Source: an uncultured Pseudomonadota bacterium
GTDB taxonomy: Bacteria; Pseudomonadota; Alphaproteobacteria; RF32; CAG-239
Assembly (NCBI GenBank): GCA_949295085.1
Contig: CASFJS010000001.1
Location: 9,121 to 73,120 of the forward strand
DNA length: 64,000 nt
Direction: 5' to 3'
How positions within the stretch are numbered: position 1 is the first letter of the stretch; every line of letters starts with the position of its first letter. This document shows positions 1-64,000 of this stretch, piece after piece. The notes beneath the pieces are model-generated. The model did no database searches and was not told where the DNA came from. It saw only the letters and a list, made by a program, of their open reading frames with translations. Both the position numbers and the translations under genes were made by a program.

Positions 1-1938
1 ATGGTACTCCGTATCCGCCAGCCGGAATTGGCAAAAACCGCTTTGTCGGGTGCCGAGGATTTCGCCGCCGCCGCGCAATTCCAAGTCTTTTTCGGCAATC
101 AAAAAGCCGTCTTCGGTCTGTTTCATGATATTGAGACGCTCCCGCGCGGTTTCGCTCAGGGGCTGCCCGTAAAGCAGCAGACAGGTTGCCGCCTCAAACC
201 CGCGCTTGACCCGCCCGCGCAGCTGGTGCAGCTGTGCCAGCCCGAACCGCTCGGCGTGTTCAATCACCATAATGGTAGCTTCCGGCACATTCACGCCGAC
301 TTCAATCACCGTCGTTGCCACCAAAAGCTTTATCTCGCCGCGCTTAAACCGCTCCATCACCGCGTCTTTGTCTTTTTCTTTCATTTTGCCGTGCACCAGC
401 CCGACATCATCGCCGAATATTTTGCGCAGGTCTTCAAACCGCGCCTCGGCCGCCGCCAAATCGCTTTTTTCGGATTCTTCCACCAACGGACACACCCAAT
501 AAGCCCGCGTTCCGCTTTCAATTTTGCGTTTTAGGGCCGCCACCGTGTCCGCCAGCTTGGCTATCGGCAAAACACGGGTATCCACCGGCTTGCGCCCCTC
601 GGGAACCTGATCGATTTTGGAATATTCCATATCGCCGTAAGAGGTCAAAACCAGCGTCCGCGGAATAGGGGTTGCCGTCATAATCAGAACATCGGCCTTG
701 TCGCCTTTTTCCGACAATTTAAGCCGCTGGTGCACGCCAAACCGGTGTTGCTCGTCTACCACCACAAACCCCAGCTCTTTATAACTCACGTCTTCTTGAA
801 ACAAGGCGTGCGTGCCGATAAGAATGTTTATTTTGCCCTCAGCCAGTTTGTTGAGGATTTCCGTCCGTGCTTTGCCCTTGGTCTTGCCGGTCAGCAGCGC
901 CGCCGTAATGCCGATATCCTCACACATCGGCGCAATCGTTTCAAAATGTTGCTTGGCCAAAATCTCGGTCGGCGCCATAATCGCCGCCTGCAAACCGGCC
1001 TCAACCGCGTTCAGCATGGCCAAAAACGCCACAATCGTTTTGCCGGAGCCAACATCTCCCTGCAACAGCCGCAGCATGCGGAGCGACGCCGCCTGATCGG
1101 TATAAATCTCCGCCAAAACGTTTTTTTGCGCCGTTGTCAGCGTAAACGGCAGCTTTTCCATAATTTTTTTGCGCAACAGCCCGTTGCCGCGGACAATCCG
1201 GCCGCTTTGTTTTTTGACCCGCTCGCGGGCAATGGCCAATGTCAGTTGGTTGGCCAAAAGCTCGTCATAAGCCAGACGCGCCCGCTCTTTGGCATAAGGC
1301 TCAAGATCTTGCTGATAGCGCGGATGGTGCGCCTTGACCAGTGCCGAGCGGAAGTCGTCCCAGCCTTGTTGGTGCACAAAGGCTTCGTCCAGCCATTCGG
1401 GCAGGGCAGGCACTTTGGCCAGCGCCTGTTCGGCATATTTGTTGAGCATCTTGTTGCTGATGCCGGCCGTCAGCGGATAAACCGGTTCAAACGCCGGAAT
1501 TTTATCACTGTCGGCCTCAGGCACGATATAGTCCGGGTGCGCCATCTGCAGCATACCGTTAAAGCTTTCAATCTTACCGCTGACAATCCGCACCGCGCCG
1601 ACGGGCAGGTTTTTGGCAATCGAGTCGGCATAAACCTTAAAGAAAATCAGCGTCATCTCGCCGCTGCCGTCGCTGACCAAAACCCGATAAGGCTGCTGCC
1701 GTGTCTTTGGCGCAATATGTTCAATAACCTTAACCCGCAGCGTGCAAATACGCCCCAGTACGGCGTCTTTAAGCCGCGGCCGGTAGGATCGGTCAATAAT
1801 TCCGGCCGGCAGATGAAACGCCAGATCAACAATTTTGCTGCCGCTCAAAAGGTTTTGCAGCAGTTTGACGGTCTTGCTGCCGATACCTTTAAGCGTTGAA
1901 ATCTCGGCAAACAGGGGAAACAAAATCTCTGGACGCAT
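1..1938 (-). CDS. recG: ATP-dependent DNA helicase RecG (C-terminus runs off the left edge)
   Basis: Not in the ORF track. The reverse complement from ATG 1938-1936 reads MRPEILFPLFAEISTLKGIGSK... and stays in frame to position 1. It passes through GDVGSGKT (Walker A), VVDEQHRFGV and MTATPIPRT helicase motifs. Plus-strand ORFs 1..534 and 730..1899 are its antisense shadows. Confidence 0.9.
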   Translation of the reverse strand, partial: MRPEILFPLFAEISTLKGIGSKTVKLLQNLLSGSKIVDLAFHLPAGIIDRSYRPRLKDAVLGRICTLRVKVIEHIAPKTRQQPYRVLVSDGSGEMTLIFFKVYADSIAKNLPVGAVRIVSGKIESFNGMLQMAHPDYIVPEADSDKIPAFEPVYPLTAGISNKMLNKYAEQALAKVPALPEWLDEAFVHQQGWDDFRSALVKAHHPRYQQDLEPYAKERARLAYDELLANQLTLAIARERVKKQSGRIVRGNGLLRKKIMEKLPFTLTTAQKNVLAEIYTDQAASLRMLRLLQGDVGSGKTIVAFLAMLNAVEAGLQAAIMAPTEILAKQHFETIAPMCEDIGITAALLTGKTKGKARTEILNKLAEGKINILIGTHALFQEDVSYKELGFVVVDEQHRFGVHQRLKLSEKGDKADVLIMTATPIPRTLVLTSYGDMEYSKIDQVPEGRKPVDTRVLPIAKLADTVAALKRKIESGTRAYWVCPLVEESEKSDLAAAEARFEDLRKIFGDDVGLVHGKMKEKDKDAVMERFKRGEIKLLVATTVIEVGVNVPEATIMVIEHAERFGLAQLHQLRGRVKRGFEAATCLLLYGQPLSETARERLNIMKQTEDGFLIAEKDLELRGGGEILGTRQSGFCQFRLADTEYH

Positions 1939-2028
1939 AAAACCGTGGCCTTTCGTGAAATAAAACTTGCATAACCAAGGGCTATTGTATATATTTTTCG
2001 GCGTCAAGTAAACAATAAGAAACAAGTA

Positions 2029-5000
2029 ATGCAGGACAATATTGCGCGTTTTAAAGGGGCTACTTTTTCTTCCGTCGCCAAGGGCTATGATGCCCTGCTG
2101 GCGGGCAACTTTGCGCTCAATTCGCCGGAGGGCGTGGTTTACATTGCCGCCGACGGTGTCGAACTGGCCAATACGGTCGCGTTGATTGAGTATATGTTCC
2201 CCAAGCTGCAGGTGTTGCGTTTTCCGGCGTGGGATACCGTGCCGTATGACCGTGTTTCGCCCAATTCATCAATCATTGCACAGCGGATTGACTGCCTGTC
2301 AGCTTTGGCGCAGGCGCCATCGCCCGAGCATCCGCGCATTGTCGTGACTTCGGTCGGCGCGGTGCTGCAAAAACTGCCGCCAAAGAAGATTTTTCTTAAT
2401 TCTTTGCATGAAGTTTCTGTTGGTAGTAAATTGAATTTTGATGATTTTTTGCATTACGCGACAATCAACGGCTACAACCGCGTCGCTCAGGTCTACGAGC
2501 CCGGCGAATACGCCGTCCGCGGCGATATCATTGATATTTTTCCGGTCGGCACCGACGAGCCGCTGCGTATTGATTTGTTTGATGACGAGGTTGAGCGTAT
2601 CCGCACGTTTGACGCCATGAGCCAGCGCACCACCGGCGAGCTGAAGTCCTATCAGTTTAAGGTGATGAGCGAGGTTGTACTGGACGCCAACACTGTTAAG
2701 ACTTTCCGCTCCAAATACCGCGAGGCTTTCGGGGCTGATTTTAACGGCGACGAGATTTACGAGGCCGTTTCCGCCGGCCGCAAATACATCGGGCTGGAAA
2801 ACTGGCTGCCGTTTTTTTATGAAGACCCGCTGCCGACGTTGTTTGACTACCTGCCGTCTGCCGGTATTATTACTTCGGACAAGGTTGCCGATGCCGCTGC
2901 AGCCAAGGCCGACAGCATTGCCGATTATTATCATGCCCGCCTTGAGGCACTCAGGATAAAATCGGCCGCCGGCGAGGAAGCCTATCGTCCGGTTAAGCCG
3001 GAACTCCTCTATCTGACAGATAAAGAATTTGAAAATATACTAAAGCAAAAACAATCTGTTACACTAACTTTTTTAAGTATTCCGTCATCTGAAAATGTTG
3101 TTGATTGCCAGATTTTGCCGGTGCGCGATTTTGCCTCTGCCAAAAACATTACCGCCGGCGAGGTCTATGTCGAACTCAAAAATTATTTGAGCGAAAACAA
3201 AAAGTTAAAGCGCATTATTGCCTGCTATTCCGAGGGCAGCCGCGAGCGTCTGTTTTCGCTGATGAACGAATACGAGATTCCCGACCTCACGTTTGCCGAA
3301 AGCTGGAACGAAGCCTTGGATAAGGCCAAAGACAAGGTTGTGATGGTTGTTATGCCTTTGGAACACGGCTTTAAGGGCGACGGCCTGTGCCTGATTGCCG
3401 AGCAGGATATCTTGGGCGAAAAACAGCACCGCCGCAAGCAAAAGAAATATTCTTCCAAGGATTTTATTGCCGATGTCGGCTCCCTGCAAGTCGGCGAGCT
3501 GGTGGTGCATATCGACCACGGTATCGGCCGTTTTATGGGGCTGGAGAACATCACCGCCGGCGGCGCGCCGCATGATTGTCTGAAGATTGTTTATGCCAAC
3601 GATGCCAAGCTTTTTGTGCCGGTTGAAAACATTGATGTTTTGTCGCGCTACGGCCTTGATGACGAAAATATTGAGCTCGACACGCTGGGCGGCGCCGCCT
3701 GGTCGGCCAAAAAGGCCAAAGTCAAGGCCAAAATCCGCGATATTGCCGAAAAACTGATTAAAATTGCCGCCGAACGCCATCTTAAAAAGGCCGATTGCTA
3801 CGCCCCGCCGCAGGGAATGTTTGATGATTTTTGCGCCCGTTTTCCTTATAACGAAACCGATGACCAGCTCAACGCCATTGCCGACGTTATGGCGGATTTG
3901 AACGCCGCAATTCCGATGGACAGGCTGGTTTGCGGCGACGTCGGTTTCGGCAAGACCGAAGTTGCGTTGCGCGCTGCTTTTGCCGTGGCGGCGTCCGGTG
4001 CTCAGGTGGCGGTTGTGGTGCCGACCACGCTTTTGGCGCGCCAGCATTATCAAAACTTCAAAGCCCGTCTGGAGGGTTTTCCGATACGGGTTAAAATGCT
4101 TTCGCGTCTGGTAACACCCAAAGAGGCGCGCGAGACCAAGCAGGGACTTAAAGAAGGCTCGGTTGAAATCGTTATCGGCACCCACGCGCTGTTGTCAGAA
4201 AAGATTGAGTTTTGCAACCTCGGCCTGTTGATTATCGACGAGGAGCAGCATTTTGGCGTCGCTCATAAGGAAAAACTAAAGCAGATTAAGTCCGATGTCC
4301 ATGTCCTGACCCTAACCGCCACGCCGATACCGCGCACGTTGCAACTGTCGTTAACCGGCGTCAAGAGTTTAAGCGTCATTGCCACGCCGCCGGTTGACCG
4401 CCTGGCCGCGCGGTCATTTGTTATGCCGTTTGACAAAGTGATGATTAAAGAGGCCGTCTACCGCGAAAAATACCGCGGCGGCCAGAGTTTCTTTGTCTGT
4501 CCGCGGGTTTCCGATATCCGCGAGGTTGAAAAAGGGCTGCGCGCGCTGTTGCCGGATATCAAAATTCTGGTGGCTCACGGCCAGATGCCGCCCAAACAGC
4601 TTGAAGACGTTATGAACGACTTTGCCGACGGCAAGGCCGATATGTTGTTGTCCACCACGATTATCGAATCCGGCATTGATATGCCGCGGGTTAACACGAT
4701 GATTGTCTATCGTGCTGATATGTTCGGTCTGGCACAGCTCTATCAGCTCAAGGGCAGAATAGGGCGCGGCAAAGTCAGGGGCTATGCTTATTTCACCATT
4801 CCGCCGCACCGCAAACTTAATCCGGTGGCCGAGCGACGCCTGAGCATTTTGCAGGCGCTGGATACGCTGGGCGCCGGTTTTTCGCTGGCCAGTCATGATA
4901 TGGACATCCGCGGCGCCGGCAATGTTTTGGGCGAGGAGCAGTCCGGCCATATTAAAGACGTCGGCATTTCGCTTTATCAGCATATGCTGGAAGAAGAGAT

Positions 5001-5502
5001 TCTCCGCCTGCGTTCCGGCGTTATGGCCGATGAGCAGCGCAAGCAGATTGAAGACTGGGCGCCACAGATTTCAACCGGTATCCCGATTATGATACCCGAG
5101 GTCTACGTGCGCGATTTGGGCATTCGCTTGGGGCTTTATAAGCGTATCGGCGATATTAAGGACAAAGATGCTCTGGCCGATATGAAAGCGGAGCTGATAG
5201 ACCGTTTTGGCCCGTTACCGCCGGAGGTTGAAAACCTGCTCACCACGGTGGAAATCAAAATTGCCTGCCGCCTGGCCGGAATCGACCGGATTGACGCCGG
5301 CGCCAAAGGGGTTTTGATAGGATTTAGGGGCAATGTCTTTGCCCGTCCGGAAAAGCTGATAGAGCTGATAGCCTCGTCTTTCGGCACCATCAAAGTCCGT
5401 CCGGATCAGCGCCTGTTTATTGAAAAAGATTTGTCATCTTACGCCGTGCGCATTGCCACAATCAGACAATACATAGACCGAATCGCCGCTTTAGCAGTCT
5501 GA
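2029..5502 (+). CDS. mfd: transcription-repair coupling factor Mfd
   Basis: 1157 aa. Helicase motifs GDVGFGKTEVALRAAF, IIDEEQHFGV and LTATPIPRTL, with an Mfd-typical N-terminal UvrB-like region and C-terminal TRCF domain. Divergent from recG. Confidence 0.95.
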   Translation: MQDNIARFKGATFSSVAKGYDALLAGNFALNSPEGVVYIAADGVELANTVALIEYMFPKLQVLRFPAWDTVPYDRVSPNSSIIAQRIDCLSALAQAPSPEHPRIVVTSVGAVLQKLPPKKIFLNSLHEVSVGSKLNFDDFLHYATINGYNRVAQVYEPGEYAVRGDIIDIFPVGTDEPLRIDLFDDEVERIRTFDAMSQRTTGELKSYQFKVMSEVVLDANTVKTFRSKYREAFGADFNGDEIYEAVSAGRKYIGLENWLPFFYEDPLPTLFDYLPSAGIITSDKVADAAAAKADSIADYYHARLEALRIKSAAGEEAYRPVKPELLYLTDKEFENILKQKQSVTLTFLSIPSSENVVDCQILPVRDFASAKNITAGEVYVELKNYLSENKKLKRIIACYSEGSRERLFSLMNEYEIPDLTFAESWNEALDKAKDKVVMVVMPLEHGFKGDGLCLIAEQDILGEKQHRRKQKKYSSKDFIADVGSLQVGELVVHIDHGIGRFMGLENITAGGAPHDCLKIVYANDAKLFVPVENIDVLSRYGLDDENIELDTLGGAAWSAKKAKVKAKIRDIAEKLIKIAAERHLKKADCYAPPQGMFDDFCARFPYNETDDQLNAIADVMADLNAAIPMDRLVCGDVGFGKTEVALRAAFAVAASGAQVAVVVPTTLLARQHYQNFKARLEGFPIRVKMLSRLVTPKEARETKQGLKEGSVEIVIGTHALLSEKIEFCNLGLLIIDEEQHFGVAHKEKLKQIKSDVHVLTLTATPIPRTLQLSLTGVKSLSVIATPPVDRLAARSFVMPFDKVMIKEAVYREKYRGGQSFFVCPRVSDIREVEKGLRALLPDIKILVAHGQMPPKQLEDVMNDFADGKADMLLSTTIIESGIDMPRVNTMIVYRADMFGLAQLYQLKGRIGRGKVRGYAYFTIPPHRKLNPVAERRLSILQALDTLGAGFSLASHDMDIRGAGNVLGEEQSGHIKDVGISLYQHMLEEEILRLRSGVMADEQRKQIEDWAPQISTGIPIMIPEVYVRDLGIRLGLYKRIGDIKDKDALADMKAELIDRFGPLPPEVENLLTTVEIKIACRLAGIDRIDAGAKGVLIGFRGNVFARPEKLIELIASSFGTIKVRPDQRLFIEKDLSSYAVRIATIRQYIDRIAALAV

Positions 5503-5579
5503 GCAAGGCTTTGCATAAAAAAATTTACTTTTGCCGTAAAATAAGATAAAATAAAATCGTTTTTTGGAGGCATAATCCG

Positions 5580-6239
5580 ATGTATCCGACGGACAAATTT
5601 TATAATATGCAGGTTAATCTGGTCAAAAACGGCCGGGTCTATCCTGAAAAAGCCGCCATTCGCAACATTTGGCAAAAAGACCGTAACTTTTTTCTTGATA
5701 TCTATATTTATCGTTTGCAAAAGGCTTTTGTCTTTGATGCCGCCTTTGTTCGTGACATATCGGATATGAGCCGCGGCATAAGCTATAAGGACATCAACAA
5801 ATTTGCTGCCGATTTTGCCGCTGCGGCAGCTGTCGAGCCGGTGCAGGTGTCAAAAACGGGAACCGCAGATATTTTATCGCCGGTTAAAGATGATGTTATA
5901 CTGCTCCTGTTTATGTCCAAAGTTTGGAACGATAAAAACCCGATTAAGCAAAAGATTATTTTTGACTATATTCAAAGCAGCGTCGCCGCGGCCAAAAATC
6001 TGAGCGAGCGCTATTTGAGCCGGTATCTGGCCGGACTGCAACCGGCGGATGATGATTTTTACAACACCTTGAACCGTCTTAAGTCAAAAAAGCCGTCCCA
6101 AGCTCTGCGCCTGTTGCAGGAGGCGGTCAAAATTTGTCTTGTCGGCGGCTATCTGCATTACAACGAACGTATGTATCTGGCTGATTTTATCCAGGCCTTG
6201 CGCCAAGAGGGCGTGGAGGTTCCGCCCGATGTTATCTGA
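5580..6239 (+). CDS. hypothetical protein (219 aa)
   Basis: ATG preceded by GGAGG about 9 nt upstream. I recognise no catalytic motif, TM segment or signal peptide. Confidence 0.55.
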   Translation: MYPTDKFYNMQVNLVKNGRVYPEKAAIRNIWQKDRNFFLDIYIYRLQKAFVFDAAFVRDISDMSRGISYKDINKFAADFAAAAAVEPVQVSKTGTADILSPVKDDVILLLFMSKVWNDKNPIKQKIIFDYIQSSVAAAKNLSERYLSRYLAGLQPADDDFYNTLNRLKSKKPSQALRLLQEAVKICLVGGYLHYNERMYLADFIQALRQEGVEVPPDVI

Positions 6240-6299
6240 TTAAAAAAAAAGACGCTTCCTTTACCGGAGGTAAAAAAAAGCATCTTTTCAAAGTGTTCT

Positions 6300-6773
6300 T
6301 CAACCGTTAGACAGCATATCCTGCGTTATCAAGAGCCGATCCAGCTTTTTCATAAGCGCGGTATGGACACGTTCGGCGTCTCTCGGGTGCTTAAAAAGGT
6401 GGAGGGCGATAACATCGCAAAGCAAAACATTTTCATGTTCAAGTTGCGACAGCTGCCGTCGGAGACTTCGGCGATCTCTGAAAGAAAGTTCGGCGCGCAG
6501 GTAGTCCTGACAGTGGCGGATTCCGTCCAGCACAAACTTTATTTTTTTGTGAACTTGGAGGATATTTTCGTTTGCCGCAGCCGAGGCATTATCCCACAAA
6601 TTTTGTACGGCGAAGATAACGTTGTTTTTGTCAACGTGCGAAAAAACGGTTTCAAACAACAGACAGTCGTTGTTTTCCAGGGCGTTGATTATGACGTCGA
6701 CAAGCGACTTACGGCGTTTAACATAATCTGTTAAGGCCGTAATTTTAATTCTGATTTTTTCTATAGCGGTCAT
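6300..6773 (-). CDS. hypothetical helical protein (158 aa), cassette 3 of the tandem array
   Basis: The track ORF starts at TTG 6857. The first ATG (6773, MTAIEKIRIK...) lies 16 nt downstream of the conserved UTR 10-mer, matching the layout of the two neighbouring cassettes. No family recognised. Confidence 0.5.
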   Translation of the reverse strand: MTAIEKIRIKITALTDYVKRRKSLVDVIINALENNDCLLFETVFSHVDKNNVIFAVQNLWDNASAAANENILQVHKKIKFVLDGIRHCQDYLRAELSFRDRRSLRRQLSQLEHENVLLCDVIALHLFKHPRDAERVHTALMKKLDRLLITQDMLSNG

Positions 6774-6789
6774 AATAATTATTTTTAAT

Positions 6790-6854
6790 GTTAATAATTC
6801 TGTATATTGTAAATGTTGTAGTTTGAGAATATAGGCTTTTTTTTCGTCGGTCAA
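6790..6854 (-). promoter_or_regulatory. putative sigma70-type promoter plus conserved 5' UTR element (cassette 3)
   Basis: Minus strand: TTGACC (6854-6849), 18-nt spacer, TATTCT (6830-6825). The invariant AATTATTAAC (plus strand gttaataatt, 6790-6799) sits 16 nt before ATG 6773. Confidence 0.4.
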
Positions 6855-6901
6855 CAAAAAAATGACGTCGCCGTAAGCACTTACATCTCAGAAACAAGCG
6901 C

Positions 6902-6941
6902 AAAAAAGCCCGCGGAGAACCTTAAAAAGTTCCCGGCAGGC
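6902..6941 (-). terminator. rho-independent terminator after cassette 2
   Basis: Plus strand aaaaaa-gcccgcggagaac-cttaaaaa-gttcccggcaggc. On the minus strand this is an imperfect ~13-bp GC-rich hairpin followed by a T6 run. Confidence 0.6.
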
Positions 6942-6964
6942 TAAATTTCTGCTTCCTGACCACA

Positions 6965-7315
6965 CTACATAACATTGTAGTGTTGTGGTGTATTAAGGCT
7001 GAATTCCTCAAATGCCTTATAATGTCTTTCGGCATCGGAATAGGTCAGCAGTTGGAACAAAACCGTCAGTCCCTCCGATAACCCGAGTTCTTTCTTGTTC
7101 TCGAAGCTTATGCCGTTTAGCTTGTTGTTAAGCATCTGATTCCAGGCTATAAGACGGTTCTCGTGGCTTGAAATTTTCAAGGCCGTACGGATAAATTCCT
7201 TAAGATAGGGCACTTGCTCTGGTAATAAGGCATCACCTGTTAATTCGGGCGCTTCCGTCGGGCGGATGGCTTTGATCTGTTCGGCTTTAAAAAGCCTTTT
7301 TCTTGTCAGTTTCAT
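6965..7315 (-). CDS. hypothetical small protein (116 aa), cassette 2, paralog of 7485..7880
   Basis: ATG start. Shares the AIRP..PEL, PYLKEFI, AW..MLNNK, L.E..T.LF..L.Y and HY.A..E.S blocks with the neighbouring ORF. Confidence 0.65.
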   Translation of the reverse strand: MKLTRKRLFKAEQIKAIRPTEAPELTGDALLPEQVPYLKEFIRTALKISSHENRLIAWNQMLNNKLNGISFENKKELGLSEGLTVLFQLLTYSDAERHYKAFEEFSLNTPQHYNVM

Positions 7316-7332
7316 ACTTTTTATTTTTGGGG

Positions 7333-7396
7333 GTTAATAATTTCTATGTTATAGTGAAAACGACTCCAGAATATAATCTTTTGTCCATTTGGTCAA
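7333..7396 (-). promoter_or_regulatory. putative promoter plus conserved 5' UTR element (cassette 2)
   Basis: Minus strand: TTGACC (7396-7391), 17-nt spacer, TATTCT (7373-7368). AATTATTAAC (plus strand 7333-7342) sits 17 nt before ATG 7315. Confidence 0.4.
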
Positions 7397-7435
7397 CAAA
7401 AAATATTTGGTATTTTTTTTACCAAAAACGAGCAC

Positions 7436-7473
7436 AAAAAAGCCCGCGGGGAACTTTAATGTTCCCGGCGGAC
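7436..7473 (-). terminator. rho-independent terminator after cassette 1
   Basis: Plus strand aaaaaa-gcccgcggggaac-tttaat-gttcccggcgg. It is a near copy of the 6902-6941 hairpin and has a T6 run on the minus strand. Confidence 0.6.
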
Positions 7474-7484
7474 CGAAATTTCAT

Positions 7485-7880
7485 TTAATCAGCGTATTTC
7501 TCCGGCCTTGCGGAGTACTCGGTGTAGGCGCAATAGTGCAATTTTGCGCCGTAGTAGCCGAGCCTGTCGAACAGGAACGTCACGGCCTCACCGAGGTTCA
7601 GCCTTTCGCCCTCAACCCCTCCCCGGAGGTTTGACTTATTGTTAAGCATGGTCGCCCACGCTTTCATCATGTCCTCGTGGCTGTAGCCATGCGCCCGCGC
7701 CGCCAGGATAAATTTCCTCAGGTAAGGAGTTTGCTCGCGCCCGAGGTAAAAACTTCCCTTTGGCAACTCCGGAACCATAAGAGGGCGGATAGCGCGCAGT
7801 TCTGCGGCCGAAAAAAATCCCTTTTCCGAGATGTGGATAGAAGTGCTGCTGTTGATGCTGATGGTGTTTTCTTTTGCCAT
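7485..7880 (-). CDS. hypothetical small protein (131 aa), cassette 1, paralog of 6965..7315
   Basis: ATG with AAGGA upstream. By hand alignment it is about 35-40% identical to the 116-aa neighbour. Confidence 0.65.
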   Translation of the reverse strand: MAKENTISINSSTSIHISEKGFFSAAELRAIRPLMVPELPKGSFYLGREQTPYLRKFILAARAHGYSHEDMMKAWATMLNNKSNLRGGVEGERLNLGEAVTFLFDRLGYYGAKLHYCAYTEYSARPEKYAD

Positions 7881-7900
7881 AATCCTTGTTTTTTTAATTT

Positions 7901-7954
7901 GTTAATAATTTTTATCAATGGCAACAACATATCACATTTTGCCGGGGTGGTCAA
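7901..7954 (-). promoter_or_regulatory. putative promoter plus conserved 5' UTR element (cassette 1)
   Basis: Minus strand: TTGACC (7954-7949), 17-nt spacer, TATGTT (7931-7926). AATTATTAAC (plus strand 7901-7910) sits 20 nt before ATG 7880. Confidence 0.4.
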
Positions 7955-7986
7955 TCATAAAAATGACAAAATTTATTTTTTTTGTC

Positions 7987-8018
7987 AAAAAAAGAGGTCT
8001 CGTTTCGCGAAACCTCTT
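7987..8018 (-). terminator. rho-independent terminator ending the FAS/OmpA operon
   Basis: Minus strand: aagaggtttcgcgaaacgagacctct hairpin followed by TTTTTTT, 22 nt after the stop at 8040. Confidence 0.6.
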
Positions 8019-8039
8019 AAAATCAAAGCAAATCAAAGA

Positions 8040-8678
8040 TTATTGCTGATTAATCAGCACAATTTCCACCCGGCGGTTTTGTTCGCGTCCGGCCGCCGTC
8101 GCGTTAGAGGCAATCGGGTTGGCCGAGCCGTATCCGGTGGCAATAATCCGTCCGGCCGCCACGCCTTGCAGTTTTAAGAAATCGGCAACGGCATTGGCGC
8201 GGCGCTGCGATAACGGATTATTGATGGCGGCAGAGCCCGTATTATCGGTGTAGCCGTTAACCTGAACCAGCGTTTTGTCATATTCTTTCAAAACCTTGGC
8301 AATCGAAACCACAACCGGCTGGAAAGAAGACTTGATATAGGCCTCGTTGGTGTTAAAAGTGATGTTGCCGGGCATAATCAGATAAATCCGGCCGTCAAGT
8401 TCCTTAACCTGCACACCGGTTCCGACCAGCTCCTGCCGCAGCTTGGCAGCCTGATAATCCATATAGCCGCCGGCTGCCGCGCCGCCGGCCGCACCGATAC
8501 CGGCGCCGATAAGCGCGCCTTTTTCACCGCCGGCCAAAGCGCCGATACCCGCGCCCAAAGCCGCGCCGATACCCGTTCCCCAGGCCGTTTTGGCCACTTT
8601 CGTTTCGCCGGTATAAGGATCCGTGGCGCAGGCCGCCAACAGGGTTATCACCATTAAAGAGCCTAGTATTTTTTTCAT
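8040..8678 (-). CDS. OmpA-family lipoprotein with glycine-zipper region
   Basis: Lipobox LLAAC. GxxxG-rich segment (GIGAALGAGIGALAGG...). C-terminal OmpA-like domain with NTGSAAINNPLSQRRANAVADFL and NRRVEIVL. Confidence 0.85.
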   Translation of the reverse strand: MKKILGSLMVITLLAACATDPYTGETKVAKTAWGTGIGAALGAGIGALAGGEKGALIGAGIGAAGGAAAGGYMDYQAAKLRQELVGTGVQVKELDGRIYLIMPGNITFNTNEAYIKSSFQPVVVSIAKVLKEYDKTLVQVNGYTDNTGSAAINNPLSQRRANAVADFLKLQGVAAGRIIATGYGSANPIASNATAAGREQNRRVEIVLINQQ

Positions 8679-9853
8679 GCGTTTTTCTCCTCCGAAATTT
8701 TGCCGTGCAACAGTCTGGCCGAATCAAGCCCTGATGCAACGGCTTCCACAATGGTCGAACCGCCGGTTTTGCAGTCGCCGGCATAAATGATATGGGCGTG
8801 TTCAACCGGTTTTTCCGCGCGGCTGCCGATAGCTTTGATAATCAAGTCAAAACCTTCGCGCCGGATAACGGAATCTTCAATATCCTCATAACCGCGCTCC
8901 CCCGGTCGGGTGGAGCAGGTGTAGGCATCAAGTTTGTCGCCGCTTTTAACCACTTTGCAAACACGCGTTGTGGTGACCAGATCAATCTGCCGGTCAATCA
9001 GTTCTTCCATTTCCTTACGCGTCACCTTCATATCAAAAATCTTGCGCCGCACAAACACCGAAACACTGTCCGCCCCTTGATTCCTGGCCGTAACCGCACA
9101 ATCAGCCGCCACATTGCCGCCGCCGATAATGCCGACTCTTTTGGCGCCGGCAAAGTCCTGCGGCCGCTGCAGATATTCGGCATAGGGCACAACGTTTTCT
9201 TCTCCCTCAACGCCGAGATCAATGCCGTTTTGCTCGCCGATTGCCATAATCACACCGTCAAACCCTTGCGACAACAGCTCCGGCGGATTATCTACCCGTT
9301 TGTTAAATTCAATTTCGGCATTGCCGATTCGTTTAATATAGTTCCAGTCGTCTTCAATCACTTCATAAGGCAGGCGATAGTCGGGAATCAAGTTCAATGC
9401 GCCGCCGACTTTATCACTTTTTTCAAACAATTTAACGCCGTATCCCAGCTTGACCAAAACCCAGGCCGCTGCCATTCCGGCCGGTCCGGCGCCGACAATG
9501 GCGATTTTTTTGCCGTTGTCCGGTTCTTTGGCGGTGTCGGTCATATCTTCGCGATATTTATGAATCAAGGTAGCTTGCACCAGCGGAATATTAATCGGAA
9601 AATCAATTCGTCCGCGCACACAGGCTTTCATACAAAACGTATCCGGACAAATCAGCCCGCAGGTATGTCCCATCGGGTTGTTTTTGACGATTGAGGCCAC
9701 AGCCTCTTTGAATTCGCCCTTTTTAGCGTGTTGAATAAACTCCTGTGGCGAGCAGTTGACCGGACAAGCGCTCATACACGGTTTGGCCGCACAATTCAAA
9801 CAGCGGTTTAACTCGGCTTCAAACTGCGGTTTATTAAGATAAAGGTTGCCCAT
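8675..9853 (-). CDS. GltD-like NAD(P)H-dependent Fe-S flavoprotein (glutamate synthase small-subunit family)
   Basis: N-terminal Cys clusters (CLNCAAKPCMSACP, CGLICPDTFCMKAC). FAD/NAD Rossmann motifs IAIVGAGPAGMAAA and VGIIGGGNVAADCA. Its stop overlaps the next start (ATGA). Confidence 0.8.
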   Translation of the reverse strand: MGNLYLNKPQFEAELNRCLNCAAKPCMSACPVNCSPQEFIQHAKKGEFKEAVASIVKNNPMGHTCGLICPDTFCMKACVRGRIDFPINIPLVQATLIHKYREDMTDTAKEPDNGKKIAIVGAGPAGMAAAWVLVKLGYGVKLFEKSDKVGGALNLIPDYRLPYEVIEDDWNYIKRIGNAEIEFNKRVDNPPELLSQGFDGVIMAIGEQNGIDLGVEGEENVVPYAEYLQRPQDFAGAKRVGIIGGGNVAADCAVTARNQGADSVSVFVRRKIFDMKVTRKEMEELIDRQIDLVTTTRVCKVVKSGDKLDAYTCSTRPGERGYEDIEDSVIRREGFDLIIKAIGSRAEKPVEHAHIIYAGDCKTGGSTIVEAVASGLDSARLLHGKISEEKNA

Positions 9854-9871
9854 TTCTTAAAATCCTTAAGC

Positions 9872-10615
9872 TTAAACCATTACCATACCGCCGTTGACGT
9901 GAATAGTCTGTCCGGTGATATAGCCGGCCTCGTCGCTGGCCAAAAACAGTGCCGCATGAGCCACATCTTCCGGTGTGCCCATATACGCCATCGGTATATT
10001 TTCCAAAACTTTTTCTTTGGCTTTATCGGGCAAAACATCGGTCATCGGCGTTTTGATAAACCCCGGAGCCAGGCAGTTAATGGTAATCCCGCGCGAAGCA
10101 ACCTCCAGCGCCATGGATTTTGACATTCCGATAAGTCCGGCTTTGCTGGCGGCATAATTACTCTGTCCGGCATTACCGACCACGCCGACCACCGAGGTCA
10201 TATTGATAATCCGCCCGAAACGATGTTTGAGCATACAAGGCAAAACAGCCTTGGACAACAAAAAACTCGAGGTCAGGTTGGTATCCAGAACCTGATGCCA
10301 GGCCTCGCTTGAAATCTTGAGCGACAAATTGTCTTTGGTGATACCGGCGTTATTAATCAGAACATCGATTTTACCGCAGTCTTTCTCAACCTCGGCCACC
10401 AACCTGGCAATATTGTTTTCATCGCTCAAATCAAAGGCGTAAATCCGCACTTTGCCATCTGGCAGTTCGCTTTGGCGAAAGGCATCCAATTTTTCGGCGT
10501 TGCGGCCGACAATTGCCAGCTCGGCACCTTGTTGCTGAAAGAGTTTGCAAATACCGCGGCCGATACCGCCGGTCGCGCCGGTAATTAACACTGTTTTGCC
10601 ATGAAAATCAAGCAT
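9872..10615 (-). CDS. fabG: 3-oxoacyl-ACP reductase
   Basis: Trimmed to MLDFHGKTVLITGATGGIGRG, with GGAGA as the RBS. SDR catalytic motif YAASKAG. Confidence 0.9.
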   Translation of the reverse strand: MLDFHGKTVLITGATGGIGRGICKLFQQQGAELAIVGRNAEKLDAFRQSELPDGKVRIYAFDLSDENNIARLVAEVEKDCGKIDVLINNAGITKDNLSLKISSEAWHQVLDTNLTSSFLLSKAVLPCMLKHRFGRIINMTSVVGVVGNAGQSNYAASKAGLIGMSKSMALEVASRGITINCLAPGFIKTPMTDVLPDKAKEKVLENIPMAYMGTPEDVAHAALFLASDEAGYITGQTIHVNGGMVMV

Positions 10616-10637
10616 ATGGCTTTCTCCGTAATTTTGG

Positions 10638-11567
10638 TTAAATAGCCTCGGCATAAGATTTCAACAAATCTTCGGCCAAAACCGTTTCCGCCTCCGGCAA
10701 TATCTTTTTAACCAGCCCGCTCAAAACATTACCAAAACCGGTCTCGATAAACTTAGTTGCGCCGTTATCGGCCATATAAACAACGCTTTCCTGCCATTTG
10801 ACGGTATTGGTAATCTGTTTGACCAGCAGATCTTTAATCTCGGCAGTGTTTTCATAAGGCAGCGCCGACAAATTGCTGATGACTTTAACCGTCGGTTCGG
10901 CAAAACGGGTCTGCGCGATAACTTCGGCCATCTTATCCGCCGCGCTCTGCATCAAAGGCGAGTGAAAAGCCCCCGAAACCTGCAACATAATCGCGCGTTT
11001 GGCACCTTGTTCTTTGGCCAATTCACAGCCTTTTTCAACCGTTGCCGTGCTGCCGCTTAAAACAATCTGCGCCGGCGAGTTGGAGTTGCCGATAGAGCAC
11101 CCGACCTCATCGGCAATGGTCTTGACCTGAGTATAATTCAGGCCGATAATTGCCGCCATGCTTCCCGGATTGTCAAGACACGCCTGCATCATATAAGCGC
11201 CGCGCGCTTTCAATAAAACCGCCGTATCTTCAATCGACAGACACCCCGCCGCACATAGCGCCGAATACTCACCGAGCGAATGTCCGGCCATAAATTTAAC
11301 TTCTTCGAGGTTTATCAGACCGAGGCTTTTCAAAACTTCAAAATAAGCCATCGACACCGCCATAATCGCCGGTTGGGCATGAGCGGTCTTGTTGAGCTCT
11401 TCCGCGTCGCCGTCAAACATCAGCGAACTCAGCTTGAAATTTAAGGCATTATCAATTCGCTCAAATACATCTTTGGCAATGGCAAAGTTTTCATACAAAT
11501 CTTTGCCCATGCCGATTTTTTGCGACCCCTGGCCGGGAAAGACCAAAACATTGGATATAACTTCCAT
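10638..11567 (-). CDS. fabD: malonyl-CoA:ACP transacylase
   Basis: GHSLGEYSAL nucleophile elbow and a family-typical length of 309 aa. Confidence 0.93.
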   Translation of the reverse strand: MEVISNVLVFPGQGSQKIGMGKDLYENFAIAKDVFERIDNALNFKLSSLMFDGDAEELNKTAHAQPAIMAVSMAYFEVLKSLGLINLEEVKFMAGHSLGEYSALCAAGCLSIEDTAVLLKARGAYMMQACLDNPGSMAAIIGLNYTQVKTIADEVGCSIGNSNSPAQIVLSGSTATVEKGCELAKEQGAKRAIMLQVSGAFHSPLMQSAADKMAEVIAQTRFAEPTVKVISNLSALPYENTAEIKDLLVKQITNTVKWQESVVYMADNGATKFIETGFGNVLSGLVKKILPEAETVLAEDLLKSYAEAI

Positions 11568-11578
11568 AAAGCAGCTCC

Positions 11579-12835
11579 TTAAATTTTCTTAAAAATCAAC
11601 GAAGCATTGGTGCCGCCAAAGCCAAATGAATTGGACATCGCGACTTTAACATCACACGGGCGCGCTTTATGCGGTACCAAATCCATACCCTCAACCTCGT
11701 CAATCGGGTCTTCAAGATTAAGCGTCGGCGGCAATATGCCGGTCTCAATCGCTTTAACACAGAATACCGCTTCAACCGCACCGGCCGCACCCAGCAGATG
11801 GCCGATGGCCGATTTGGTTGACGACATCTTCAAATCCGGACAGTTGACAAACAATTCTTTAACGGCTCTGGCTTCCATCGCGTCACCAATCATTGTCGAT
11901 GTGCCGTGCGCGTTGATATATGTCACTTCTTGCGGTTTGATACCGGCTTTGCGCAGCGCTTCGCTCATCGCCTTTTTGGCGCCGCTGCCGTCCGGAGCCG
12001 GCGAGGTGATATGGTAGGCATCACCGGACGTCCCGTAACCGATAAGTTCGGCATAAATCTTGGCGCCGCGTGCTTTGGCGTGCTCATATTCTTCCAAAAC
12101 CACCACACCGGCACCTTCGCCCATCACAAAACCGTCATGCCCTTTGTCCCACGGACGCGAAGCTTTCTCCGGCGTATCGTTATAGCTGTGTGATAAAGCT
12201 TTCGCCTGCATGAATCCGGCAATACTCAGCGCGCAGACAGCCGATTCCGCACCGCCGACAACCATCACATCGGCATCATCCAGAATAATACTCTGATAAG
12301 CGTGGGCAATAGCATGTGAACCGGTTGCACAGGCGGTCACACAGGCCAGATTCGGCCCGGTAAAGCCGTGCGCCATCGAAACATGACCGGAAATCATATT
12401 GATAATCGTTGCCGGAATAAAAAACGGACTGATACGTCGAGGCCCCGATGCCGCCAAAATTTTGGCATTGTCGTCAATGGTCTTTAATCCGCCGATGCCC
12501 GAGCCGATCATCACGCCGGTGCGTGCTTTTTCTTTGGCGTCTTCCGGCGTCCAACCGGCGTCTTTAATGGCTTCTTCCGCCGCCGCAATGCCAAACAGGA
12601 TAAAATCATCAACCCGCCGTTGTTCTTTCGGATCCATATATTCATCAGCGTTAAACTGCCCCGGTTCGCTGCCCTTAATGACTTCACCGGCCACTTTGAC
12701 GCTGAAATTTTCGGTATCAAATTTGGTAATATTGCGGATGGCCGATTTGCCGGCAACAACTGAATTCCAAGACAAATCAACGCCCATTCCGAAAGGTGTT
12801 AATGCTCCAAGTCCCGTAACAACTACTCTTTTCAT
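11579..12835 (-). CDS. fabF: 3-oxoacyl-ACP synthase II
   Basis: 418 aa. Active-site region ACVTACATGSHAI, with a C-terminal NSFGFGGTNASL. Confidence 0.93.
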   Translation of the reverse strand: MKRVVVTGLGALTPFGMGVDLSWNSVVAGKSAIRNITKFDTENFSVKVAGEVIKGSEPGQFNADEYMDPKEQRRVDDFILFGIAAAEEAIKDAGWTPEDAKEKARTGVMIGSGIGGLKTIDDNAKILAASGPRRISPFFIPATIINMISGHVSMAHGFTGPNLACVTACATGSHAIAHAYQSIILDDADVMVVGGAESAVCALSIAGFMQAKALSHSYNDTPEKASRPWDKGHDGFVMGEGAGVVVLEEYEHAKARGAKIYAELIGYGTSGDAYHITSPAPDGSGAKKAMSEALRKAGIKPQEVTYINAHGTSTMIGDAMEARAVKELFVNCPDLKMSSTKSAIGHLLGAAGAVEAVFCVKAIETGILPPTLNLEDPIDEVEGMDLVPHKARPCDVKVAMSNSFGFGGTNASLIFKKI

Positions 12836-12847
12836 TGTCTGTCCTTT

Positions 12848-13873
12848 CTATTTTTGAAAAATATTTTCGGTTTTAAAAATCCCCGGCCGCAGGTTAATAA
12901 CCCCGCCGCCCCAGCACATACCGGCGCCAAACCCGCAAATAACCGCTTTTGCCGGTGTTTTAATCTTGCCGTCTTTAATCGCTTCGCCCAAGGCAATCAA
13001 AATTGACGAAGCCGACGTATTGCCCAGCCGCTCAATATTGGAAATGACCTTGCTGTCATCATAACCCAAACGCTCCTGCACGGCTTTGATAATTCGTTGG
13101 TTGGCCTGATGCAAAATAAGATAGTCAATATCTTCCGCAGCAAAGCCGTTTTGCGCCAAAATATCATCGGTAATATACGCCGGAATAACATTGGCCACAA
13201 ATTTGTAAACATCCTGACCTTTCATCGTACAAATTTGTTGTGTCGGCGTCTGGTCAACAAACGGGCAGTTTCCTTTGGCCGCCGGCATGGTTATATAATC
13301 GCCGACATGTCCGTCCGCCTTGATATTGATAACCGGAACATCATTTTCCGCTCCGGCCGAAATAACCGCTGCGCCGATACCGTCACCAAACAAAATCGAA
13401 GTTCGTCTGTCGGCCCAGTCAACATAGCGCGAACAGTTGTCAATCGTCACCAGCAAAACATTTTGAGCCATGCCCGATTTGATATAAGCCGAGGCAATAT
13501 CCAGCCCGTAAACAAAACCGGAACAGGCGACCGAAATATCAAATGCCGGCACATTTTTCTTAATACCGAGCAGGTGCTGCACCATACAGGATGTCGACGG
13601 CATAAATTGTACCGGCATAGAGGTCGCTGCCACAATCAAATCCAGCGTCTCGACATCAATTCCGGCGTTCTTCACCGCCTGTTCCGCAGCCTGGCGCAGC
13701 AAATCAAAAGCCTCGTCATCGCTGGCAAAAACGCGGCGTTCTCTAATTCCGGTGCGCGTATAAATCCATTCGTCCGATGTTTCATACAAATGCGTCAGGT
13801 CATCGTTGGTAACAACCTTGTTTGGTACGGCATAGCCGATACCGGTAATCATAGGCAAACTACTTGTTGTCAT
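12848..13873 (-). CDS. fabH: 3-oxoacyl-ACP synthase III
   Basis: Trimmed to MTTSSLPMITGIGYAVPNK. Active-site VACSGFVYGL and C-terminal GFGAGMCWGG. The start overlaps the accC end by 14 nt. A start at MITGIG is also possible. Confidence 0.88.
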   Translation of the reverse strand: MTTSSLPMITGIGYAVPNKVVTNDDLTHLYETSDEWIYTRTGIRERRVFASDDEAFDLLRQAAEQAVKNAGIDVETLDLIVAATSMPVQFMPSTSCMVQHLLGIKKNVPAFDISVACSGFVYGLDIASAYIKSGMAQNVLLVTIDNCSRYVDWADRRTSILFGDGIGAAVISAGAENDVPVINIKADGHVGDYITMPAAKGNCPFVDQTPTQQICTMKGQDVYKFVANVIPAYITDDILAQNGFAAEDIDYLILHQANQRIIKAVQERLGYDDSKVISNIERLGNTSASSILIALGEAIKDGKIKTPAKAVICGFGAGMCWGGGVINLRPGIFKTENIFQK

Positions 13874-15215
13874 TATTACTTCTTTTCTCCAAAAATTTTT
13901 CCAGCCAGTGAATGTTGTAAAGACCGTCAACAAACTCCGGCGTCGAAACGATTTCTTCATGCAACGGCAGGGTGGTGGTGACACCGCCGATAACAAATTC
14001 GCGCAAAGCCCGTTTAAGCCGCAGTAAAGCGCCGCTGCGGGTCGTACCGCGGACAATCAGCTTGGCAATCATGCTGTCATAAAAAGGCGGTATCCGATAC
14101 CCCGAATAAGCCTCCGAATCCACTCTGACGCCCAATCCGCCCGGCACATGCCATTCGGCAATTGTTCCGGGGCAGGGCGCAAAAGTAAACGGATCTTCGG
14201 CATTAATCCGGCATTCAATGGCTGCGCCGTGAAAATGCACGTCATCTTGCGTGTAGCCGAGTTTGGCACCGTTGGCAATGCGTATTTGCTCACGCACGAT
14301 GTCAATATCGGTTACCGCTTCGGTAATCGGGTGCTCAACCTGCAGACGGGTATTCATCTCCAAAAAGTAAAACTCGCCGTCTTCGAACAAAAATTCCAGC
14401 GTGCCGGCGCCATAATAACCGATTTTCTTAATCGCCGCGCAAACAATTTTGCAAATTTCGTCGCGTTTTTCCTGGTTAAGAGCCGGTGAGGGCGTTTCTT
14501 CTATCAGCTTTTGATGTTTGCGTTGGATAGAACAGTCGCGCTCGCCCAAATGCACCACATTGCCGTGCATATCAGCCAGAATCTGAATCTCGATATGCCG
14601 CGGTTTTTGCAGGTATTTTTCCATAAACACCACATCGCTGGTAAAAGAGGCTTTAGCCTCGGCTTTAGCCATGGTGAAAGCGGTTTCGACTTCTTCTTCA
14701 TTAAACGCGGTCTTCATTCCTTTTCCGCCGCCGCCGTCTTTGGCCTTGATGATAACCGGATAGCCGATCTCTCTGGCCCATTTTTTGGCGTCTTCCACCG
14801 TGTCCAACGCCGGCGAACCTTTGGTAACCGGCAAACCGGCTTCAATGGCGACTTTTTTAGAGGCAATTTTGTCGCCCATCAGTCGCATTTGTTCGGGCGT
14901 CGGGCCGATAAAAGTCAATCCGTGTTTAATCACCATTTCTGCAAAATCGGCGTTTTCCGACAAAAAACCATAGCCCGGATGAATGGCATCAGCACCGGTC
15001 ACAATAGCCGCCGAAATAATCGCCGTTTTGTTAAGGTAAGAATCTTTGGACTGCGGTCCGCCGATACAGACAGCCTCGTCAGCCAACCGGACATGCATGG
15101 CGTCTTTGTCCGCTGTCGAATGCACCGCTACGGTCTTAATACCCATTTCATGACAGGCACGATTGATCCTCAGGGCCACTTCACCGCGATTGGCAATCAG
15201 TACTTTTTCAAACAT
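13860..15215 (-). CDS. accC: biotin carboxylase
   Basis: MFEKVLIANRGEVALRI N-terminus, ATP-grasp GGGGKGM motif, 451 aa. Confidence 0.95.
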   Translation of the reverse strand: MFEKVLIANRGEVALRINRACHEMGIKTVAVHSTADKDAMHVRLADEAVCIGGPQSKDSYLNKTAIISAAIVTGADAIHPGYGFLSENADFAEMVIKHGLTFIGPTPEQMRLMGDKIASKKVAIEAGLPVTKGSPALDTVEDAKKWAREIGYPVIIKAKDGGGGKGMKTAFNEEEVETAFTMAKAEAKASFTSDVVFMEKYLQKPRHIEIQILADMHGNVVHLGERDCSIQRKHQKLIEETPSPALNQEKRDEICKIVCAAIKKIGYYGAGTLEFLFEDGEFYFLEMNTRLQVEHPITEAVTDIDIVREQIRIANGAKLGYTQDDVHFHGAAIECRINAEDPFTFAPCPGTIAEWHVPGGLGVRVDSEAYSGYRIPPFYDSMIAKLIVRGTTRSGALLRLKRALREFVIGGVTTTLPLHEEIVSTPEFVDGLYNIHWLEKFLEKRSNNDNK

Positions 15216-15232
15216 AGCTTTTTATTTCTCTG

Positions 15233-15703
15233 TTACTCAATAACAAATAAAGGCTCGTCAAACTCAACCGCCGAACCGGAGGCGACCAAAATCTCCCGAA
15301 TAATGCCGCCTTTGGGAGCCTTAATCTGGTTAAAGGTTTTCATTGCCTCAATCAGACACAACACATCGCCTTCGCGCACCGTGTCACCGACCTTGACATA
15401 CTCCGGATCATTCGGGCTGGCCGAGAGATACAAGACGCCGACCATCGGTGATTTGACCACATCACCTTTCGGCGCTGTCGCTGCTGTCGGAGCAGGAGCT
15501 TCCGCCGGAGCAGTCGGCATCGGCGCCGCCGGCAGAGGAGCAGGAACAGGGGCGGCAGCCGGGACAGCAGTAACAATTTCTTTTGCTCTGTTGGTCACGA
15601 TAATATGCAGGCCGTCTTTGTTATAGTCAACCGATTCCAAATTCAAATCGCTGACAATTTTGGCAATGCTCTCAATACAGGCAATATCTTCTTCTTGTGC
15701 CAT
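15233..15703 (-). CDS. accB: biotin carboxyl carrier protein
   Basis: Pro/Ala linker followed by a biotinyl domain carrying EAMKTFN (the canonical motif is EAMKMMN). Confidence 0.9.
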   Translation of the reverse strand: MAQEEDIACIESIAKIVSDLNLESVDYNKDGLHIIVTNRAKEIVTAVPAAAPVPAPLPAAPMPTAPAEAPAPTAATAPKGDVVKSPMVGVLYLSASPNDPEYVKVGDTVREGDVLCLIEAMKTFNQIKAPKGGIIREILVASGSAVEFDEPLFVIE

Positions 15704-15708
15704 CGGTT

Positions 15709-16530
15709 TTATTCCTTCATCTTGGCAAACTCAGCCAAAAGCTCGGAAACCTCCTGAGCTTTGTTGATATTGCACATCCCTTGTTTATTATAACCGCCGT
15801 CCACATGCAGAACCTCGCCGGTAACGCCGCTTGACATATCGCTCAACAGATAAACCGCCGAATTGCCGATATCATCAATGCTCATGTTGCGCCCCAGCAG
15901 CGAATTAGCCTTGTTCCAGCCCAGAATATTGCGAAAATCACCAATACCGGCCGCAGCCAAAGTACGGATCGGTCCGGCCGAAATCGCATTGACGCGGATA
16001 TTTTGCTCGCCCAAATCACGAGCCAGATACATCACCGAAGCCTCCAAAGCCGCTTTGGCCACGCCCATCACGTTGTAGTTCGGAATAACTCTTTCCGCCC
16101 CCAGATAAGACAAGGTGACAAAGCTGGCGCCGTCGTTGGCAATCTTGGCTGCGCGGGCACAAATATCCGTAAACGAATAGCAGGAAATGTGCATCGAGTT
16201 CAAAAAGTTGGCAAGCGAGGTGTCGCAATACCGCCCCTTAAGCTCATTTTTATCCGAGAAAGCAATGGCGTGTACCACAAAATCAATCTTGCCCCAGCGT
16301 TTTTCAATTTCGGCAAACAGGTTATCAAGCGTTGCCGCGTCGGTGACATTGCAAGGCAGGATAATATCAGAACCGAGACTTTCGGCCAGCGTACGCACGC
16401 GTTTTTCCAGGGCCTCTCCTTGATAGGTAAAAGCCATTTCGGCGCCTTGCTCATGCAGAGCTTTGGCTATACCCCAAGCAATGGAGTGGTCGTTGGCCAG
16501 TCCGAGAATAATACCTTTTTTGTTTTTCAT
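15709..16530 (-). CDS. fabI: enoyl-ACP reductase (NADH), FabI type
   Basis: Trimmed to MKNKKGIILGLANDHSIAWGIA. Contains the Y-x6-K motif (YNVMGVAK). Confidence 0.9.
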   Translation of the reverse strand: MKNKKGIILGLANDHSIAWGIAKALHEQGAEMAFTYQGEALEKRVRTLAESLGSDIILPCNVTDAATLDNLFAEIEKRWGKIDFVVHAIAFSDKNELKGRYCDTSLANFLNSMHISCYSFTDICARAAKIANDGASFVTLSYLGAERVIPNYNVMGVAKAALEASVMYLARDLGEQNIRVNAISAGPIRTLAAAGIGDFRNILGWNKANSLLGRNMSIDDIGNSAVYLLSDMSSGVTGEVLHVDGGYNKQGMCNINKAQEVSELLAEFAKMKE

Positions 16531-16578
16531 AGCTTCTTTCACGAAAGTTCTCCTTAAGTAAAATGTCATCCGTCAGAA

Positions 16579-17973
16579 TTATTTGCCGCTCTTGATGGTT
16601 TCAATCAACTCTTTGATTGATGGCCAGTTGCCGCGGTTAAACAACGGATCGGTTTTGAATTTGAAAGCGTTTTTACCCGAGAATAAAATATTATCAAGAA
16701 TATTGCCGTTTTGATGTCCGATTTCGATTAAAGATTTGCGGATACAAAAAGACCTGAGATCGGGACGCTTGCCGGTCGTGCCGGTGTGGCTTGACCAGCT
16801 TGAAAACTTACAGGCCGACAAACAGCCGCAGCAGTCCCTGATATCCTCCATATCCTGTGCTTTTTCATCTTTCGTCAGGAATATCAGGGTGTTGTCAGGC
16901 GTTATGGACAGGCAGGTTTTGCCTTTTTTAGCCTGCTCATCCGCAACCGGCAGATCTTCTTTGCGGATATAATAGGTTGTGTTTTTAGAGTAAACAATCG
17001 GTTCCGAAAATTCCTCCGTTTGTTCTTTGCTGAAAGGAATTTCACTGTTTTTACGCTCAAACAGCTTCATCAAAAAAGAATTTTTAATCGCCGAAGATAA
17101 AAATCCCGTCGGGCTGAAGTCTTGAATCACCACATCATCCAAATTAAGATGCAGCATCAGTTTTTTCCAGGCCTGACTGATAGGGCTTTCTTTGGTTAAC
17201 ATCGGTCGGGTACCAAATTGAAAACCGACTTTGCCGATTTCCGGATTATCAATATAATCCTGCCAGTCCTCAAGCGACCACACACCGCCGGCAATAATAA
17301 TCGGCACATTATCCAGCCCGTTGGCGCGCAAAACCTTGCGCAGTTCCACCACTTTTTCGTAGGGGCTGCGCGGTTTGCTGACTTCATCGGTGTTGGAAAA
17401 GCCGCAATGCCCGCCGGCAAACCACGGATCTTCATAAATCACGCCGCCCATATATTCCTTATATTTGTCATAGCCGCGCTTAATCAAAATTTGCAATGCC
17501 CGCCCCGACGAAACAATCGGATAATAAAACACCTTGAATTGTGACGTCAGTTCCGCAAGCTTAATCGGCAATCCGGCACCGGACACCACCCCGTTAATAA
17601 GACCTTTGGCACGTTCCAGCACGTTTTTAATCAGGTACTGGCTGTCGGCCAGTTCCCATAAAACATTCATATTAATCAAGCCGTTACCGCCGGATATCTC
17701 ATGAGCAATTTGCGCCTGACTGACACAGCCTTCAACCGCTTGCTCCATCATCTGGTTGTGTCTGTCAATTCTTGATGTCGCGGTAATCGTCTCTTGTTGC
17801 AAATCGCCGTTTTTATTTCGAATATCCGGAAAGACGGCCGAAAATGTCCCAATACAGTTTTCTTTGGCCCAGGCGCCTGCCGTATGGCCATTGCTGACAT
17901 TAACGCCGCGCCCGCCCTCAAACAGCGGAAACACCGTCTTGCCACACAAGTCCAGAAGTTTAAGCTCTTTCAT
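16579..17973 (-). CDS. nitronate monooxygenase / FabK-family flavin oxidoreductase with a long C-terminal extension (464 aa)
   Basis: TIM-barrel NMO-like core (GGRGVNVS..., IIAGGVWS). The extra ~140-aa C-terminus carries CCGCLSAC and FC. The gene is embedded between accD and fabI. Confidence 0.65.
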   Translation of the reverse strand: MKELKLLDLCGKTVFPLFEGGRGVNVSNGHTAGAWAKENCIGTFSAVFPDIRNKNGDLQQETITATSRIDRHNQMMEQAVEGCVSQAQIAHEISGGNGLINMNVLWELADSQYLIKNVLERAKGLINGVVSGAGLPIKLAELTSQFKVFYYPIVSSGRALQILIKRGYDKYKEYMGGVIYEDPWFAGGHCGFSNTDEVSKPRSPYEKVVELRKVLRANGLDNVPIIIAGGVWSLEDWQDYIDNPEIGKVGFQFGTRPMLTKESPISQAWKKLMLHLNLDDVVIQDFSPTGFLSSAIKNSFLMKLFERKNSEIPFSKEQTEEFSEPIVYSKNTTYYIRKEDLPVADEQAKKGKTCLSITPDNTLIFLTKDEKAQDMEDIRDCCGCLSACKFSSWSSHTGTTGKRPDLRSFCIRKSLIEIGHQNGNILDNILFSGKNAFKFKTDPLFNRGNWPSIKELIETIKSGK

Positions 17974-17974
17974 A

Positions 17975-18838
17975 TTATTCTCCTTTTACAAAGGTGTTAC
18001 CGAGCAAGTTAAGTAAACAAATAAGTTTTTCACGCAGCTCTTTACGGTTGACAATCATATCAACCATGCCGTGCTTTTTCAAATATTCGGCTTTCTGAAA
18101 ACCGGCCGGCAAATCGGCTTTGATGGTTTCTTTGATAACGCGTGCGCCGGCAAAGGCAATCAAAGCATCGGGTTCGGCAACGGTGACGTCGCCGAGCATG
18201 GCAAACGAGGCCGAAACACCGCCGGTTGTCGGATTGGTCAACACGGCAATGTAAGGCAGACGCTGATCCTTTAAAAGTTTGATAGCCAGCGTCGTCCGCG
18301 CCATCTGCATGAGCGATAGTATACCTTCCTGCATTCTGGCGCCGCCGGAAGCGGTAACCAAAATCAACGGCATGTGATGTTTGACGGCAAATTGTGCCGC
18401 CTGAACAATCCCTTCACCGACGGCAATTCCCATCGAGCCGCCGATAAAGTTAAAATTCATCACGCCGATAACCACACCGTGCCCGCCCATCTTGCCGTAG
18501 GCAGCCACAAAGGCCTCGTCAAACTTGGTTTTTTCACGTGCCGATTTCAATTTCGTACGGTAATCTTTTGTATCCCTGAAATTAAGCGGGTCTTCTTTAA
18601 CCTGCGGTGTTTCCAGATAGGTGTATTCGCTGTTATCAAACAACATGTTTAATCTTTTGCGCGGGCGCAAATACAGATGATAGCCGCAATGCGGGCAAAC
18701 ATAGAGATTTTTGGCCAATTCCTGTCCGTAAACCATGGCATCGCACTGCGGACATTTGTCCCACAAATTATCCGGCACATCTTTTTCGGTTTTGGCGACC
18801 GAAAGTTTCGGACGCACGTAATCAAGCAGCCAATTCAT
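17975..18838 (-). CDS. accD: acetyl-CoA carboxylase carboxyltransferase beta
   Basis: N-terminal zinc ribbon CPQC...CPHCGYH. The carboxyltransferase fold includes GGARMQEG. Confidence 0.92.
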   Translation of the reverse strand: MNWLLDYVRPKLSVAKTEKDVPDNLWDKCPQCDAMVYGQELAKNLYVCPHCGYHLYLRPRKRLNMLFDNSEYTYLETPQVKEDPLNFRDTKDYRTKLKSAREKTKFDEAFVAAYGKMGGHGVVIGVMNFNFIGGSMGIAVGEGIVQAAQFAVKHHMPLILVTASGGARMQEGILSLMQMARTTLAIKLLKDQRLPYIAVLTNPTTGGVSASFAMLGDVTVAEPDALIAFAGARVIKETIKADLPAGFQKAEYLKKHGMVDMIVNRKELREKLICLLNLLGNTFVKGE

Positions 18839-18849
18839 TGTTTTTCCTC

Positions 18850-19818
18850 TTACTTTAACTCAAAACGCGTCATGGTCAAAAATTTATTTTCCCGATCTTT
18901 GGCCAATTCTTCCGGTGTCATTTTCTTTAGCTCGGCCAAATGTTTCCAGATAACCTCGCCGGTGCGTTCAATGGTTTCGTCTCTAAAGCGGTGTGCTCCG
19001 CCGAGAGGCTCCGTAATAATCTCGTCAATCACACCGAATTTATACAAATCCTGTGCCGTCAAATGCAGAGCCGTGGCCGCTTTTTTTACGGCGGCACCGT
19101 CACGCCAGAGAATAGAGGCACAACCCTCCGGCGAAATCACCGAATAGATGGAGTGTTCCAGCATCAAAATCCGATTGGCCGAGGCAATGGCAATGGCGCC
19201 GCCGGAGCCTCCTTCGCCGATAACCACGGCAATATACGGCACATTAAGCGTAAACCCCTCCATAATACACGAAGCAATAGCTTCGGCCTGGCCGCGTTCT
19301 TCGCCCTCGATTCCCGGAAAGGCTCCGGCGGTATCAACCAGCGAAATAATCGGCAGCCCGAAGCGGTTGGCCAGCTCCATCAGGCGTTTGGCTTTGCGAT
19401 AGCCTTCCGGTTTGGCCATGCCGAAACCGTGGCGGATTCGGCTTTCCAAATCGTGCCCTTTCTCATGGCCGATAATCATAACCGATTGCCCCTTAAAAAA
19501 GCCCATCCCGCCGACAATAGCCTCATCATCGCCAAACAGTTTATCACCGGCCATTGGCATAAAATTGTCAATCAGGGCATGAATATAGTCAATACTGTGC
19601 GGCCGGTTGGCGTGCCGGGCAACGCAAACCTTTTGCCACGGCGTCAGTTTGGTATAGGTTTCTTCCAAAAGCCTCTTGGTCTTTCGTTCCAAATTGGCAA
19701 TTTCTTTGTTAAAGTCTTTTGCCAATTTATCGTCACAGCAGGACTTTAGCTCCTGTATCTTGCTTTCAAGCTTATAAATAGGCTCCTCAAAGTCCAGATA
19801 AATTGTTTTATCGGCCAT
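18850..19818 (-). CDS. accA: acetyl-CoA carboxylase carboxyltransferase alpha
   Basis: Trimmed to MADKTIYLDFEEPIYKLESKI. Contains GEGGSGGA, and the length is family-typical after trimming. Confidence 0.92.
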   Translation of the reverse strand: MADKTIYLDFEEPIYKLESKIQELKSCCDDKLAKDFNKEIANLERKTKRLLEETYTKLTPWQKVCVARHANRPHSIDYIHALIDNFMPMAGDKLFGDDEAIVGGMGFFKGQSVMIIGHEKGHDLESRIRHGFGMAKPEGYRKAKRLMELANRFGLPIISLVDTAGAFPGIEGEERGQAEAIASCIMEGFTLNVPYIAVVIGEGGSGGAIAIASANRILMLEHSIYSVISPEGCASILWRDGAAVKKAATALHLTAQDLYKFGVIDEIITEPLGGAHRFRDETIERTGEVIWKHLAELKKMTPEELAKDRENKFLTMTRFELK

Positions 19819-19838
19819 TGCAGTGTCCTTAAAATAAA

Positions 19839-20288
19839 TTATCGGCCCATCATGGCGGTTAAAATGGCTTCGGCATGCAAAACACCGTTGCAGCTTGCCC
19901 GGCACTTAAAACGATAAACGCCGCGGCACTCCTTTTCCTTAACCACGTGCATTTCCATAATGTCACCGGGCAGAAAAGGTTTGCGAAACTTGGCCTCGTC
20001 AATTCCCATAAACAAAACCGCCCCTGAATTATCGCCGCCGGTAGAGGATTTCACGACAATGCCGCAGGTTTGCGCCATGGCTTCCATAATCAACACTCCG
20101 GGCATAATCGGATTTTCGGGAAAATGTCCGGTAAACTGCGGTTCGTTCATCGTAACGTTTTTAAATCCGATACCTTCGCAACCCTCTTGGATAATCTGCA
20201 CTTTATCAACCAGCAAAAAAGGGTAGCGGTGTGGCAGCAGTTTAAGAATATCACCGATTTTAAGCTCTTTAATAACCTGTTGTTCCAT
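19839..20288 (-). CDS. fabZ: 3-hydroxyacyl-ACP dehydratase
   Basis: Trimmed to MEQQVIKELKIGDILKLLPHRYPFLLVD, with AAGGA as the RBS. It is the first gene of the operon. Confidence 0.9.
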   Translation of the reverse strand: MEQQVIKELKIGDILKLLPHRYPFLLVDKVQIIQEGCEGIGFKNVTMNEPQFTGHFPENPIMPGVLIMEAMAQTCGIVVKSSTGGDNSGAVLFMGIDEAKFRKPFLPGDIMEMHVVKEKECRGVYRFKCRASCNGVLHAEAILTAMMGR

Positions 20289-20434
20289 CTTTTCAATCCT
20301 TATGTTTTTCCAATTGTTAGTAAACAGTATTTTGTCCTGCCTGTAAAGTACGTACTCAAACGCCGCATAGTTTCCTTTAAGATACCATGCCGACAGCAAT
20401 AGCTTATTGGACAATACACTTAAAAAACAAAAAG

Positions 20435-20450
20435 TCAATCAGTTGATTGA
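20435..20450. promoter_or_regulatory. perfect 7-2-7 palindrome TCAATCA-GT-TGATTGA, candidate operator upstream of the FAS operon
   Basis: Read directly from the sequence, about 150 nt upstream of fabZ ATG 20288 in the divergent intergenic region. The flanks extend the symmetry (aaaG...Attt). Confidence 0.3.
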
Positions 20451-20575
20451 ATTTATGCTTTATTGAGACGGTAAAGCGATGTAACACATTGAAAATAGGA
20501 CAATAATTATTTTAGTGCCTTAGGGTAACTTGGTCAGCAAAATCAAAATTTTCGTCATTTTTGTCCATAATTTGT

Positions 20576-20603
20576 TTGCAATAAATTAATTTTATGCTAT
20601 TAT
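20576..20603 (+). promoter_or_regulatory. putative promoter of the lysozyme-domain gene
   Basis: TTGCAA (20576-20581), 16-nt spacer, TATTAT (20598-20603), about 18 nt upstream of ATG 20622. GAGGG serves as the RBS. Confidence 0.3.
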
Positions 20604-20621
20604 AAATACAGAGGGTTAAGG

Positions 20622-22274
20622 ATGACGTTGATGAAATATCAAAAATTTGATTGTGAGCAATATCTTTTAGATGAATATAAAAAAGACGGCAAAGAGCCGG
20701 TGTATTATCCGTGGATTGACGGCACAAGCCTCTTGGTTCCGAGTGCTTACAACGGCGATATGGAGACCTTTGAAGAAGATTTATTTGCTCATCCGGACAA
20801 GCAAAAAAAATATGACAGGTACAATGCCGCGCACCCCGACAACCCGATGGAAATACCGGAGCCGATTAAGTACCAAGATTTTTACATACTTCCCAAATTA
20901 AGCTATGTTCAAAAAGGCTTATCGGACAAAGAAATTATCCGTAAAACGCTGCAGGAAGTCCGGCGTCGTTATCGCGGCACGATCAAACAGACGGCGCGCA
21001 CCGCAAGAGAATATCCGCAGCAGTCATTCAGAGTCAAACTGACCAAAGAACACAAAGAAAAAATAAAAGCATTACATCATCGCCATCAACTCAAAAAATT
21101 AGGGCGGGGTATTGGCGAAATGTTTAAATTTACTGCCAAACAAACAGCAGAAATCTTAACCGGAGCGACCGGGGCTTTACCGGCCGTCACTTATTATCTT
21201 TTGGATAAAAAAGTTCATTTTGCCGAGAATAAGGCAAAAAGTTTTATCAACGAAAAAGCTTTGCCCTATATTCGTCGCGGCGCATTAAAAGCACTAATCC
21301 CGCTGAGTATATTTACGGCAATACGGGTAACGCCGGTTATAAAGCAAAACAAACAAGAAAAAATCGAAAGACAAGAGATTTTAGCTCGTGAACAGGCGGA
21401 AAAAGAGGCGTTCTTTGCCAAATACGACACGCGCAGCGAAGTTTTTTACCAAAATTATAAGCAGGCCAAAACCTTAGAATCAGAATTTCTGTGCCTGTTG
21501 TCGTGCTATGAAGATTATCACGAAAAAGCTTATAAATGCCAAGCCGGTGAATGGACAATCGGTTATGGTTCAAGACGTCTGGCCGACGGCCGCAAGGTGA
21601 CCAAAGGCATGACCATTACCCAAACCGAAGCGACACAAGCCGTTGCCAGACACATGGAAAAATATGTCTACCCACAATTTCGTCACATTACCAGAAAATT
21701 AACATCGGAACAACTCCTGGCTGTCAGTATGTTTATCTATAACACTGACGAAAGCGCATTTCAAAAATCAAAAGTCTGTTCGGCCGTTAATGCAAATGAA
21801 TCGGATGAGAAAGTCTGTGAAGCCTTTTCTTATTATCGCAGCGTCAACGGTAAGCGTAGTTATGGCCTGATTAACCGCCGCGGTTTTGAAGGACGTGTTT
21901 GGACATGCGGCGATATTTCATCTGTTTTAATACTGAGCCCGAATGTTGCCGGCAGCAAACATATCAAGTATTTTGAATATCCCAATGCCCGCAGCCGTGA
22001 TCCGATAGAAAACGACGATGGCACTTTTAGAGTGCGAAAAATCAAAGATGTTTCAAAAGATATGGAAAGATATAAAGTATCGTCAATTAATAAAAGTCTT
22101 CTCGGCAACATTCCCGAAGAATGCCGTAATGAATTGATAAAGAAATATGGCATCACCGAGCAAAACGGAACGTTGATTTGCCTAAACAACGACGCAAATG
22201 TCAACAAGCAAGGCAAAACAATTTCTTGGGAACAGGCGCAGGTACTGGCTCAAGCCCAAACACAAACTAAGTAG
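20622..22274 (+). CDS. membrane-associated protein with a central GH24 (T4/lambda-type) lysozyme domain (550 aa)
   Basis: Residues ~285-428 read YEDYHEKAYKCQAGEWTIGYGS...GMTITQTEA...LTSEQLLAVSMFIYNT...GLINRRGFEGRVW, matching the E-x8-D-x5-T lysozyme core. Hydrophobic segments lie at ~aa 180-195 and 222-238. The N- and C-terminal regions are of unknown family. Confidence 0.7.
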   Translation: MTLMKYQKFDCEQYLLDEYKKDGKEPVYYPWIDGTSLLVPSAYNGDMETFEEDLFAHPDKQKKYDRYNAAHPDNPMEIPEPIKYQDFYILPKLSYVQKGLSDKEIIRKTLQEVRRRYRGTIKQTARTAREYPQQSFRVKLTKEHKEKIKALHHRHQLKKLGRGIGEMFKFTAKQTAEILTGATGALPAVTYYLLDKKVHFAENKAKSFINEKALPYIRRGALKALIPLSIFTAIRVTPVIKQNKQEKIERQEILAREQAEKEAFFAKYDTRSEVFYQNYKQAKTLESEFLCLLSCYEDYHEKAYKCQAGEWTIGYGSRRLADGRKVTKGMTITQTEATQAVARHMEKYVYPQFRHITRKLTSEQLLAVSMFIYNTDESAFQKSKVCSAVNANESDEKVCEAFSYYRSVNGKRSYGLINRRGFEGRVWTCGDISSVLILSPNVAGSKHIKYFEYPNARSRDPIENDDGTFRVRKIKDVSKDMERYKVSSINKSLLGNIPEECRNELIKKYGITEQNGTLICLNNDANVNKQGKTISWEQAQVLAQAQTQTK

Positions 22275-22935
22275 TGTTTTTTTTCTTTCGCCGCAGGTGA
22301 TTGTACAAATACGCTGCCAACAAGACGACATACAAACCGCCCATTCCCCACCATGTCCAGTATTTTATCTGTTTGTCGCTCCATTCTTTGGTAATGGCAT
22401 TGACATTGAGCGCGCTGCCTTTGATTTTGAAGGTGGCTTTAGGGTTTTCATGCAAAATGGAAGCGCCGATTTGATAATCAGAGTTTAAAAAATCAAATTC
22501 GATAACCAAATCACCGTCAATTTCGCGCAGGCTGGAGGTTATATCCGGCGTGGTAATGGTTTTATCCAGCGTATAATGCACCATTTTGGCATCATCGGGG
22601 ATCACGATTCGTATGGGATTATGTCCGATTTTTGATACGTCTTTGCCGGATAGGGCGGAGGCGCCTTTGTTTTGCAGTGTCAGTCGAGTCAAATAAAGGT
22701 CTTTGTATTCCTGTCCTTTGACGCTGACTTTGTAGTCATTTTGGTTTTGCGAGGATATAAACGAAATTGTTTCGGCCTCGTATTTCAAAATCGGCCGGTT
22801 GATGTAAAACTGATACCAGCCGATGACAATGGCCGACACCGCCAGTAAAAAGGCGCCGGTTTTGCTGGTCCAAAAATCCCATACGGCCGTAATGATTTTT
22901 TTGATATCCGTATTGTTACGCTTAAATAATTTCAT
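22267..22935 (-). CDS. hypothetical membrane protein with N- and C-terminal TM helices flanking a beta-rich domain (222 aa)
   Basis: ATG start. TM segments GAFLLAVSAIVIGWY and WWGMGGLYVVLLAAYLY, followed by a basic tail RRKKKNTT. Its 3' end overlaps the convergent gene by 8 nt. Confidence 0.6.
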   Translation of the reverse strand: MKLFKRNNTDIKKIITAVWDFWTSKTGAFLLAVSAIVIGWYQFYINRPILKYEAETISFISSQNQNDYKVSVKGQEYKDLYLTRLTLQNKGASALSGKDVSKIGHNPIRIVIPDDAKMVHYTLDKTITTPDITSSLREIDGDLVIEFDFLNSDYQIGASILHENPKATFKIKGSALNVNAITKEWSDKQIKYWTWWGMGGLYVVLLAAYLYNHLRRKKKNTT

Positions 22936-22998
22936 TTTATTTATTCCTCTAATATCAGCTTTTTTGATATAAGCGCGGCTGAACGGATATAAAGAGGA

Positions 22999-24510
22999 CT
23001 AACGTAAATATTCTTGCAAGATACCGGGAGTCAAAATCTGCGGCAGAATAACATAATCATCGCCTTTGCCGTTGTAATACACATACAACGGCACACCGGC
23101 GCGGCCGTAAGACGCCAGAGCGGCGGCAGATTCGGGATCATGGCTGGTAATATCGGCCCGCAACAACAATATGTTTTGCCTTTGTGCCAGCGCCGCCATT
23201 GTCTCGGACTGCAGCGATGTCTTTTTATTCACCAGACAGGTCATGCACCATTTGGCGGTAAAATCTATAAATACGGGGCGTCTTTGTTCCAGGGCTTGTT
23301 CGACTTGAGCCATGGAATAGGGCTTCCAGTCAAAATTTTGTTCCTGATGAAACACGGTTATTTGGGCGCTTAAAATCCATGCCAGCCACAAACAGGTCAA
23401 AATCAGCGGAATACTGAGAATTCGTTTAAGTCGCACCATCCAGATACCGGGTTTGGGCATAATTTTGCCTGAGGCTTGCGGATATAAGGCCAGCAAAGCA
23501 AAAGGCAGGGCATAACCGACACCCAGCGCCCAAAATACCGGAAATCCGGCATAAACAGGCATCATCAAAGCATAGCCGACGGCCGCTCCCATAAAAGGCG
23601 CCGTGCAAGGGCTGGCAACCAACACCGCCAGCAGGCCGGTCATAAAAGCATTGAATCGTGGCCCGCAAAACTTTAAACCGGCAAGCCGGTTTAAAAAACC
23701 TCCGCCGAAACGGACAACATCCGACATCAGTAAAGTAAGCCATATAAAAACCGCCAGCATAATACCGACAAACCACGGCGATTGTAGCTGAAAACCCCAG
23801 CCGGTTGAAGCATCAAATCGCCGCAAAACAAGTAAAATAACGGCAACAGCCGTCATCGAGGCCACCACCCCGATGGTATAAAATAAGGCTTCTTGCCGGC
23901 GGGTATGTGTTTGCACTTGCGCCAATGACATGATTTTGAGGCTCAATATCGGAAAAACGCAGGGCATCAGGTTAAGAATAAGTCCGCCGCCGAATGCTGC
24001 AAACAGGATAAACAACCATTCAACCGCCGCCAATCCGTCCTCAAATGTCGGCTGCGCAATTTTTGCCGCTTGCGCAAACCCAGGGGTATTTTCAAACGGA
24101 ATTTTAAGAGAAACCCGCTCAGGGATACATTCATCCGCACATGCCTGCCAGCTGATATCGGCGGTAACATACTCATATTTGCCGGCATTTTGCAATGTTG
24201 CCTTATAAAAAGCACTGTTTTCATAGCCGTCAAACGCAAGCCCGCCCTGATTAAAATGCTGTGTCCGACCGAATTTTTCTTTGGCAACCGTTGTCTTTTC
24301 CGGTAGTTTCCATGTCACTTTAAGCGGCGTGCCGAAAGTTTGGATATATGGAGCAAATATATGCCACCCGGGCCGGATATTAAAGCGCAGAAGTACTTCA
24401 AGATTATTGTTGTGAGTATGGCCATAGGCTGTCACATTGACGATATCTTGCGCAACCGCATTTTGCGCGCATAAAAAACAAGCCAGAAAAGCGAAAACGA
24501 TTTTTTTCAT
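22999..24510 (-). CDS. dsbD: thiol:disulfide interchange protein, DsbD/ScsB family
   Basis: Signal peptide. N-terminal domain with CADECIPE. Transmembrane core with NLMPCVFPILSLK and ASPCTAPFMG. C-terminal thioredoxin fold with WCMTC. Confidence 0.85.
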   Translation of the reverse strand: MKKIVFAFLACFLCAQNAVAQDIVNVTAYGHTHNNNLEVLLRFNIRPGWHIFAPYIQTFGTPLKVTWKLPEKTTVAKEKFGRTQHFNQGGLAFDGYENSAFYKATLQNAGKYEYVTADISWQACADECIPERVSLKIPFENTPGFAQAAKIAQPTFEDGLAAVEWLFILFAAFGGGLILNLMPCVFPILSLKIMSLAQVQTHTRRQEALFYTIGVVASMTAVAVILLVLRRFDASTGWGFQLQSPWFVGIMLAVFIWLTLLMSDVVRFGGGFLNRLAGLKFCGPRFNAFMTGLLAVLVASPCTAPFMGAAVGYALMMPVYAGFPVFWALGVGYALPFALLALYPQASGKIMPKPGIWMVRLKRILSIPLILTCLWLAWILSAQITVFHQEQNFDWKPYSMAQVEQALEQRRPVFIDFTAKWCMTCLVNKKTSLQSETMAALAQRQNILLLRADITSHDPESAAALASYGRAGVPLYVYYNGKGDDYVILPQILTPGILQEYLR

Positions 24511-25196
24511 TTGCCGCGTTTTTGTTGAATAACCAGTTTATAGTAGGCGGAAGATGTAATCACCAGAGCTTTCAAAAGGCACCAGCAGCCGAGCGCTATG
24601 GCAATCGGCAAAAAGGCAAACGGCATAATACACAACAAAACAAATGCCGTCAAAGTCTCAAATCCTTGTGCCGCACCACCCAAATAAAAAGGCGATTCTG
24701 TCAGGGGTTGCTCTTTTTTGCTCTGATTATAACTGACAACGCCGTAAGCCAACATTGCCGAGGCCGAAGCCGTAAAGCCAAAAAGCAAAAAACAAGCCGC
24801 CACGGCATTTTCTTCCGGATGCGCCAGAGCAAAACCGAAAATAACTCCGGCATAAAAGATAAAGTCCAAACAGGCGTCCAAAAAGACACCGAACCGCGTA
24901 ACCCCCTCGGCTCTGGCTACAGCGCCGTCCAAAACGTCGCAAAAACGGTTAACCAAAATACATACCAAAGCTTCAAAATACAAATTCATGGCCAGAAAAT
25001 TAATTGCCATCATTCCGATAACAAAGCCAAAAATCGTCACCATATTGGCGTTAATGCCGCTTTTGGACATTTCTTTACCCCAAAGGTTAACCTTTTTTTG
25101 CCATTTTTGCCGCACACATAACGAATTTTTACAAAAATCAGATTTTTTATAGTCGGCGATTAACTCTTTGAATTTGATAACTAAATTTTCAAGCAT
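24507..25196 (-). CDS. CDP-alcohol phosphatidyltransferase family protein
   Basis: Signature D-x2-DG-x2-AR-x8-G-x3-D-x3-D, read as DVLDGAVARAEGVTRFGVFLDACLD. Polytopic membrane protein. Its stop overlaps the dsbD start. Confidence 0.8.
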   Translation of the reverse strand: MLENLVIKFKELIADYKKSDFCKNSLCVRQKWQKKVNLWGKEMSKSGINANMVTIFGFVIGMMAINFLAMNLYFEALVCILVNRFCDVLDGAVARAEGVTRFGVFLDACLDFIFYAGVIFGFALAHPEENAVAACFLLFGFTASASAMLAYGVVSYNQSKKEQPLTESPFYLGGAAQGFETLTAFVLLCIMPFAFLPIAIALGCWCLLKALVITSSAYYKLVIQQKRGK

Positions 25197-25309
25197 GGTA
25201 CGATAACCCCTTTTGTTGCCATATGAAGCTTATTGACTTTACCCGGCTCAGACTATAAAACATTTTTTGGTATTTGTAAAAAACAACTTTGTAATTATGC
25301 AGGTATAAT

Positions 25310-26305
25310 ATGCGTGTTTTTCGCCTTGTTTCAATAGGGTTATGCTTAGCAGCCGTCATTTTGATAATGTTTCGCACACCTTCATACCAGGTTATTGAGG
25401 GCGAAATTTTTGGAACTTATTATACTATAAAAATTCGCGGCGCGCAGCAAACGGCAGATATAAAAAAAGCCGTTACGGCCAGACTCAATGAAATAGACAA
25501 ACAAATGTCCGTATTCAGGGAAGACAGCGAAATCTCGGCAATCAACCGGGCCCCGGCCGGACAAAATATTTCTCTGTCGCCGGATATGCAAAAGGTCATG
25601 CGGGCGGCCGATACGGTCTATCGCCAAAGCGGTGGCGCGTTTGACCCGACTTTGGGACGATTGATTGATATGTGGGGTTTCGGCGCCGGCAAAAAAACGG
25701 AGCCGTCGCCGCAGGAATTATCTGGGGCTTTGGCTGATGTCGGCTTTGATAAACTCGGGTTTACGGATGATTTTGGCACTTTACGCAAGACCAAAGGCGG
25801 CACTTATATCAACTTATCCGCCATTGCCAAAGGATACGGGGTCGACGCAATAGCGCAGGTTTTGGATGATCGCGGCTGCACGGATTATATTGTTGAAATC
25901 GGCGGCGAAGTAAAGGCCAAAGGGTTGCGCAACGCGTCCGCACCGTGGAATATCGGTATCAATCGCCCGCAACCGGACGCTGATGACAACATATCAGTAG
26001 TGGCTTTAAGCAATATGGCCGTAGCCACTTCGGGCAATTATCGCAATTTTTATCAGAAAGACGGGCAAAATTTTGGGCATACAATATCGGCACGTACCGG
26101 GCGGCCGGTGCAAACAGATGTTCTTTCGGCCAGCGTTTTTAATGATTCTTGTATGTATGCCGACGCCTATGCAACGGCAATTGTTGCGCTGGGTGTTGAT
26201 AAGGGTTTGGCTTTGGCCGACAAATATCGTCTCAAGACCGTTATTTATGATACCCGGATGCGGCCGCATTTTTCCAAAGCGGCGGCCGAAGCTTTTGAGG
26301 AATAG
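25310..26305 (+). CDS. apbE: FAD:protein FMN transferase
   Basis: N-terminal anchor and LSAIAKGYGVD, with an ApbE-typical length of 331 aa. It lies directly upstream of rnf. Confidence 0.9.
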   Translation: MRVFRLVSIGLCLAAVILIMFRTPSYQVIEGEIFGTYYTIKIRGAQQTADIKKAVTARLNEIDKQMSVFREDSEISAINRAPAGQNISLSPDMQKVMRAADTVYRQSGGAFDPTLGRLIDMWGFGAGKKTEPSPQELSGALADVGFDKLGFTDDFGTLRKTKGGTYINLSAIAKGYGVDAIAQVLDDRGCTDYIVEIGGEVKAKGLRNASAPWNIGINRPQPDADDNISVVALSNMAVATSGNYRNFYQKDGQNFGHTISARTGRPVQTDVLSASVFNDSCMYADAYATAIVALGVDKGLALADKYRLKTVIYDTRMRPHFSKAAAEAFEE

Positions 26306-26308
26306 TTT

Positions 26309-26755
26309 ATGGAAAAGATTACCCGCACCGCAACCGTCATCGCCGTAAAAAACGGACAGGCCGTTTTGCGGATACATTGTGCGGAGGCTTGTCAGGGGTG
26401 TGCGGCGCGAAACTTATGCGGCTCATCCGGCGGCAAAAATATGGAAATTGTCGCATGTCTGCCTCCGGATACCAAGATTGCCGTTGGTGAAAAAGTCAAG
26501 ATAACGCTTGATTCCTCTCAAGGATTACAAGCCGTGTTGTTTGCCTATGTCGTACCGCTTTTACTGCTGGTCATGACCATTACTTTGCTTAAAATTTGTG
26601 GCTTTGGTGATTTTAGCAGCGGTATATCCGGCATAATTATCTTGATTCCGTATTATTTTGGATTATTCTTAACCCATCGCAAACGAAAACCCGGCCGATT
26701 GCCGGTCATATCCAAAAAGGATCAAGCATCCGGGGAATGTGAAACAAATGAATGA
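26309..26755 (+). CDS. rseC: RseC/MucC-family membrane protein
   Basis: N-terminal Cys motif (CAEACQGCAARNLC) followed by two TM helices. This family is commonly found preceding rnf operons. Confidence 0.7.
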   Translation: MEKITRTATVIAVKNGQAVLRIHCAEACQGCAARNLCGSSGGKNMEIVACLPPDTKIAVGEKVKITLDSSQGLQAVLFAYVVPLLLLVMTITLLKICGFGDFSSGISGIIILIPYYFGLFLTHRKRKPGRLPVISKKDQASGECETNE

Positions 26756-27578
26756 TTTGATTATTGTCAATATGTTGCTGCTTGGCGGAACGGCGCTTGT
26801 CGCGGCATTGATTTTATATTTTGTATCCAAAAAATTTGCCGTCCGGCGGGATGAAATGGCCATCCGCATAGCCGAATGTCTGCCTCAGGCCAATTGCGGC
26901 GCTTGCGGCAAGGCCGGGTGCGCTGATTTTGCCGCCGCCTGCGCCGGCGCGGATGAAAATGAGTTTGCCAATTTATACTGTCCGGTCGGCGGTGCGGCGG
27001 TCATGCAAAAGATAGCCTCGCTTAAAGGATTTGCCGCAACGGACAAACCGTCAACGGTGGCTGTTTTGCGCTGTCAGGGCAATTGTCGCAACGCGCCGGC
27101 CAAAATTATTTATGATGCCGTGAGCTCCTGCCGTATCGCACACCGCATTTCCAGCGGCCAAAGCGGTTGTCCGGACGGTTGTTTGCATTTGGGTGATTGT
27201 GTCAAAGTTTGTAAGTTCGGGGCATTAAGTTTTGATGAAAAAAGCGGTATGCCGGTGGTTGATACATCAAAATGCGTTTCCTGCGGTGCCTGTGTCAAAA
27301 TATGTCCGCGCGGGCTGTTTGAAATCCGTCCGCAAAGTCCGGCCGGCGGCATGGTTTATGTGGCCTGCCGCAACAAACAAAAAGGCGCCGTTGCCCGCAA
27401 AAATTGCTCTGCGGCCTGTATCGGGTGTGCCAAATGCGCCAAACTGAGCGATTTAATCAGAATAGAAGATAATCTGTCCTATATTCCGCCGGCTGTCGAT
27501 GCCGGGGAACTTGGCAGTGCATTGCAACAAGCCTGTCCAACCGGCGCCATCATTTATAAGGAGAGGATTCGTGGTTAA
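26739..27578 (+). CDS. rnfB: Rnf complex subunit B
   Basis: N-terminal TM helix, CGACGKAGC cluster, and ferredoxin motif CVSCGACVKICP. Confidence 0.9.
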   Translation: MKQMNDLIIVNMLLLGGTALVAALILYFVSKKFAVRRDEMAIRIAECLPQANCGACGKAGCADFAAACAGADENEFANLYCPVGGAAVMQKIASLKGFAATDKPSTVAVLRCQGNCRNAPAKIIYDAVSSCRIAHRISSGQSGCPDGCLHLGDCVKVCKFGALSFDEKSGMPVVDTSKCVSCGACVKICPRGLFEIRPQSPAGGMVYVACRNKQKGAVARKNCSAACIGCAKCAKLSDLIRIEDNLSYIPPAVDAGELGSALQQACPTGAIIYKERIRG

Positions 27579-28893
27579 AAAATATACGTTTCCGATGGGC
27601 GGTATCCACCCGGACAAACACAAAATAACCGCCTCATGTCCGATAATTAAAGCCGAATTACCGCCTTTTGTGACCATTCCGGTTAAGCAGCATATCGGCG
27701 CACCGGCCAAAATTCTGGTAACCAAAGGCGACAAAGTCAAGGCCGGTACTTTATTGGCCGACGCCGACGGCATTGTCTCGGCCGACGTGCATTCCTCCGT
27801 TTCCGGTGAAGTGACCAAAATTGAAGACACGCCCGGAGCAGGGGGTTATACCGAAAAGATGATAACCGTCAAGGTGGAGGGTGATGACTGGGAAAGCTCA
27901 ATTGACCGCACACCGGATATTGTCAAAGAAATTAAGCTGACAGCCGAAGAAATTATCGCCAAAATCAGGGAGGGCGGTATTGTCGGCATGGGCGGCGCCG
28001 GATACCCGACCCCGATAAAAACGACCTTACCCGAGGGTAAAAAAGCCGAAATGCTGATCATTAACGGTATTGAATGTGAACCTTTTTTAACCGCTGATGA
28101 CCGCCTCATGATTGAAAAGGCCGAACAGATAATCATGGGGGCTAAGGTCTTAAATCGGGCCTTGGGCATCCAAAATGCCGTTATCGCCATTGATGAAAAT
28201 AAACCGGACGCCATTGAAAGGATAACAAACTTAAGTAAATTATATGTCGGGGTCAATGTCAAAGTTTGCAAAACCAAATACCCCCAAGGCGGTGAGCGCC
28301 AGTTGATTAATGCCATCACCGGGCGGGAACTGCCCAGCGGCAAATTGCCGATAGATATTGGCTGTGTCGTACAAAATGTTGGCACGGTTTTTGCGGTTTA
28401 TGAAACTGTTTTAAAAAATAAACCGTTGTTTGAAAGGGTTGTGACGGTATCCGGTCCCGGCTGTGCGCATCCGGGCAATTATCTGGCGCGTATCGGCACG
28501 CCGATTTCATCGCTGATAAAACAAAGCGGCGGCCAGCCGGATGATATCGAAAAAATTGTTTTGGGCGGTCCCATGATGGGAAACACCGTTACGAACACTG
28601 AGACACCGGTAACAAAACTGACATCGGGCATCTTATTGCTAAACGGAGCCGAATTTGCCAAACATGAACCGACAGCCTGTATTCGCTGCGGTAAATGCGC
28701 GCTTGTTTGTCCTGCGGGACTTCGGCCTTTTGCCATCAGACAAGCCGTCAGTTTCAATGATCCGGCCGATACTTTGCGTCGTCTGCACGTCGGTGATTGT
28801 ATTGAGTGCGGCTGCTGTGCTTATACATGTCCGGCGCATATTCCTCTGCTGGATTATTGCAAAATTGCCAAACAAGAAATCCGAAAGAAATAG
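27571..28893 (+). CDS. rnfC: Rnf complex subunit C
   Basis: Trimmed to GTG 27571, with AAGGAGAGG upstream. The start overlaps the rnfB stop. Motifs: GMGGAGYPT, CIRCGKCALVCP, CIECGCCAYTCP. Confidence 0.88.
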   Translation: MVKKYTFPMGGIHPDKHKITASCPIIKAELPPFVTIPVKQHIGAPAKILVTKGDKVKAGTLLADADGIVSADVHSSVSGEVTKIEDTPGAGGYTEKMITVKVEGDDWESSIDRTPDIVKEIKLTAEEIIAKIREGGIVGMGGAGYPTPIKTTLPEGKKAEMLIINGIECEPFLTADDRLMIEKAEQIIMGAKVLNRALGIQNAVIAIDENKPDAIERITNLSKLYVGVNVKVCKTKYPQGGERQLINAITGRELPSGKLPIDIGCVVQNVGTVFAVYETVLKNKPLFERVVTVSGPGCAHPGNYLARIGTPISSLIKQSGGQPDDIEKIVLGGPMMGNTVTNTETPVTKLTSGILLLNGAEFAKHEPTACIRCGKCALVCPAGLRPFAIRQAVSFNDPADTLRRLHVGDCIECGCCAYTCPAHIPLLDYCKIAKQEIRKK

Positions 28894-28895
28894 CC

Positions 28896-29879
28896 ATGCT
28901 TAAAATATCTGCCAATCCGCACACTCAAACCAGTCGCGATACCCGCGCCATCATGCTTGATGTCATTATCGCTTTAATGCCGGCGGCGCTTGCCGCAATG
29001 TTGTTTTTCGGCATTGATGCACTGCGGGTTATGCTGACATCGGTTGCCGGCTGCGTCATGTTTGAATATCTGGCCTGCCGCTATTGGCTCAAAATAAAAA
29101 CAACAACCGGCGATCTCTCGGCTGTAATTACCGGTTTATTGTTGTCTTACAATCTGCCGTCGACCATGCCTTGCTGGATGATATTAATTGGCGCCTTTAT
29201 GGCAATTATCGTTGCCAAAATATGCTTTGGCGGCTTGGGCAAAAATATTTTTAATCCGGCGTTGGTCGGCCGGGTTTTTTTGTTTATTTCTTTTCCTGTT
29301 CAGATGACGATATGGCCAAAGCCGTATTTTTTGCAATGGACGTCTCCGGACGGCCAAACGGGAGCCACACCGTTGAATATTCTCAAAAACATAGAAATTT
29401 CATCGGAACATTCCATGTATTTGCCGGATGATTTGCCCGGATATTGGAATATGTTTGTCGGCAATATCGGCGGTTGTATTGGCGAAGTGTCGTCTTTGGC
29501 GTTGCTTTTGGGTTTTGTCTGGCTGCTATGGCGGCGGGTTATCACCTGGCATATACCGGTTTATTATTTGGCCGCGGTTTTTGCACTGACATCCGTGTTG
29601 TACCTGGCCACCGGTGAAATCAAGTTTTTACCGCTGGCTCATCTGTTGTCCGGCGGTCTGATGCTCGGTGCGATTTTTATGGCAACGGATTATACGACCT
29701 CGCCGATGACCATCAAAGGCCAAATAATTTTTGCTGTCGGCTGTGGTCTTCTGACCGTTATTATTCGCGCTTTCAGTGCTTATCCGGAGGGGGTGTCGTT
29801 TGCTGTTTTGATTATGAACGCATTGGTGCCGCTAATTGATAAATTTGCCGTCCAGCGTTATTACGGGGAGAAAAAATAA
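28896..29879 (+). CDS. rnfD: Rnf complex subunit D
   Basis: Trimmed to MLKISANPH, the ATG 2 nt after the rnfC stop. FMATDYTTSP is the flavinylation-site region. Confidence 0.92.
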   Translation: MLKISANPHTQTSRDTRAIMLDVIIALMPAALAAMLFFGIDALRVMLTSVAGCVMFEYLACRYWLKIKTTTGDLSAVITGLLLSYNLPSTMPCWMILIGAFMAIIVAKICFGGLGKNIFNPALVGRVFLFISFPVQMTIWPKPYFLQWTSPDGQTGATPLNILKNIEISSEHSMYLPDDLPGYWNMFVGNIGGCIGEVSSLALLLGFVWLLWRRVITWHIPVYYLAAVFALTSVLYLATGEIKFLPLAHLLSGGLMLGAIFMATDYTTSPMTIKGQIIFAVGCGLLTVIIRAFSAYPEGVSFAVLIMNALVPLIDKFAVQRYYGEKK

Positions 29880-30469
29880 TGGCGAAAAAGAGACAAAGCT
29901 TTTGGCAACCGTTGATCGTTCTGGTCGGTATTGCCGTTGTTTCGGCTTTTATGCTGGCTTACGTCGAACAGATAACCGAGGTACCGATAAAAAAGGCCAA
30001 AGATGCTCAGGAACTTGCGGCCATCGCCGAGGTGGTCAACGCATTTGACAACAACCCGTTTGCCGAAAAAATGATTATTACCACGGCCAATAGAAAACAC
30101 AAACTGACAATGTATCCGGCTCGCAAAGACGGAGTCCTTAATTCGGTTGCCATTAAGGCGTATACCAACACCGGCTTTGGCGGCAGGATAGAACTGATGG
30201 CCGGTTTTAATGTTGACGGTTCCATCAGAAATTTTAAAATTACCTCAAGCAATGAGACACCGGGGCTTGGTTCAAAAGTCGATGAGCCGAAATTTAAAGA
30301 GCAGTTTCACGGCTTTTATCCGGAACGGCAGATATTGAAAGTTCGGCAAGACGGCGGCGATGTTGATGCCGTTACCGCGGCAACCATCAGTTCGCGTGCG
30401 GTATTAAAAGCTCTGGATAGGGCCTATGATGCTTTCAGGACATTTAAATCGGGAGACAGTCATGAATAA
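29879..30469 (+). CDS. rnfG: Rnf complex subunit G
   Basis: N-terminal anchor and FMN-attachment region VDAVTAATISSRAV. Confidence 0.88.
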   Translation: MAKKRQSFWQPLIVLVGIAVVSAFMLAYVEQITEVPIKKAKDAQELAAIAEVVNAFDNNPFAEKMIITTANRKHKLTMYPARKDGVLNSVAIKAYTNTGFGGRIELMAGFNVDGSIRNFKITSSNETPGLGSKVDEPKFKEQFHGFYPERQILKVRQDGGDVDAVTAATISSRAVLKALDRAYDAFRTFKSGDSHE

Positions 30470-31058
30470 AACAAGCTTGGAAAATCTGACTCGCGGTCTG
30501 TTTAAGGAAAACCCGACTTTTGTCATGTTGCTCGGGATGTGCCCGACTTTGGGTGTGTCGACCTCCGCCGCCAACGGTCTTGGTATGGGGCTGGCCACGG
30601 CTTTTGTGTTGTTGCTGTCAAATATGGGAATCTCTCTGGTTAAAAACATTATTCCGGACATTATTCGTATTCCGAGTTTTATTGTCATTATTGCTTCTTT
30701 CGTCACCGTTATTGAGATGTTGATGCAGGCTTATCTGCCGCAATTATACGCGGCTCTGGGGATTTATATTCCGTTGATTGTGGTCAATTGCATTATCTTA
30801 GGGAGAGCAGAGGCTTTTGCTTCAAAAAACAATATATGGCAGTCGTTTTTGGATGCCCTCGGCATGGGGCTTGGTTTCACCATGGCCTTGACCATACTCG
30901 GATCCATAAGGGAAATCTTGGGCAATGGTTCATTGTTCGGCCGGTCGTTTATTAGTGAAGATACGCCGACGATGCTGCTGTTTATTATGCCGCCGGGAGC
31001 CTTTTTGGCTTTGGCCGGTATCATCATTGTGGTTAATAAGCTACGGGGAGTCAAATAG
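30462..31058 (+). CDS. rnfE: Rnf complex subunit E
   Basis: Trimmed to MNKTSLENLTRGLFKENP. Polytopic RnfE/NqrD-like sequence LLGMCPTLGVS. Confidence 0.92.
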   Translation: MNKTSLENLTRGLFKENPTFVMLLGMCPTLGVSTSAANGLGMGLATAFVLLLSNMGISLVKNIIPDIIRIPSFIVIIASFVTVIEMLMQAYLPQLYAALGIYIPLIVVNCIILGRAEAFASKNNIWQSFLDALGMGLGFTMALTILGSIREILGNGSLFGRSFISEDTPTMLLFIMPPGAFLALAGIIIVVNKLRGVK

Positions 31059-31060
31059 CC

Positions 31061-31636
31061 ATGGCGTACATGATGATTTTTATTACCGCAATTTTTGTAA
31101 ACAATATTATCTTGTCGCAGTTTCTGGGTATTTGCCCCTTTTTGGGCGTATCCAAAAGAATTTCAACCGCCGTCGGCATGGGTTTGGCAGTTATGTTTGT
31201 CATGACCTTGGCCACAGTGGTGACATTTTTGATCTATTACACGTTTTTGCAGCCATATAACCTCAAGTTTATGACCACGGTAACGTTTATTTTGGTCATT
31301 GCCTCACTGGTGCAGATGGTCGAACTGATTATCAAGAAGACATCGCCGGGGCTGTACCAGTCTTTGGGGATTTTCCTGCCGCTGATCACCACCAACTGTG
31401 CCGTTTTGGGTATAGCCATGCTGACGATTCAAAAGAATTATACTTTACTGGCTGGTATTTGTTATACTTTGGCGTCGGCAATGGGTTTCACGTTGGCAAT
31501 TGTTATTTTTGCCGGCATTCGCGAACGTCTGGAACGCACCGAGATCCCTCAGGCTTTAAAGGGAACGCCGATTGTTTTAATTTCGGCGGCGCTGTTGTCA
31601 ATGGCCTTTATGGGTTTTGCCGGCATATCTTATTAG
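31061..31636 (+). CDS. rnfA: Rnf complex subunit A
   Basis: 191 aa, polytopic, RnfA/NqrE-like sequence (LSQFLGICPFLGVS). Confidence 0.93.
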   Translation: MAYMMIFITAIFVNNIILSQFLGICPFLGVSKRISTAVGMGLAVMFVMTLATVVTFLIYYTFLQPYNLKFMTTVTFILVIASLVQMVELIIKKTSPGLYQSLGIFLPLITTNCAVLGIAMLTIQKNYTLLAGICYTLASAMGFTLAIVIFAGIRERLERTEIPQALKGTPIVLISAALLSMAFMGFAGISY

Positions 31637-32272
31637 TCAGAGCAGGGCTCTTATATGCCGGATAACATCCTCAAACATCTGCGGCGTCAATACACCGGTA
31701 TTGATATTGTAGCGCGATGTATGATATGAATTAACCAAATACAGGTTGTGTTTTGCCAGACAATGCTCGGCGTTGTGAGCAAATTTGAATGCCGCTTTTT
31801 TATAACCCAAAACGCCCAACACGGCATTATGCGCCACACTGCCAAGCGCCAGAATGACTTTAAGCTTGGGCATGGCGGCAATTTCTTGAACAAGATAGCT
31901 GCCGCAAGCTTTAATCTCGGCGCCGGTAACTTTGTTTTGCGGCGGCACACAGCGCACCGAGTTGGTTACCCGGACATCAATCAGCCGGAAACCGTCATTG
32001 GCACGTTTGGCGTAAACACCTTCGGCAAATCCGTATTTTTGCAACATCGGATAAAGCACGTCACCGGCATAATCATTGGTAAAAGGGCGTCCGGTTTGGT
32101 TGGCGCCGTTCAATCCGGGAGCCAGACCGACAATTAAAACTTCGGCATTCAATTCGCCGAACGGTGGCACCGGAGCATTAAAATAGGTTGGAAATTTTTT
32201 GCTGTTTTCGGCGCGAAATTGAAGCAGCCGCGGGCATTTGTCGCAAGTATTATCAGGAGCTCTGAAAGCCAT
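31637..32272 (-). CDS. uracil-DNA glycosylase superfamily protein (family 4/5-like)
   Basis: Motif VGLAPGLNGANQTGRPFTNDYAG and the C-terminal HTSRYN motif. The stop codon abuts the rnfA stop with zero spacing. Confidence 0.8.
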   Translation of the reverse strand: MAFRAPDNTCDKCPRLLQFRAENSKKFPTYFNAPVPPFGELNAEVLIVGLAPGLNGANQTGRPFTNDYAGDVLYPMLQKYGFAEGVYAKRANDGFRLIDVRVTNSVRCVPPQNKVTGAEIKACGSYLVQEIAAMPKLKVILALGSVAHNAVLGVLGYKKAAFKFAHNAEHCLAKHNLYLVNSYHTSRYNINTGVLTPQMFEDVIRHIRALL

Positions 32273-32466
32273 TAAGACACCTCCGTTTCATAATGCTTTT
32301 CCGATATATCAGCAAAATTATGTAAAAAAATATTTAACCGCCTCTTTAAATTTTTCTTATACGGATTATCTGATTTGCGTAAACCGATTGTCTATATGGT
32401 TTACAAAAGATGGACGACCAAAAAATGTAAAATAAAATCTGTTTATATAAATGGAGTTTAATAATC

Positions 32467-33030
32467 ATGAAAAAAACATTATTGCTTGCAGGCGCGGCCT
32501 GTATTTTGATGGCGGCCGAGGCCTCGGCCGGATGGTCGGATATGGCACAAAATTCCAAACTCTATGTTGGTGCCGATTATGCTTTCAGTTCGTATGATTT
32601 TAAAGGCGGTCTGGATGAAGCCAAAAAATCTTATAATTCTGCCATGGTCAATATCGGTACCCGGATGGATCGTATCGGTGCCGAAATTTTTGGCCAGTGG
32701 AGCGGCAAGCGCACCAAAGACTTAACGGATGGTAAACTAAAAACCAAAGTCAACGCCTATGGTTTGGATCTGTACGGCTATCAGCCTTTGGGGTGTGAAG
32801 GAAAATATGACCTGTTGGCAACAATCGGTGTTGCTGATTATTACTACAAAGGCGAAAGCAAAGACGGCAGCCACAGCAATAACCGTATCGGCTGGCGTAT
32901 CGGCGGCGGCGCCATGTACAATATGACGGATCACGTATCGGCTCGTATTGTCGGCAGATATGCTTATATCGGCGCCAAAGAGTTAAATCACGTTGCCGAG
33001 GTTACCGCCGGTCTTCGTTACTCATTTTAA
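32467..33030 (+). CDS. small outer-membrane beta-barrel protein
   Basis: Signal peptide ending AEASA, alternating amphipathic strands, aromatic girdle residues, and a C-terminal GLRYSF. Confidence 0.7.
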   Translation: MKKTLLLAGAACILMAAEASAGWSDMAQNSKLYVGADYAFSSYDFKGGLDEAKKSYNSAMVNIGTRMDRIGAEIFGQWSGKRTKDLTDGKLKTKVNAYGLDLYGYQPLGCEGKYDLLATIGVADYYYKGESKDGSHSNNRIGWRIGGGAMYNMTDHVSARIVGRYAYIGAKELNHVAEVTAGLRYSF

Positions 33031-33047
33031 TTGTCACCCCAAGATCC

Positions 33048-33088
33048 AAAGAGTCTTTTCATTTCAAGAAAAGGCTCTTTAATTTTTT
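33048..33088. terminator. bidirectional hairpin terminator between convergent genes
   Basis: aaagagtcttttc-atttcaa-gaaaaggctcttt forms a 13-bp stem with one G.U pair. It is flanked by an A run upstream and a T run downstream. Confidence 0.6.
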
Positions 33089-34478
33089 AAGAAACGGACG
33101 GTATATGATATTTTAGGGCATGTTTGCGCAAAAATATTTTGCGCATTTCCTGAGGATTGATTTTGGTAACAACCCAAAAATAGCCGCCGCAAACCACCAA
33201 AGCGCCGCCGACCCAGGCTGTCGGTCCCGACCAGAAAATGCCGACATATCCTAAAACATGAGCCAAATACAATGCCGCAAAGATTCGTACGCCAAGCTCC
33301 ACAAAACCGGATATCAGCGGAATAATCGTGCGCCCCATGCCTTGTAATGTGTTGCGCGCCACAAAGATACAGGATAAAAAGAAATAAAAATAGGAACTGA
33401 TAAGCAAATATTCTTGTCCGATATGAACAATTTTTTCGTCGCCGCCCTCAATAAAAGCCGAAACCATGTGCGAACCGTAAAAGCGCACACTCAGGCTGAC
33501 AATAATGCTTAAGACAAAACAGGCTGCCAAACTCAGACGCACACCCTGACGTATGCGGCGGATAAGCGCCGCGCCAAAATTTTGTGCCGAATAAGTCGCA
33601 CAGGCAATGCCGATGGCAAACAAAGGCTGGGTCGATACTTGTTCAATCCGCATGGCCGCGGTAAATCCGGCAATAACATCCGTACCAAAAGAGTTACAAA
33701 CACTTTGAATAACCATCATGCTCAAAGCAAGGATTGAAAACTGCAACGCCATCGGCACGGCAACTTTAAGGTGTTCCATCATGAATTTATGATTATATCG
33801 GCAATCGGCTTTGGTGATTTGCAGCAGAGGAATTTTTTTGGCAATAAACCATACACAAGCGGCGGCGCTGATAAGCATTGATACAAAAGTACCGCCGGCC
33901 GAACCGACCACGCCCAATCTCAGATAGTAGATAAAAAAGAAGTTAAACAAAATATTTAACAACGATGAGGCAATCAAAAAGTAAAGCGGCGTTTTGGAAT
34001 CACCCAGAGCCCGAATAAAACCGGACAGCAGATTATACATAACAATGGCGGTGATGGATAGCCCCAAAACCAGCATAAAAGAATAGGCCTCGTCCATAAT
34101 TTCCGCCGGAACGTTCATCAGACGGAGCAAGGGCCGCAGAAATAAAATCAGGCAAATGGAAATAAACAAGCTTAAAAGTCCGGCGGCAATCAATGAGTGA
34201 AACACCGAAGATTTAATTCCGGTTACGTCGCGCGCACCAAAACGTTGTGCCGTAATAACGGTCAGCCCGGCCGTAAATCCGAAAGCCACCATCAAAAACA
34301 TAAAAAACAACGGTGCTGAGGCGCCGACGGCCGCCAGTGATTTGACACCGAGCAACCGCCCGACAATTAAAATATCGGATATTTGAAACAACTGTTGAAA
34401 AATATTACCGATTAAAATCGGCAATGCAAACCACATAATCAATTTTAGAGGATTTCCTCTGGTCAAATCTCTAATCAT
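33087..34478 (-). CDS. MATE-family efflux transporter
   Basis: Trimmed from TTG 34541 to MIRDLTRGNPLKLIMWFALPILIGNIFQQ. It has 12 predicted TM helices. Confidence 0.88.
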   Translation of the reverse strand: MIRDLTRGNPLKLIMWFALPILIGNIFQQLFQISDILIVGRLLGVKSLAAVGASAPLFFMFLMVAFGFTAGLTVITAQRFGARDVTGIKSSVFHSLIAAGLLSLFISICLILFLRPLLRLMNVPAEIMDEAYSFMLVLGLSITAIVMYNLLSGFIRALGDSKTPLYFLIASSLLNILFNFFFIYYLRLGVVGSAGGTFVSMLISAAACVWFIAKKIPLLQITKADCRYNHKFMMEHLKVAVPMALQFSILALSMMVIQSVCNSFGTDVIAGFTAAMRIEQVSTQPLFAIGIACATYSAQNFGAALIRRIRQGVRLSLAACFVLSIIVSLSVRFYGSHMVSAFIEGGDEKIVHIGQEYLLISSYFYFFLSCIFVARNTLQGMGRTIIPLISGFVELGVRIFAALYLAHVLGYVGIFWSGPTAWVGGALVVCGGYFWVVTKINPQEMRKIFLRKHALKYHIPSVS

Positions 34479-34636
34479 CCGCTCACCCGTTGTCTCAAAC
34501 CATAGGTCTTTTAATGCCTTAAAATCAAATTGTAAAGTCAAAAAGCAAAATTCATACCATAATATATGATTATTATTTATTTTTAATTAATCTTTCACGG
34601 CAATGCGCAAATAAGAGAGCGTACCGACGCGGGATA

Positions 34637-35365
34637 TCAATTCTCATTCGGATGTTTGCCAGAGGAACTGAGCATTTCATCGACAAAAGCGGGGAGTGTG
34701 TTTCCGGCCGACCCCATAATATGTCGATCAAAATAAAAGTTGTTGGATGTTTGCTCCATATTAAATTCATAAGTCGTTGCGCCATGGTATTTAGCTGTTT
34801 GAACAAAAGCCGCCGCCGGAAAAACCACACCGGAAGTGCCTATTGATAAAAACAAATCACATTGGCGCAACAATTCATCAACTTTATTCATATACAAAAG
34901 ATTTTCCCCGAAAAACACGATATTCGGTTTCATCATGCCGGCAATGCCGCAATGCGGACAAACCGTTTCGGTGTCAACATCGCCCGAAGCATCGGCAATT
35001 TGGCCGCAGTTCAAACACACGGCTTGGTTTATTTGTCCGTGGATATGATACACATTTTGGTTGCCGGCTTTTTCATGCAGCAAATCAACATTTTGAGTAA
35101 CGACGGATATTTCGGCGGGATATTCCTTTTGCAGCTTCGTAATAGCCAGATGCGCCGCATTGGGCTTAGCCGCAAGCACCTGTTTTTTCAAATCATTATA
35201 AAATTCATGAACATAAGCCGGATGACGCTCAAAAGCCTCGAGAGTTGCCACGTCTTCAACCCGATGGTTGTTCCAGAGGCCGTTTGCGGCACGAAAAGTC
35301 GACAACCCGGATTCGGCCGAAATACCGGCACCGGTCAAAATAACAATATGATTAAATCTGTCCAT
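34637..35365 (-). CDS. cobB: NAD-dependent protein deacylase (Sir2 family)
   Basis: Trimmed from TTG 35419 to MDRFNHIVILTGAGISAESGL. Contains VTQNVDLLHEKAG and the zinc motifs CLNCG...CPHCG. Confidence 0.88.
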   Translation of the reverse strand: MDRFNHIVILTGAGISAESGLSTFRAANGLWNNHRVEDVATLEAFERHPAYVHEFYNDLKKQVLAAKPNAAHLAITKLQKEYPAEISVVTQNVDLLHEKAGNQNVYHIHGQINQAVCLNCGQIADASGDVDTETVCPHCGIAGMMKPNIVFFGENLLYMNKVDELLRQCDLFLSIGTSGVVFPAAAFVQTAKYHGATTYEFNMEQTSNNFYFDRHIMGSAGNTLPAFVDEMLSSSGKHPNEN

Positions 35366-35441
35366 CTGAACAATCCCTAAATAACGGTTGCTTTTGCATA
35401 TGGTTGATTTATAATCCAAAACCGAAAGGAATCAAGAAAAA

Positions 35442-35996
35442 ATGCGCTTTTTGCTACTGTCTTGCTGTGCACCGTGTTCTTGTGCTGTCATTGAAAAACT
35501 GGCGCAAGAAAAAACTGATTTTGCCGTCATTTTTTATAATCCGAACATTCGTCCGCTGACCGAATATCAAAAAAGGTGCAACGAAAACAAAAGGCTATGC
35601 GAAAAATATAAGATAGATTTTATTGAACTTGAATATGACAACGAACGTTGGTGTGCACTAACCAAGGGAATGGAAAATCTGCCCGAACGCAGCGAACGCT
35701 GTTCAATTTGTTTTGGCATGCGCCTGCGACAAGCGTTTGAATACGCTAAAGCCAACGGTTATGAGGCTGTTGCCAGTGTTTTAGGGGTTTCGCGCTATAA
35801 AGATTTGAATCAGGTTAACCGTGTAGCACACGCCGAAGCCGCGCGGGCAGGGCTGCCGTATCTGGAAATTGAAGGGCGTAAGGGAGGCATGCAGGAACGA
35901 CGCCAACAATTAATCAAAGAGCTCAATTTGTATAATCAAACTTATTGCGGTTGCAAACCGCGGGAGGAGGCGGAATGTTCTGGCAAAAATGGCTAA
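35442..35996 (+). CDS. queH: epoxyqueuosine reductase QueH (DUF208)
   Basis: LLLSCCAPCS, ERCSICFGMRL and a C-terminal YCGC. Confidence 0.85.
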   Translation: MRFLLLSCCAPCSCAVIEKLAQEKTDFAVIFYNPNIRPLTEYQKRCNENKRLCEKYKIDFIELEYDNERWCALTKGMENLPERSERCSICFGMRLRQAFEYAKANGYEAVASVLGVSRYKDLNQVNRVAHAEAARAGLPYLEIEGRKGGMQERRQQLIKELNLYNQTYCGCKPREEAECSGKNG

Positions 35997-36895
35997 CACC
36001 AAAACCGTTTAACGAAGGGTGGCTGCCGGACGAAAACGGACACCGGGTTTATTTTGCCGAGTTTGGTAACCGTAAAGGCATGCCGGTGTTGTTTTTCCAC
36101 GGAGGCCCGGGTGGCAGTTGTAAAGCAAAATATGCCAAAACCGTTAATCTGCGCAAATATCGCGTAATTATGTTTGATCAGCGCGGTTGCGGACAATCCC
36201 AACCTTTGGGTAAGTTGGAATATAATACCACCAAGGATTTATTGGATGATGTTGATCGTCTGTTGAATCATTTGAATATACAAGGCAAAGTGATTTTGCG
36301 CGGAGCCTCCTGGGGATCAACACTGGCGCTGTTGTGGGCAGAAAGGCATCCGCAAAGAGTAGAAAAATTGTTGCTGTCGCAAGTTTTTTTAGCTAATCAG
36401 GATTTCCACAATTGGGAGTTTGGCGGAAGCGGGTACTTATATCCCGAATTTGTATCATATATACAAGAGGAATCAACTGGAAAAACAATTAGCTATTACA
36501 ACAAGTTAATCCAATCGGATAACCTGCAGGACCAACTTACCGCGGCCAATCATTATGGCTGGTTTGAACGTGTCTGCGGCAGTATGGAGCCATCGTTTGG
36601 CACTTTTACCGAGCTTTCCGAAAAAGAATTGGCTTCGCAACGGATTTACATGCACTATGCTGCCAATAATTTCTTTTTAAATGCCAATGATATTTTGGAT
36701 AACATACACAAAATCAAAGAGATAGAGGCTTGTATTGTTCACAACAGGTTAGATTTGATAGCGCCTCTGAAAGGTGCTTGGGATATCCATAAAGCCTTGC
36801 CGAATTCCAAATTGATCATTGTGCCGGATTTTGGCCATGTCAGCGCCAAACTATATAAGACCATCAAAAAAGAATATGCCAAAACACTAAAGTAA
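35975..36895 (+). CDS. pip: proline iminopeptidase-type alpha/beta hydrolase
   Basis: Trimmed to MFWQKWL, with GGGAGGAGG as the RBS. Contains HGGPGG and the nucleophile elbow GASWGS. Confidence 0.82.
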   Translation: MFWQKWLTPKPFNEGWLPDENGHRVYFAEFGNRKGMPVLFFHGGPGGSCKAKYAKTVNLRKYRVIMFDQRGCGQSQPLGKLEYNTTKDLLDDVDRLLNHLNIQGKVILRGASWGSTLALLWAERHPQRVEKLLLSQVFLANQDFHNWEFGGSGYLYPEFVSYIQEESTGKTISYYNKLIQSDNLQDQLTAANHYGWFERVCGSMEPSFGTFTELSEKELASQRIYMHYAANNFFLNANDILDNIHKIKEIEACIVHNRLDLIAPLKGAWDIHKALPNSKLIIVPDFGHVSAKLYKTIKKEYAKTLK

Positions 36896-37159
36896 ATGAA
36901 AATAAAACATATGCTCAAAAAAACAAACACCAAAATACAAACAGATTTTGAACAGGCACATTATATAATTCTGTCATTATATCGGGCATATTCTGTCGGC
37001 TTATTAAAAAATCCGGCACAAAAAGAAACATATATAACAGCCATGCGGCAAATAAAAAAAGATTTGCAGAATTTATCCGGAGACGAACTAATAGCCAAAG
37101 CCGTAAGAACTTATCAACCGGTTTTGCAAAAATTAAAAACCGGTGATATTAAGCGATAA
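36896..37159 (+). CDS. hypothetical small protein (87 aa)
   Basis: The ATG directly follows the pip stop, and a hairpin terminator follows the ORF. No family recognised. Confidence 0.4.
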   Translation: MKIKHMLKKTNTKIQTDFEQAHYIILSLYRAYSVGLLKNPAQKETYITAMRQIKKDLQNLSGDELIAKAVRTYQPVLQKLKTGDIKR

Positions 37160-37182
37160 AAAATCGTTATATCGCTATTTTC
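37152..37182 (+). terminator. rho-independent terminator
   Basis: agcgata-aaaaatcgtta-tatcgct followed by attttcg. The 7-bp stem overlaps the stop codon. Confidence 0.45.
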
Positions 37183-37344
37183 GACAGTAAACTATACATA
37201 ATGTATATTATGCGACAAATATTTATACAAATAAAGAGTCCTATCTTCTGTATAATATCGACAAACAAAAAATATATTATTATCAATATGTTAAAAGATA
37301 TTGACAAAAATTACAATGAAATACAATGCGACAAGAGGCCTTAA

Positions 37345-37902
37345 ATGACAACTATTTTACCTATGCCTGAATTAATCGAAAATGAGATTATCAAGCTTGT
37401 TTCTCGTAACAATCACCGACTTGACGAAGAAATATGGCATCAGACAAATAAAAACCGTGCATTCCTACGCCGTTATCTGGACTGGGTCGACAACACCAAT
37501 TCTGTAAAAGATTGCCGGTCTACAACCGATATGTTCACCGGAGAATGGACTGCCGGCAAAATATATTGTTACTCTATTCTATTAAAATCTTCCGGCGAAG
37601 TTATAGGCTCAATAGATATTCATGCTTGTAACAACAAGCATCAAAACGCTGAAATCGGCTATTGGCTGGCCGAGGCGTATAACGGTCGGGGTCTGATGAG
37701 TATGGCTGTTCAACTGATTGAAAAGCAAGCATTTTTATGCGGATATCATCGTCTGTTTATTGCTGTGCAAAAAGAAAATCTTCCCTCTGCTCGTGTGGCC
37801 GAACGCAACAACTATATTTACGAAGGAACACTTAAAGATGCCATTTTGCTTTACGGAGAATTCCATGACGAATTAATTTTTGCCAAAATAAATAAGTCTT
37901 GA
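37345..37902 (+). CDS. GNAT N-acetyltransferase (RimJ/RimL-like)
   Basis: EIGYWLAEAYNGRGLMSMAV is the acetyl-CoA binding region. 185 aa. Confidence 0.85.
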   Translation: MTTILPMPELIENEIIKLVSRNNHRLDEEIWHQTNKNRAFLRRYLDWVDNTNSVKDCRSTTDMFTGEWTAGKIYCYSILLKSSGEVIGSIDIHACNNKHQNAEIGYWLAEAYNGRGLMSMAVQLIEKQAFLCGYHRLFIAVQKENLPSARVAERNNYIYEGTLKDAILLYGEFHDELIFAKINKS

Positions 37903-37954
37903 TTTTTAGGCTTTTTGGCCTATTATCAATCGTCAAATAACATGGGGTCGTAAG

Positions 37955-38737
37955 ATGCAAATAAGTTTTATGAATGATGAATTTTCCAATATTGACGAGG
38001 CTCTGGCTTTTGCCAAAAAAAATCAGTTGCGTTATATTGAGCTGCGCAAAATCAATAATAAGGATATAACCGAGCTGAGCAAAGATGAAGCTTTCGCTCT
38101 GGCAGACAAAATATCTGCCGCGGGGATTCTTGTCTCCGCCCTGTCCTCACCTTTCCTCAAATGGAAAGAAGGCGCGCAAAGTTTTGCTTTTGGTAATCGC
38201 CCTGTTGCTTCTGAGGCAGAATATTTCACGGCTTTGATGGATTTGGCCGATATTTTCGGTGCCCCCAATATCCGTATTTATTCGTATTTAAAAAATGAAA
38301 GCTTATCACTTGAAGATTTAGGCCGGAAGCTGGATGTTTATAGCCAAATGGCTCTGGAACGCGGCTTAAATCTATTGCTGGAGAATGACAGTCTGTGCAA
38401 CATCGACACAATTAATAAAATGCACCAACTGTTTGAAATATATGGTTTTTCAAATATTTTTCCGTTGCTTGATTTAGGCAACACCATCGCTTCCGGTGAT
38501 GATTTCAAACCGCAAGAGTTACAAGACATCATCAATAAGTGTTTGTATTTTCATATAAAAGATTATGATGCCGAACTCAAACGCTTTGTCGTTGTTGGTG
38601 AAGGCCACGTCGACTATGAAAATATTTTGGCCGACAAACGGACGGATGCGGAATCAATCTTTTCCTTAGACACCCACACCGGCTATCCCGAAGACCTGCA
38701 AATGTCGCTTAATTTATTGCAAACCTGGGAAGATTAA
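37955..38737 (+). CDS. sugar phosphate isomerase/epimerase (xylose isomerase-like TIM barrel)
   Basis: 260 aa with a family-like alternating beta/alpha pattern. Motifs IRIYSY, LLLENDS and YFHIKDYD. Confidence 0.7.
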   Translation: MQISFMNDEFSNIDEALAFAKKNQLRYIELRKINNKDITELSKDEAFALADKISAAGILVSALSSPFLKWKEGAQSFAFGNRPVASEAEYFTALMDLADIFGAPNIRIYSYLKNESLSLEDLGRKLDVYSQMALERGLNLLLENDSLCNIDTINKMHQLFEIYGFSNIFPLLDLGNTIASGDDFKPQELQDIINKCLYFHIKDYDAELKRFVVVGEGHVDYENILADKRTDAESIFSLDTHTGYPEDLQMSLNLLQTWED

Positions 38738-38739
38738 CC

Positions 38740-39084
38740 CTATTTGTTAATCAACAGCTTAACAAAATTCATTAAGAAGACAATGGTCAAAAAGGTTATT
38801 GTCCTGGCTGCCAAAACGATTATACCGGCGCTCTGCCCCACAATAAACACTTGAACTAACAATGCCGCAACGACAGCGCATCCGGTTATAATCAGCCAAT
38901 AATTTTTATTTCCCAAAAAGATAAATGCACAAACGGCCGCCGATACGGACAGTGCATTTTCCCTGGCAAAACCGGCACACAGATTCACAAAAGACTTTAT
39001 ACTGCCTATATTCATTATATAGCCGATAGCTGCAATTATGATAACAGCCGCCAAAATTAAAAAATAAGTTTTTGTTTTACTCAT
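38740..39084 (-). CDS. small polytopic membrane protein (114 aa, about 4 TM)
   Basis: Hydrophobic throughout. The start overlaps the yejF stop by 8 nt, which suggests co-translation with the ABC genes. Confidence 0.6.
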   Translation of the reverse strand: MSKTKTYFLILAAVIIIAAIGYIMNIGSIKSFVNLCAGFARENALSVSAAVCAFIFLGNKNYWLIITGCAVVAALLVQVFIVGQSAGIIVLAARTITFLTIVFLMNFVKLLINK

Positions 39085-40711
39085 TTATCCCTCTGTATTT
39101 CCGTTGATAAGTCTCTTTAACACAATGTTTTTCAGTTATATTGGCCGAATAAATCAGTTGACGGGTATACTTATGTCGCGAATTTTTAAAAATTTTCATC
39201 GCCGAACGAAGCTCAATAATTTTACCGTCTTTCATAACGGCAATATCATCAGCCATAGCCTTGATAGCCCGCATATCATGTGATATAAACAAATAAGAAA
39301 TTCCTCGTTCTTGTTGAATTTTCTGCAACAACTTCAATATCTGTGCCGCAATCGTCACATCAAGCGACGACGTCGGCTCGTCCAAAATAAGAACCGACGG
39401 CTCAACGACCAAAGCTCTGGCTATGGCAATTCTTTGGCGTTGTCCGCCGGAAAATTCGTGAGGATATTTATCCAAAACAGAGTCTTTCAACCCAACCTCT
39501 CGTAATACTTTATAAATACGCGATAATTTGTCTTGGTTTGACAATTGCGGAAAGTGAACTCTTAACCCCTCCCCGATAATTTCGGCAACCGTCATCCGGG
39601 GATTAAGAGAATTATAAGGATCCTGAAAAACAATCTGCACCTGTTTATGCAGGCTTTTATGAGGAATTTCTTGAATGGATTGATTATTGAGAGTAATAAT
39701 ACCCTCAAATTTTATTAATCCGGCCAAAGCCATTCCCAAAGTCGTTTTGCCCGATCCGGATTCCCCGACCAGCCCCAATGTTTTTCCGGTCTTAAGTTTA
39801 AGTGACACACCGTGGAGAGCATAAAACCATTCGCTAACGCGTCCCCAAAAATTTTTCATCACCGGAAATTTAACCTCCAGACGCCGCACCTCGACGAAGC
39901 ACCCGCGGTTTGAATTGTTATTGTTTTTTAATACGTTAGACGAATAAATTAAAGACTTTGTATATTTTTCCGCAGGATGACCAAAAACAGCATGACAACT
40001 TCCCTGCTCGATGATTTTACCGCTTTTCATGACCAAAACTTTGTCGGCTATCCGATGTACAATGTTTAAATCATGACTAATAAAAATAACGGCCATTCCA
40101 AGCTCGTGTTTTAATTTAAGTAACAACTCCAAAATTTGAGAGGCCACCGTAACATCAAGAGCCGTTGTCGGCTCATCGGCGATTAAAAGATCCGGTTTGT
40201 TGGCAATGGCCATGGCAATCATAACGCGCTGCCTTTGTCCGCCGGAAAGCTCGTGCGGATAGGATTTAAAGCGGCGTTTTGCATTGGTAATGCCGGTTTG
40301 TTCCAACAAGCCGATAGCCTGTCGTCGGGCTTGACGGTACGATATTTTTTGATGAACCGACAAAACTTCGGTAATCTGCTTACCAATCGTATGCAAAGGA
40401 TTTAAGCTGGACATCGGTTCTTGAAAGACAAAGCCGATACGGTTTCCCCTAAATTCGCGTATATTCGGATTATTCAACAATTCAATACCCGAAAATTTAA
40501 CGGAACTTTCCGGTGAATGAAAAGCTTTCGGATACGGCAACAATCCTACAATGGATAAGGCTGTCAAAGATTTTCCCGAACCTGACTCTCCGACGATTCC
40601 CAGCACCTCGCCTCTTTCCAGACTAAAATTTACATTTTTAACCACCTTATATCGATAACCGCCGGAGCTGTTGAAGCCGATACTCAAATTGTTCACATCC
40701 AAAAGAGCCAT
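39077..40711 (-). CDS. yejF: fused double ATP-binding-cassette protein, YejF/Opp-Dpp type
   Basis: Two Walker A motifs ([16 protein letters not shown]) and two signature motifs ([18 protein letters not shown]). 544 aa. Confidence 0.88.
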
Positions 40712-41748
40712 CAGCGGTTTCTCCTTGTGTCAAAAGCATCGCGGATTCCTTCCCCTATAAATATCAACATTGTGAGGAGAGACGATAAAACGACAAAAAT
40801 CGAAATACCGATCCAGGGAGCCTGCAAATTATCTTTTCCCTGTCGCACCAAATCCCCCAGTGAAGGATATTCATGCGATAGCCCCAGACCGAGAAAATCC
40901 AATGCCGTAAGGGCAACGATGGATTCAGACATAATAAAAGGAATAAACGTTATTGAGGCAACCAAAGCATTGGGCAAAATATGCCTGAACATAATCCGGG
41001 TATTGCTAACCCCCAGAGCCTGCGCCGCCTTAACAAACTCAAAATTTCGCACGCGCAAAAACTCTGCCCTTACAACGCCTACCAATGCCGGCCAACTAAA
41101 AAAAAGCATAATAAACAACAAGATCCAGAAAGTCGGTTCAAAAACACTGGCAATAATAATCAAAATAAAAAGTTGCGGCAAAGATTCCCATATTTCCATA
41201 AAACGTTGAATAATGATATCCGTCTTACCGCCGATATACCCCTGCAAAGCTCCGATAATAATACCAATAGCCGAAGATAATGTCGTAAGAATGAAAGCAA
41301 AAACAACAGACAAGCGGATACCGTATAATATGCGGGCCAATATATCACGCCCCTCATCATCGGTTCCCAACCAATGATCCCTGTCCGGCGCCGAAGGTGT
41401 TGGCTTTTCAAGCTGGTAATCAACGGTATTAAAAGAATAAGGAATAAATGTAAACCACAAATCGCCGTGTTTTTGGATATTTTGTATGATAAAAGGGTCC
41501 TTATAATTTGCCTCGGTCGGAAAATCGCCGCCAAATGTTTGTTCTGTATAACTTTTGAACAATGGGAAAAACCACTCTCCCTTATACTTAACGGCCAAAG
41601 GCTTGTCATTAGCAATCAATTCGGCCGCCAAGCTCAAAAGCAGCAATCCGCCAAAAAGAATCAAAGACCAGTAAGCCCGGCGATTCCGGCAAAAAATATC
41701 AAATTTACCAAGCTTTGTCGCAGAATATTTGCTCTTGCGGTCAAACAA
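40711..41748 (-). CDS. yejE: ABC permease, YejE/DppC type
   Basis: 345 aa. N-terminal anchor plus a periplasmic loop. The EAA region reads AAQALGVSNTRIMFRHILPN. Confidence 0.85.
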   Translation of the reverse strand: MFDRKSKYSATKLGKFDIFCRNRRAYWSLILFGGLLLLSLAAELIANDKPLAVKYKGEWFFPLFKSYTEQTFGGDFPTEANYKDPFIIQNIQKHGDLWFTFIPYSFNTVDYQLEKPTPSAPDRDHWLGTDDEGRDILARILYGIRLSVVFAFILTTLSSAIGIIIGALQGYIGGKTDIIIQRFMEIWESLPQLFILIIIASVFEPTFWILLFIMLFFSWPALVGVVRAEFLRVRNFEFVKAAQALGVSNTRIMFRHILPNALVASITFIPFIMSESIVALTALDFLGLGLSHEYPSLGDLVRQGKDNLQAPWIGISIFVVLSSLLTMLIFIGEGIRDAFDTRRNR

Positions 41749-41766
41749 TCTTTTGCCCCTGCCGAA

Positions 41767-44634
41767 TTAGTTTTCAATAACCTTAATTTGGATATTAACA
41801 CCATCCGTATTGTTATTCTTTCCGGCCTCCGACAAACTCTGCCGAAACTGCCGTTTGAGTTCCTCCGGTGTTAATGGCCTTTCGTTTGTTACCGGCGCCT
41901 CCAAAATATCTTTAAGCTCAGGGTTCTGAGAAAAACTTTCAACCTCATGTGCCAGATTGTCCAAAGCCTGTTCGGCCTGCTCGGCCTCGGCCGCTTTTAG
42001 TGTTTTGCGAGCTTTGGCAATAGCTTCTTCTGCCGTGTTTTTTTCTTCCTGCGTATCAAACAACGTATCCGGAAGAACATCTTCGGCATCAGCCTCCGCA
42101 GATTCGCTTACGGGCTGCGATTCGACAGAAACGCCATCAGGCTGACCTGACGGAATTTCTTCCTCGGTAATATTCGTCGCTGCCGTATATTGAGACGACT
42201 GTTCATCCACCGTATTTTCCGTGGTTTGGTCAGCAGATTCCGGCGCTGTTTGATTCGTCACCTCAGGGGGCACACCGTCTGCCGGAGCAGCTGTTGCCGT
42301 CTCAGGGGTGTTCGGCACTTCTGATTCGGTAACATTTGTTTCCACAGAATTTGACGCATCTTCCGTTACGGGAGTTGGTTCGGCTTCAGGTTCGGCTTCC
42401 GGTGTATCGACCTCTCCCGCAGAAGAAGATATATCCGCTGCCGGTCCATCCGTTTTAGTTTCCGCAATGCCGGATTCTGCTTCTTGCGAATGGTTATCTT
42501 CTTTTTCCGCGATATTTGTAGTCATATCTGTAGTCATATCTTCGCTGCCTGACGGAGACAACTCCCCTTGTTGCGTTTCTTCCGCCGCGGCACTGATAGA
42601 CTTAACCTCCTGTTCCGGCACATCTTCAACAACTTGCGGCGAAACAACCGGCTTTGTTATTTTTTTCGGCTGCGCCTCGGACAGTGTTTGCAACGGCTCA
42701 CCAGTCTTATTTGTCTGTTTGGTTTGATAGTCCGCAACCACTCCCGTCTCATTAAAAGCCTGCCAGGCCATACTCCATTTGTCGAAATTTTCTGTCGCCA
42801 AATCAATAACATGTTTTTTGTACTTGTCCTGATCAATCATTTGTTGAATATGTTTCAGGTTTTTATCCGTCGTTTTTATGTTCGAAAATTCTTCACAAGG
42901 CGCATGCGTAAAGAAAAACGAATTTAAAATATCATCAACATCACACAAACTGTAATCTATATCGGCTTTTTGCATGCCGGCGGGATGTATGGCCAACATA
43001 ACCTGATGTTCACGTTGAAGTTGGCGATAATATTCGGTTTCTTTGGTGGACAATCCCTGCGGCGTATTTAATCCTTCTATAATGAGGGTTGTATCTTTCA
43101 AATAGCCCTTTTGATCAAGCTGTCGGATGAAATTATCCAGCGCCCCGAACAAACAATTAATCTGATCGGCATAAGCATTGCGCCGCTCGTCAATAGACGA
43201 AAACTTGGCAAATGCGACATTTTTTTCGCTTAGCCATTGTGACATATTTTTCAAATGACAAAATTCATCATAAATATATGTTTCCGAGGGCAAATCGACA
43301 ACGGCAATATACGCCTGATTCCCGGACTGACGCTCAAGGCTGTCAATAATTTGATCAAAAACCCTAAAAGAATTGACCGTATAAATTTCATCGGGCTTAA
43401 AATTCATACTGACTCTAAATTGCGCCGGCAGAATAAAATCAGCCATTTTCAATATCGGATTCAAATTATCAACAAGCCCTGTGGAGGTAAGCCATTGCGC
43501 CGCAAGCAGTATGGTGGATTGCGCCGGAGAAAGATCGCCGCCGCTCCAAACCGTCGGAGCATTAATTTTTTGTTTGCAGAGAGCAACGGCCAACCTATTA
43601 TCCAAATAACAAACATCAATTCCTCTGGATTGGAAGACATTAAGGGCATACTCGTTTTTTCTCAAAAATGAGTACAACGAGCTGTCTTTCAAATAAATTT
43701 TATCTTTTTGCAAGATGTCAAAAATAAAATACTTATCCCGAACGGCCGACAGTTGCATGTGTTCTTCCGCGGCTTTGTCGGAATCCGGATTAAGCGATGA
43801 CACAACATTCAAAAACGGATTGTCAACAGGCTTGGTCATGGCATTGGGGTATAAAATAAAATTATTTTTTGTAAAGAAACCTATCGCATTATTAAAACTT
43901 TCCTGAATGTTAATCTTCTGTTTTGACACCTGAGCCATTGCTGCCAGATTATTGGGCGATGTTAAACTGTTAAAAGACAAAAATATCAAATTTTTTCCGA
44001 CAGCCTCATCCTTTAATATCGGACCGGATGCAACAGTCTTAAAATACTGCGAAGATGTATTGGCATAAGCTTCATTTAACACCCACCCCATGCAAAGAGC
44101 CATTAATATTGTCAGATACAGCAAAAACGAACGTCTGAGTTTATTGAAAAGCAACCAACAGATAACAAAGATAACACTCCCTATGATCCACAGCGAATAC
44201 TTATACAAAACAAGATTAACGTCATCACTGAAAACGCCGTTAAAAATAATCAGTAATCCGGAATGCTTTTCAAAGGAGGCAAACTGATTAACAAAGGCCA
44301 CACACAACAACGCAACCAGTAAAGCCAGAAACAGGTTCTGCAACCCGTGAATAAAAGAAGCCGTGAACATAAGAAGAAAACTGAACAAAGCAATCCCTGT
44401 ATAAATGTACAAAGCTTCGGTATTCAAAAAAAACGAAGAAGTAAAAATATTATAATTGCCGGAATTAGCAAACAACGTAAAATCAAGTGAAATCAAAAGC
44501 GCACAAAGAATGGTTTTTATGATAAGATCAAACAAATACCTGAAAACACGCATTTTTTTACTTGCTTGCACGGAGGCGGCACGAATTTGTTTTGCAGAAA
44601 ATTTTCGCGGATCTTCCAGATGAATATCATCCAT
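41767..44634 (-). CDS. large polytopic membrane protein (955 aa) with an extracytoplasmic domain and an acidic low-complexity tail
   Basis: ATG start. About 6 TM helices within aa 35-195, a ~420-aa soluble domain, a ~235-aa E/T/P/S/A-rich tract, and a helical C-terminus. It ends 18 nt upstream of yejE. Confidence 0.75.
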   Translation of the reverse strand: MDDIHLEDPRKFSAKQIRAASVQASKKMRVFRYLFDLIIKTILCALLISLDFTLFANSGNYNIFTSSFFLNTEALYIYTGIALFSFLLMFTASFIHGLQNLFLALLVALLCVAFVNQFASFEKHSGLLIIFNGVFSDDVNLVLYKYSLWIIGSVIFVICWLLFNKLRRSFLLYLTILMALCMGWVLNEAYANTSSQYFKTVASGPILKDEAVGKNLIFLSFNSLTSPNNLAAMAQVSKQKINIQESFNNAIGFFTKNNFILYPNAMTKPVDNPFLNVVSSLNPDSDKAAEEHMQLSAVRDKYFIFDILQKDKIYLKDSSLYSFLRKNEYALNVFQSRGIDVCYLDNRLAVALCKQKINAPTVWSGGDLSPAQSTILLAAQWLTSTGLVDNLNPILKMADFILPAQFRVSMNFKPDEIYTVNSFRVFDQIIDSLERQSGNQAYIAVVDLPSETYIYDEFCHLKNMSQWLSEKNVAFAKFSSIDERRNAYADQINCLFGALDNFIRQLDQKGYLKDTTLIIEGLNTPQGLSTKETEYYRQLQREHQVMLAIHPAGMQKADIDYSLCDVDDILNSFFFTHAPCEEFSNIKTTDKNLKHIQQMIDQDKYKKHVIDLATENFDKWSMAWQAFNETGVVADYQTKQTNKTGEPLQTLSEAQPKKITKPVVSPQVVEDVPEQEVKSISAAAEETQQGELSPSGSEDMTTDMTTNIAEKEDNHSQEAESGIAETKTDGPAADISSSAGEVDTPEAEPEAEPTPVTEDASNSVETNVTESEVPNTPETATAAPADGVPPEVTNQTAPESADQTTENTVDEQSSQYTAATNITEEEIPSGQPDGVSVESQPVSESAEADAEDVLPDTLFDTQEEKNTAEEAIAKARKTLKAAEAEQAEQALDNLAHEVESFSQNPELKDILEAPVTNERPLTPEELKRQFRQSLSEAGKNNNTDGVNIQIKVIEN

Positions 44635-44752
44635 ATTCTTACCCTCATGTTAATCAAAAGCCTAAAACTCTGCTTAATCCTAACCGATATTTAATTTAGT
44701 TAAAACAAAAATTATGTCTGTTTGCACAACTTCTGCAAAATATTGCGGATAC

Positions 44753-44785
44753 AAAAAAGAGACCGAAACCAAACGTTTCGGCCTC
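44753..44785 (-). terminator. rho-independent terminator of rpsD
   Basis: Minus strand: gaggccgaaac-gtttg-gtttcggtctc followed by TTTTTT. Confidence 0.65.
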
Positions 44786-44804
44786 AGAGAAACATAAAGA
44801 AAGG

Positions 44805-45416
44805 CTATCTTGAATAAAACTCAATAACCATATTCGGTTGCATAAGAGATGCGTACGGTACATCTTCAAATTTAGGCACAAAAGCATATTTGGCAACCAT
44901 CTTTTTAGCATCCAGCTCCACATACGCCGGAACATCGCGCGAAGCAGATTCCAACGCGGCGATAACCATGGGCAGCTGTTTGGACTTAGTACGTACCTCT
45001 ACAACATCACCGGCTTTCAAGGCATAAGACGGAATATTAACTTTTTTGCCGTTAACGGTAACATGGCCGTGATTAACAAACTGACGAGCGGCAAAAATCG
45101 TCGGCACAAATTTTGCTTTGTAAACAATATTGTCCAACCGTGATTCCAACAGGCCGATAAGGTTCTCGGCCGCGTCGCCGGAGCGCCGAATAGCCTCAAC
45201 ATAATATTTATGAAACTGCTTTTCGGAAACATTGCCGTAATAAGTTTTCAACTTTTGCTTGGCTGACAATTGCTCACCGTAATCGGTCGGTTTCTTTTTC
45301 CTTTGTCCGTGCTGTCCCGGAGCATATTCTCTCTTAGCAACGGAACCGTTCGGAGCCCCCCAGATAACACCTAATTGGCGTTCTTTTTTCTTCTTTGTGG
45401 TAACAATACTTTTCAT
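44805..45416 (-). CDS. rpsD: 30S ribosomal protein S4
   Basis: 203 aa with a typical S4 N-terminus and S4 RNA-binding domain ([10 protein letters not shown]). Confidence 0.95.
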
Positions 45417-45464
45417 CTGTTAGATTTCCTTTGTTTGATTAACATTATTGTCCCGATAGTCCTG

Positions 45465-45503
45465 GCCTCGAAAACAGACCAAACGAGGCGGCCAAAACCG
45501 CCT
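45465..45503 (-). promoter_or_regulatory. hairpin plus U-rich tract in the rpsD 5' leader (possible attenuator or S4 autoregulatory structure)
   Basis: Minus strand: AGGCGG-UUUUGG-CCGCCU followed by CGUUUGGUCUGUUUUCG, about 50-85 nt upstream of the ATG. Confidence 0.3.
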
Positions 45504-45631
45504 TCATTCTCGGAAGTAGGCAAACTCTATATCAATATAATTTGAAAATCAAGTATTTTTTATAATTTTGCTGGATTTTTAAAGCGTTTTCTGCTACAAA
45601 AACAAAATCATGCTTCATCCGGGAAAAAATT

Positions 45632-47389
45632 ATGGATTATGATACCCTGTTTCAAAGAGCCCTGCAATATTTTGATGCTGGCAATTTAGTTGCGGCCGAA
45701 GACACCGCGCGACAGATTATTCGCGCGGTTCCCGATCAACCGGATGTCCTGAATCTGCTGGGGCTTATCGCCCAAAACAAAGGACTGCACCAACAGGCAG
45801 GCCCCTATTTTGCCGCGGCCATCCGGCAGCAACCGGAAAATGCTGTTTTTTACTTCAATCTGGCCTTTTCTTTGCGTGCCGCTGGAAAAGATACCGAAGC
45901 TTTATATAATTTTAACAAAGTACTGCAATTGGCTCCTCACATTAAAGAAACCTATAATGAAATAGCTTTTATTTTTGAAAACCGACATCAGTTGGATGAA
46001 GCACGCCGATATTGGCAAACAGCTTTGCAGATGGATAATCGCTACATCATTGCCGCTGTTAATCTGGCCAACAGTTATCGTCTTGATAATCCGTCAAAAG
46101 CCGAAGAAGATTTGCGCCGCCTCAGCTTGGACTGGCCGGAAATATCTTTAATATGGTATGATTTAGCGTGGCTGGCTTATAATCGTAAGGATTTGCAAGA
46201 GGCTTTGCATTGCCTTGAAAAAGCCGCTTCCCTGCACCCAAAATCGGATGTCGTTCATTACCTTTTCGGATTAATTTTTCAAGAAAGCGGACAAAAAAAA
46301 GCCGCCGTCGAAAATTTTGAACAAGCTATCACCCTTAACCCCGATAACATCAACGCATTATTACATCTGGCTGATATCTATAGTCTGGACAACAATTACC
46401 GACCGGCCGAAAAACTTTATAAACGTATTTTAGAATTGGCACCGGATAATTTTGCCGCCTGTAATAATTATGCCGAAATGCTTTATCGGCAAAAACGTCT
46501 GCCCGAAGCTCTGGAAACATACCGCCGAGCCGTTATTATCAACGCACAATCCGCCGAGGTTTGCAATAACCTTGGCGTGATTTTAAAAGATCTTAAAGAA
46601 TATACGGAGGCTGCAGCCTTATTCATAAACGCCCTGAAACTTAATTCTCATCAAACCGAAACGGCTGTTAATCTGGCAGAAACCATAACTCTGCTGGCAC
46701 AAACGGATGATTCTGCCGCTTTACGCATTGCTCAAAATTGGCACAATCTTTTTCCGAACGATCCGTTTGCCACCCACACATTAGCCGCCCTGAAAGGAGA
46801 AACCGTTGCCGATACTCAGGTTTTTATTGAAAAGTTGTTTGACAATTTCGCTGATAATTACGAATTGGTTATGCAAAATCTGGATTATCAAGCTCCGCTG
46901 GCTGTCCGAAGAATTGCTGGACCTTTGGTCGGTCGTATTGCGGATCTGGGGTGTGGTTCGGGGCTTGTTGGTCAAGCTGTTAAAACGGATCAAAATTATC
47001 TGATCGGAGTTGATATATCATCAAAAATGCTGCAACAGGCAAAGGCCAAGCAGGTTTATGATGAGTTGATTAAAGAAGATATCCTGACTTTTTTACACCG
47101 CCGCTTTGATTTTGACTGGGTCTTGGCGATTGATGTCGCCGGCTACTTGGGGGTATTGGATGAATTTGTGGCGTCCTGCCGCGGTAAAAATCTTATTTTT
47201 TCAATTGAAACTTTAGCTGGCGACCAAGTTTGCCAACGTCAAAAAAACGGCCGTTTCAAACACAATCCGCAAGCCGTACAAAATCTTTTACGGCAAAATA
47301 ATTTCACAAACATCACAATAGAAAATTTATCCCTGCGCAATGAAAACGAACATCCGGTCGCAGGTTGTATAATCAAAGCCCAACCTTAA
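45632..47389 (+). CDS. TPR-repeat protein fused to a class I SAM-dependent methyltransferase
   Basis: The N-terminal ~380 aa carry TPR periodicity. The C-terminal domain has motif I, IADLGCGSGLVG. Confidence 0.8.
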   Translation: MDYDTLFQRALQYFDAGNLVAAEDTARQIIRAVPDQPDVLNLLGLIAQNKGLHQQAGPYFAAAIRQQPENAVFYFNLAFSLRAAGKDTEALYNFNKVLQLAPHIKETYNEIAFIFENRHQLDEARRYWQTALQMDNRYIIAAVNLANSYRLDNPSKAEEDLRRLSLDWPEISLIWYDLAWLAYNRKDLQEALHCLEKAASLHPKSDVVHYLFGLIFQESGQKKAAVENFEQAITLNPDNINALLHLADIYSLDNNYRPAEKLYKRILELAPDNFAACNNYAEMLYRQKRLPEALETYRRAVIINAQSAEVCNNLGVILKDLKEYTEAAALFINALKLNSHQTETAVNLAETITLLAQTDDSAALRIAQNWHNLFPNDPFATHTLAALKGETVADTQVFIEKLFDNFADNYELVMQNLDYQAPLAVRRIAGPLVGRIADLGCGSGLVGQAVKTDQNYLIGVDISSKMLQQAKAKQVYDELIKEDILTFLHRRFDFDWVLAIDVAGYLGVLDEFVASCRGKNLIFSIETLAGDQVCQRQKNGRFKHNPQAVQNLLRQNNFTNITIENLSLRNENEHPVAGCIIKAQP

Positions 47390-47408
47390 ATTATTCAGAC
47401 ATAAAAAA

Positions 47409-47446
47409 AGACTCCGACCAAAAAGGAGTAAAAAAAATCGGAGTCT
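47409..47446. terminator. hairpin between convergent genes
   Basis: agactccga...tcggagtct forms a 9-bp stem with a large loop. An alternative inner stem is actcc/ggagt. A and T runs lie on both sides. Confidence 0.45.
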
Positions 47447-47459
47447 TCTCTTTCGCACT

Positions 47460-47825
47460 CTAAGCATTGGCATACGAACGTACGCTTTGAACCGCCGGCG
47501 AATATAAAAAACTGTACCTGGTTTTAAACTCGGCCAAATCTTTATTAAAATCCCCCATCTTAAAACCGGCTCTGATATAGGTATTAAGCGCTATATCGAT
47601 ATAATGGCTTTCGGTCTCATATGGCACATGATTGGCTATGACGGCCATTGCTTTTGAGGCATTAAATTTAATAATAACTTCCTGAAAGAACACATGTTTG
47701 GTATTCACATTATCTCCGGTTCCGCAGGCTTCAAACAAAGCAGCAAAAATCTGCTCTTTTGAAATATGGGGCTTTTGCATGATATTTAAAAACCTCAGCC
47801 CCTGCTCTTTGCTAATTTTCATCAT
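47460..47825 (-). CDS. hypothetical protein (121 aa)
   Basis: ATG preceded by GGAGGG. No family recognised. Confidence 0.55.
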   Translation of the reverse strand: MMKISKEQGLRFLNIMQKPHISKEQIFAALFEACGTGDNVNTKHVFFQEVIIKFNASKAMAVIANHVPYETESHYIDIALNTYIRAGFKMGDFNKDLAEFKTRYSFLYSPAVQSVRSYANA

Positions 47826-47989
47826 AATACCCTCCTTAAATGAAGGTTTGTTCTATGATTATAATATACCATATTTTAGCTCATAAAACAAGTATTTTGT
47901 AACAAAACTGTAACATTTTATCAGCCGCCGCATATTGGAAACTATTTGCCCAATAAAGATTTTTATAAAAAAGCAGTCTTTCGGCCCCA

Positions 47990-48313
47990 TTAACGATGCT
48001 TAAGCTGATTCACCTTACGGTGCGATAATTCGATAACGGCGTCAAAATTATCTTCGGGACAAACTTTATTGCGGCGGACAAAACCACATTTTTGGCAACG
48101 ATGCACCAATATATACTTGCCGTCTTTTAGTTCCAAATCAATCGGCTCCATCAATCCGCCGCATTCTTCGGCACGATCTCCCGGATTAATGTCAACATGC
48201 TTGGAATAAAGGCAATTCGGGCAATGATTAGTATACCCGTTACCGCGAACCTCCGCTCCGCAATGCTCGCAAACAAAATCTTCTTTTTTACGTTGAAACT
48301 GCCGCATTTTCAC
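47990..48313 (-). CDS. RNHCP-domain zinc-ribbon protein
   Basis: CEHCG...YTNHCPNCLYSKHVD...CQKCG, giving multiple CxxC pairs and the eponymous NHCP motif. Confidence 0.72.
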   Translation of the reverse strand: MKMRQFQRKKEDFVCEHCGAEVRGNGYTNHCPNCLYSKHVDINPGDRAEECGGLMEPIDLELKDGKYILVHRCQKCGFVRRNKVCPEDNFDAVIELSHRKVNQLKHR

Positions 48314-48496
48314 AAAACTTTCAATTGCATAACAAAAATTCGTTTAGCCTAATATCAGCCAACTAAAATAAATCACAAGACTAAATTTACTACCGCAAAT
48401 CAATATACTAATACATTTATCTAAATGTGAAAAGTAGCCATATTTACAATTTGTGTCAAGAGTTTTGCATTTTCATATATCAATTAAATTCACCAT

Positions 48497-48613
48497 GGTC
48501 GGGGAGCTTTTGGCGTATGTTCAGAAGTTTTTTGACTTTAAAGGCTAAGAGAATCATTTAAGCATATATGATTGATGAACTCTCCGACCACCTTGAAAAA
48601 GGTGGCTTTTGTT
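48497..48613 (+). ncRNA. candidate structured RNA / cis-regulatory leader with an intrinsic terminator (class not recognised)
   Basis: A 10-bp closing helix pairs ggtcggggag (48497-48506) with ctctccgacc (48580-48589). An internal hairpin pairs aatcat with atgatt (48552-48573). The terminator ccacc-ttgaaaaa-ggtgg-cttttgtt (48588-48613) follows. The element ends 27 nt before ATG 48640. Confidence 0.3.
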
Positions 48614-48639
48614 AATCACAAAAAAGGGAGTTATATCAT

Positions 48640-48924
48640 ATGAAAAAATTAATATTAGTATTAATGACAGCAACAATGCTATCTGGCTGCTCATCAATTG
48701 TCAAAGGCAGCAGACAAACCATTAACATTTCAACCAGCACGGGCAAACAAGCTGATGCAGTCATAACAACATCGGAAGGGCAACAAAATATTACCCTGCC
48801 GCGCTCTGTTTCCGTAAAGACAACAAGCGGAGATATCGTGGTTGATGTAAAAGAAACTCGTTGTAACACATCTTCATCAACGGTTATTCCAACTACAATC
48901 ACGCTGAACATTCAAGCAGCCTGA
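48640..48924 (+). CDS. small lipoprotein (94 aa)
   Basis: GGGAG RBS, signal peptide with lipobox MLSGC, and a Ser/Thr-rich beta-type sequence. Confidence 0.6.
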   Translation: MKKLILVLMTATMLSGCSSIVKGSRQTINISTSTGKQADAVITTSEGQQNITLPRSVSVKTTSGDIVVDVKETRCNTSSSTVIPTTITLNIQAA

Positions 48925-48976
48925 TAACCGGTCTATCTTTACATTTTTAAGGAATATTCGGAATTCTTTGTTTATA

Positions 48977-48994
48977 TGGTCGGGACTATTGGAT
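48977..48994 (-). repeat. 18-nt perfect direct repeat of the tRNA-Pro 3' end (att-like scar)
   Basis: tggtcgggactattggat is identical to 49124-49141, which covers CCA, the discriminator, the acceptor 3' strand and the T-stem 3' strand. Confidence 0.8.
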
Positions 48995-49074
48995 GACTTC
49001 GTTCACGGCGCTCATTCGCTTGTCGCTCATCGGCGTACTCTCGTCCGCCTTTCGCTTGTAGTCAAACCAACGCC

Positions 49075-49097
49075 TCGTTGGTTCGCATCCAATAGTT
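49075..49097 (+). repeat. inverted partial copy of the tRNA-Pro T-arm
   Basis: tcgttggttcgcatccaatagt matches the sense tRNA sequence tcgttggttcgaatccaatagt at all but one position, in the opposite orientation. It also sits in the palindrome aaccaacg-cct-cgttggtt. Confidence 0.7.
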
Positions 49098-49123
49098 TCA
49101 AAATTTTTCCTCAGTTCAAAATC

Positions 49124-49200
49124 TGGTCGGGACTATTGGATTCGAACCAACGACATCTTGCTCCCAAAGCAAGCGCTCTACCAGGCTGAGCTAAGTCCCG
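49124..49200 (-). tRNA. tRNA-Pro (anticodon UGG), CCA encoded
   Basis: The reverse complement folds as a cloverleaf: CGGGACT/AGTCCCG acceptor, GCTC/GAGC D-stem, CTTGC-TTTGGGA-GCAAG anticodon arm (TGG), GTTGG-TTCGAAT-CCAAT T-arm, then A-CCA. Confidence 0.95.
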
Positions 49201-49218
49201 TTTGACAAAACACTGTTA

Positions 49219-49247
49219 TATTTAGCCTAACATTTTTGTTAACGCAA
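49219..49247 (-). promoter_or_regulatory. putative tRNA-Pro promoter
   Basis: Minus strand: TTGCGT (49247-49242), 17-nt spacer, TAAATA (49224-49219), about 20 nt upstream of the tRNA 5' end. Confidence 0.35.
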
Positions 49248-49260
49248 GATATTTTTGCTT

Positions 49261-50553
49261 TCATGTGTTAAAATACCGCAAATCGGTCTGATTGGCTTTT
49301 ACCGTTAACAACAGGGTATCTCCGTTGACACGTTGCGACAGTACCCGAGCGTGTTTGTATATTGCGGCCAATCTTTTGCCGTCAGCCGCCGGGATAGCAA
49401 GATTCATAATTTCCGCATCGGTCGCCAGACTGTCATCCATTTTCTGCAAAACGTCCTGCTTTCCCTCACCTGTCAAGGCTGACAAACAAACCATTCCGCC
49501 GACTTGCGCTTTAACGATAAGCTCGTCTTTTTTCCCCGACGGTAGCAAATCAATTTTATTCAAGACTTCCAGATATTTTGAAGAATGTACAACATCTTTC
49601 AAACCGAGCTTTTCAAGCACTTGCAAAACATCCTGACGTTGTTCCCGGCTATTGTCGGAAGCCGCATCGCGAACATGCACCACCAAATCAGCGGCCAAAA
49701 CCTCCTCAAGCGTTGCCCGAAAAGCCATAACCAATTCATGCGGCAAATCTGAAATAAAGCCGACCGTATCCGATAAGATAATTTCCCTGCCGGACGGCAG
49801 CTTAACTTTGCGCATCGACGGATCAAGCGTCGCAAACAACAGATCCTCGGCCAACATCTTACTGCCGGCAAGCAAATTAAACAAAGTCGACTTTCCGGCA
49901 TTGGTATACCCAACCAGCGCAACAACCGGATACGGCACCCTCTGACGAGCCGAGCGTTGAATTTGCCGCGTCTTTTTTACTTTTTCAAGCAGTCTTTTTA
50001 TTTTAACGATTTTTTCGTCAATCAAGCGTCTGTCAAGCTCAATCTGTGTTTCGCCGGGGCCTCCGAGAAAACCGGCGCCGCCGCGCTGACGTTCAAGATG
50101 CGTCCAGCTGCGCACCAACCGGCTTCGCTGATATGTCAAATGAGCCAGCTCAACTTGGAGTTTTCCCTCTTTGGTTTGTGCTCGTTCACCGAATATTTCC
50201 AATATCAGTGCCGGCCGGTCTATAACTTTTACCTGAAGTTTTTGTTCCAGATTACGCTGCTGAATGGGAGTCAGGTTTGTATCAATAATAACTAAAGTTA
50301 CACCACTTGTAATCAGTGTGTTTGCCAATCTTTCAATAACACCCTGCCCCATAAGCGTGGCCGGTTTTATGGTGCGCAAACGGACGATTTCTTTATAAAC
50401 GACATCCAAACTGATTGCCCGCGCCAAACCGACAGCTTCCTCCAAACGCGCCTCGGCCGACAACGCAATTCTTTGCTCTGCATAATCCGGAAAAACAACG
50501 GCAGCCCTTACAATTGATTTTTTGCCACCGTCAAGCAATGTTACCTCAGCCAC
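49261..50553 (-). CDS. hflX: GTPase HflX
   Basis: G1 motif GYTNAGKSTLFN, DTVGF and NKID. The GTG start directly abuts the hfq stop. Confidence 0.92.
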   Translation of the reverse strand: MAEVTLLDGGKKSIVRAAVVFPDYAEQRIALSAEARLEEAVGLARAISLDVVYKEIVRLRTIKPATLMGQGVIERLANTLITSGVTLVIIDTNLTPIQQRNLEQKLQVKVIDRPALILEIFGERAQTKEGKLQVELAHLTYQRSRLVRSWTHLERQRGGAGFLGGPGETQIELDRRLIDEKIVKIKRLLEKVKKTRQIQRSARQRVPYPVVALVGYTNAGKSTLFNLLAGSKMLAEDLLFATLDPSMRKVKLPSGREIILSDTVGFISDLPHELVMAFRATLEEVLAADLVVHVRDAASDNSREQRQDVLQVLEKLGLKDVVHSSKYLEVLNKIDLLPSGKKDELIVKAQVGGMVCLSALTGEGKQDVLQKMDDSLATDAEIMNLAIPAADGKRLAAIYKHARVLSQRVNGDTLLLTVKANQTDLRYFNT

Positions 50554-50769
50554 TTAAATCTCAACAGCTTCGCCTGGCATAATTGTCGAAACGGCATGCT
50601 TGTAAATCAACTGAGTGTGTCCGTCCCGCCGCAACAAAACGGCCGCCTCGTCAAACCAGGTAATAATACCCTGCAACTTAACCCCGTTAACCAAAAAAAC
50701 GGTTACCGCAATCTCTTTTTCTTTTAAATGATTTAAGAATTTCATTTCAATTTCTTGGTTTGTGCTCAT
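50554..50769 (-). CDS. hfq: RNA chaperone Hfq
   Basis: Sm1/Sm2 motifs: [17 protein letters not shown] and YKHAVSTI. 71 aa. Confidence 0.93.
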
Positions 50770-50842
50770 AGGTTTAGTTCCTTGTTGTCATTATTATTGT
50801 CTGATTATTTTAATATCATTTTTAAGGAGCTGTCAAAGATTT

Positions 50843-52198
50843 TTAGCAAAAAATCTTCTCGGCCTGCTTAACGGCCGCGGAATCGACATAAATCAAAAGC
50901 GAATCTCCTCTTTCCAATTTAGTCGTCGGATCGGCATAAATCAATGTCTCGCCTCGTAACAAGGCAAAAATCCGGCAAGTTTTCGGCAAACTTAATTCCC
51001 CTGTTTTTTTATCACAATACGTACTATCTTCTTCTACGTCGATTTCCCAGATTTCTCCCATTTCACGCGCCACCGAATAAGCCTCTTTGATTTTTGCCTT
51101 GCGAATTTCTTTTAAGACACGCGATATCGCCAAGGCGCTGCGGTCAACCAGAATATTATCGGTAATGTTAAACATTAAATTATTATACGACGGTGTGTTA
51201 ATAACCGAAATTGTTGTTCCGACCCCGTTTTTGGATGCCAATAAAGACGCCAGCAAATTATCCTTGTCATTATCGGTCAAAGCAATAACCGCATCGGCAT
51301 GACTGATATCGGCTTCTTTTAAGATAACGTCGCTCATCATTTCGCCATGTATAACCACCACATGATTCAAATTACGAGCCAATTTTCTGGCCTTATCAAT
51401 ATCTTCTTCAATCAGCCGGCATGAAACAATACTGTCATCAAGTTCTATCTGATCACCGATAAATTCTGCAATCTCATTACCGCCGAAAATAACCAATCTT
51501 TCGTTGGCCGGTTTTTCCAAACCGAAAGCAGCGATGGTGTTATAAACCTCATCGGCTTTGACCAAAATATTCACTTCATCGTTAACCTGCAAACTTTCAT
51601 ACATATCCGGCAAAAAGCTGATATCATGACGAATAATATTGATAAACCCGATATCCAAATCGGCCTGTCGCCCTATTTGTGACAACGGGACACCCAATAA
51701 CGGGCAATTTTCTTTAATATTCAACGTCATAACATAATAAGCATCATTCCAAACCGGCAATATTCCGGCACATCCCGGATACTGCAAAATTTTTAAGATA
51801 TTTGTTGCAATATCAATATCCGGTGAAATCAAAAGATCTATCGGCAGATGATTATCGTTATAAAGCATTCCCCACAACGGATCAATAAAAGTTTTACTCT
51901 TAATACTGGCAATTTTTTTAGGTATTTCAAACAATGTGTAAGCCAATAAACAAATAATCATATTCACTTCATCAACATCGGTCACGGCCAATATCATATC
52001 GCAATCTTTGGCGCCGGCTTTTTCCAAAACATCCGGATACGACGGTTTCCCCTGCACCGGTAAAATATCAAACTCCTTGGATATTTCATCAAGCGCATAC
52101 GCATCATCGTCAATAACCGTAATATCGTTATTACCTTTAACCAGATAACTAACGACGCTTCGTCCCAATTGTCCCGCACCGCAAACAATAATCTTCAT
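50843..52198 (-). CDS. trkA: Trk potassium uptake protein TrkA
   Basis: Two RCK/NAD-binding halves (IIVCGAGQLGRS and VIFGGNEIAEF). 451 aa. Confidence 0.9.
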   Translation of the reverse strand: MKIIVCGAGQLGRSVVSYLVKGNNDITVIDDDAYALDEISKEFDILPVQGKPSYPDVLEKAGAKDCDMILAVTDVDEVNMIICLLAYTLFEIPKKIASIKSKTFIDPLWGMLYNDNHLPIDLLISPDIDIATNILKILQYPGCAGILPVWNDAYYVMTLNIKENCPLLGVPLSQIGRQADLDIGFINIIRHDISFLPDMYESLQVNDEVNILVKADEVYNTIAAFGLEKPANERLVIFGGNEIAEFIGDQIELDDSIVSCRLIEEDIDKARKLARNLNHVVVIHGEMMSDVILKEADISHADAVIALTDNDKDNLLASLLASKNGVGTTISVINTPSYNNLMFNITDNILVDRSALAISRVLKEIRKAKIKEAYSVAREMGEIWEIDVEEDSTYCDKKTGELSLPKTCRIFALLRGETLIYADPTTKLERGDSLLIYVDSAAVKQAEKIFC

Positions 52199-53169
52199 TC
52201 CAGGGCTCCTTCCGTATGATGAGAAAAGAAACGATTTATTTCTTCCAAAGCTTGTTTCATATTGTCGATTTTAACATAACGCTCCCTAAACTTACGGGCA
52301 TCCCGAAAATTTTTGCAATACCAGCACACATACTTGCGCGCCAACCCCAGTGCAATGGGCTCACCGTAATAGGCAACCAATTCTTGCACATGTTTCAACA
52401 ACGTTGTTTTAATTGTATAAACATCAATTATCGGTTGTTCAATCCCTGTTTCCAGATAACTGTGTATCTGCGCAATCAGCCATGGTTGCCCGAGAGCAGC
52501 TCTCCCGACCATAACACCGTCGACCTTTGTATAATTTATCATTTGTTGTGCTTTTTGCGGACAATCGATATCCCCGTTCCCGATAACCGGAATCTTGACC
52601 GCATCCTTGACGGCGGCAATTGTATCCCAATCGGCCGTTCCGGAATACATTTCCGATCGGGTACGTCCGTGCACGGTCAAATAAGCCGCTCCGCAGTCTT
52701 CACACATCTTTGCAAACGCCACGGCATTGACGTTTTCACTGTCCCATCCTTTGCGAAATTTAACACTAACCGGCAAACTGACGGCATTTTTGACCGCCTC
52801 AATAATTTTGGCTGCCAAAATCATATCTTTCATCAAATACGCCCCCGAACGATTAGCAACGATTTTTTTTACCGGACACCCCATATTAATATCAATCGAA
52901 TAAGCCCCGAGCTCGGCAATTAATTTGGCCGCGTCGGCAAATATTGCCGGATCATTGCCGACCAACTGGACGACAACCGGATAATTTTCATCTCTGACGT
53001 CGGCAATTCTGTAAGTTTTTGGATTCCGCCGGGACAAAGCGTTAATCGCAACCATTTCCGAAACGATATTACCGCCGCCGAAAGAATGAACCAACCGACG
53101 CATCGGCTTATCGGTAATTCCGGCCATCGGTGCTAAAAAAACTTTGCTGTTCAATCCGCCTATAGCCAT
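52195..53169 (-). CDS. dusB: tRNA-dihydrouridine synthase B
   Basis: FLAPMAGITDKPMR and NMGCPVKK, with a Dus TIM barrel plus a helical C-terminus. The stop overlaps the trkA start. Confidence 0.9.
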   Translation of the reverse strand: MAIGGLNSKVFLAPMAGITDKPMRRLVHSFGGGNIVSEMVAINALSRRNPKTYRIADVRDENYPVVVQLVGNDPAIFADAAKLIAELGAYSIDINMGCPVKKIVANRSGAYLMKDMILAAKIIEAVKNAVSLPVSVKFRKGWDSENVNAVAFAKMCEDCGAAYLTVHGRTRSEMYSGTADWDTIAAVKDAVKIPVIGNGDIDCPQKAQQMINYTKVDGVMVGRAALGQPWLIAQIHSYLETGIEQPIIDVYTIKTTLLKHVQELVAYYGEPIALGLARKYVCWYCKNFRDARKFRERYVKIDNMKQALEEINRFFSHHTEGALE

Positions 53170-53523
53170 TTATACCCTAAAATCAAAATTTTGGTTGTTA
53201 TCAAAAATAAGCCCGTCAATCACCGAAGATTTTTTGTCAATACCCTCGGCATACCGGTACGCGCCGGCGGCATAACCATTATCGGTCGCCACAGCCTTAC
53301 CCAGCAACATATAAGCATTTTCGCTGTTTATAAGTTCATAGGATTGCACTTCCGTATACGAGACAAACCGGACTCTATCCGGTAGTCTGTCTGTATCCGT
53401 AGTTGAGATTTCCGTTTTACCGGGATATTGCTGCCGTTTGATTCGAGCCGCCGTTTCGGCAATCTGCCGGTGCAAACTATTAACATAATCATGAACGGAA
53501 GTCTGCGCCACACCAAGCCTCAA
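53170..53523 (-). CDS. hypothetical protein (about 113-117 aa), start uncertain (TTG 53523 or GTG 53511)
   Basis: The ORF exactly fills the gap between the giant gene's stop (53526) and the dusB ATG (53169). There is no ATG near its 5' end and no family is recognised. Confidence 0.4.
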   Translation of the reverse strand: MRLGVAQTSVHDYVNSLHRQIAETAARIKRQQYPGKTEISTTDTDRLPDRVRFVSYTEVQSYELINSENAYMLLGKAVATDNGYAAGAYRYAEGIDKKSSVIDGLIFDNNQNFDFRV

Positions 53524-53525
53524 AT

Positions 53526-56500
53526 CTAATTAAGTTTGTTAAGAGCTTTTGCCAAAACATAATACAAACGTCCGAGATCTGCCCCCGAAATAACAGCCAT
53601 CAAAGCTGCCGAATGCTCATTTTTCTTTGATTTATCAACCAAAGCCTCAAACTCGCTCATATATGTATTTACCAATTTGCGCAAATCGTCATTTTTTTCA
53701 AACTCTTTCCGCAATGCCGCAATCTGAGTACTTGTCATATTTTTGGCTATAGCCCGGATGAAGACTTCGGTATCTCCGTTATAAAACTTTTTCCATAAAT
53801 CTTCCTCATCTTTCGGATTAAGCAATCTGCTGATATCAACAGAAACACTTTCCAAGCGGTTAATAATTTTTCCGGCATCTTTAAGAAAAGTATCAACCTT
53901 AATGTCTTTATAGGCTGCTGTTAACCCTTTCATGGCTTTCTCGGCCTTAAGGGCGTTTTCGCTCAAAGTTTTGGTCTGAATATTAACCGTATCGTTAAAG
54001 CGCAGACTTTCTTTGACAATTTCCTGTCCTTGAGTCTCAAAAGCCTTTCCGGCATCAACCAAATTGCTGATACACTTTTCCACCTTATTTGTCGTATCAT
54101 CGGCCAGCGCCGTTAACGCCTGAGATTGCTTAACAAACACCTCGCCGGAAGACAAAATCGTATTTGAAATACGCTCGGCATTGGCCGCAATCTCGTTAAC
54201 GGAAGCCCTGAGCTTGTCGCCGGATTTTTCCAAATGTGTCGCACTGAGCCTGGCCGCATCCTCCATCTCCAGTCCCAGCTTTTTAAGATCTTTACCCAAG
54301 CTGCTTACTTTGTCATAAGCATCATTGGCCCTTTCTGCCAATTGATTTGAGGTATCGCTCAAAACCGTATTAAAGCAATCAACAAGTTTTTTGGTATCAT
54401 CAGAAATTTTAACCATCTTATCGCTTTGTGCCGAGATCAAATGATTAATCTCAACCACGCCGGTTGAAGTCTCAGCCGTCACGGTATTAAATCCGGCAAT
54501 GTATTTTTCATATTCATTAAATACCCCGCCGATATTCTCAACCGAATGAAAAATCGTGGTATCCAAATCTTCGCTGCATTGGCTGAGGCGTAAACTGACC
54601 TGATCAATGTTTTTGACGGAATCTTTTGAGGCCTTATTAATCGCGTCACATGCTTTTAACAAGCGATCACCCAACACGTCAAATTCATAAGAAAGCTTGT
54701 TGGTAGCCTCAAAAATACCATTGGTGTTATCTTTAAATCCCGCATTGATTTCCTGTATTTTTGCCGCCGTTTCAACCGTTGCGTCGGTCAAATATTTATA
54801 TTGTTGTGCCAAAGATGCCTCGCCGAGACGAGCCTGAGTAGCCAGATTATTGACCACCTCGGATATATTGTTTTTCTGACTTTCCAGCATTCCGGCAATA
54901 CTCTCGCCCTGTGAAGCCAGTTTAACTCCGATTGTCTCCATATACTTGGTCTGTTCATTCATCTTTTGCCACAAATTATCATTATCTTTGGCCAAACTCT
55001 GATAAAGATCTTTAAGCCTGGTCGAACTGCCGCTGATTTGTTGTACCATATCGCCGACATTATCTTTCATCATGGCCACGGTCGTATTAAAACCGGCCAA
55101 ATGCTCATCGATTGTGGTATTAACGCTTCCGAGTTTATTAATTGCCTCATCAACGACTTTTTCGGTCTGTTGGTGTTTGTTTGTCAGCATCTTTTCAATA
55201 TCGGCCAATTCTTGAATTGATTTTTGAGAATTTGCCACAACCGTTTCGGCGCGGCGACCGGTATCTTCTTCCAAAATAACTAATCTGGCAAACAATTTAT
55301 CGGCACTTTCTTCAATACCTGACATTTGTTTTTTCAAAATATCGGCCATTTTATTTGTATTTTCCGAAATTTTATCACAATAGGCATAAAAATCGGCCTC
55401 CTGCTGCCGGAACAAAATATTAAGATTTGCTGTTTTTTCATCCAAGCCCGAAGCCACTTCACTGATATATTTGGCCGCAGATTGTGAAATATCGCTGATA
55501 TTGATACTCTTAGCTTCAAAATCGCTGATTGATTTATTCAATATGGTTTCAGAGTTGGCCGTTGTTTCGTTGAGTTTTTGCGTCTGTTCCACCAGTGTTT
55601 TATTAATTTGTTCACTGACGCTGCCGATATGCGTCGCCAAAGCCTCCATATTTTGCGCCTGTTTGGTCAAAATATCTTCAAATTGTGTAACTTTTGCCAA
55701 AGTCTTATTGGCCGAGGTATCAAACACGCCGGCCTGCTCGGCCAAATTACTGTTAATGCTCTGGCTTTTGGCAATGGCATCATTACATTGCCCCAGCATT
55801 TTAGCGATATTTGATTTCAACAGCTCCAGAGTATTAACCGCATCTCTTTCCAGACTCCCCGACGCTGTTGACAATTCGTCTATCTGTCGTTTCAGCTCGT
55901 TTTTAATTTCTTCAACCCTTGCGGCCGTATCGGTAATATGTTTCTGCTGCTGAGCCAGCGATGCTTCGCTGATTTGACTCTGTGTTACCACAATGGATGA
56001 TGCCTCTGTCAGATTATTGGTGTATTTTTGCATCAACCCGCTAATCTGATTCATGCTTTCAACCGATTGGGCCGTCTGCACCATCAGGTTTTCCGTTGCG
56101 GTATTAATCCCCTTTCCGACTTCCTGCAACTGATTCATCCCGGCGGCAACGGATTTCTGCAAATTATCATAACGTTTATGAATAACATCGGTTAAATCAA
56201 CAATTTTATTAACACCGTCATGACTGATACGCTCAAAATCGGAAGTCTTTTCCTGCAACGTTCCGACATAAGACAGAATATCGCTGTTGGCAGCCAAAAC
56301 TTTTTCGTCCAGAGACGCAATATTGGCATTCAACGCCGTTTCAACTTCTTGCATGGAAGCAACCACCTTATCCGAAACACCGTTTAAATTTGAAACCTGC
56401 AAGGCCACGGCATCTTCCAGATTAGAGCTCCGCACCATGAGCCGGTCCAGCTCTTGGGCAATCATCTCGCCATGCGCCGTAAACTTTTTACTGACGCCGT

Positions 56501-57704
56501 CCGTTTTTTCTTCCAACACTTTCACTAAAGAAACAATATCTTTATTACGTTTGGCCAACGCCTCATTCACTTTTTGAATCTGCAAATCAATCGTGTCATC
56601 AATATTGTTCATGCTGTTTTTGAGGTTGTTGTTGATAATACCGATATTGGCCACGGCCGATTTGGTAATTTCCTCCGTCTTGTCTTTAGCTTCTTTGGCA
56701 GCAGCTTCCAACACCTGATAAAGCTGTTGATTATGTTTTTGCAACGCATCGTCAAGACTGGTTATTTCTTTGCTTGTCGTCTCTTTCAAATTTTCACACT
56801 TATTAACCGCCGCATCGGCAGCTTGCCGGAGTTGTGATGTCTGAGCCGTAAGCATATTATGCACGGCATTAAACGTCACATTGGCTCGTTCGACAAAGTT
56901 TTTTAAATTTTCCCCGGTCTTTGCGGCATCTTCGGCCGAACCGGACAATATGGTTTTAAAATCTTCGGATGTCTGCTTAATTTCCCGCAGCGACGGCAAC
57001 AATCTTTCAAATACATCTTTGAGCGAATTTTCCAAATTGTTACCGCCGGAAATAAATTCCTGATTGATTTTGGCAAAATTTTGCGTTGAATCTTGAGCCT
57101 TGTTCAACAAATTTTCAAAATTAGCCATCAAAAATTTAACCCCCTCGCTCAATTCGACAATAGTCTTTGACGAGTAATTATCCAAAGTCCCTATCAACTT
57201 GGCAAACTCATCAATGTTTCCTTTAATGGAATCCTTAATTTTTGATGTTTGCTCATGTGCCAGCTTGGAAACCTGCTGCAGCTCCACAACTTGCGAACGA
57301 ATGGCATCTGCCATGGCTTTAGCCGTCTGCGGGGCACCCTCCTCCGGGTAAACAAGCTGATTCATATAAGCGCGCAAAAACTTCGCTTCATGCTTAAACG
57401 ACGTTCCCCTGTCAATATAAGCCATCACCACCCAGATAATAGCCAGAGGCAAGGTCACACCGGCCAAAAAGCCGCCAAACTCATCCGGCATCATCAAAAA
57501 TAAATTTGACCATCCGAAAAACTGCGTAATATAGATTAACACAATGGCAAACCATACCACGCTGACACTAATCATCAGCTTATGCAGATTGTTATTCAAC
57601 CATGATTCCGGTTCTTCAATCTCCGCCGGAGGTGTATTTTCTTTCATAAATTGCGGCAAAACCGTAACATTACCGTCGGTCGTCTTGGCAGCTCTCTCGG
57701 ACAT
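53526..57704 (-). CDS. giant membrane-anchored alpha-helical/coiled-coil protein (1,392 aa from ATG 57704)
   Basis: The track ORF starts at TTG 57737, and I trimmed it to MSERAAKTTDG. Numbering below follows the 1403-aa track ORF. Two or three TM helices lie at aa ~55-108. About 1,150 aa of heptad-like, Q/N/E/K/S/T-rich sequence follows, with internally duplicated motifs. The globular-looking C-terminal ~110 aa includes DLWKKFYNGDTEVF... Confidence 0.8.
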   Translation of the reverse strand: MSERAAKTTDGNVTVLPQFMKENTPPAEIEEPESWLNNNLHKLMISVSVVWFAIVLIYITQFFGWSNLFLMMPDEFGGFLAGVTLPLAIIWVVMAYIDRGTSFKHEAKFLRAYMNQLVYPEEGAPQTAKAMADAIRSQVVELQQVSKLAHEQTSKIKDSIKGNIDEFAKLIGTLDNYSSKTIVELSEGVKFLMANFENLLNKAQDSTQNFAKINQEFISGGNNLENSLKDVFERLLPSLREIKQTSEDFKTILSGSAEDAAKTGENLKNFVERANVTFNAVHNMLTAQTSQLRQAADAAVNKCENLKETTSKEITSLDDALQKHNQQLYQVLEAAAKEAKDKTEEITKSAVANIGIINNNLKNSMNNIDDTIDLQIQKVNEALAKRNKDIVSLVKVLEEKTDGVSKKFTAHGEMIAQELDRLMVRSSNLEDAVALQVSNLNGVSDKVVASMQEVETALNANIASLDEKVLAANSDILSYVGTLQEKTSDFERISHDGVNKIVDLTDVIHKRYDNLQKSVAAGMNQLQEVGKGINTATENLMVQTAQSVESMNQISGLMQKYTNNLTEASSIVVTQSQISEASLAQQQKHITDTAARVEEIKNELKRQIDELSTASGSLERDAVNTLELLKSNIAKMLGQCNDAIAKSQSINSNLAEQAGVFDTSANKTLAKVTQFEDILTKQAQNMEALATHIGSVSEQINKTLVEQTQKLNETTANSETILNKSISDFEAKSINISDISQSAAKYISEVASGLDEKTANLNILFRQQEADFYAYCDKISENTNKMADILKKQMSGIEESADKLFARLVILEEDTGRRAETVVANSQKSIQELADIEKMLTNKHQQTEKVVDEAINKLGSVNTTIDEHLAGFNTTVAMMKDNVGDMVQQISGSSTRLKDLYQSLAKDNDNLWQKMNEQTKYMETIGVKLASQGESIAGMLESQKNNISEVVNNLATQARLGEASLAQQYKYLTDATVETAAKIQEINAGFKDNTNGIFEATNKLSYEFDVLGDRLLKACDAINKASKDSVKNIDQVSLRLSQCSEDLDTTIFHSVENIGGVFNEYEKYIAGFNTVTAETSTGVVEINHLISAQSDKMVKISDDTKKLVDCFNTVLSDTSNQLAERANDAYDKVSSLGKDLKKLGLEMEDAARLSATHLEKSGDKLRASVNEIAANAERISNTILSSGEVFVKQSQALTALADDTTNKVEKCISNLVDAGKAFETQGQEIVKESLRFNDTVNIQTKTLSENALKAEKAMKGLTAAYKDIKVDTFLKDAGKIINRLESVSVDISRLLNPKDEEDLWKKFYNGDTEVFIRAIAKNMTSTQIAALRKEFEKNDDLRKLVNTYMSEFEALVDKSKKNEHSAALMAVISGADLGRLYYVLAKALNKLN

Positions 57705-57761
57705 CCGATATATTCCCCATACAAATAAATTCCCCAAAGCCCACCATCAGGCTCCGGGGTT

Positions 57762-57789
57762 ATTATAAGCACAAATTTTAAAATTGGAA
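57762..57789 (-). promoter_or_regulatory. putative promoter of the giant gene
   Basis: Minus strand: TTCCAA (57789-57784), 16-nt spacer, TATAAT (57767-57762), about 55 nt upstream of ATG 57704. Confidence 0.35.
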
Positions 57790-57830
57790 ACACAATCAGC
57801 CGAAAGATATCGTTTATCCACAAGGAATAT

Positions 57831-58010
57831 TTAATTTTCTTCCTGTTTTTTCAAAAGATACAACAGCTTTTGCAGGGCTCTGGCCTGCATTTGTTCTTCT
57901 GGCAGATCCGCGGGCACCACAACAACAGCTTCAACACCGGTATCCGGCTCAATGGCCGTAACTCTGACCGAAGCCCCGTGTCGCATATATTCAAACAAAA
58001 CCTTTGACAT
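57831..58010 (-). CDS. small hypothetical protein (59 aa)
   Basis: Trimmed to MSKVLFEYMRHGASVRVTAIEPDTGVEAVVVVP. It lies immediately after parC, and the longer GTG form overlaps the parC stop. Confidence 0.5.
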   Translation of the reverse strand: MSKVLFEYMRHGASVRVTAIEPDTGVEAVVVVPADLPEEQMQARALQKLLYLLKKQEEN

Positions 58011-58015
58011 CTGCC

Positions 58016-60238
58016 TCACTTCAAAAATTTATTATCCTTTGAAAATCCGAAAGGCGCCAATTTTCCGACCTGTGCCCGATGTCCGAGCCATGTCAGCAAA
58101 TCCTTTTCCACGCTGATACCGCCGGATCGGCTGTAACTGAAACCGTCCGCTTCGTTAAAGAACTGGATATCGCTCAATCCGCCGTCTTTATACTTTTGCA
58201 AGCAAACACCGCGTCCCCGGGCAATTGTCGGAATTTCTTCCGTTTTAAAGACCAATATTTTCCGGTTGTCGCCAATCATGGCGACCATATTGCCCGTAAC
58301 TTTCTTACAAAACATTGTTTTTTCGCCTTCAACGACGTTCATAATTTTTCGCCCTTGCCTTGTTTGGGCTGTCAAATGGTTTTCATCGACAATAAACCCG
58401 TAGCCCTTATCGGTCGCAACCAAATAATCTGCTCCGGGCTCAAAAACAAACATTTCGGTCACGGTATCCGTATTGCCCAAATCAATCATCAACCGCAGCG
58501 GTTGGCCGAACCCCCGTCCGGATGGAATATCACAGGCATTGATATTAAAGAATTTTCCGGCGGTATCAAACAACACAATTTTATCGGTTGTCTGAGCATG
58601 AATGGCTTTGAGCAGCCTGTCATCATCCTTAAACTTAAATTCATCGGTTAAAGAAGCGTACCCTTTCATACAGCGTATCCAGCCTTTTTCCGATAAAATA
58701 ACCGTTATCGGTTCTTTTTCAACCAATGCCTCTATGGAAATATCAATATTATCAACATCAAGTTCGGCAAATTCTGTTCGGCGCCGTCCCAAAGCCGTCT
58801 TTTTACCGAATTTCTCTCTAATGTTCTTAATTTCTTCGGCCACTTTCTGCCAACGTTTGCTTTCATCGGCCAACAAAGCGTCAAGCTCGGCCTTTTCGGC
58901 CGTCAATTCGTCAAACTCCCGCCGAATATCGGCTTCTTCAAGTTTGCGCAGATTCCTGAGTTTCATGTTAAGGATAGATTCGGCTTGCACATCGGTTAAT
59001 GAAAACCGCTCTGCCAACACGACCTTAGGCTCGTCTTCTTCACGAATAATCCGAATAATCTCGTCTATATTGAGATAGGCAATCAAATAGCCGGATAAAA
59101 TTTCCAACCGGTTGACAATCTTCATCAGCCGGTATCCCGAACGCCGCTCCAGCACTTTCAGCCGATGGTTCAAAAATTCGCGCAAAACCTCGGCGATACT
59201 CATAACCCTCGGCACGCCGTCAGAATCCAACACATTCATATTCATGTTGAATTTTGCTTCCAGCTCGGTATTTTTAAACAACAGTTCCATCAGCATATTA
59301 GCGTCGACATTGCGGTTTTTAGGCTCCAGCACAATTCGGACATCCTGCGCCGATTCATCACGCACGTCATTTAAAAGCGGCAGCTTTTTTTCTTGCAACA
59401 ACAACGCAATTTTTTCAATTAACTTTGATTTGACAACCTGATAAGGTATCTCTGTAACCACAATCTGATACTGCCCCATACCGAGGTCTTCTTTTTGCCA
59501 TTTGGCGCGGACACGAAAATTACCTTTTCCCGTGGTATAAGCATCCAAAATCGTTGCAAACTTATCAACAACAACACCGCCGGTCGGAAAATCCGGCCCT
59601 TTGATTTTGCGCACCAGACTTTCAACCGTCACATCCGGCTTTTCAATCATCAAAAGCAGTGCGTCACACACTTCCGCCAGATTATGCGGCGGAATATTGG
59701 TCGCCATACCGACGGCAATACCGCTTGAACCGTTGCATAACAAATTCGGTACCGCTCCGGGCATCACCACGGGCTCTTGTTCTTCGCCGTCATAAGTATC
59801 TCTGAAATCAACCGCATTTTCATTCAAGCCTTCCATCAATGCCATGGCAAATTCGGTCAGTCTGGCCTCGGTATAGCGCATAGCGGCCGGACTGTCTCCG
59901 TCAATATTACCAAAGTTCCCCTGCCCGTCCACCAACGGATAGCGCACCGAAAAATCCTGTGCCAAACGACACATGGCGCCATAAACGGCGCTGTCGCCGT
60001 GCGGGTGGTATTTACCGATAACATCGCCGACTACTCGAGCGCATTTTTTAAAACCGGACTTCGGATCCAGATGTAATTGGCGCATTGCATACAACAGGCG
60101 GCGGTGCACCGGTTTTAGGCCGTCGCGCACATCCGGCAGCGACCGCGCAACAATGGTTGACATTGCATAAGACAAATAGCGGCTGCTTAATTCCTCGGCC
60201 AAAGCCACGTTTTTTACTTTTTCATCTGTTTGAGGCAT
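58016..60238 (-). CDS. parC: DNA topoisomerase IV subunit A
   Basis: [19 protein letters not shown], with active-site Tyr region [10 protein letters not shown]. 740 aa with a ParC-type C-terminal beta-pinwheel. Confidence 0.93.
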
Positions 60239-60966
60239 TGATATTCCTGAGTTTTCTTAACAATTTCTGCCAAATTAGCACGACAATCCGGAAATTTCAA
60301 GTTATGAATTACAAAAAAATTTTTATTGAGGAAAAACTCTGTCATTCTCAGCAAATCAGCGGTTTCTGCGGCCTCCGGATGGTAATTTTGTTCAACAATA
60401 AAGTACGGATACAAAAACAACCGGCTGCGGTAGGGTTCGCCGGCTTCCCGGCACACGGCCCGTCCGGTTTTGGGCGACACAAAGGCAAGGTTTTCCGTTG
60501 TTCCCGTTGCCGAACATTCGCTCAAATCCAGCCCCACCCCCAAAAATTCAAGAAGATAAAATTCAAAGAAACAATAATGTGTTAACCAGTTATCTTCACC
60601 TATAAGATTAACAAAACTCTCGGCAAAATAATAAAATCTGTCCAACGGCTGCAGCTCCGGCAGACATTGATTACACAGGGCGCAAAAACATGACAAAACC
60701 CGCAATTTGTCGGCATTATTCAAAAAATTAACCGCATAAGGCACCAACAATTCCACCTTAAGCGACAACATATTGTCATCCACCCGCGACCAGGCATCAA
60801 TTTTAACTTTATTTCCGGGTTGAAAAACCGCCAATGTCTTTTTATTGAGGCCCGATCTGACATAACCGCACACCTTGCCGTATTCTTTGCATAAAACGGT
60901 CAAAATAAGCGAATTTTCGCCGTGTTTGCGGCAATGAATGATATAGCCCTCGTCAACAAATTTCAT
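60214..60966 (-). CDS. recO: DNA repair protein RecO
   Basis: N-terminal OB-fold signature [25 protein letters not shown], 250 aa, and a family-typical position. Overlaps the parC start by 25 nt. Confidence 0.8.
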
Positions 60967-61025
60967 ACCTTAAGCCATATCATTAACCTTATGTTTCGTC
61001 AATCATCCGAAGATATTAATCAACC

Positions 61026-61065
61026 AAAAAGAAAGCTCCGAATCATACAATCGGAGCCGTTTTTG
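61026..61065 (-). terminator. rho-independent terminator of kdsA
   Basis: Minus strand: gctccga-ttgtatgat-tcggagc followed by TTTCTTTTT. Confidence 0.6.
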
Positions 61066-61081
61066 AACCATAAAGCCGCTG

Positions 61082-62011
61082 TCAGGCTGTTTTTTTACCC
61101 TCTTTCTGCGCCTGTATGGCCTGATAAGCCGCGCCAAAATCAGCCAGATTAGAGGCTGTTTCGCTGTAATAATCCGTAATTTTTGATTTTGTAATCAAAT
61201 CATACTCTTTCAAATACGCCAAAATCGGTTTCATATCCTTAAGAGCAATGGTATTCGGTCCGTCAGATAAAGCCTTGTCGGGGTTTTCGTGGGTTTCAAA
61301 AAACAACCCGCCGACTCCGGCTGCAATTGCCGCTCTGGCCAATACCGGAGCCAATTCCCGATTACCTCCGGTAGATGTTCCCAACCCGCCGGGTTTTTGC
61401 ACCGAATGCGTCGCGTCAAAAATAACCGGACACCCGGTTGTCTTGGCCATAACGGAAAAACCCGTCATATCCACCACCAATGTATGATACCCGAACGAAA
61501 CGCCGCGCTCAGTCAGGCAGACTTGTTCATTACCGGCATCCAAGCATTTCTGCACCGCGTTTTTCATATCTTCCGGCGCCAAAAACTGGCCTTTTTTGAT
61601 ATTGATAACTTTTCCGGTCTTGGCTGCGGCCACCACCAAATCGGTCTGCCGACACAAAAACGCCGGAATTTGCAACATATCAACATGCTGAGCAACCTCG
61701 GCACATTGCCACGGCTCATGCACATCGGTCACAATCGGAATATTATTATAAAGCTTTTTAATTTCGTCAAAAGTTTCCATCCCTTTTTCGAGACCGACAC
61801 CGCGCGCGCCACGAATTGACGAGCGATTGGCTTTGTCAAACGAGGCCTTAAAGACATAAGGAATATCCAACTCTTTGGTAATCTCGCACATCGCGCCGCA
61901 AATATCCGCGGCGTGTTGCTTACTCTCAATCTGACACGGTCCGCACAACAAAGAAAAAGCCTTGCGGTTATTAATTTCAATCTGCCCTATTCGAACACTT
62001 TTTTGTTCCAT
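61082..62011 (-). CDS. kdsA: 3-deoxy-8-phosphooctulonate synthase
   Basis: FKASFDKANRSS, QIPAFLCRQTDL and DATHSVQ. It carries a ~30-aa C-terminal extension beyond the usual length. Confidence 0.92.
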   Translation of the reverse strand: MEQKSVRIGQIEINNRKAFSLLCGPCQIESKQHAADICGAMCEITKELDIPYVFKASFDKANRSSIRGARGVGLEKGMETFDEIKKLYNNIPIVTDVHEPWQCAEVAQHVDMLQIPAFLCRQTDLVVAAAKTGKVINIKKGQFLAPEDMKNAVQKCLDAGNEQVCLTERGVSFGYHTLVVDMTGFSVMAKTTGCPVIFDATHSVQKPGGLGTSTGGNRELAPVLARAAIAAGVGGLFFETHENPDKALSDGPNTIALKDMKPILAYLKEYDLITKSKITDYYSETASNLADFGAAYQAIQAQKEGKKTA

Positions 62012-62100
62012 CTTTTGCTTCCTTATAAAAGAAAGTTAACCCGACACTTTGTGTGTCTTTAGCACAAAATTCGACAAAAAACAAGTTTTTTTTTGCTTTT

Positions 62101-63282
62101 TCATGACCCGATAAAAATTTTAACCTTTTCCGCAAACCGATTCAAAACATCCGATTTCGGCGTATATTTTTCTTCAAAAGATTCTGCCGTCTGCCAACCG
62201 AGATCATCCATCACTTGTTTGACCTCTTTAACAACCCCCGGCCGCCAACCGTAGGAACCAAAAGCCAGTCCTTTCTTTCCCTTAGGCGCAAGGCCTTTCA
62301 TATAGGTCAAAAACGCCGCTACCCGCGGAAAGATTTGATTATTAAGTGTCGGTGTCCCGACCAAAACATATTCGGCATCCAAAACATCGGTCATAACGTC
62401 GGAAATATGCGTAACACCGAGGTTATATTTAACAACCGGAATATCGGCATCCTGAAATTCGGCCATCGCCACCTCCGCCAGTTTGGCCGTTGCGCCCCAC
62501 ATCGTGTCGTACACAACAACCGCTTTGCGAACGTTTTTGCCTTGTGCCCAGGTATCATACAGTCCCAAGATCTGCGCTACTTCGTCTTTGCCCGACCAAA
62601 TTAACCCGTGTGACGGCGCAATCATATCAATATCCAGTTTCATCTCACCTGCCGAGGCCAGGGCTTTCTCCGCCTGCGAACCGTAAGGCAGCAAAATATT
62701 GGCATAATAGCTTTTGGCGGCTTTAACCACCAAATCGTTCGGATAATCTTTGACAAACAACGCCTCAACGCACAAATGCTGACCAAAGCCGTCGTTGGGC
62801 AACAGTAACTTATCCTCGGCAACGTATGTCATCATTGAATCCGGCCAATGCAGCATCGGCGTCGTCAAAAAGCTCAAATTGCGTTTGCCGATATTAACCA
62901 CATCACCGGTCTTGATGATTTGATATTGCCAGTCGGTTGTGTCAAAATGCGCTTCCAGAGCCATTTTTCCGGCCGAATTGGTAATAATCACCGCCTGCGG
63001 TGCCAGCTTCATAATCTCGGGGATACTGCCGGAATGATCCTGTTCCACATGGTTGACCACCACATAACTGATTTTGCCGAAATCAACGATTGAGCGCACC
63101 CGCGCCAGTTGTTCCGCCGTCATATAACCTTTAACACCGTCCACCAGCGTGATTTTGTCATCCATAATCAGGTAGCTGTTATAAGTCGAGCCGTCCGGCG
63201 TGTTATAACCATGAAACTCCCGCAAATTCCAATCCCTGGCGCCGACCCAGTAAACGTCTTTTTTAATCTCAACCGCTTTCAT
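62101..63282 (-). CDS. fprA: flavodiiron protein (O2/NO reductase; metallo-beta-lactamase plus flavodoxin domains)
   Basis: Di-iron ligand motif HVEQDHSG, with a C-terminal flavodoxin-like domain (VVVYDTMWGAT). 393 aa. Confidence 0.9.
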   Translation of the reverse strand: MKAVEIKKDVYWVGARDWNLREFHGYNTPDGSTYNSYLIMDDKITLVDGVKGYMTAEQLARVRSIVDFGKISYVVVNHVEQDHSGSIPEIMKLAPQAVIITNSAGKMALEAHFDTTDWQYQIIKTGDVVNIGKRNLSFLTTPMLHWPDSMMTYVAEDKLLLPNDGFGQHLCVEALFVKDYPNDLVVKAAKSYYANILLPYGSQAEKALASAGEMKLDIDMIAPSHGLIWSGKDEVAQILGLYDTWAQGKNVRKAVVVYDTMWGATAKLAEVAMAEFQDADIPVVKYNLGVTHISDVMTDVLDAEYVLVGTPTLNNQIFPRVAAFLTYMKGLAPKGKKGLAFGSYGWRPGVVKEVKQVMDDLGWQTAESFEEKYTPKSDVLNRFAEKVKIFIGS

Positions 63283-63367
63283 TTTGCTCTACTCCTAAAA
63301 AAATTAAACTAAGCATTAACATAAACTTTTTATTTTGATTGACAAGATAAAATATTTTTATTAAAAA

Positions 63368-63382
63368 TGATAATCATTATTA
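63368..63382. promoter_or_regulatory. Fur-family (PerR/Fur) operator, 7-1-7 inverted repeat
   Basis: TGATAAT-C-ATTATTA matches 14 of the 15 positions of the classical TGATAATnATTATCA box. It lies in the divergent fprA<>perR intergenic region, downstream of a TTGACA at 63339-63344. Confidence 0.6.
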
Positions 63383-63401
63383 CTTTTATCAACAGGATAA
63401 T

Positions 63402-63788
63402 ATGAAATACTCAAAACAACGTGAATTGATATTGGAAACTTTGCGGCAAAATCCCTGCCACCCGACAGCGGAAACACTTTTTGCCCTTGTCCGGCAAAAA
63501 GACTCGTCCGTCAGTCTGGCCACGGTTTATCGCAATTTAAACCAGCTGGCTGCAAACGGCTTTATCCGCAAGCTGGAACATCTTGACAACGTTGCCCGCT
63601 TTGACCATAATCTGACAAAGCATTATCATTTTATTTGCTCAGAATGCGCCGCAGTCATGGATATCGACAGCGATATTGCCGCCGGTATCGAACAACGGCT
63701 GGCAGAGCAAACTGGCCTGGCAGTTGAATGCGCTGACATTTTCTTGCGCGGAATTTGCCCGAACTGCCTCAAACATAAAACTAACTGA
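63402..63788 (+). CDS. perR: Fur-family transcriptional regulator, PerR-like
   Basis: Winged-helix N-terminus (SLATVYRNL), HYHFICSEC and CPNC metal sites. The gene is flanked by peroxide/oxygen detoxification genes. Confidence 0.85.
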   Translation: MKYSKQRELILETLRQNPCHPTAETLFALVRQKDSSVSLATVYRNLNQLAANGFIRKLEHLDNVARFDHNLTKHYHFICSECAAVMDIDSDIAAGIEQRLAEQTGLAVECADIFLRGICPNCLKHKTN

Positions 63789-63808
63789 TATCTGAAAAGG
63801 AGAAAATC

Positions 63809-64000
63809 ATGGAACTCAAAGGTTCAAAAACCGAAAAAAACTTAATGGAAGCCTTTGCCGGCGAATCACAAGCCCGCAACAAATACACCTACTATGCTTC
63901 CAAGGCCAAAAAAGAAGGCTACAACATCATTGCCGACAAATTTGAGCAAACCGCCAACAACGAAAAAGAGCACGCCAAAATCTGGTTCAAGTTGTTGCAC
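63809..64000 (+). CDS. rbr: rubrerythrin (N-terminal 64 codons; continues past the right edge)
   Basis: Not in the ORF track. An AAGGAGAAAA RBS precedes the ATG at 63809. The ORF reads MELKGSKTEKNLMEAFAGESQARNKYTYYASKAKKEGY...NNEKEHAKIWFKLLH, the ferritin-like di-iron E...ExxH pattern. Confidence 0.9.
   Translation, partial: MELKGSKTEKNLMEAFAGESQARNKYTYYASKAKKEGYNIIADKFEQTANNEKEHAKIWFKLLH

What the first reader, a model, noticed from the sequence alone, without database searches (positions are those of the whole stretch)
48977..49200. tRNA-Pro(UGG) followed by two fragments of itself: an 18-nt direct repeat and an inverted T-arm copy
A perfect 18-nt copy of the tRNA 3' end (CCA, discriminator, acceptor 3' strand and T-stem 3' strand) lies 129 nt beyond the tRNA 3' end, at 48977-48994 versus 49124-49141. 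It is in the same orientation, which is the classic attL/attR signature of tRNA-targeting integrases. A 22-nt near-identical copy of the T-arm sits between the two in the opposite orientation (49075-49097). It lies inside the palindrome aaccaacg-cct-cgttggtt. The octamer tggtcggg also recurs at 48496. The bracketed 129 nt is far too short for an element. These look like scars of repeated integration, excision or inversion at this tRNA, or a tRNA-derived miniature element.
Basis: seen in the sequence. Interest (0 to 1): 0.6.

Follow-up and report, generated by a model that had tools for sequence, protein, structure and literature searches.

The report
tRNA-linked repeat (TLR/RtT-type) behind tRNA-Pro
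The two "fragments" of tRNA-Pro are the arms of one copy of a tRNA-linked repeat, a small folded non-coding module known since 1978 behind E. coli tRNA genes and still without a known function; it is not the scar of an integrating element.

Summary
tRNA-Pro(UGG) lies at 49124-49200 on the minus strand. An exact 18-nt copy of its 3' end lies at 48977-48994, and a 21/22 inverted T-arm copy at 49075-49096.

These are not separate scars. They are the arms of one ~120-nt element (48977-49096, minus strand). In tRNA sense it reads:
- antisense T-arm
- 3-nt loop
- T-stem 5' strand plus UUUGA (this copy's form of the tRNA's UUCGA)
- a 67-nt GC-rich core
- the tRNA's last 18 nt, ending in CCA.

A covariance model of the element finds 418 copies in 51 of 56 genomes of this gut alphaproteobacterial genus. 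They sit 11-45 nt behind at least 21 kinds of tRNA gene and are often tandem. In 49 of 78 copies the last 19 nt exactly equal those of the tRNA just upstream.

This is the defining mark of E. coli tRNA-linked repeats (TLRs; Rfam RtT, RF00391), and the E. coli tyrT repeats have the same anatomy. Matches between the two models run both ways but stay below Rfam's cut-off (20.4 against 45 bits).

Base-pair covariation, and wobble pairs that exist only on the tRNA-sense strand, point to a structured RNA in the tRNA's 3' trailer. I found nothing pointing to an integrase. This is a new member of a known but poorly understood kind. How the copies arise is unknown.

The parts
49124..49200 (-). tRNA-Pro(UGG) gene with encoded CCA. 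It is the only tRNA in the window.
   Evidence: ARAGORN; Rfam RF00005 at 68.3 bits.
49097..49123 (-). 27-nt spacer between the tRNA's CCA and the element. No terminator-like hairpin is predicted here, so read-through from the tRNA is likely (inferred).
   Evidence: Sequence. The terminator scan finds nothing on the minus strand between 48550 and 49330.
48977..49096 (-). The tRNA-linked repeat (TLR) proper, 120 nt. In tRNA sense: antisense arm, loop, sense T-stem 5' strand, core, copy of the tRNA 3' end.
   Evidence: My model R1 matches 48977-49105 (C1:58097-58225) at 127.6 bits, E 3e-28. RF00391 RtT matches 48977-49109 full length at 20.4 bits. The 147 nt from 49123 to 48977 fold at -45.7 kcal/mol, z -4.1.
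49075..49096 (-). Antisense arm. On the minus strand it reads ACTATTGGATGCGAACCAACGA, the complement of tRNA positions about 48-69 (T-arm plus 3 nt of the acceptor strand) with one mismatch.
   Evidence: I1 (22 nt, 95%).
49063..49085 (-). Hairpin P2: CGAACCAACG / AGG loop / CGTTGGTTTG. It is 10 bp on the tRNA-sense strand, including one G.U pair, and only 8 bp on the opposite strand.
   Evidence: Sequence. Family-wide the pairs are 95.9% formed, and the two outer pairs are mostly U.G or G.U.
48985..48995 (-). 3' strand of closing helix P1 (CATCCAATAGT). It pairs with 49086-49096 (ACTATTGGATG) for 11 bp and leaves CCCGACCA (48977-48984) as a 3' tail.
   Evidence: I10 (11 nt, 100% complementary). 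Helix 1 is 90.7% paired, and all 6 pairs show changes on both sides.
48996..49062 (-). 67-nt GC-rich core, inserted at tRNA T-loop position 57/58 of the sense copy. It contains hairpin P3 (49032-49049, GGCGGAC-GAGA-GTACGCC) and helix Pa (GCGAA 49051-49055 with TGAGC 49010-49014, two tandem G.A pairs). Hairpin P4 is degenerate in this copy (49015-49031). This copy carries the short version of the 3' module (GTGAACGAAGT).
   Evidence: Alignments. P3 covaries: GC/CG 26:10 and 27:10, AU/GC 23:12. Pa varies between GCGAA/UGAGC, GGACU/AGUCC and GCAAU/AUUGC.
48977..48994 (-). Exact 18-nt direct copy of the tRNA's 3' end (positions 59-76: AT, T-stem 3' strand, acceptor 3' strand, discriminator, CCA). 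This is the TLR hallmark.
   Evidence: In the family, 49 of 78 copies share exactly 19 nt with the upstream tRNA and 4 share 18.

Best explanation
The stretch 48977-49096 (minus strand) is one copy of a tRNA-linked repeat. TLRs are a class first seen behind E. coli tyrT in 1978 and catalogued by Rudd in 1999; Rfam models them as RtT (RF00391).

A TLR is a gene-less module of 120-150 nt that sits in the 3' trailer of a stable-RNA gene. It ends with the last 18-19 nt of that gene's own RNA.

Shown here:
- The module has a fixed anatomy: antisense copy of the local tRNA's T-arm and 3' strand, short loop, sense T-stem 5' strand through T-loop position 57/58, a conserved core of about 65-85 nt, then the tRNA's positions 58/59-76.
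- The arms always match the local tRNA.
- The core helices covary.
- Cores are shared between loci. They are up to 98.8% identical behind different tRNAs of one genome.

Inferred:
- It is transcribed with tRNA-Pro, because no terminator lies between them.
- The RNA folds into a long P1-P2 helix built from the tRNA-derived arms, with the core as a multi-helix branch.
- It is released as an RNA of about 147 nt (49123 to 48977). Its 3' end is made by the same nucleases that finish the tRNA, because it carries the same 3' sequence. This parallels E. coli RttR and RrB.
- Arrays grow and shrink by unequal exchange between the direct repeats of the tRNA end (often including the terminator).
- Cores are homogenised between loci by gene conversion.

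The cellular role of the RNA, and the way a new copy first forms at a new tRNA, are unknown here as they are in E. coli.
For: Hallmark: the 18/18 direct copy of the tRNA 3' end.

Family:
- R1 finds 418 matches in 51 of 56 genomes of the genus, many at a tandem spacing of about 170-185 nt.
- Of 78 copies with a tRNA in the fetched flank, 49 share exactly 19 nt with that tRNA's 3' end.
- At least 21 tRNA species are involved, including a tRNA-Gly whose odd T-loop (TCCGA) is copied into both arms.

Same anatomy in E. coli:
- The tyrT/tyrV units read GGGGAAGGATGAGAAGCTTC-GACC-AAGGTTCGA-core-GAGT-AATCCTTCCCCCACCACCA.
- RefSeq annotates ncRNA rttR as running from 7 nt after tyrV to that CCA.

Cross-matches:
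- R1 hits all four E. coli tyrT units full length, E 1.4e-5 to 1.2e-3 in 2.2 kb.
- RF00391 hits the window's copy full length at 20.4 bits and relatives at up to 32.2 bits.
- In K-12 itself RF00391 matches range from 137.5 down to 18.8 bits. The five below the cut-off lie in stable-RNA gene regions, some directly beside units that pass it.

Shared motifs:
- The variant behind the same tRNA-Pro(UGG) gene of G015 shares 30/33 nt of non-tRNA core with the E. coli lysT TLR.
- Core ends GGTTCGACT.C.AGCGAA and GCG.AGCGC.GAGTAATCC are common to both.

Literature: TLRs number 22 in ten K-12 loci. The 18-19-bp 3' identity is 'a hallmark of all members'. No function is known, and the rrn-linked ones are transcribed by read-through and processed (PMC8144298).

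RNA-type structure:
- 94.2% of cells are paired against 79.1% in shuffles, and 17 of 24 pairs show double changes.
- The U.G and G.U pairs in P2 exist only on the tRNA-sense strand.
- Tandem G.A pairs alternate with Watson-Crick pairs in Pa.
- No terminator is predicted between the tRNA and the element.
Against: - Rfam's own membership threshold is not met (20.4 against 45 bits). Part of every cross-score comes from the tRNA-like arms, which any tRNA-derived sequence would share.
- Transcription and processing could not be tested.
- This copy is a weak family member. Hairpin P4 is degenerate, the 3' module is the short form, and position 58 is C instead of A, so it may be decaying.
- The covariation counts were made on alignments fitted to the model, and P1/P2 'covariation' follows automatically from both arms copying the same tRNA.
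- Gene conversion explains shared cores. It does not explain how all three tRNA-specific arms arise at a new tRNA.
Confidence: 0.72

Rival explanations
1. It is a non-autonomous mobile DNA element. Either the ~82-nt core or the whole unit inserts at T-loop position 57/58 of tRNA genes while supplying a replacement 3' end. It would be moved in trans by an enzyme encoded elsewhere, or through a folded single-strand hairpin that mimics the duplex target, as with integron attC or CTX-phage attP.
For: - The element is present or absent behind tRNA-Pro(UGG), with the downstream RNHCP gene as a shared landmark in several genomes: none in G018, one in G000 and G004, two in G011.
- Arrays are tandem.
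- Cores are 98.8% identical behind tRNA-Met and tRNA-Lys of one genome, with sharp boundaries exactly at ...TTCGA|core|AATCC....
- Cores cluster by genome as well as by tRNA: 47 label changes against 61-67 in shuffles.
- The distribution is patchy. R1 hits only the own family plus two other lineages among 251 alphaproteobacterial genomes, yet one variant is 30/33 identical to an E. coli TLR.
Against: - No protein gene travels with the element in any locus I read.
- All three arms are locus-specific, so a moving unit would need to be re-templated at each new tRNA.
- E. coli TLRs also follow 5S rRNA genes and copy the last 18 bp of 5S (PMC8144298). A T-loop-specific recombination does not explain this.
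- The wobble and tandem G.A pairs are RNA-type features and are strand-specific.
- Shared cores with non-homologous arms are what gene conversion between dispersed repeats would also give.
Confidence: 0.2
2. It is what the first reader proposed: leftover attL/attR sites from repeated integration and excision of tyrosine-integrase elements at tRNA-Pro, with the intervening 129 nt a remnant of the element.
For: A direct repeat running from the T-loop to the 3' end of a tRNA gene is what an integrase crossing over in the T-loop leaves (established knowledge; Williams 2002, from memory). Real islands at tRNA genes exist in this genus.
Against: - The intervening sequence is a conserved structured family found at at least 21 tRNA species in 51 of 56 genomes.
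- The only three tyrosine recombinases of the genome are on other contigs: C8, C10 and C32.
- The bona fide island scars seen here are ~45-nt halves running from the anticodon loop to CCA, kilobases away. A TLR sits behind the displaced half as it does behind an intact tRNA.
- The inverted arm has no place in an att scar.
Confidence: 0.03
3. It is a neutral by-product. TLRs would be junk duplications of tRNA 3' ends and trailers that persist and spread by recombination, with no RNA function. On this view the window's copy is a decaying relic.
For: - Deleting or studying the tyrT TLR gave no phenotype of its own in E. coli; the 1991 claim was retracted (PMC8144298).
- This copy has a degenerate P4 and a shortened 3' module.
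- The second copy in the genome (contig C20, behind tRNA-Met) is truncated.
- Five genomes of the genus have no copy at all.
Against: - Compensatory changes keep P3, P4 and Pa paired across subfamilies.
- The same core-end motifs are kept between Alpha- and Gammaproteobacteria.
- The architecture is kept with at least three unrelated core types within the genus.
Confidence: 0.12

Closest known systems
E. coli tRNA-linked repeats (TLRs): the tyrT/tyrV 178-bp repeats and the RttR (RtT) RNA, Rfam RF00391 (Egan & Landy 1978; Bosl & Kersten 1991; Rudd 1999; cited through PMC8144298)
   Same: - It lies directly behind a tRNA gene on the same strand.
- Its last 18-19 nt are identical to the tRNA's 3' end, and the break falls at T-loop position 57/58.
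- An antisense T-arm copy lies upstream, with a GC-rich core between.
- Units are tandem with a period of about 170-185 nt.
- Core-end motifs are shared.
- Covariance-model hits run both ways.
   Different: - The score is below Rfam's gathering threshold (20.4 bits; best relative 32.2).
- The middle of the core differs (P3, P4 and Pa here).
- The host is an uncultured gut alphaproteobacterium with a 1.5-Mb genome.
- In this genus the family reaches at least 21 tRNA species and up to 23 copies per genome, against 22 copies in ten loci in a 4.6-Mb E. coli genome.
rrA/rrB/rrF, the TLRs behind 5S rRNA in E. coli rrnA/B/D (PMC8144298)
   Same: - The module sits between two terminators at the end of a stable-RNA operon. 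Most relatives here show tRNA-terminator-TLR-terminator.
- It ends with the last 18 nt of the upstream RNA.
- The authors propose that the repeat recruits the same 3' processing.
   Different: - Those follow 5S rRNA, bind Hfq and CsrA through GGA motifs, and are the only TLRs with any assigned activity.
- The window's copy has no terminator before it.
att sites of tRNA-integrating islands and prophages, and cis-mobilisable integrase-less derivatives (CIMEs)
   Same: There is a direct repeat of the tRNA 3' part starting inside a loop of the tRNA, and the tRNA gene is kept intact.
   Different: - There is no integrase and no cargo.
- There is an additional inverted arm.
- A conserved structured core recurs at many different tRNAs.
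- Real island scars in this genus start in the anticodon loop.
Folded single-strand recombination sites (integron attC, CTX-phage attP)
   Same: Two inverted copies of the target sequence can fold into a hairpin that re-creates the duplex target, with extra-helical material at the crossover point.
   Different: - This is an analogy of shape only.
- No recombinase or single-stranded intermediate is known.
- The strand-specific G.U and G.A pairs fit RNA better.
3' external transcribed spacer RNAs such as 3'ETS-leuZ
   Same: It is a non-coding RNA released from the trailer of a tRNA precursor by normal tRNA processing.
   Different: 3'ETS-leuZ is a short unstructured sponge, with no copy of the tRNA end and no repeat family.

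Membership tests
tRNA-linked repeats (TLR; Rudd 1999, as described in PMC8144298) | Lies immediately downstream of a tRNA or rRNA gene, in the same orientation | tested here: met
   The element starts 27 nt after the CCA of tRNA-Pro on the same strand. In the family, first units start 11-45 nt after a tRNA.
tRNA-linked repeats (TLR; Rudd 1999, as described in PMC8144298) | The last 18-19 bp are identical to the 3' end of the upstream stable-RNA gene | tested here: met
   18/18 identity, 48977-48994 = 49124-49141. Of 78 family copies, 49 share exactly 19 nt and 4 share 18.
tRNA-linked repeats (TLR; Rudd 1999, as described in PMC8144298) | Sequence and architecture related to the E. coli TLRs | tested here: met
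   The order of parts and the T-loop break are the same as in the tyrT units. R1 hits four E. coli units, E 1e-5 to 1e-3. Shared core-end motifs, and a 30/33 match for a variant in the same genus. This rests on my comparison, not on a curated threshold.
tRNA-linked repeats (TLR; Rudd 1999, as described in PMC8144298) | One to five copies per locus, often tandem | tested here: met
   There is a single copy here. Relatives have tandem pairs and triplets, for example G014 C3 x3, G011 C4 x2 and G056 C5 x2.
tRNA-linked repeats (TLR; Rudd 1999, as described in PMC8144298) | Transcribed with the upstream gene and processed to a discrete RNA | not testable with these tools
The only support is indirect: no terminator lies between the tRNA and the element.
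Rfam RF00391 (RtT RNA) | Bit score at or above the curated gathering score of 45 | tested here: not met
   20.4 bits, full-length match at 48977-49109 on the minus strand. The best in the genus is 32.2 bits and none reaches the cut-off. Five of 18 RF00391 matches in E. coli K-12 also fall below 45, at 18.8-36.1 bits.
attL/attR pair of a tyrosine-integrase element | The direct repeats bracket an element that encodes, or once encoded, an integrase. The bracketed DNA is specific to that element. | tested here: not met
   The bracketed 129 nt is a member of a conserved non-coding family. No PF00589 match lies on contig C1.
Miniature inverted-repeat transposable element (MITE) | Family-wide conserved terminal inverted repeats, fixed-length target duplication, and a related autonomous IS | tested here: not met
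   The inverted arms differ at every tRNA because they copy the local tRNA. The direct repeat varies from 18 to about 77 nt. No coding partner was seen in any locus read, but the search was not exhaustive.
Small self-cleaving ribozymes (hammerhead and others) | A match to a curated ribozyme model | tested here: not met
   The CUGAUGAG...GAAA strings in some copies raised the idea. No ribozyme family appears at E up to 10 on the window copy or on 16 related loci. CUGA is base-paired inside P4.

The most novel reading that the evidence does not exclude
TLR-type modules may be a very widespread, self-propagating kind of element. A small mobile core would be installed behind any stable-RNA gene by a process that copies the last ~28 nt of the host RNA in both orientations around it. 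Earlier notes of this scan describe the same anatomy in candidate-phyla-radiation (CPR) bacteria and other phyla. The fixed 18-19-nt boundary at position 58/59 is the same length as a retroviral primer-binding site. Together with the occurrence behind 5S rRNA, this would fit a mechanism that reads the mature RNA 3' end rather than the DNA. That would be a new mode of target-templated mobility that needs no element-encoded protein.
Probability: 0.12. Interest if true: 0.8.

Novelty: new member of a known kind. Interest (0 to 1): 0.4.

Why it matters
TLRs have been in the E. coli literature since 1978 with no function and no known origin. They are modelled in Rfam only from enterobacterial sequences.

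This genus of small-genome gut Alphaproteobacteria carries several hundred copies behind most kinds of tRNA. That gives a much richer comparative set than E. coli:
- It yields a consensus fold with covarying helices.
- It fixes the junction at T-loop position 57/58.
- It shows that the core, not the arms, is what is shared between loci.

It also supplies a name and a literature anchor for the many 'undescribed tRNA-trailing elements' that earlier reports of this scan flagged in CPR bacteria. For annotation, such repeats should not be read as integrase att sites or used to call genomic islands. They often lie at contig ends, so they probably break short-read assemblies.

Tried and rejected
- **Integrase scar.** Rejected; see the rival explanations.
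- **Second tRNA, pseudo-tRNA or tmRNA piece.** ARAGORN and Rfam find only tRNA-Pro.
- **Hammerhead or other ribozyme.** No Rfam support, and the CUGA string is base-paired.
- **Coding reading.** The 73-aa plus-strand ORF 48968-49189 runs antisense through the tRNA and the repeat arms. I dismissed it without further test.
- **The octamer at 48496 as a third att copy.** It lies inside a separate ~115-nt repeat family.
- **The 660 nt with the lipoprotein gene (48315-48973) as cargo between two tRNA-end copies.** This DNA is absent in the closest relative G004. I found no second TLR or tRNA-end copy longer than 8 nt on its far side.
- **Literature.** 'RtT', 'rttR', 'RF00391' and 'tRNA-linked repeat' gave only one substantive open paper (PMC8144298). 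Bosl & Kersten 1991 is not held, either by PubMed id or as PMC329039.
- **Core phylogeny.** It is poorly resolved (81 columns, 88 rows), so I use it only for the label-change counts.

Full report
**1. The observation**

ARAGORN finds one tRNA in the window, tRNA-Pro(UGG), at 49124-49200 on the minus strand with an encoded CCA. Rfam's tRNA model scores it 68.3 bits.

The 18-mer TGGTCGGGACTATTGGAT occurs exactly twice, at 48977-48994 and 49124-49141. About 0.01 matches are expected by chance. The inverted T-arm copy is 49075-49096, 22 nt with 21 complementary (I1). It sits in the palindrome aaccaacg-cct-cgttggtt.

A further perfect 11-bp inverted pair joins 48985-48995 to 49086-49096 (I10).

**2. 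The pieces belong to one element**

Read in the sense of the tRNA (minus strand, 49096 down to 48977), the sequence is:

- ACTATTGGATGCGAACCAACGA, the antisense of the tRNA's T-arm plus 3 nt of the acceptor strand
- AGG, a loop
- CGTTGGTTTGA, the T-stem 5' strand and the T-loop through position 57/58
- a 67-nt GC-rich core
- ATCCAATAGTCCCGACCA, tRNA positions 59-76.

So the sense copy of the tRNA's 3' part is split in its T-loop by the core. The antisense arm pairs with both halves: P2 is 10 bp and P1 is 11 bp.

The 147 nt after the tRNA fold at -45.7 kcal/mol on this strand (z = -4.1) and at -39.5 kcal/mol on the other (z = -3.1).

**3. It is a family**

A DNA search in relatives showed that the middle of the 129 nt is repeated many times in genomes of the same genus. 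The same layout follows tRNA-Arg(UCU) and tRNA-Pro in other species, with arms that match the local tRNA.

I built covariance model R1 from 12 copies. Its results:

- It finds 418 matches in 51 of 56 genomes of the genus, up to 23 per genome, many at tandem spacing of about 170-185 nt.
- In 78 copies with a tRNA in the fetched flank, first units start 11-45 nt after the tRNA. Forty-nine share exactly 19 nt with its 3' end, four share 18, and most of the rest differ by point changes.
- At least 21 tRNA species are involved: Arg x4, Pro x3, Met, Ser x3, Gln x2, Val x2, Lys x2, Trp, Gly and His.
- A tRNA-Gly with an unusual T-loop (TCCGA) has that oddity copied into both arms.

Two copies with no complete tRNA within the flank I read sit behind displaced 3' halves of tRNA-Arg and tRNA-Lys. 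These halves run from the anticodon loop to CCA. In G002 the intact tRNA-Lys lies 5.7 kb upstream. That is what a true integrase scar looks like in this genus, and the small element simply follows the displaced tRNA end.

The window's own genome has only one other copy, truncated, behind a tRNA-Met on contig C20.

**4. Identity**

A permissive Rfam scan of 16 related loci put RF00391 (RtT RNA) full length on four of the elements, at 22-25 bits. On the window's copy it scores 20.4 bits, full length, at 48977-49109 on the minus strand. The best in the genus is 32.2 bits, and none reaches the 45-bit cut-off.

I fetched the E. coli K-12 tyrT-tyrV region and read it. Each unit is GGGGAAGGATGAGAAGCTTC (imperfect antisense of the tRNA-Tyr T-arm), GACC, AAGGTTCGA, a GC-rich core, GAGT, then AATCCTTCCCCCACCACCA (the last 19 nt of tRNA-Tyr). 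The order of parts and the T-loop break are the same as here.

Further links:

- R1 hits all four E. coli units full length, E 1.4e-5 to 1.2e-3.
- In K-12 itself RF00391 finds 18 matches scoring 137.5 down to 18.8 bits, five of them below the cut-off. They lie behind tyrT/V, proK, the lysT-valT cluster, serX and the argQZYV genes, with one more in a stable-RNA gene region.
- The variant behind the same tRNA-Pro(UGG) gene of G015 shares 30 of 33 non-tRNA bases with the E. coli lysT unit. The core ends (GGTTCGACT.C.AGCGAA and GCG.AGCGC.GAGTAATCC) are common to both groups.

The literature gives the class a name: tRNA-linked repeats (TLRs). They were first described by Egan and Landy in 1978. Rudd (1999) counted 22 in ten K-12 loci. 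[quoted passage not shown] They have no known function. The starvation phenotype once ascribed to the tyrT RNA was retracted. The three copies behind 5S rRNA are transcribed by read-through, processed, and bind Hfq and CsrA in vitro (PMC8144298).

The open library holds nothing on TLRs outside Enterobacterales.

**5. RNA or DNA?**

On 38 distinct copies, 94.2% of cells in the model's 24 pairs are paired, against 79.1% in shuffles and 25-40% with slid partners. Seventeen pairs show changes on both sides.

P1 and P2 covary trivially, because both arms copy the same tRNA. The core helices are independent of the tRNA:

- P3 switches GC/CG at two positions (26:10 and 27:10) and AU/GC at a third (23:12).
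- P4 also covaries.
- Helix Pa encloses P3 and P4. In most copies it is GCGAA/UGAGC, which holds two tandem G.A pairs. In two other subtypes it is the Watson-Crick GGACU/AGUCC or GCAAU/AUUGC.

The two outer pairs of P2 are U.G (27 of 38) and G.U (12 of 38) on the tRNA-sense strand. They would be mismatches on the other strand.

No terminator is predicted between the tRNA and the element. Together this favours a structured RNA read from the tRNA strand. The pair counts come from alignments fitted to the model and lean toward it.

**6. Dynamics**

Behind tRNA-Pro(UGG), with the downstream RNHCP gene as a shared landmark, G018 has no element. G000 and G004 have one, G011 has two, and G015 has a different subtype.

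The ~82-nt cores behind tRNA-Met and tRNA-Lys of G055 are 98.8% identical while the arms are wholly different. The boundaries fall exactly at ...TTCGA|core|AATCC....

Mean core identity is:

| Comparison | Mean identity |
|---|---|
| Same genome, different tRNA | 0.64 |
| Different genome, same tRNA | 0.61 |
| Different genome, different tRNA | 0.59 |

On a poorly resolved tree, both genome and tRNA labels change less often than shuffled labels: 47 against 61-67, and 47 against 57-61.

The direct repeat often runs on through the tRNA's terminator, to about 60-77 nt. That gives enough homology for unequal exchange. Several core types coexist in the genus with the same architecture.

I read this as arrays that expand and contract by recombination, with cores homogenised by gene conversion. 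How the three arms are first made at a new tRNA is not explained by anything I found. E. coli TLRs also follow 5S rRNA with an 18-bp copy of its end. That argues against a T-loop-specific recombinase. [quoted passage not shown]

**7. Distribution**

Among 251 genomes drawn across the class, R1 hits only the window's family and two other lineages. In those the last 19 nt again match the upstream tRNA-Arg or tRNA-Thr. Of 14 control genomes, RF00391 rings only in E. coli.

Earlier AI notes of this scan describe the same anatomy in CPR bacteria and elsewhere as 'undescribed'. I did not test those. The TLR link is a lead for them.

**8. Verdict**

The integrase-scar reading is not supported. The element is a divergent member of the TLR/RtT class, so it is a new member of a known kind. 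Its function and origin remain open, as they do in E. coli.

Noticed in passing
window 48495-48613: This is a different dispersed element of about 115 nt: a 10-bp helix ggtcggggag/ctctccgacc followed by a terminator, just upstream of the lipoprotein gene. It recurs in 51 of 56 genomes of the genus, several copies each, and once more in this genome at C4:40777-40875. It has no Rfam match.
   Followed up: partly
window 48315-48973: These ~660 nt, holding the 94-aa lipoprotein gene and the element above, are absent in the closest relative G004. There the TLR is followed after about 40 nt by the RNHCP gene. This looks like a small gene gain or loss right behind the TLR.
   Followed up: partly
L055 (G002:C13:44000-63900) and L054 (G069:C40:16000-35900): These are classic island scars. 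A displaced 3' half of tRNA-Lys(CUU), from the anticodon loop to CCA, lies 5.7 kb downstream of the intact gene. A displaced 3' half of tRNA-Arg(UCU) has no intact gene within 18 kb upstream. Each is followed by its own TLR.
   Followed up: partly
whole assembly G000: No tRNA-Arg(UCU) gene is found in the 37 contigs, although in most relatives it directly follows tRNA-Pro(UGG). Trp, Ile, Ala(UGC) and Gln(UUG) are also missing. Many TLR hits in relatives lie within 300 nt of contig ends, so TLR arrays probably break short-read assemblies and hide tRNA genes.
   Followed up: partly
L012 (G015:C23), about 30-190 nt after tRNA-Pro(UGG): This is a TLR of another subtype. Its arms do not match the adjacent tRNA (3' end AATCATGTCGCCCCGACCA). 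Its core tail is 30/33 identical to that of the E. coli lysT TLR. Possible explanations are transfer between gut bacteria or a strongly constrained motif.
   Followed up: partly
G000 contig C11:28973-29300: ARAGORN finds a two-piece (permuted) tmRNA gene with tag ANDNNVAPVAIAA, as expected for an alphaproteobacterium.
   Followed up: no
L156-L159 (G013, G016, G014): A third core type (CAAGGAGGAGCAGGCGAGACGGAAGTATCGCCGC...) has the same arm architecture. It sits behind tRNA-Gln and an initiator-type tRNA-Met (acceptor CGCGGGG...CAACCA). The architecture is conserved across unrelated cores.
   Followed up: no

What the first reader, a model, noticed from the sequence alone, without database searches (positions are those of the whole stretch)
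53526..57704. 1,392-aa membrane-anchored coiled-coil giant with internal module duplication, co-transcribed with dusB-trkA
After 2-3 N-terminal TM helices the protein is about 1,150 aa of uninterrupted helical, heptad-like sequence. Recognisable repeats occur, numbered on the 1403-aa track ORF. QISEASLAQQQKHITDTAARVEEIKNE (aa 588-614, nt ~55890-55976) matches RLGEASLAQQYKYLTDATVETAAKIQEINAG (aa 970-1000, nt ~54738-54830). HLAGFNTTVA (aa ~880) matches YIAGFNTVTA (aa ~1080). These imply ~190-380-aa duplicated modules. The protein ends in a distinct ~110-aa domain (DLWKKFYNGDTEVFIRAI...GADLGRLYYVLAKAL). In size and architecture it resembles the apolipoprotein-like polar-growth scaffold proteins of Rhizobiales (GPR/RgsE type). 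That resemblance is analogy from memory, not demonstrated homology. It has its own predicted promoter and runs straight into a small ORF, dusB and trkA.
Basis: partly seen in the sequence, partly recalled or inferred. Interest (0 to 1): 0.65.

Follow-up and report, generated by a model that had tools for sequence, protein, structure and literature searches.

The report
Gut-bacterial relative of GPR pole scaffold
This 1,392-residue membrane-anchored rod protein from an uncultured gut alphaproteobacterium is a distant relative of GPR/RgsE, the giant protein that organises the growing cell pole in Agrobacterium and Sinorhizobium; its rod follows an unusual 25-residue repeat and its length is conserved to the residue.

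Summary
The ORF is real: 53526..57704 on the minus strand, ATG start, 1,392 aa. It has two N-terminal TM helices and a roughly 1,170-aa rod with almost no proline. It ends in a compact, all-helical C-terminal domain of about 125 aa.

The C-terminal domain aligns to the published Agrobacterium GPR sequence with hhalign probability 99.4% (E 3.5e-21). The TM-hairpin module matches collinearly but weakly.

Neither end module is modelled in Pfam or NCBIfam, and neither has a relative among solved structures. Together they define a family of at least 660 cluster representatives. In that family the rod between the modules ranges from 17 to about 1,050 aa.

The rod is not heptad-based. Its hydrophobic period is 25/7 = 3.57 residues, and it stays in phase for about 900 residues. 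GPR's rod has a period near 3.65.

In the gut clade the rod length is fixed to the residue. The distance between anchor residues is 1,218 aa in one class and 1,156 aa in the other.

The other is at chance level. The linkage to dusB-trkA is specific to this clade.

Verdict: a new, uncharacterised member of a known family, of moderate interest.

The parts
53526..57704 (-). CDS of the 1,392-aa GPR/RgsE-family protein (stop codon 53526-53528)
   Evidence: ORF list and translation. 120 full-length homologues with the same start were listed.
57582..57704 (-). Variable acidic N-terminal tail, aa 1-41, with the conserved LPQFM motif
   Evidence: Family alignment.
57414..57581 (-). TM hairpin, aa 42-97. 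It consists of TM1 (42-64), a short uncharged/acidic loop (NLFLMMPDEFGG) and TM2 (76-97). It is nearly invariant across the clade.
   Evidence: Hydropathy and invariant columns. It is the core of the N-module that retrieved 660 cluster representatives.
56715..57413 (-). Juxtamembrane helix and rod segment 1, aa 98-330. Positive charges (R99, K104, K108, R111) follow TM2. The conserved motif is RAYMNQLVYPEDGAPQTAKAMADAIRSQVVELQ. The 25/7 phase is about 170 degrees.
56589..56774 (-). Variable zone or hinge, aa 311-372. It is the site of the 62-aa deletion in the 1,331-aa subclade and of a 22-aa insertion in P0105. The hydrophobic phase jumps by about 140 degrees here.
53913..56588 (-). Rod segment 2, aa 373-1264. 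About 36 consecutive 25-residue units (hydrophobic positions 1, 4, 8, 11, 15, 18, 22, 25) hold one phase within about +/-35 degrees. The segment has almost no indels across the clade.
   Evidence: AlphaFold2 gives a continuous helix for aa 1131-1264.
55929..56012 (-). Conserved motif copy 1, aa 565-592 (...TQSQISEASLAQQQKHITD)
54783..54866 (-). Conserved motif copy 2, aa 947-974 (...TQARLGEASLAQQYKYLTD), 382 residues after copy 1
53529..53912 (-). C-terminal helical cap domain, aa 1265-1392 (invariant W1304, G1310, F1315, Y1381). It is homologous to the C-terminus of Agrobacterium GPR.
   Evidence: AlphaFold2 pLDDT 86, pTM 0.79. hhalign to GPR 99.4%. HMM hits in 46 distant family members. No PDB or viral structural relative.
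57762..57790 (-). Promoter-like site TTTCCA-17-TATAAT, 58 nt upstream of the ATG
   Evidence: Consensus scan only. Function not shown.
57732..57759 (-). 12-bp GC-rich hairpin with a T-rich tail between the DUF6898 ORF and the giant gene. It may terminate the parC-DUF6898 unit, and it overlaps the promoter-like site.
   Evidence: Inference only.
53170..53523 (-). 117-aa ORF wedged between the giant gene and dusB. It evolves fast, belongs to no known family, and is present in most but not all related loci.
50843..53169 (-). dusB (52195-53169) and trkA (50843-52198), tightly packed downstream genes. This is context, not part of the protein's family signature.
   Evidence: Pfam Dus 1.9e-93; TrkA_N and TrkA_C. 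Synteny.

Best explanation
The gene encodes the non-Rhizobiales form of the GPR/RgsE family of giant membrane-anchored cytoskeletal scaffolds. It comes from an uncultured gut alphaproteobacterium; NCBI places the one named relative among the related MAGs, Ca. Scatocola, under Rhodospirillales.

Shown here:
- An N-terminal hairpin of two TM helices.
- A rod of about 1,170 residues with almost no proline. Its hydrophobic period is 25/7, equivalent to three heptads plus a 4-residue stutter. The rod is coherent in two blocks separated by a variable hinge at aa ~311-372.
- A compact helical C-terminal domain of about 125 aa, homologous to the C-terminus of GPR.

Inferred:
- The short loop without positive charge and the cluster of R/K after TM2 place both termini, and so the whole rod, in the cytoplasm. 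The same topology is predicted for GPR.
- The constant a/d stripe at 3.57 residues per turn indicates a homo-oligomeric, slowly winding left-handed coiled coil. If straight, it would be up to about 170 nm long. A lipid-bound amphipathic helix is less likely.
- The residue-exact conservation of rod length means the rod must pack in a fixed register with copies of itself or with a partner. It would then act as a strut or ring segment of defined size.
- By analogy with GPR, the rod drives self-assembly and the C-terminal cap is the functional interaction module. The TM hairpin, the most conserved part, docks the assembly to a membrane partner; in Sinorhizobium, RgsE binds TolQ.

Most likely role: a membrane-attached scaffold that marks or shapes a pole or envelope-growth zone. 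Whether growth in this organism is polar is unknown.
For: - Family membership: C-domain versus GPR gives 45 and 89.7 bits and hhalign 99.4%, E 3.5e-21. N-module versus GPR gives 19.8 bits and 61%, E 8e-5.
- The two modules co-occur. Of the top 150 N-module hits, 46 also carry the C-module at their extreme C-terminus.
- Topology: two TM helices, and the charge distribution read from the sequence. GPR is predicted to have the same topology (PMC8262873).
- Rod: the 25/7 period has power 8.3 against a shuffle maximum of 2.0. Similarity peaks fall at lags of 25, 50, 75 and so on. The register is visible by eye and the phase is stable over aa 370-1270.
- The same 3.565-3.575 peak appears in nearly all non-Rhizobiales family members.
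- Length constraint: 17 sequences have exactly 1,218 residues between the invariant Pro of TM2 and the invariant Trp of the C-domain. Eleven have exactly 1,156, including cluster representatives under 50% identical to each other. One has 1,156 + 25.
- Function by homology: GPR forms a ring at the growth pole. Its C-terminus is needed for function but not for focus formation (PMC8262873). RgsE localises to the growing pole and interacts with TolQ, RgsA and RgsS (PMC7327166).
Against: - No experiment exists for this clade; every member is an uncultured MAG.
- Krol et al. found no other Rgs proteins in the orders that hold the distant RgsE homologues. They suggested a different role there.
- The N-module match to GPR is weak.
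- The rod differs from GPR's. Its period is 3.57 against about 3.65. No Apolipoprotein (PF01442) match appears in the window protein's own Pfam scan. It has no Pro-rich linker before the C-domain.
- The oligomeric state, the straightness of the rod and its localisation are not predicted by anything run here.
- The helical state of most of the rod is inferred from composition and periodicity. Only aa 1131-1392 were modelled.
Confidence: 0.6

Rival explanations
1. The protein is a true family member with a different job. Outside Rhizobiales, the protein would be a length-defined membrane-to-cytoplasm tether or ruler, for example spacing the nucleoid, a division-site marker or a polar organelle from the membrane. 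It would not organise polar peptidoglycan synthesis.
For: - Other Rgs proteins are absent from the orders that hold the distant RgsE homologues, and the authors raise a different role (PMC7327166).
- Rod length is exact within the clade but ranges from 17 to about 1,050 aa across the family, as expected for a spacer tuned to each lineage.
- No conserved gene neighbour is shared across the family.
Against: - The two end modules, which are the functional parts in GPR, are conserved. That argues for conserved partners.
- Nothing here points to a specific alternative target.
Confidence: 0.3
2. The rod is an apolipoprotein-like, lipid-binding protein. Its amphipathic helices would lie on, or wrap, membrane or lipid droplets. 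This is the idea proposed for GPR.
For: - Sub-threshold Apolipoprotein and ApoLp-III matches occur in several family members.
- GPR is classified in PF01442, and a lipid role was proposed for it (PMC8262873).
Against: - The window protein has no PF01442 match at E <= 0.1.
- Its period is 3.57, not the 11/3 = 3.67 of apolipoprotein-type 11/22-mers.
- A hydrophobic stripe at 3.57 winds around a straight helix. It therefore cannot stay on a flat surface over 900 residues.
Confidence: 0.08
3. The likeness to GPR is convergent. This would be a generic membrane-anchored coiled-coil protein, or a member of another long-helix family such as ZorA, SMC, methyl-accepting chemotaxis proteins or phage tape-measure proteins.
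For: - Rod-only matches exist. PADLOC ZorA models score up to 54 bits, E 2e-15.
- NCBIfam ZorA_1 scores 31 bits and SMC 30 bits.
- PHROG tape-measure families reach E 3.7e-6.
Against: - All these matches cover only the coiled-coil parts of the models and fall far below the cut-offs (31 versus 190 bits; 30 versus 567 bits).
- The protein has no MotA/TolQ-type domain, no SMC head and no MCPsignal domain.
- The ZorA tail is described as a right-handed coiled coil with a 4-4-3 leucine spacing (PMC11946911), whereas this rod's period is 3.57.
- The gene sits in housekeeping synteny in 79 loci.
- The non-repetitive C-domain gives a 99.4% hhalign match to GPR.
Confidence: 0.03

Closest known systems
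GPR (growth pole ring protein, Atu1348) of Agrobacterium tumefaciens
   Same: [quoted passage not shown]
- More than 1,000 residues of continuous helix.
- A homologous C-terminal domain of about 115-125 aa at the extreme C-terminus (hhalign 99.4%).
- A weakly homologous TM2/juxtamembrane module.
   Different: - GPR has 2,115 aa, against 1,392 here.
- GPR's rod peaks at a period of about 3.65 and has visible 22-residue apolipoprotein-like repeats (PF01442). This rod has strict 25-residue units with a period of 3.57.
- GPR has a Pro-rich linker of about 110 aa before the C-domain; this protein has none.
- GPR's ring formation and role in polar growth are demonstrated. Nothing has been demonstrated for this protein.
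RgsE (SMc00190) of Sinorhizobium meliloti
   Same: RgsE is the orthologue of GPR (42% identity to it), so the family relationship is the same. Krol et al. already reported 'more distant homologs' in Rhodospirillales and Emcibacterales. This protein fits that description.
   Different: RgsE has 2,089 aa and up to ten apolipoprotein domains. Its partners are RgsA, RgsS and TolQ. The other Rgs proteins were not detected outside Rhizobiales.
TipN of Caulobacter crescentus
   Same: Analogous architecture (two N-terminal TM helices plus a large coiled-coil region) and an analogous role as a new-pole landmark. Described as 'analogous' to GPR in PMC13170164.
   Different: Homology was not tested here because no TipN sequence was available. 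TipN is shorter, at 882 aa.
ZorA tail (Zorya anti-phage system)
   Same: A long, membrane-anchored cytoplasmic helical tail (about 70 nm) whose length matters for function. ZorA is the best-scoring named profile on the rod.
   Different: ZorA has a MotA/TolQ-like motor domain and is described as a right-handed pentameric coiled coil. The matches cover only the tail part of the models and fall far below the family cut-offs. There is no zorBCD context.
Scy/FilP polarisome proteins of Streptomyces (from my own knowledge; not tested)
   Same: Very long bacterial cytoskeletal coiled coils with a regular non-heptad repeat (51 residues in Scy), involved in polar growth.
   Different: They are not membrane-anchored and belong to a different phylum. 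The repeat differs (51/14 = 3.64 against 25/7 = 3.57). No sequence relationship was examined.

Membership tests
GPR/RgsE family | [quoted passage not shown] | tested here: met
   Hydropathy gives TM helices at aa 42-64 and 76-97. The loop has no K/R, and four K/R follow TM2. The topology itself is inferred from the positive-inside rule.
GPR/RgsE family | More than 1,000 residues of continuous alpha-helix | tested here: met
   No proline between aa 238 and 1296. An amphipathic period of 3.57 is sustained over aa ~100-1270. AlphaFold2 gives an unbroken helix for aa 1131-1264. The remainder of the rod was not modelled.
GPR/RgsE family | Conserved C-terminal domain homologous to the GPR C-terminus | tested here: met
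   hmmsearch gives 45.3 bits (narrow profile) and 89.7 bits (broad profile). hhalign gives 99.4%, E 3.5e-21, over 115 columns.
GPR/RgsE family | Homologous TM-hairpin and juxtamembrane module | tested here: inconclusive
   The match to GPR aa ~128-233 is collinear but weak: 19.8 bits and hhalign 61%, E 8e-5.
GPR/RgsE family | Multiple Apolipoprotein A1/A4/E (PF01442) domains along the rod | tested here: not met
   The window protein has no PF01442 match at E <= 0.1. Some homologues have only sub-threshold matches. The period is 25/7, not 11/3. I treat this as a trait of the Rhizobiales branch, not of the wider family.
GPR/RgsE family | Ring or focus at the growth pole; shape defects on depletion or overproduction | not testable with these tools
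   All clade members are uncultured MAGs.
GPR/RgsE family | Interaction with TolQ, RgsA and RgsS | not testable with these tools
   Known only for S. meliloti RgsE.
ZorA (Zorya) | MotA/ExbB/TolQ-type membrane motor domain; score above the family cut-off | tested here: not met
   NCBIfam ZorA_1 scores 31 bits against a cut-off of 190, and the match is on the rod only. PADLOC matches cover only the tail part of the models.
Phage tape-measure protein | Phage tail-module context and a strong tape-measure profile match | tested here: not met
   The best PHROG match is E 3.7e-6 on a 250-aa stretch of rod. The neighbours are parC, dusB, trkA, hfq and hflX in 79 loci.
Methyl-accepting chemotaxis protein / SMC | MCPsignal domain, or SMC ATPase head and hinge | tested here: not met
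   No Pfam match. SMC equivalogs score 22-31 bits against cut-offs of 567-729.

The most novel reading that the evidence does not exclude
The ancestral GPR-type protein of Alphaproteobacteria would be a molecular ruler: a membrane-anchored coiled coil built from 25-residue (seven-turn) quanta. Its exact length, fixed to the residue over hundreds of gut species, would set a cellular dimension such as ring diameter, pole curvature or cell width. The two uncharacterised end modules would be the docking sites. The apolipoprotein-like ring protein of Rhizobiales would then be a derived version in which the rod was rebuilt from 22-residue units.
Probability: 0.15. Interest if true: 0.75.

Novelty: new member of a known kind. 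Interest (0 to 1): 0.45.

Why it matters
GPR/RgsE has been studied only in polar-growing Rhizobiales. There it is described by its apolipoprotein-like repeats.

This locus shows that the family is really defined by two terminal modules that no database models: a TM hairpin and a C-terminal helical cap. The rod between them is replaceable in length and in repeat type.

The family is a universal, syntenic core gene of a large uncultured gut and rumen clade. That gives a sequence handle, in the form of the two profiles, for tracing the family across Alphaproteobacteria.

The short natural versions (326-700 aa) are a tractable route to the structure of the end modules. The exact-length 25-residue rod yields a clear hypothesis that can be tested by inserting or deleting units.

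Tried and rejected
- Word-indexed protein searches with the C-domain profile and with an N+C mini-profile returned only fragments and no named relatives. They added nothing.
- PDB sequence searches with the N profile, the C profile and the whole protein found nothing.
- Foldseek of the C-domain model against the PDB and viral libraries gave no match with E < 0.1. The best TM-score was 0.46, to a MIC60 helical bundle at E 1.3. I do not consider that meaningful.
- The first AlphaFold2 run, with only close homologues, gave an unreliable C-domain (pLDDT 43-70). The model from the diverse alignment superseded it.
- A literature search for a 25-residue coiled-coil periodicity found no papers.
- I looked for a gene neighbour conserved across the wide family. 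Three distant loci have unrelated contexts.
- I tested whether rod lengths across the wide family are multiples of 25. They are not; the distance modulo 25 is scattered. Within the gut clade the classes are exact, and one member differs by exactly 25.
- The EASLAQQ motif is confined to the gut clade and a few relatives. It is absent from GPR.
- The ZorA-tail similarity was examined and rejected as generic.

Full report
**The object.** The minus strand carries an open frame at 53526..57737. The ATG at 57704 gives a 1,392-aa protein beginning MSERAAKTT. All full-length homologues begin at the equivalent MS(D/E/N) residue.

- Hydropathy shows two TM helices, aa 42-64 and 76-97. They are joined by a loop of about 11 residues (NLFLMMPDEFGG) that has no positive charge.
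- Four R/K residues follow TM2 within 14 residues. By the positive-inside rule both termini are cytoplasmic.
- The protein has only ten prolines, and none lies between residues 238 and 1296.
- Pfam and NCBIfam give no match above a cut-off.

**The rod.** The rod is not a heptad repeat.

- The family-profile similarity autocorrelation peaks at lags of 25, 50, 75, 100, 125 and 150.
- The Fourier spectrum of core hydrophobic residues has one sharp peak at 3.57 residues, which is 25/7. Its power is 8.3, against a mean of 1.06 and a maximum of 1.97 in 200 shuffles. Power at 3.50 and 3.67 is near zero.
- Stacked in rows of 25, the hydrophobic positions fall at 1, 4, 8, 11, 15, 18, 22 and 25. That is three heptads plus a four-residue stutter.
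- The local phase is constant near 170 degrees over aa ~96-345. It jumps by about 140 degrees at aa ~320-370. It then stays within about 15-85 degrees from aa 370 to 1270, roughly 36 consecutive units.
- AlphaFold2 models aa 1131-1264 as a single helix with pLDDT 70-93.

- The first repeat is real. Aa 565-592 against 947-974 (lag 382; TQSQISEASLAQQQKHITD against TQARLGEASLAQQYKYLTD) scores 61. The per-lag best-window distribution is 5.9 +/- 8.8, and the next best score is 33.
- Both copies contain residues that are invariant in the family.
- Weak positive similarity extends over about 250 residues upstream of the motif. This is compatible with an old duplication.
- The motif is confined to the gut clade and a few relatives.
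- The second repeat (HLAGFNTTVA against YIAGFNTVTA) is at chance level. Its profile score of 9.2 is matched at 523 of 1,180 lags, and the first copy is not conserved.

**The close family.**

- The first protein search returned 209 hits. The 120 listed are nearly all full-length proteins of 1,322-1,458 aa at 43-100% identity. None carries an informative name.
- A scan of one genome per GTDB species found 294 confirmed stretches, from two search patterns per gene. The 79 loci kept are all uncultured alphaproteobacterial MAGs from human, ruminant, rabbit, chicken and other guts. One is 'Candidatus Scatocola', which NCBI places in Rhodospirillales.
- Gene order is kdsA-recO-parC-DUF6898-giant-(small ORF)-dusB-trkA-hfq-hflX in essentially all of these loci.
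- The giant protein diverges about as fast as TrkA (38-82% identity) but hardly ever gains or loses residues. Among 25 diverse members, 16 have no indel at all after residue 100. The rest show only indels of 3, 4, 11 or 22 (15+7) residues, or one 62-residue deletion in the hinge.
- The distance from the invariant Pro of TM2 to the invariant Trp of the C-domain is exactly 1,218 residues in 17 sequences. It is exactly 1,156 in 11 sequences, including representatives of different 50%-identity clusters. It is 1,181 (1,156 + 25) in one sequence.

**The wider family.**

- An exhaustive HMM search of 1.84 billion cluster representatives with the N-terminal profile (aa 1-200) found 660 proteins at E <= 1e-3 and 221 at E <= 1e-10.
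- Among the best 150, 46 also carry the C-terminal domain. It always lies within 13 residues of their C-terminus.
- The rod between the two modules ranges from 17 to about 1,020 residues in these proteins. Total lengths are 326-1,519 aa.
- Nearly all of them show the same 3.565-3.575 hydrophobic period.
- One cluster includes a protein of the cultured Rhodospirillales species Roseospira visakhapatnamensis.
- The genomic contexts of three distant members are unrelated to each other and to dusB. The dusB linkage therefore reflects clade-level synteny, not a functional module of the family.

**Link to GPR/RgsE.**

- The GPR paper describes two N-terminal TM helices, 1,700 aa of continuous helix and a functionally essential C-terminus (PMC8262873). 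Its Fig. S3 prints the GPR sequence.
- After OCR clean-up (2,099 of 2,115 residues), GPR's last ~115 residues match the gut-clade C-domain HMM at 45.3 bits. They match the broad family profile at 89.7 bits.
- hhalign gives probability 99.4% and E 3.5e-21 over 115 columns. The shared landmarks are SLSVD, LW.RY..G....F.R, EFR..V.RY...FE.L and SD.GK.Y..LA.
- GPR's TM2 and juxtamembrane helix align collinearly with the N-module, but weakly: 19.8 bits, and hhalign 61%, E 8e-5.
- Krol et al. reported distant RgsE homologues in Rhodospirillales and Emcibacterales without other Rgs proteins, and suggested a different role there (PMC7327166). The present protein belongs to that uncharacterised branch.
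- Differences from GPR: GPR's rod peaks at a period of about 3.65 with overt 22-residue repeats. GPR also has a Pro-rich linker before the C-domain, which this protein lacks.

**The C-terminal domain.** With a 47-sequence diverse alignment, AlphaFold2 gives a compact bundle. The end of the rod helix packs against six shorter helices (mean pLDDT 86, pTM 0.79). Foldseek finds no convincing relative in the PDB (best E 0.29) or among viral models (best E 0.61). Profile searches of PDB sequences find nothing. Pfam has no model for either end module, in this protein or in GPR.

**Mechanism.** This is inference, graded by strength.

- Strong: the protein is a membrane-anchored cytoplasmic rod of the GPR/RgsE family.
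- Moderate: the rod forms a homo-oligomeric coiled coil. A 3.57-residue stripe implies a left-handed supercoil much gentler than a heptad coil. Such a stripe cannot remain on a flat lipid surface for 900 residues, which argues against the apolipoprotein-like surface-helix model.
- Moderate: the residue-exact length and the 25-residue quantum mean that register and length are under selection. That is expected for a strut or ring segment that must meet copies of itself or a partner at both ends.
- Weaker, by analogy with GPR and RgsE: assembly is rod-driven, the C-cap is the effector or docking module, and the near-invariant TM hairpin binds a membrane partner such as TolQ. The cellular role would be a pole or growth-zone scaffold.

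**Rivals rejected.** Matches to ZorA, SMC, LmuB, JetC and tape-measure profiles cover only coiled-coil parts of those models and lie far below the cut-offs. The ZorA tail is described as a right-handed coiled coil with a 4-4-3 leucine spacing, unlike this rod.

**Transcription.** A promoter-like TTTCCA-17-TATAAT lies at 57790-57762. It overlaps a 12-bp hairpin with a T-rich tail that could terminate the parC-DUF6898 unit. Such sites are no more frequent here than in shuffled sequence. Downstream, the stop and start codons of the giant gene, the 117-aa ORF, dusB and trkA abut or overlap. Co-transcription is therefore plausible but untested.

**Verdict.** This is a new, uncharacterised member of a known family. 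Its notable features are the 25/7 rod, the exact length, and two end modules that no database models. Interest is moderate.

Noticed in passing
window 53170-53523 (-); related loci L001-L079, between the giant gene and dusB: A small ORF sits between the giant gene and dusB. It is 104-120 aa in the close clade and 171-200 aa in the 40-44%-identity clade, and it is absent from eight loci. It evolves fast (25-50% identity) and shares an N-terminal 'L..QI..SV..IK.K'-like helix. It has no match in Pfam, NCBIfam, PHROGs or PADLOC. It could be a partner of the giant protein.
   Followed up: partly
window 57831-58019 (-): A 62-aa DUF6898 protein (Pfam E 6.7e-21) overlaps the end of parC and lies immediately upstream of the giant gene. 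It is conserved at that position in nearly all related loci.
   Followed up: partly
window 57732-57790 (-): A 12-bp GC-rich hairpin with a T-rich tail overlaps the promoter-like hexamers upstream of the giant gene. It may be a terminator and promoter packed together.
   Followed up: no
window 41767-44634 (-): A 955-aa ORF has a multi-TM N-terminal half and a long acidic, Pro/Glu/Thr-rich low-complexity C-terminal half. It has no Pfam match at E <= 1e-5.
   Followed up: no
window 20622-22274 (+): A 550-aa protein with a Phage_lysozyme domain (aa 296-421) lies in a lower-GC stretch (0.41 against about 0.50 in its neighbours), next to fatty-acid synthesis genes and dsbD.
   Followed up: no
window 49261-53169 (-): dusB is followed directly by trkA-hfq-hflX, with no ntrBC/ntrYX genes between them. 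From my own knowledge, many Alphaproteobacteria have the order nifR3-ntrBC-ntrYX-trkA-hfq-hflX, so this looks like a reduced version of it.
   Followed up: no
family members P0310, P0237, P0272, P0225 and others: Natural mini-versions of the family (326-560 aa) keep both end modules but have rods of only 17-235 residues. They are convenient targets for structural work.
   Followed up: partly
window 53526-57704 (-), rod: PADLOC ZorA models are the best-scoring named profiles on the rod (up to 54 bits). Only the tail part of those models is matched.
   Followed up: yes
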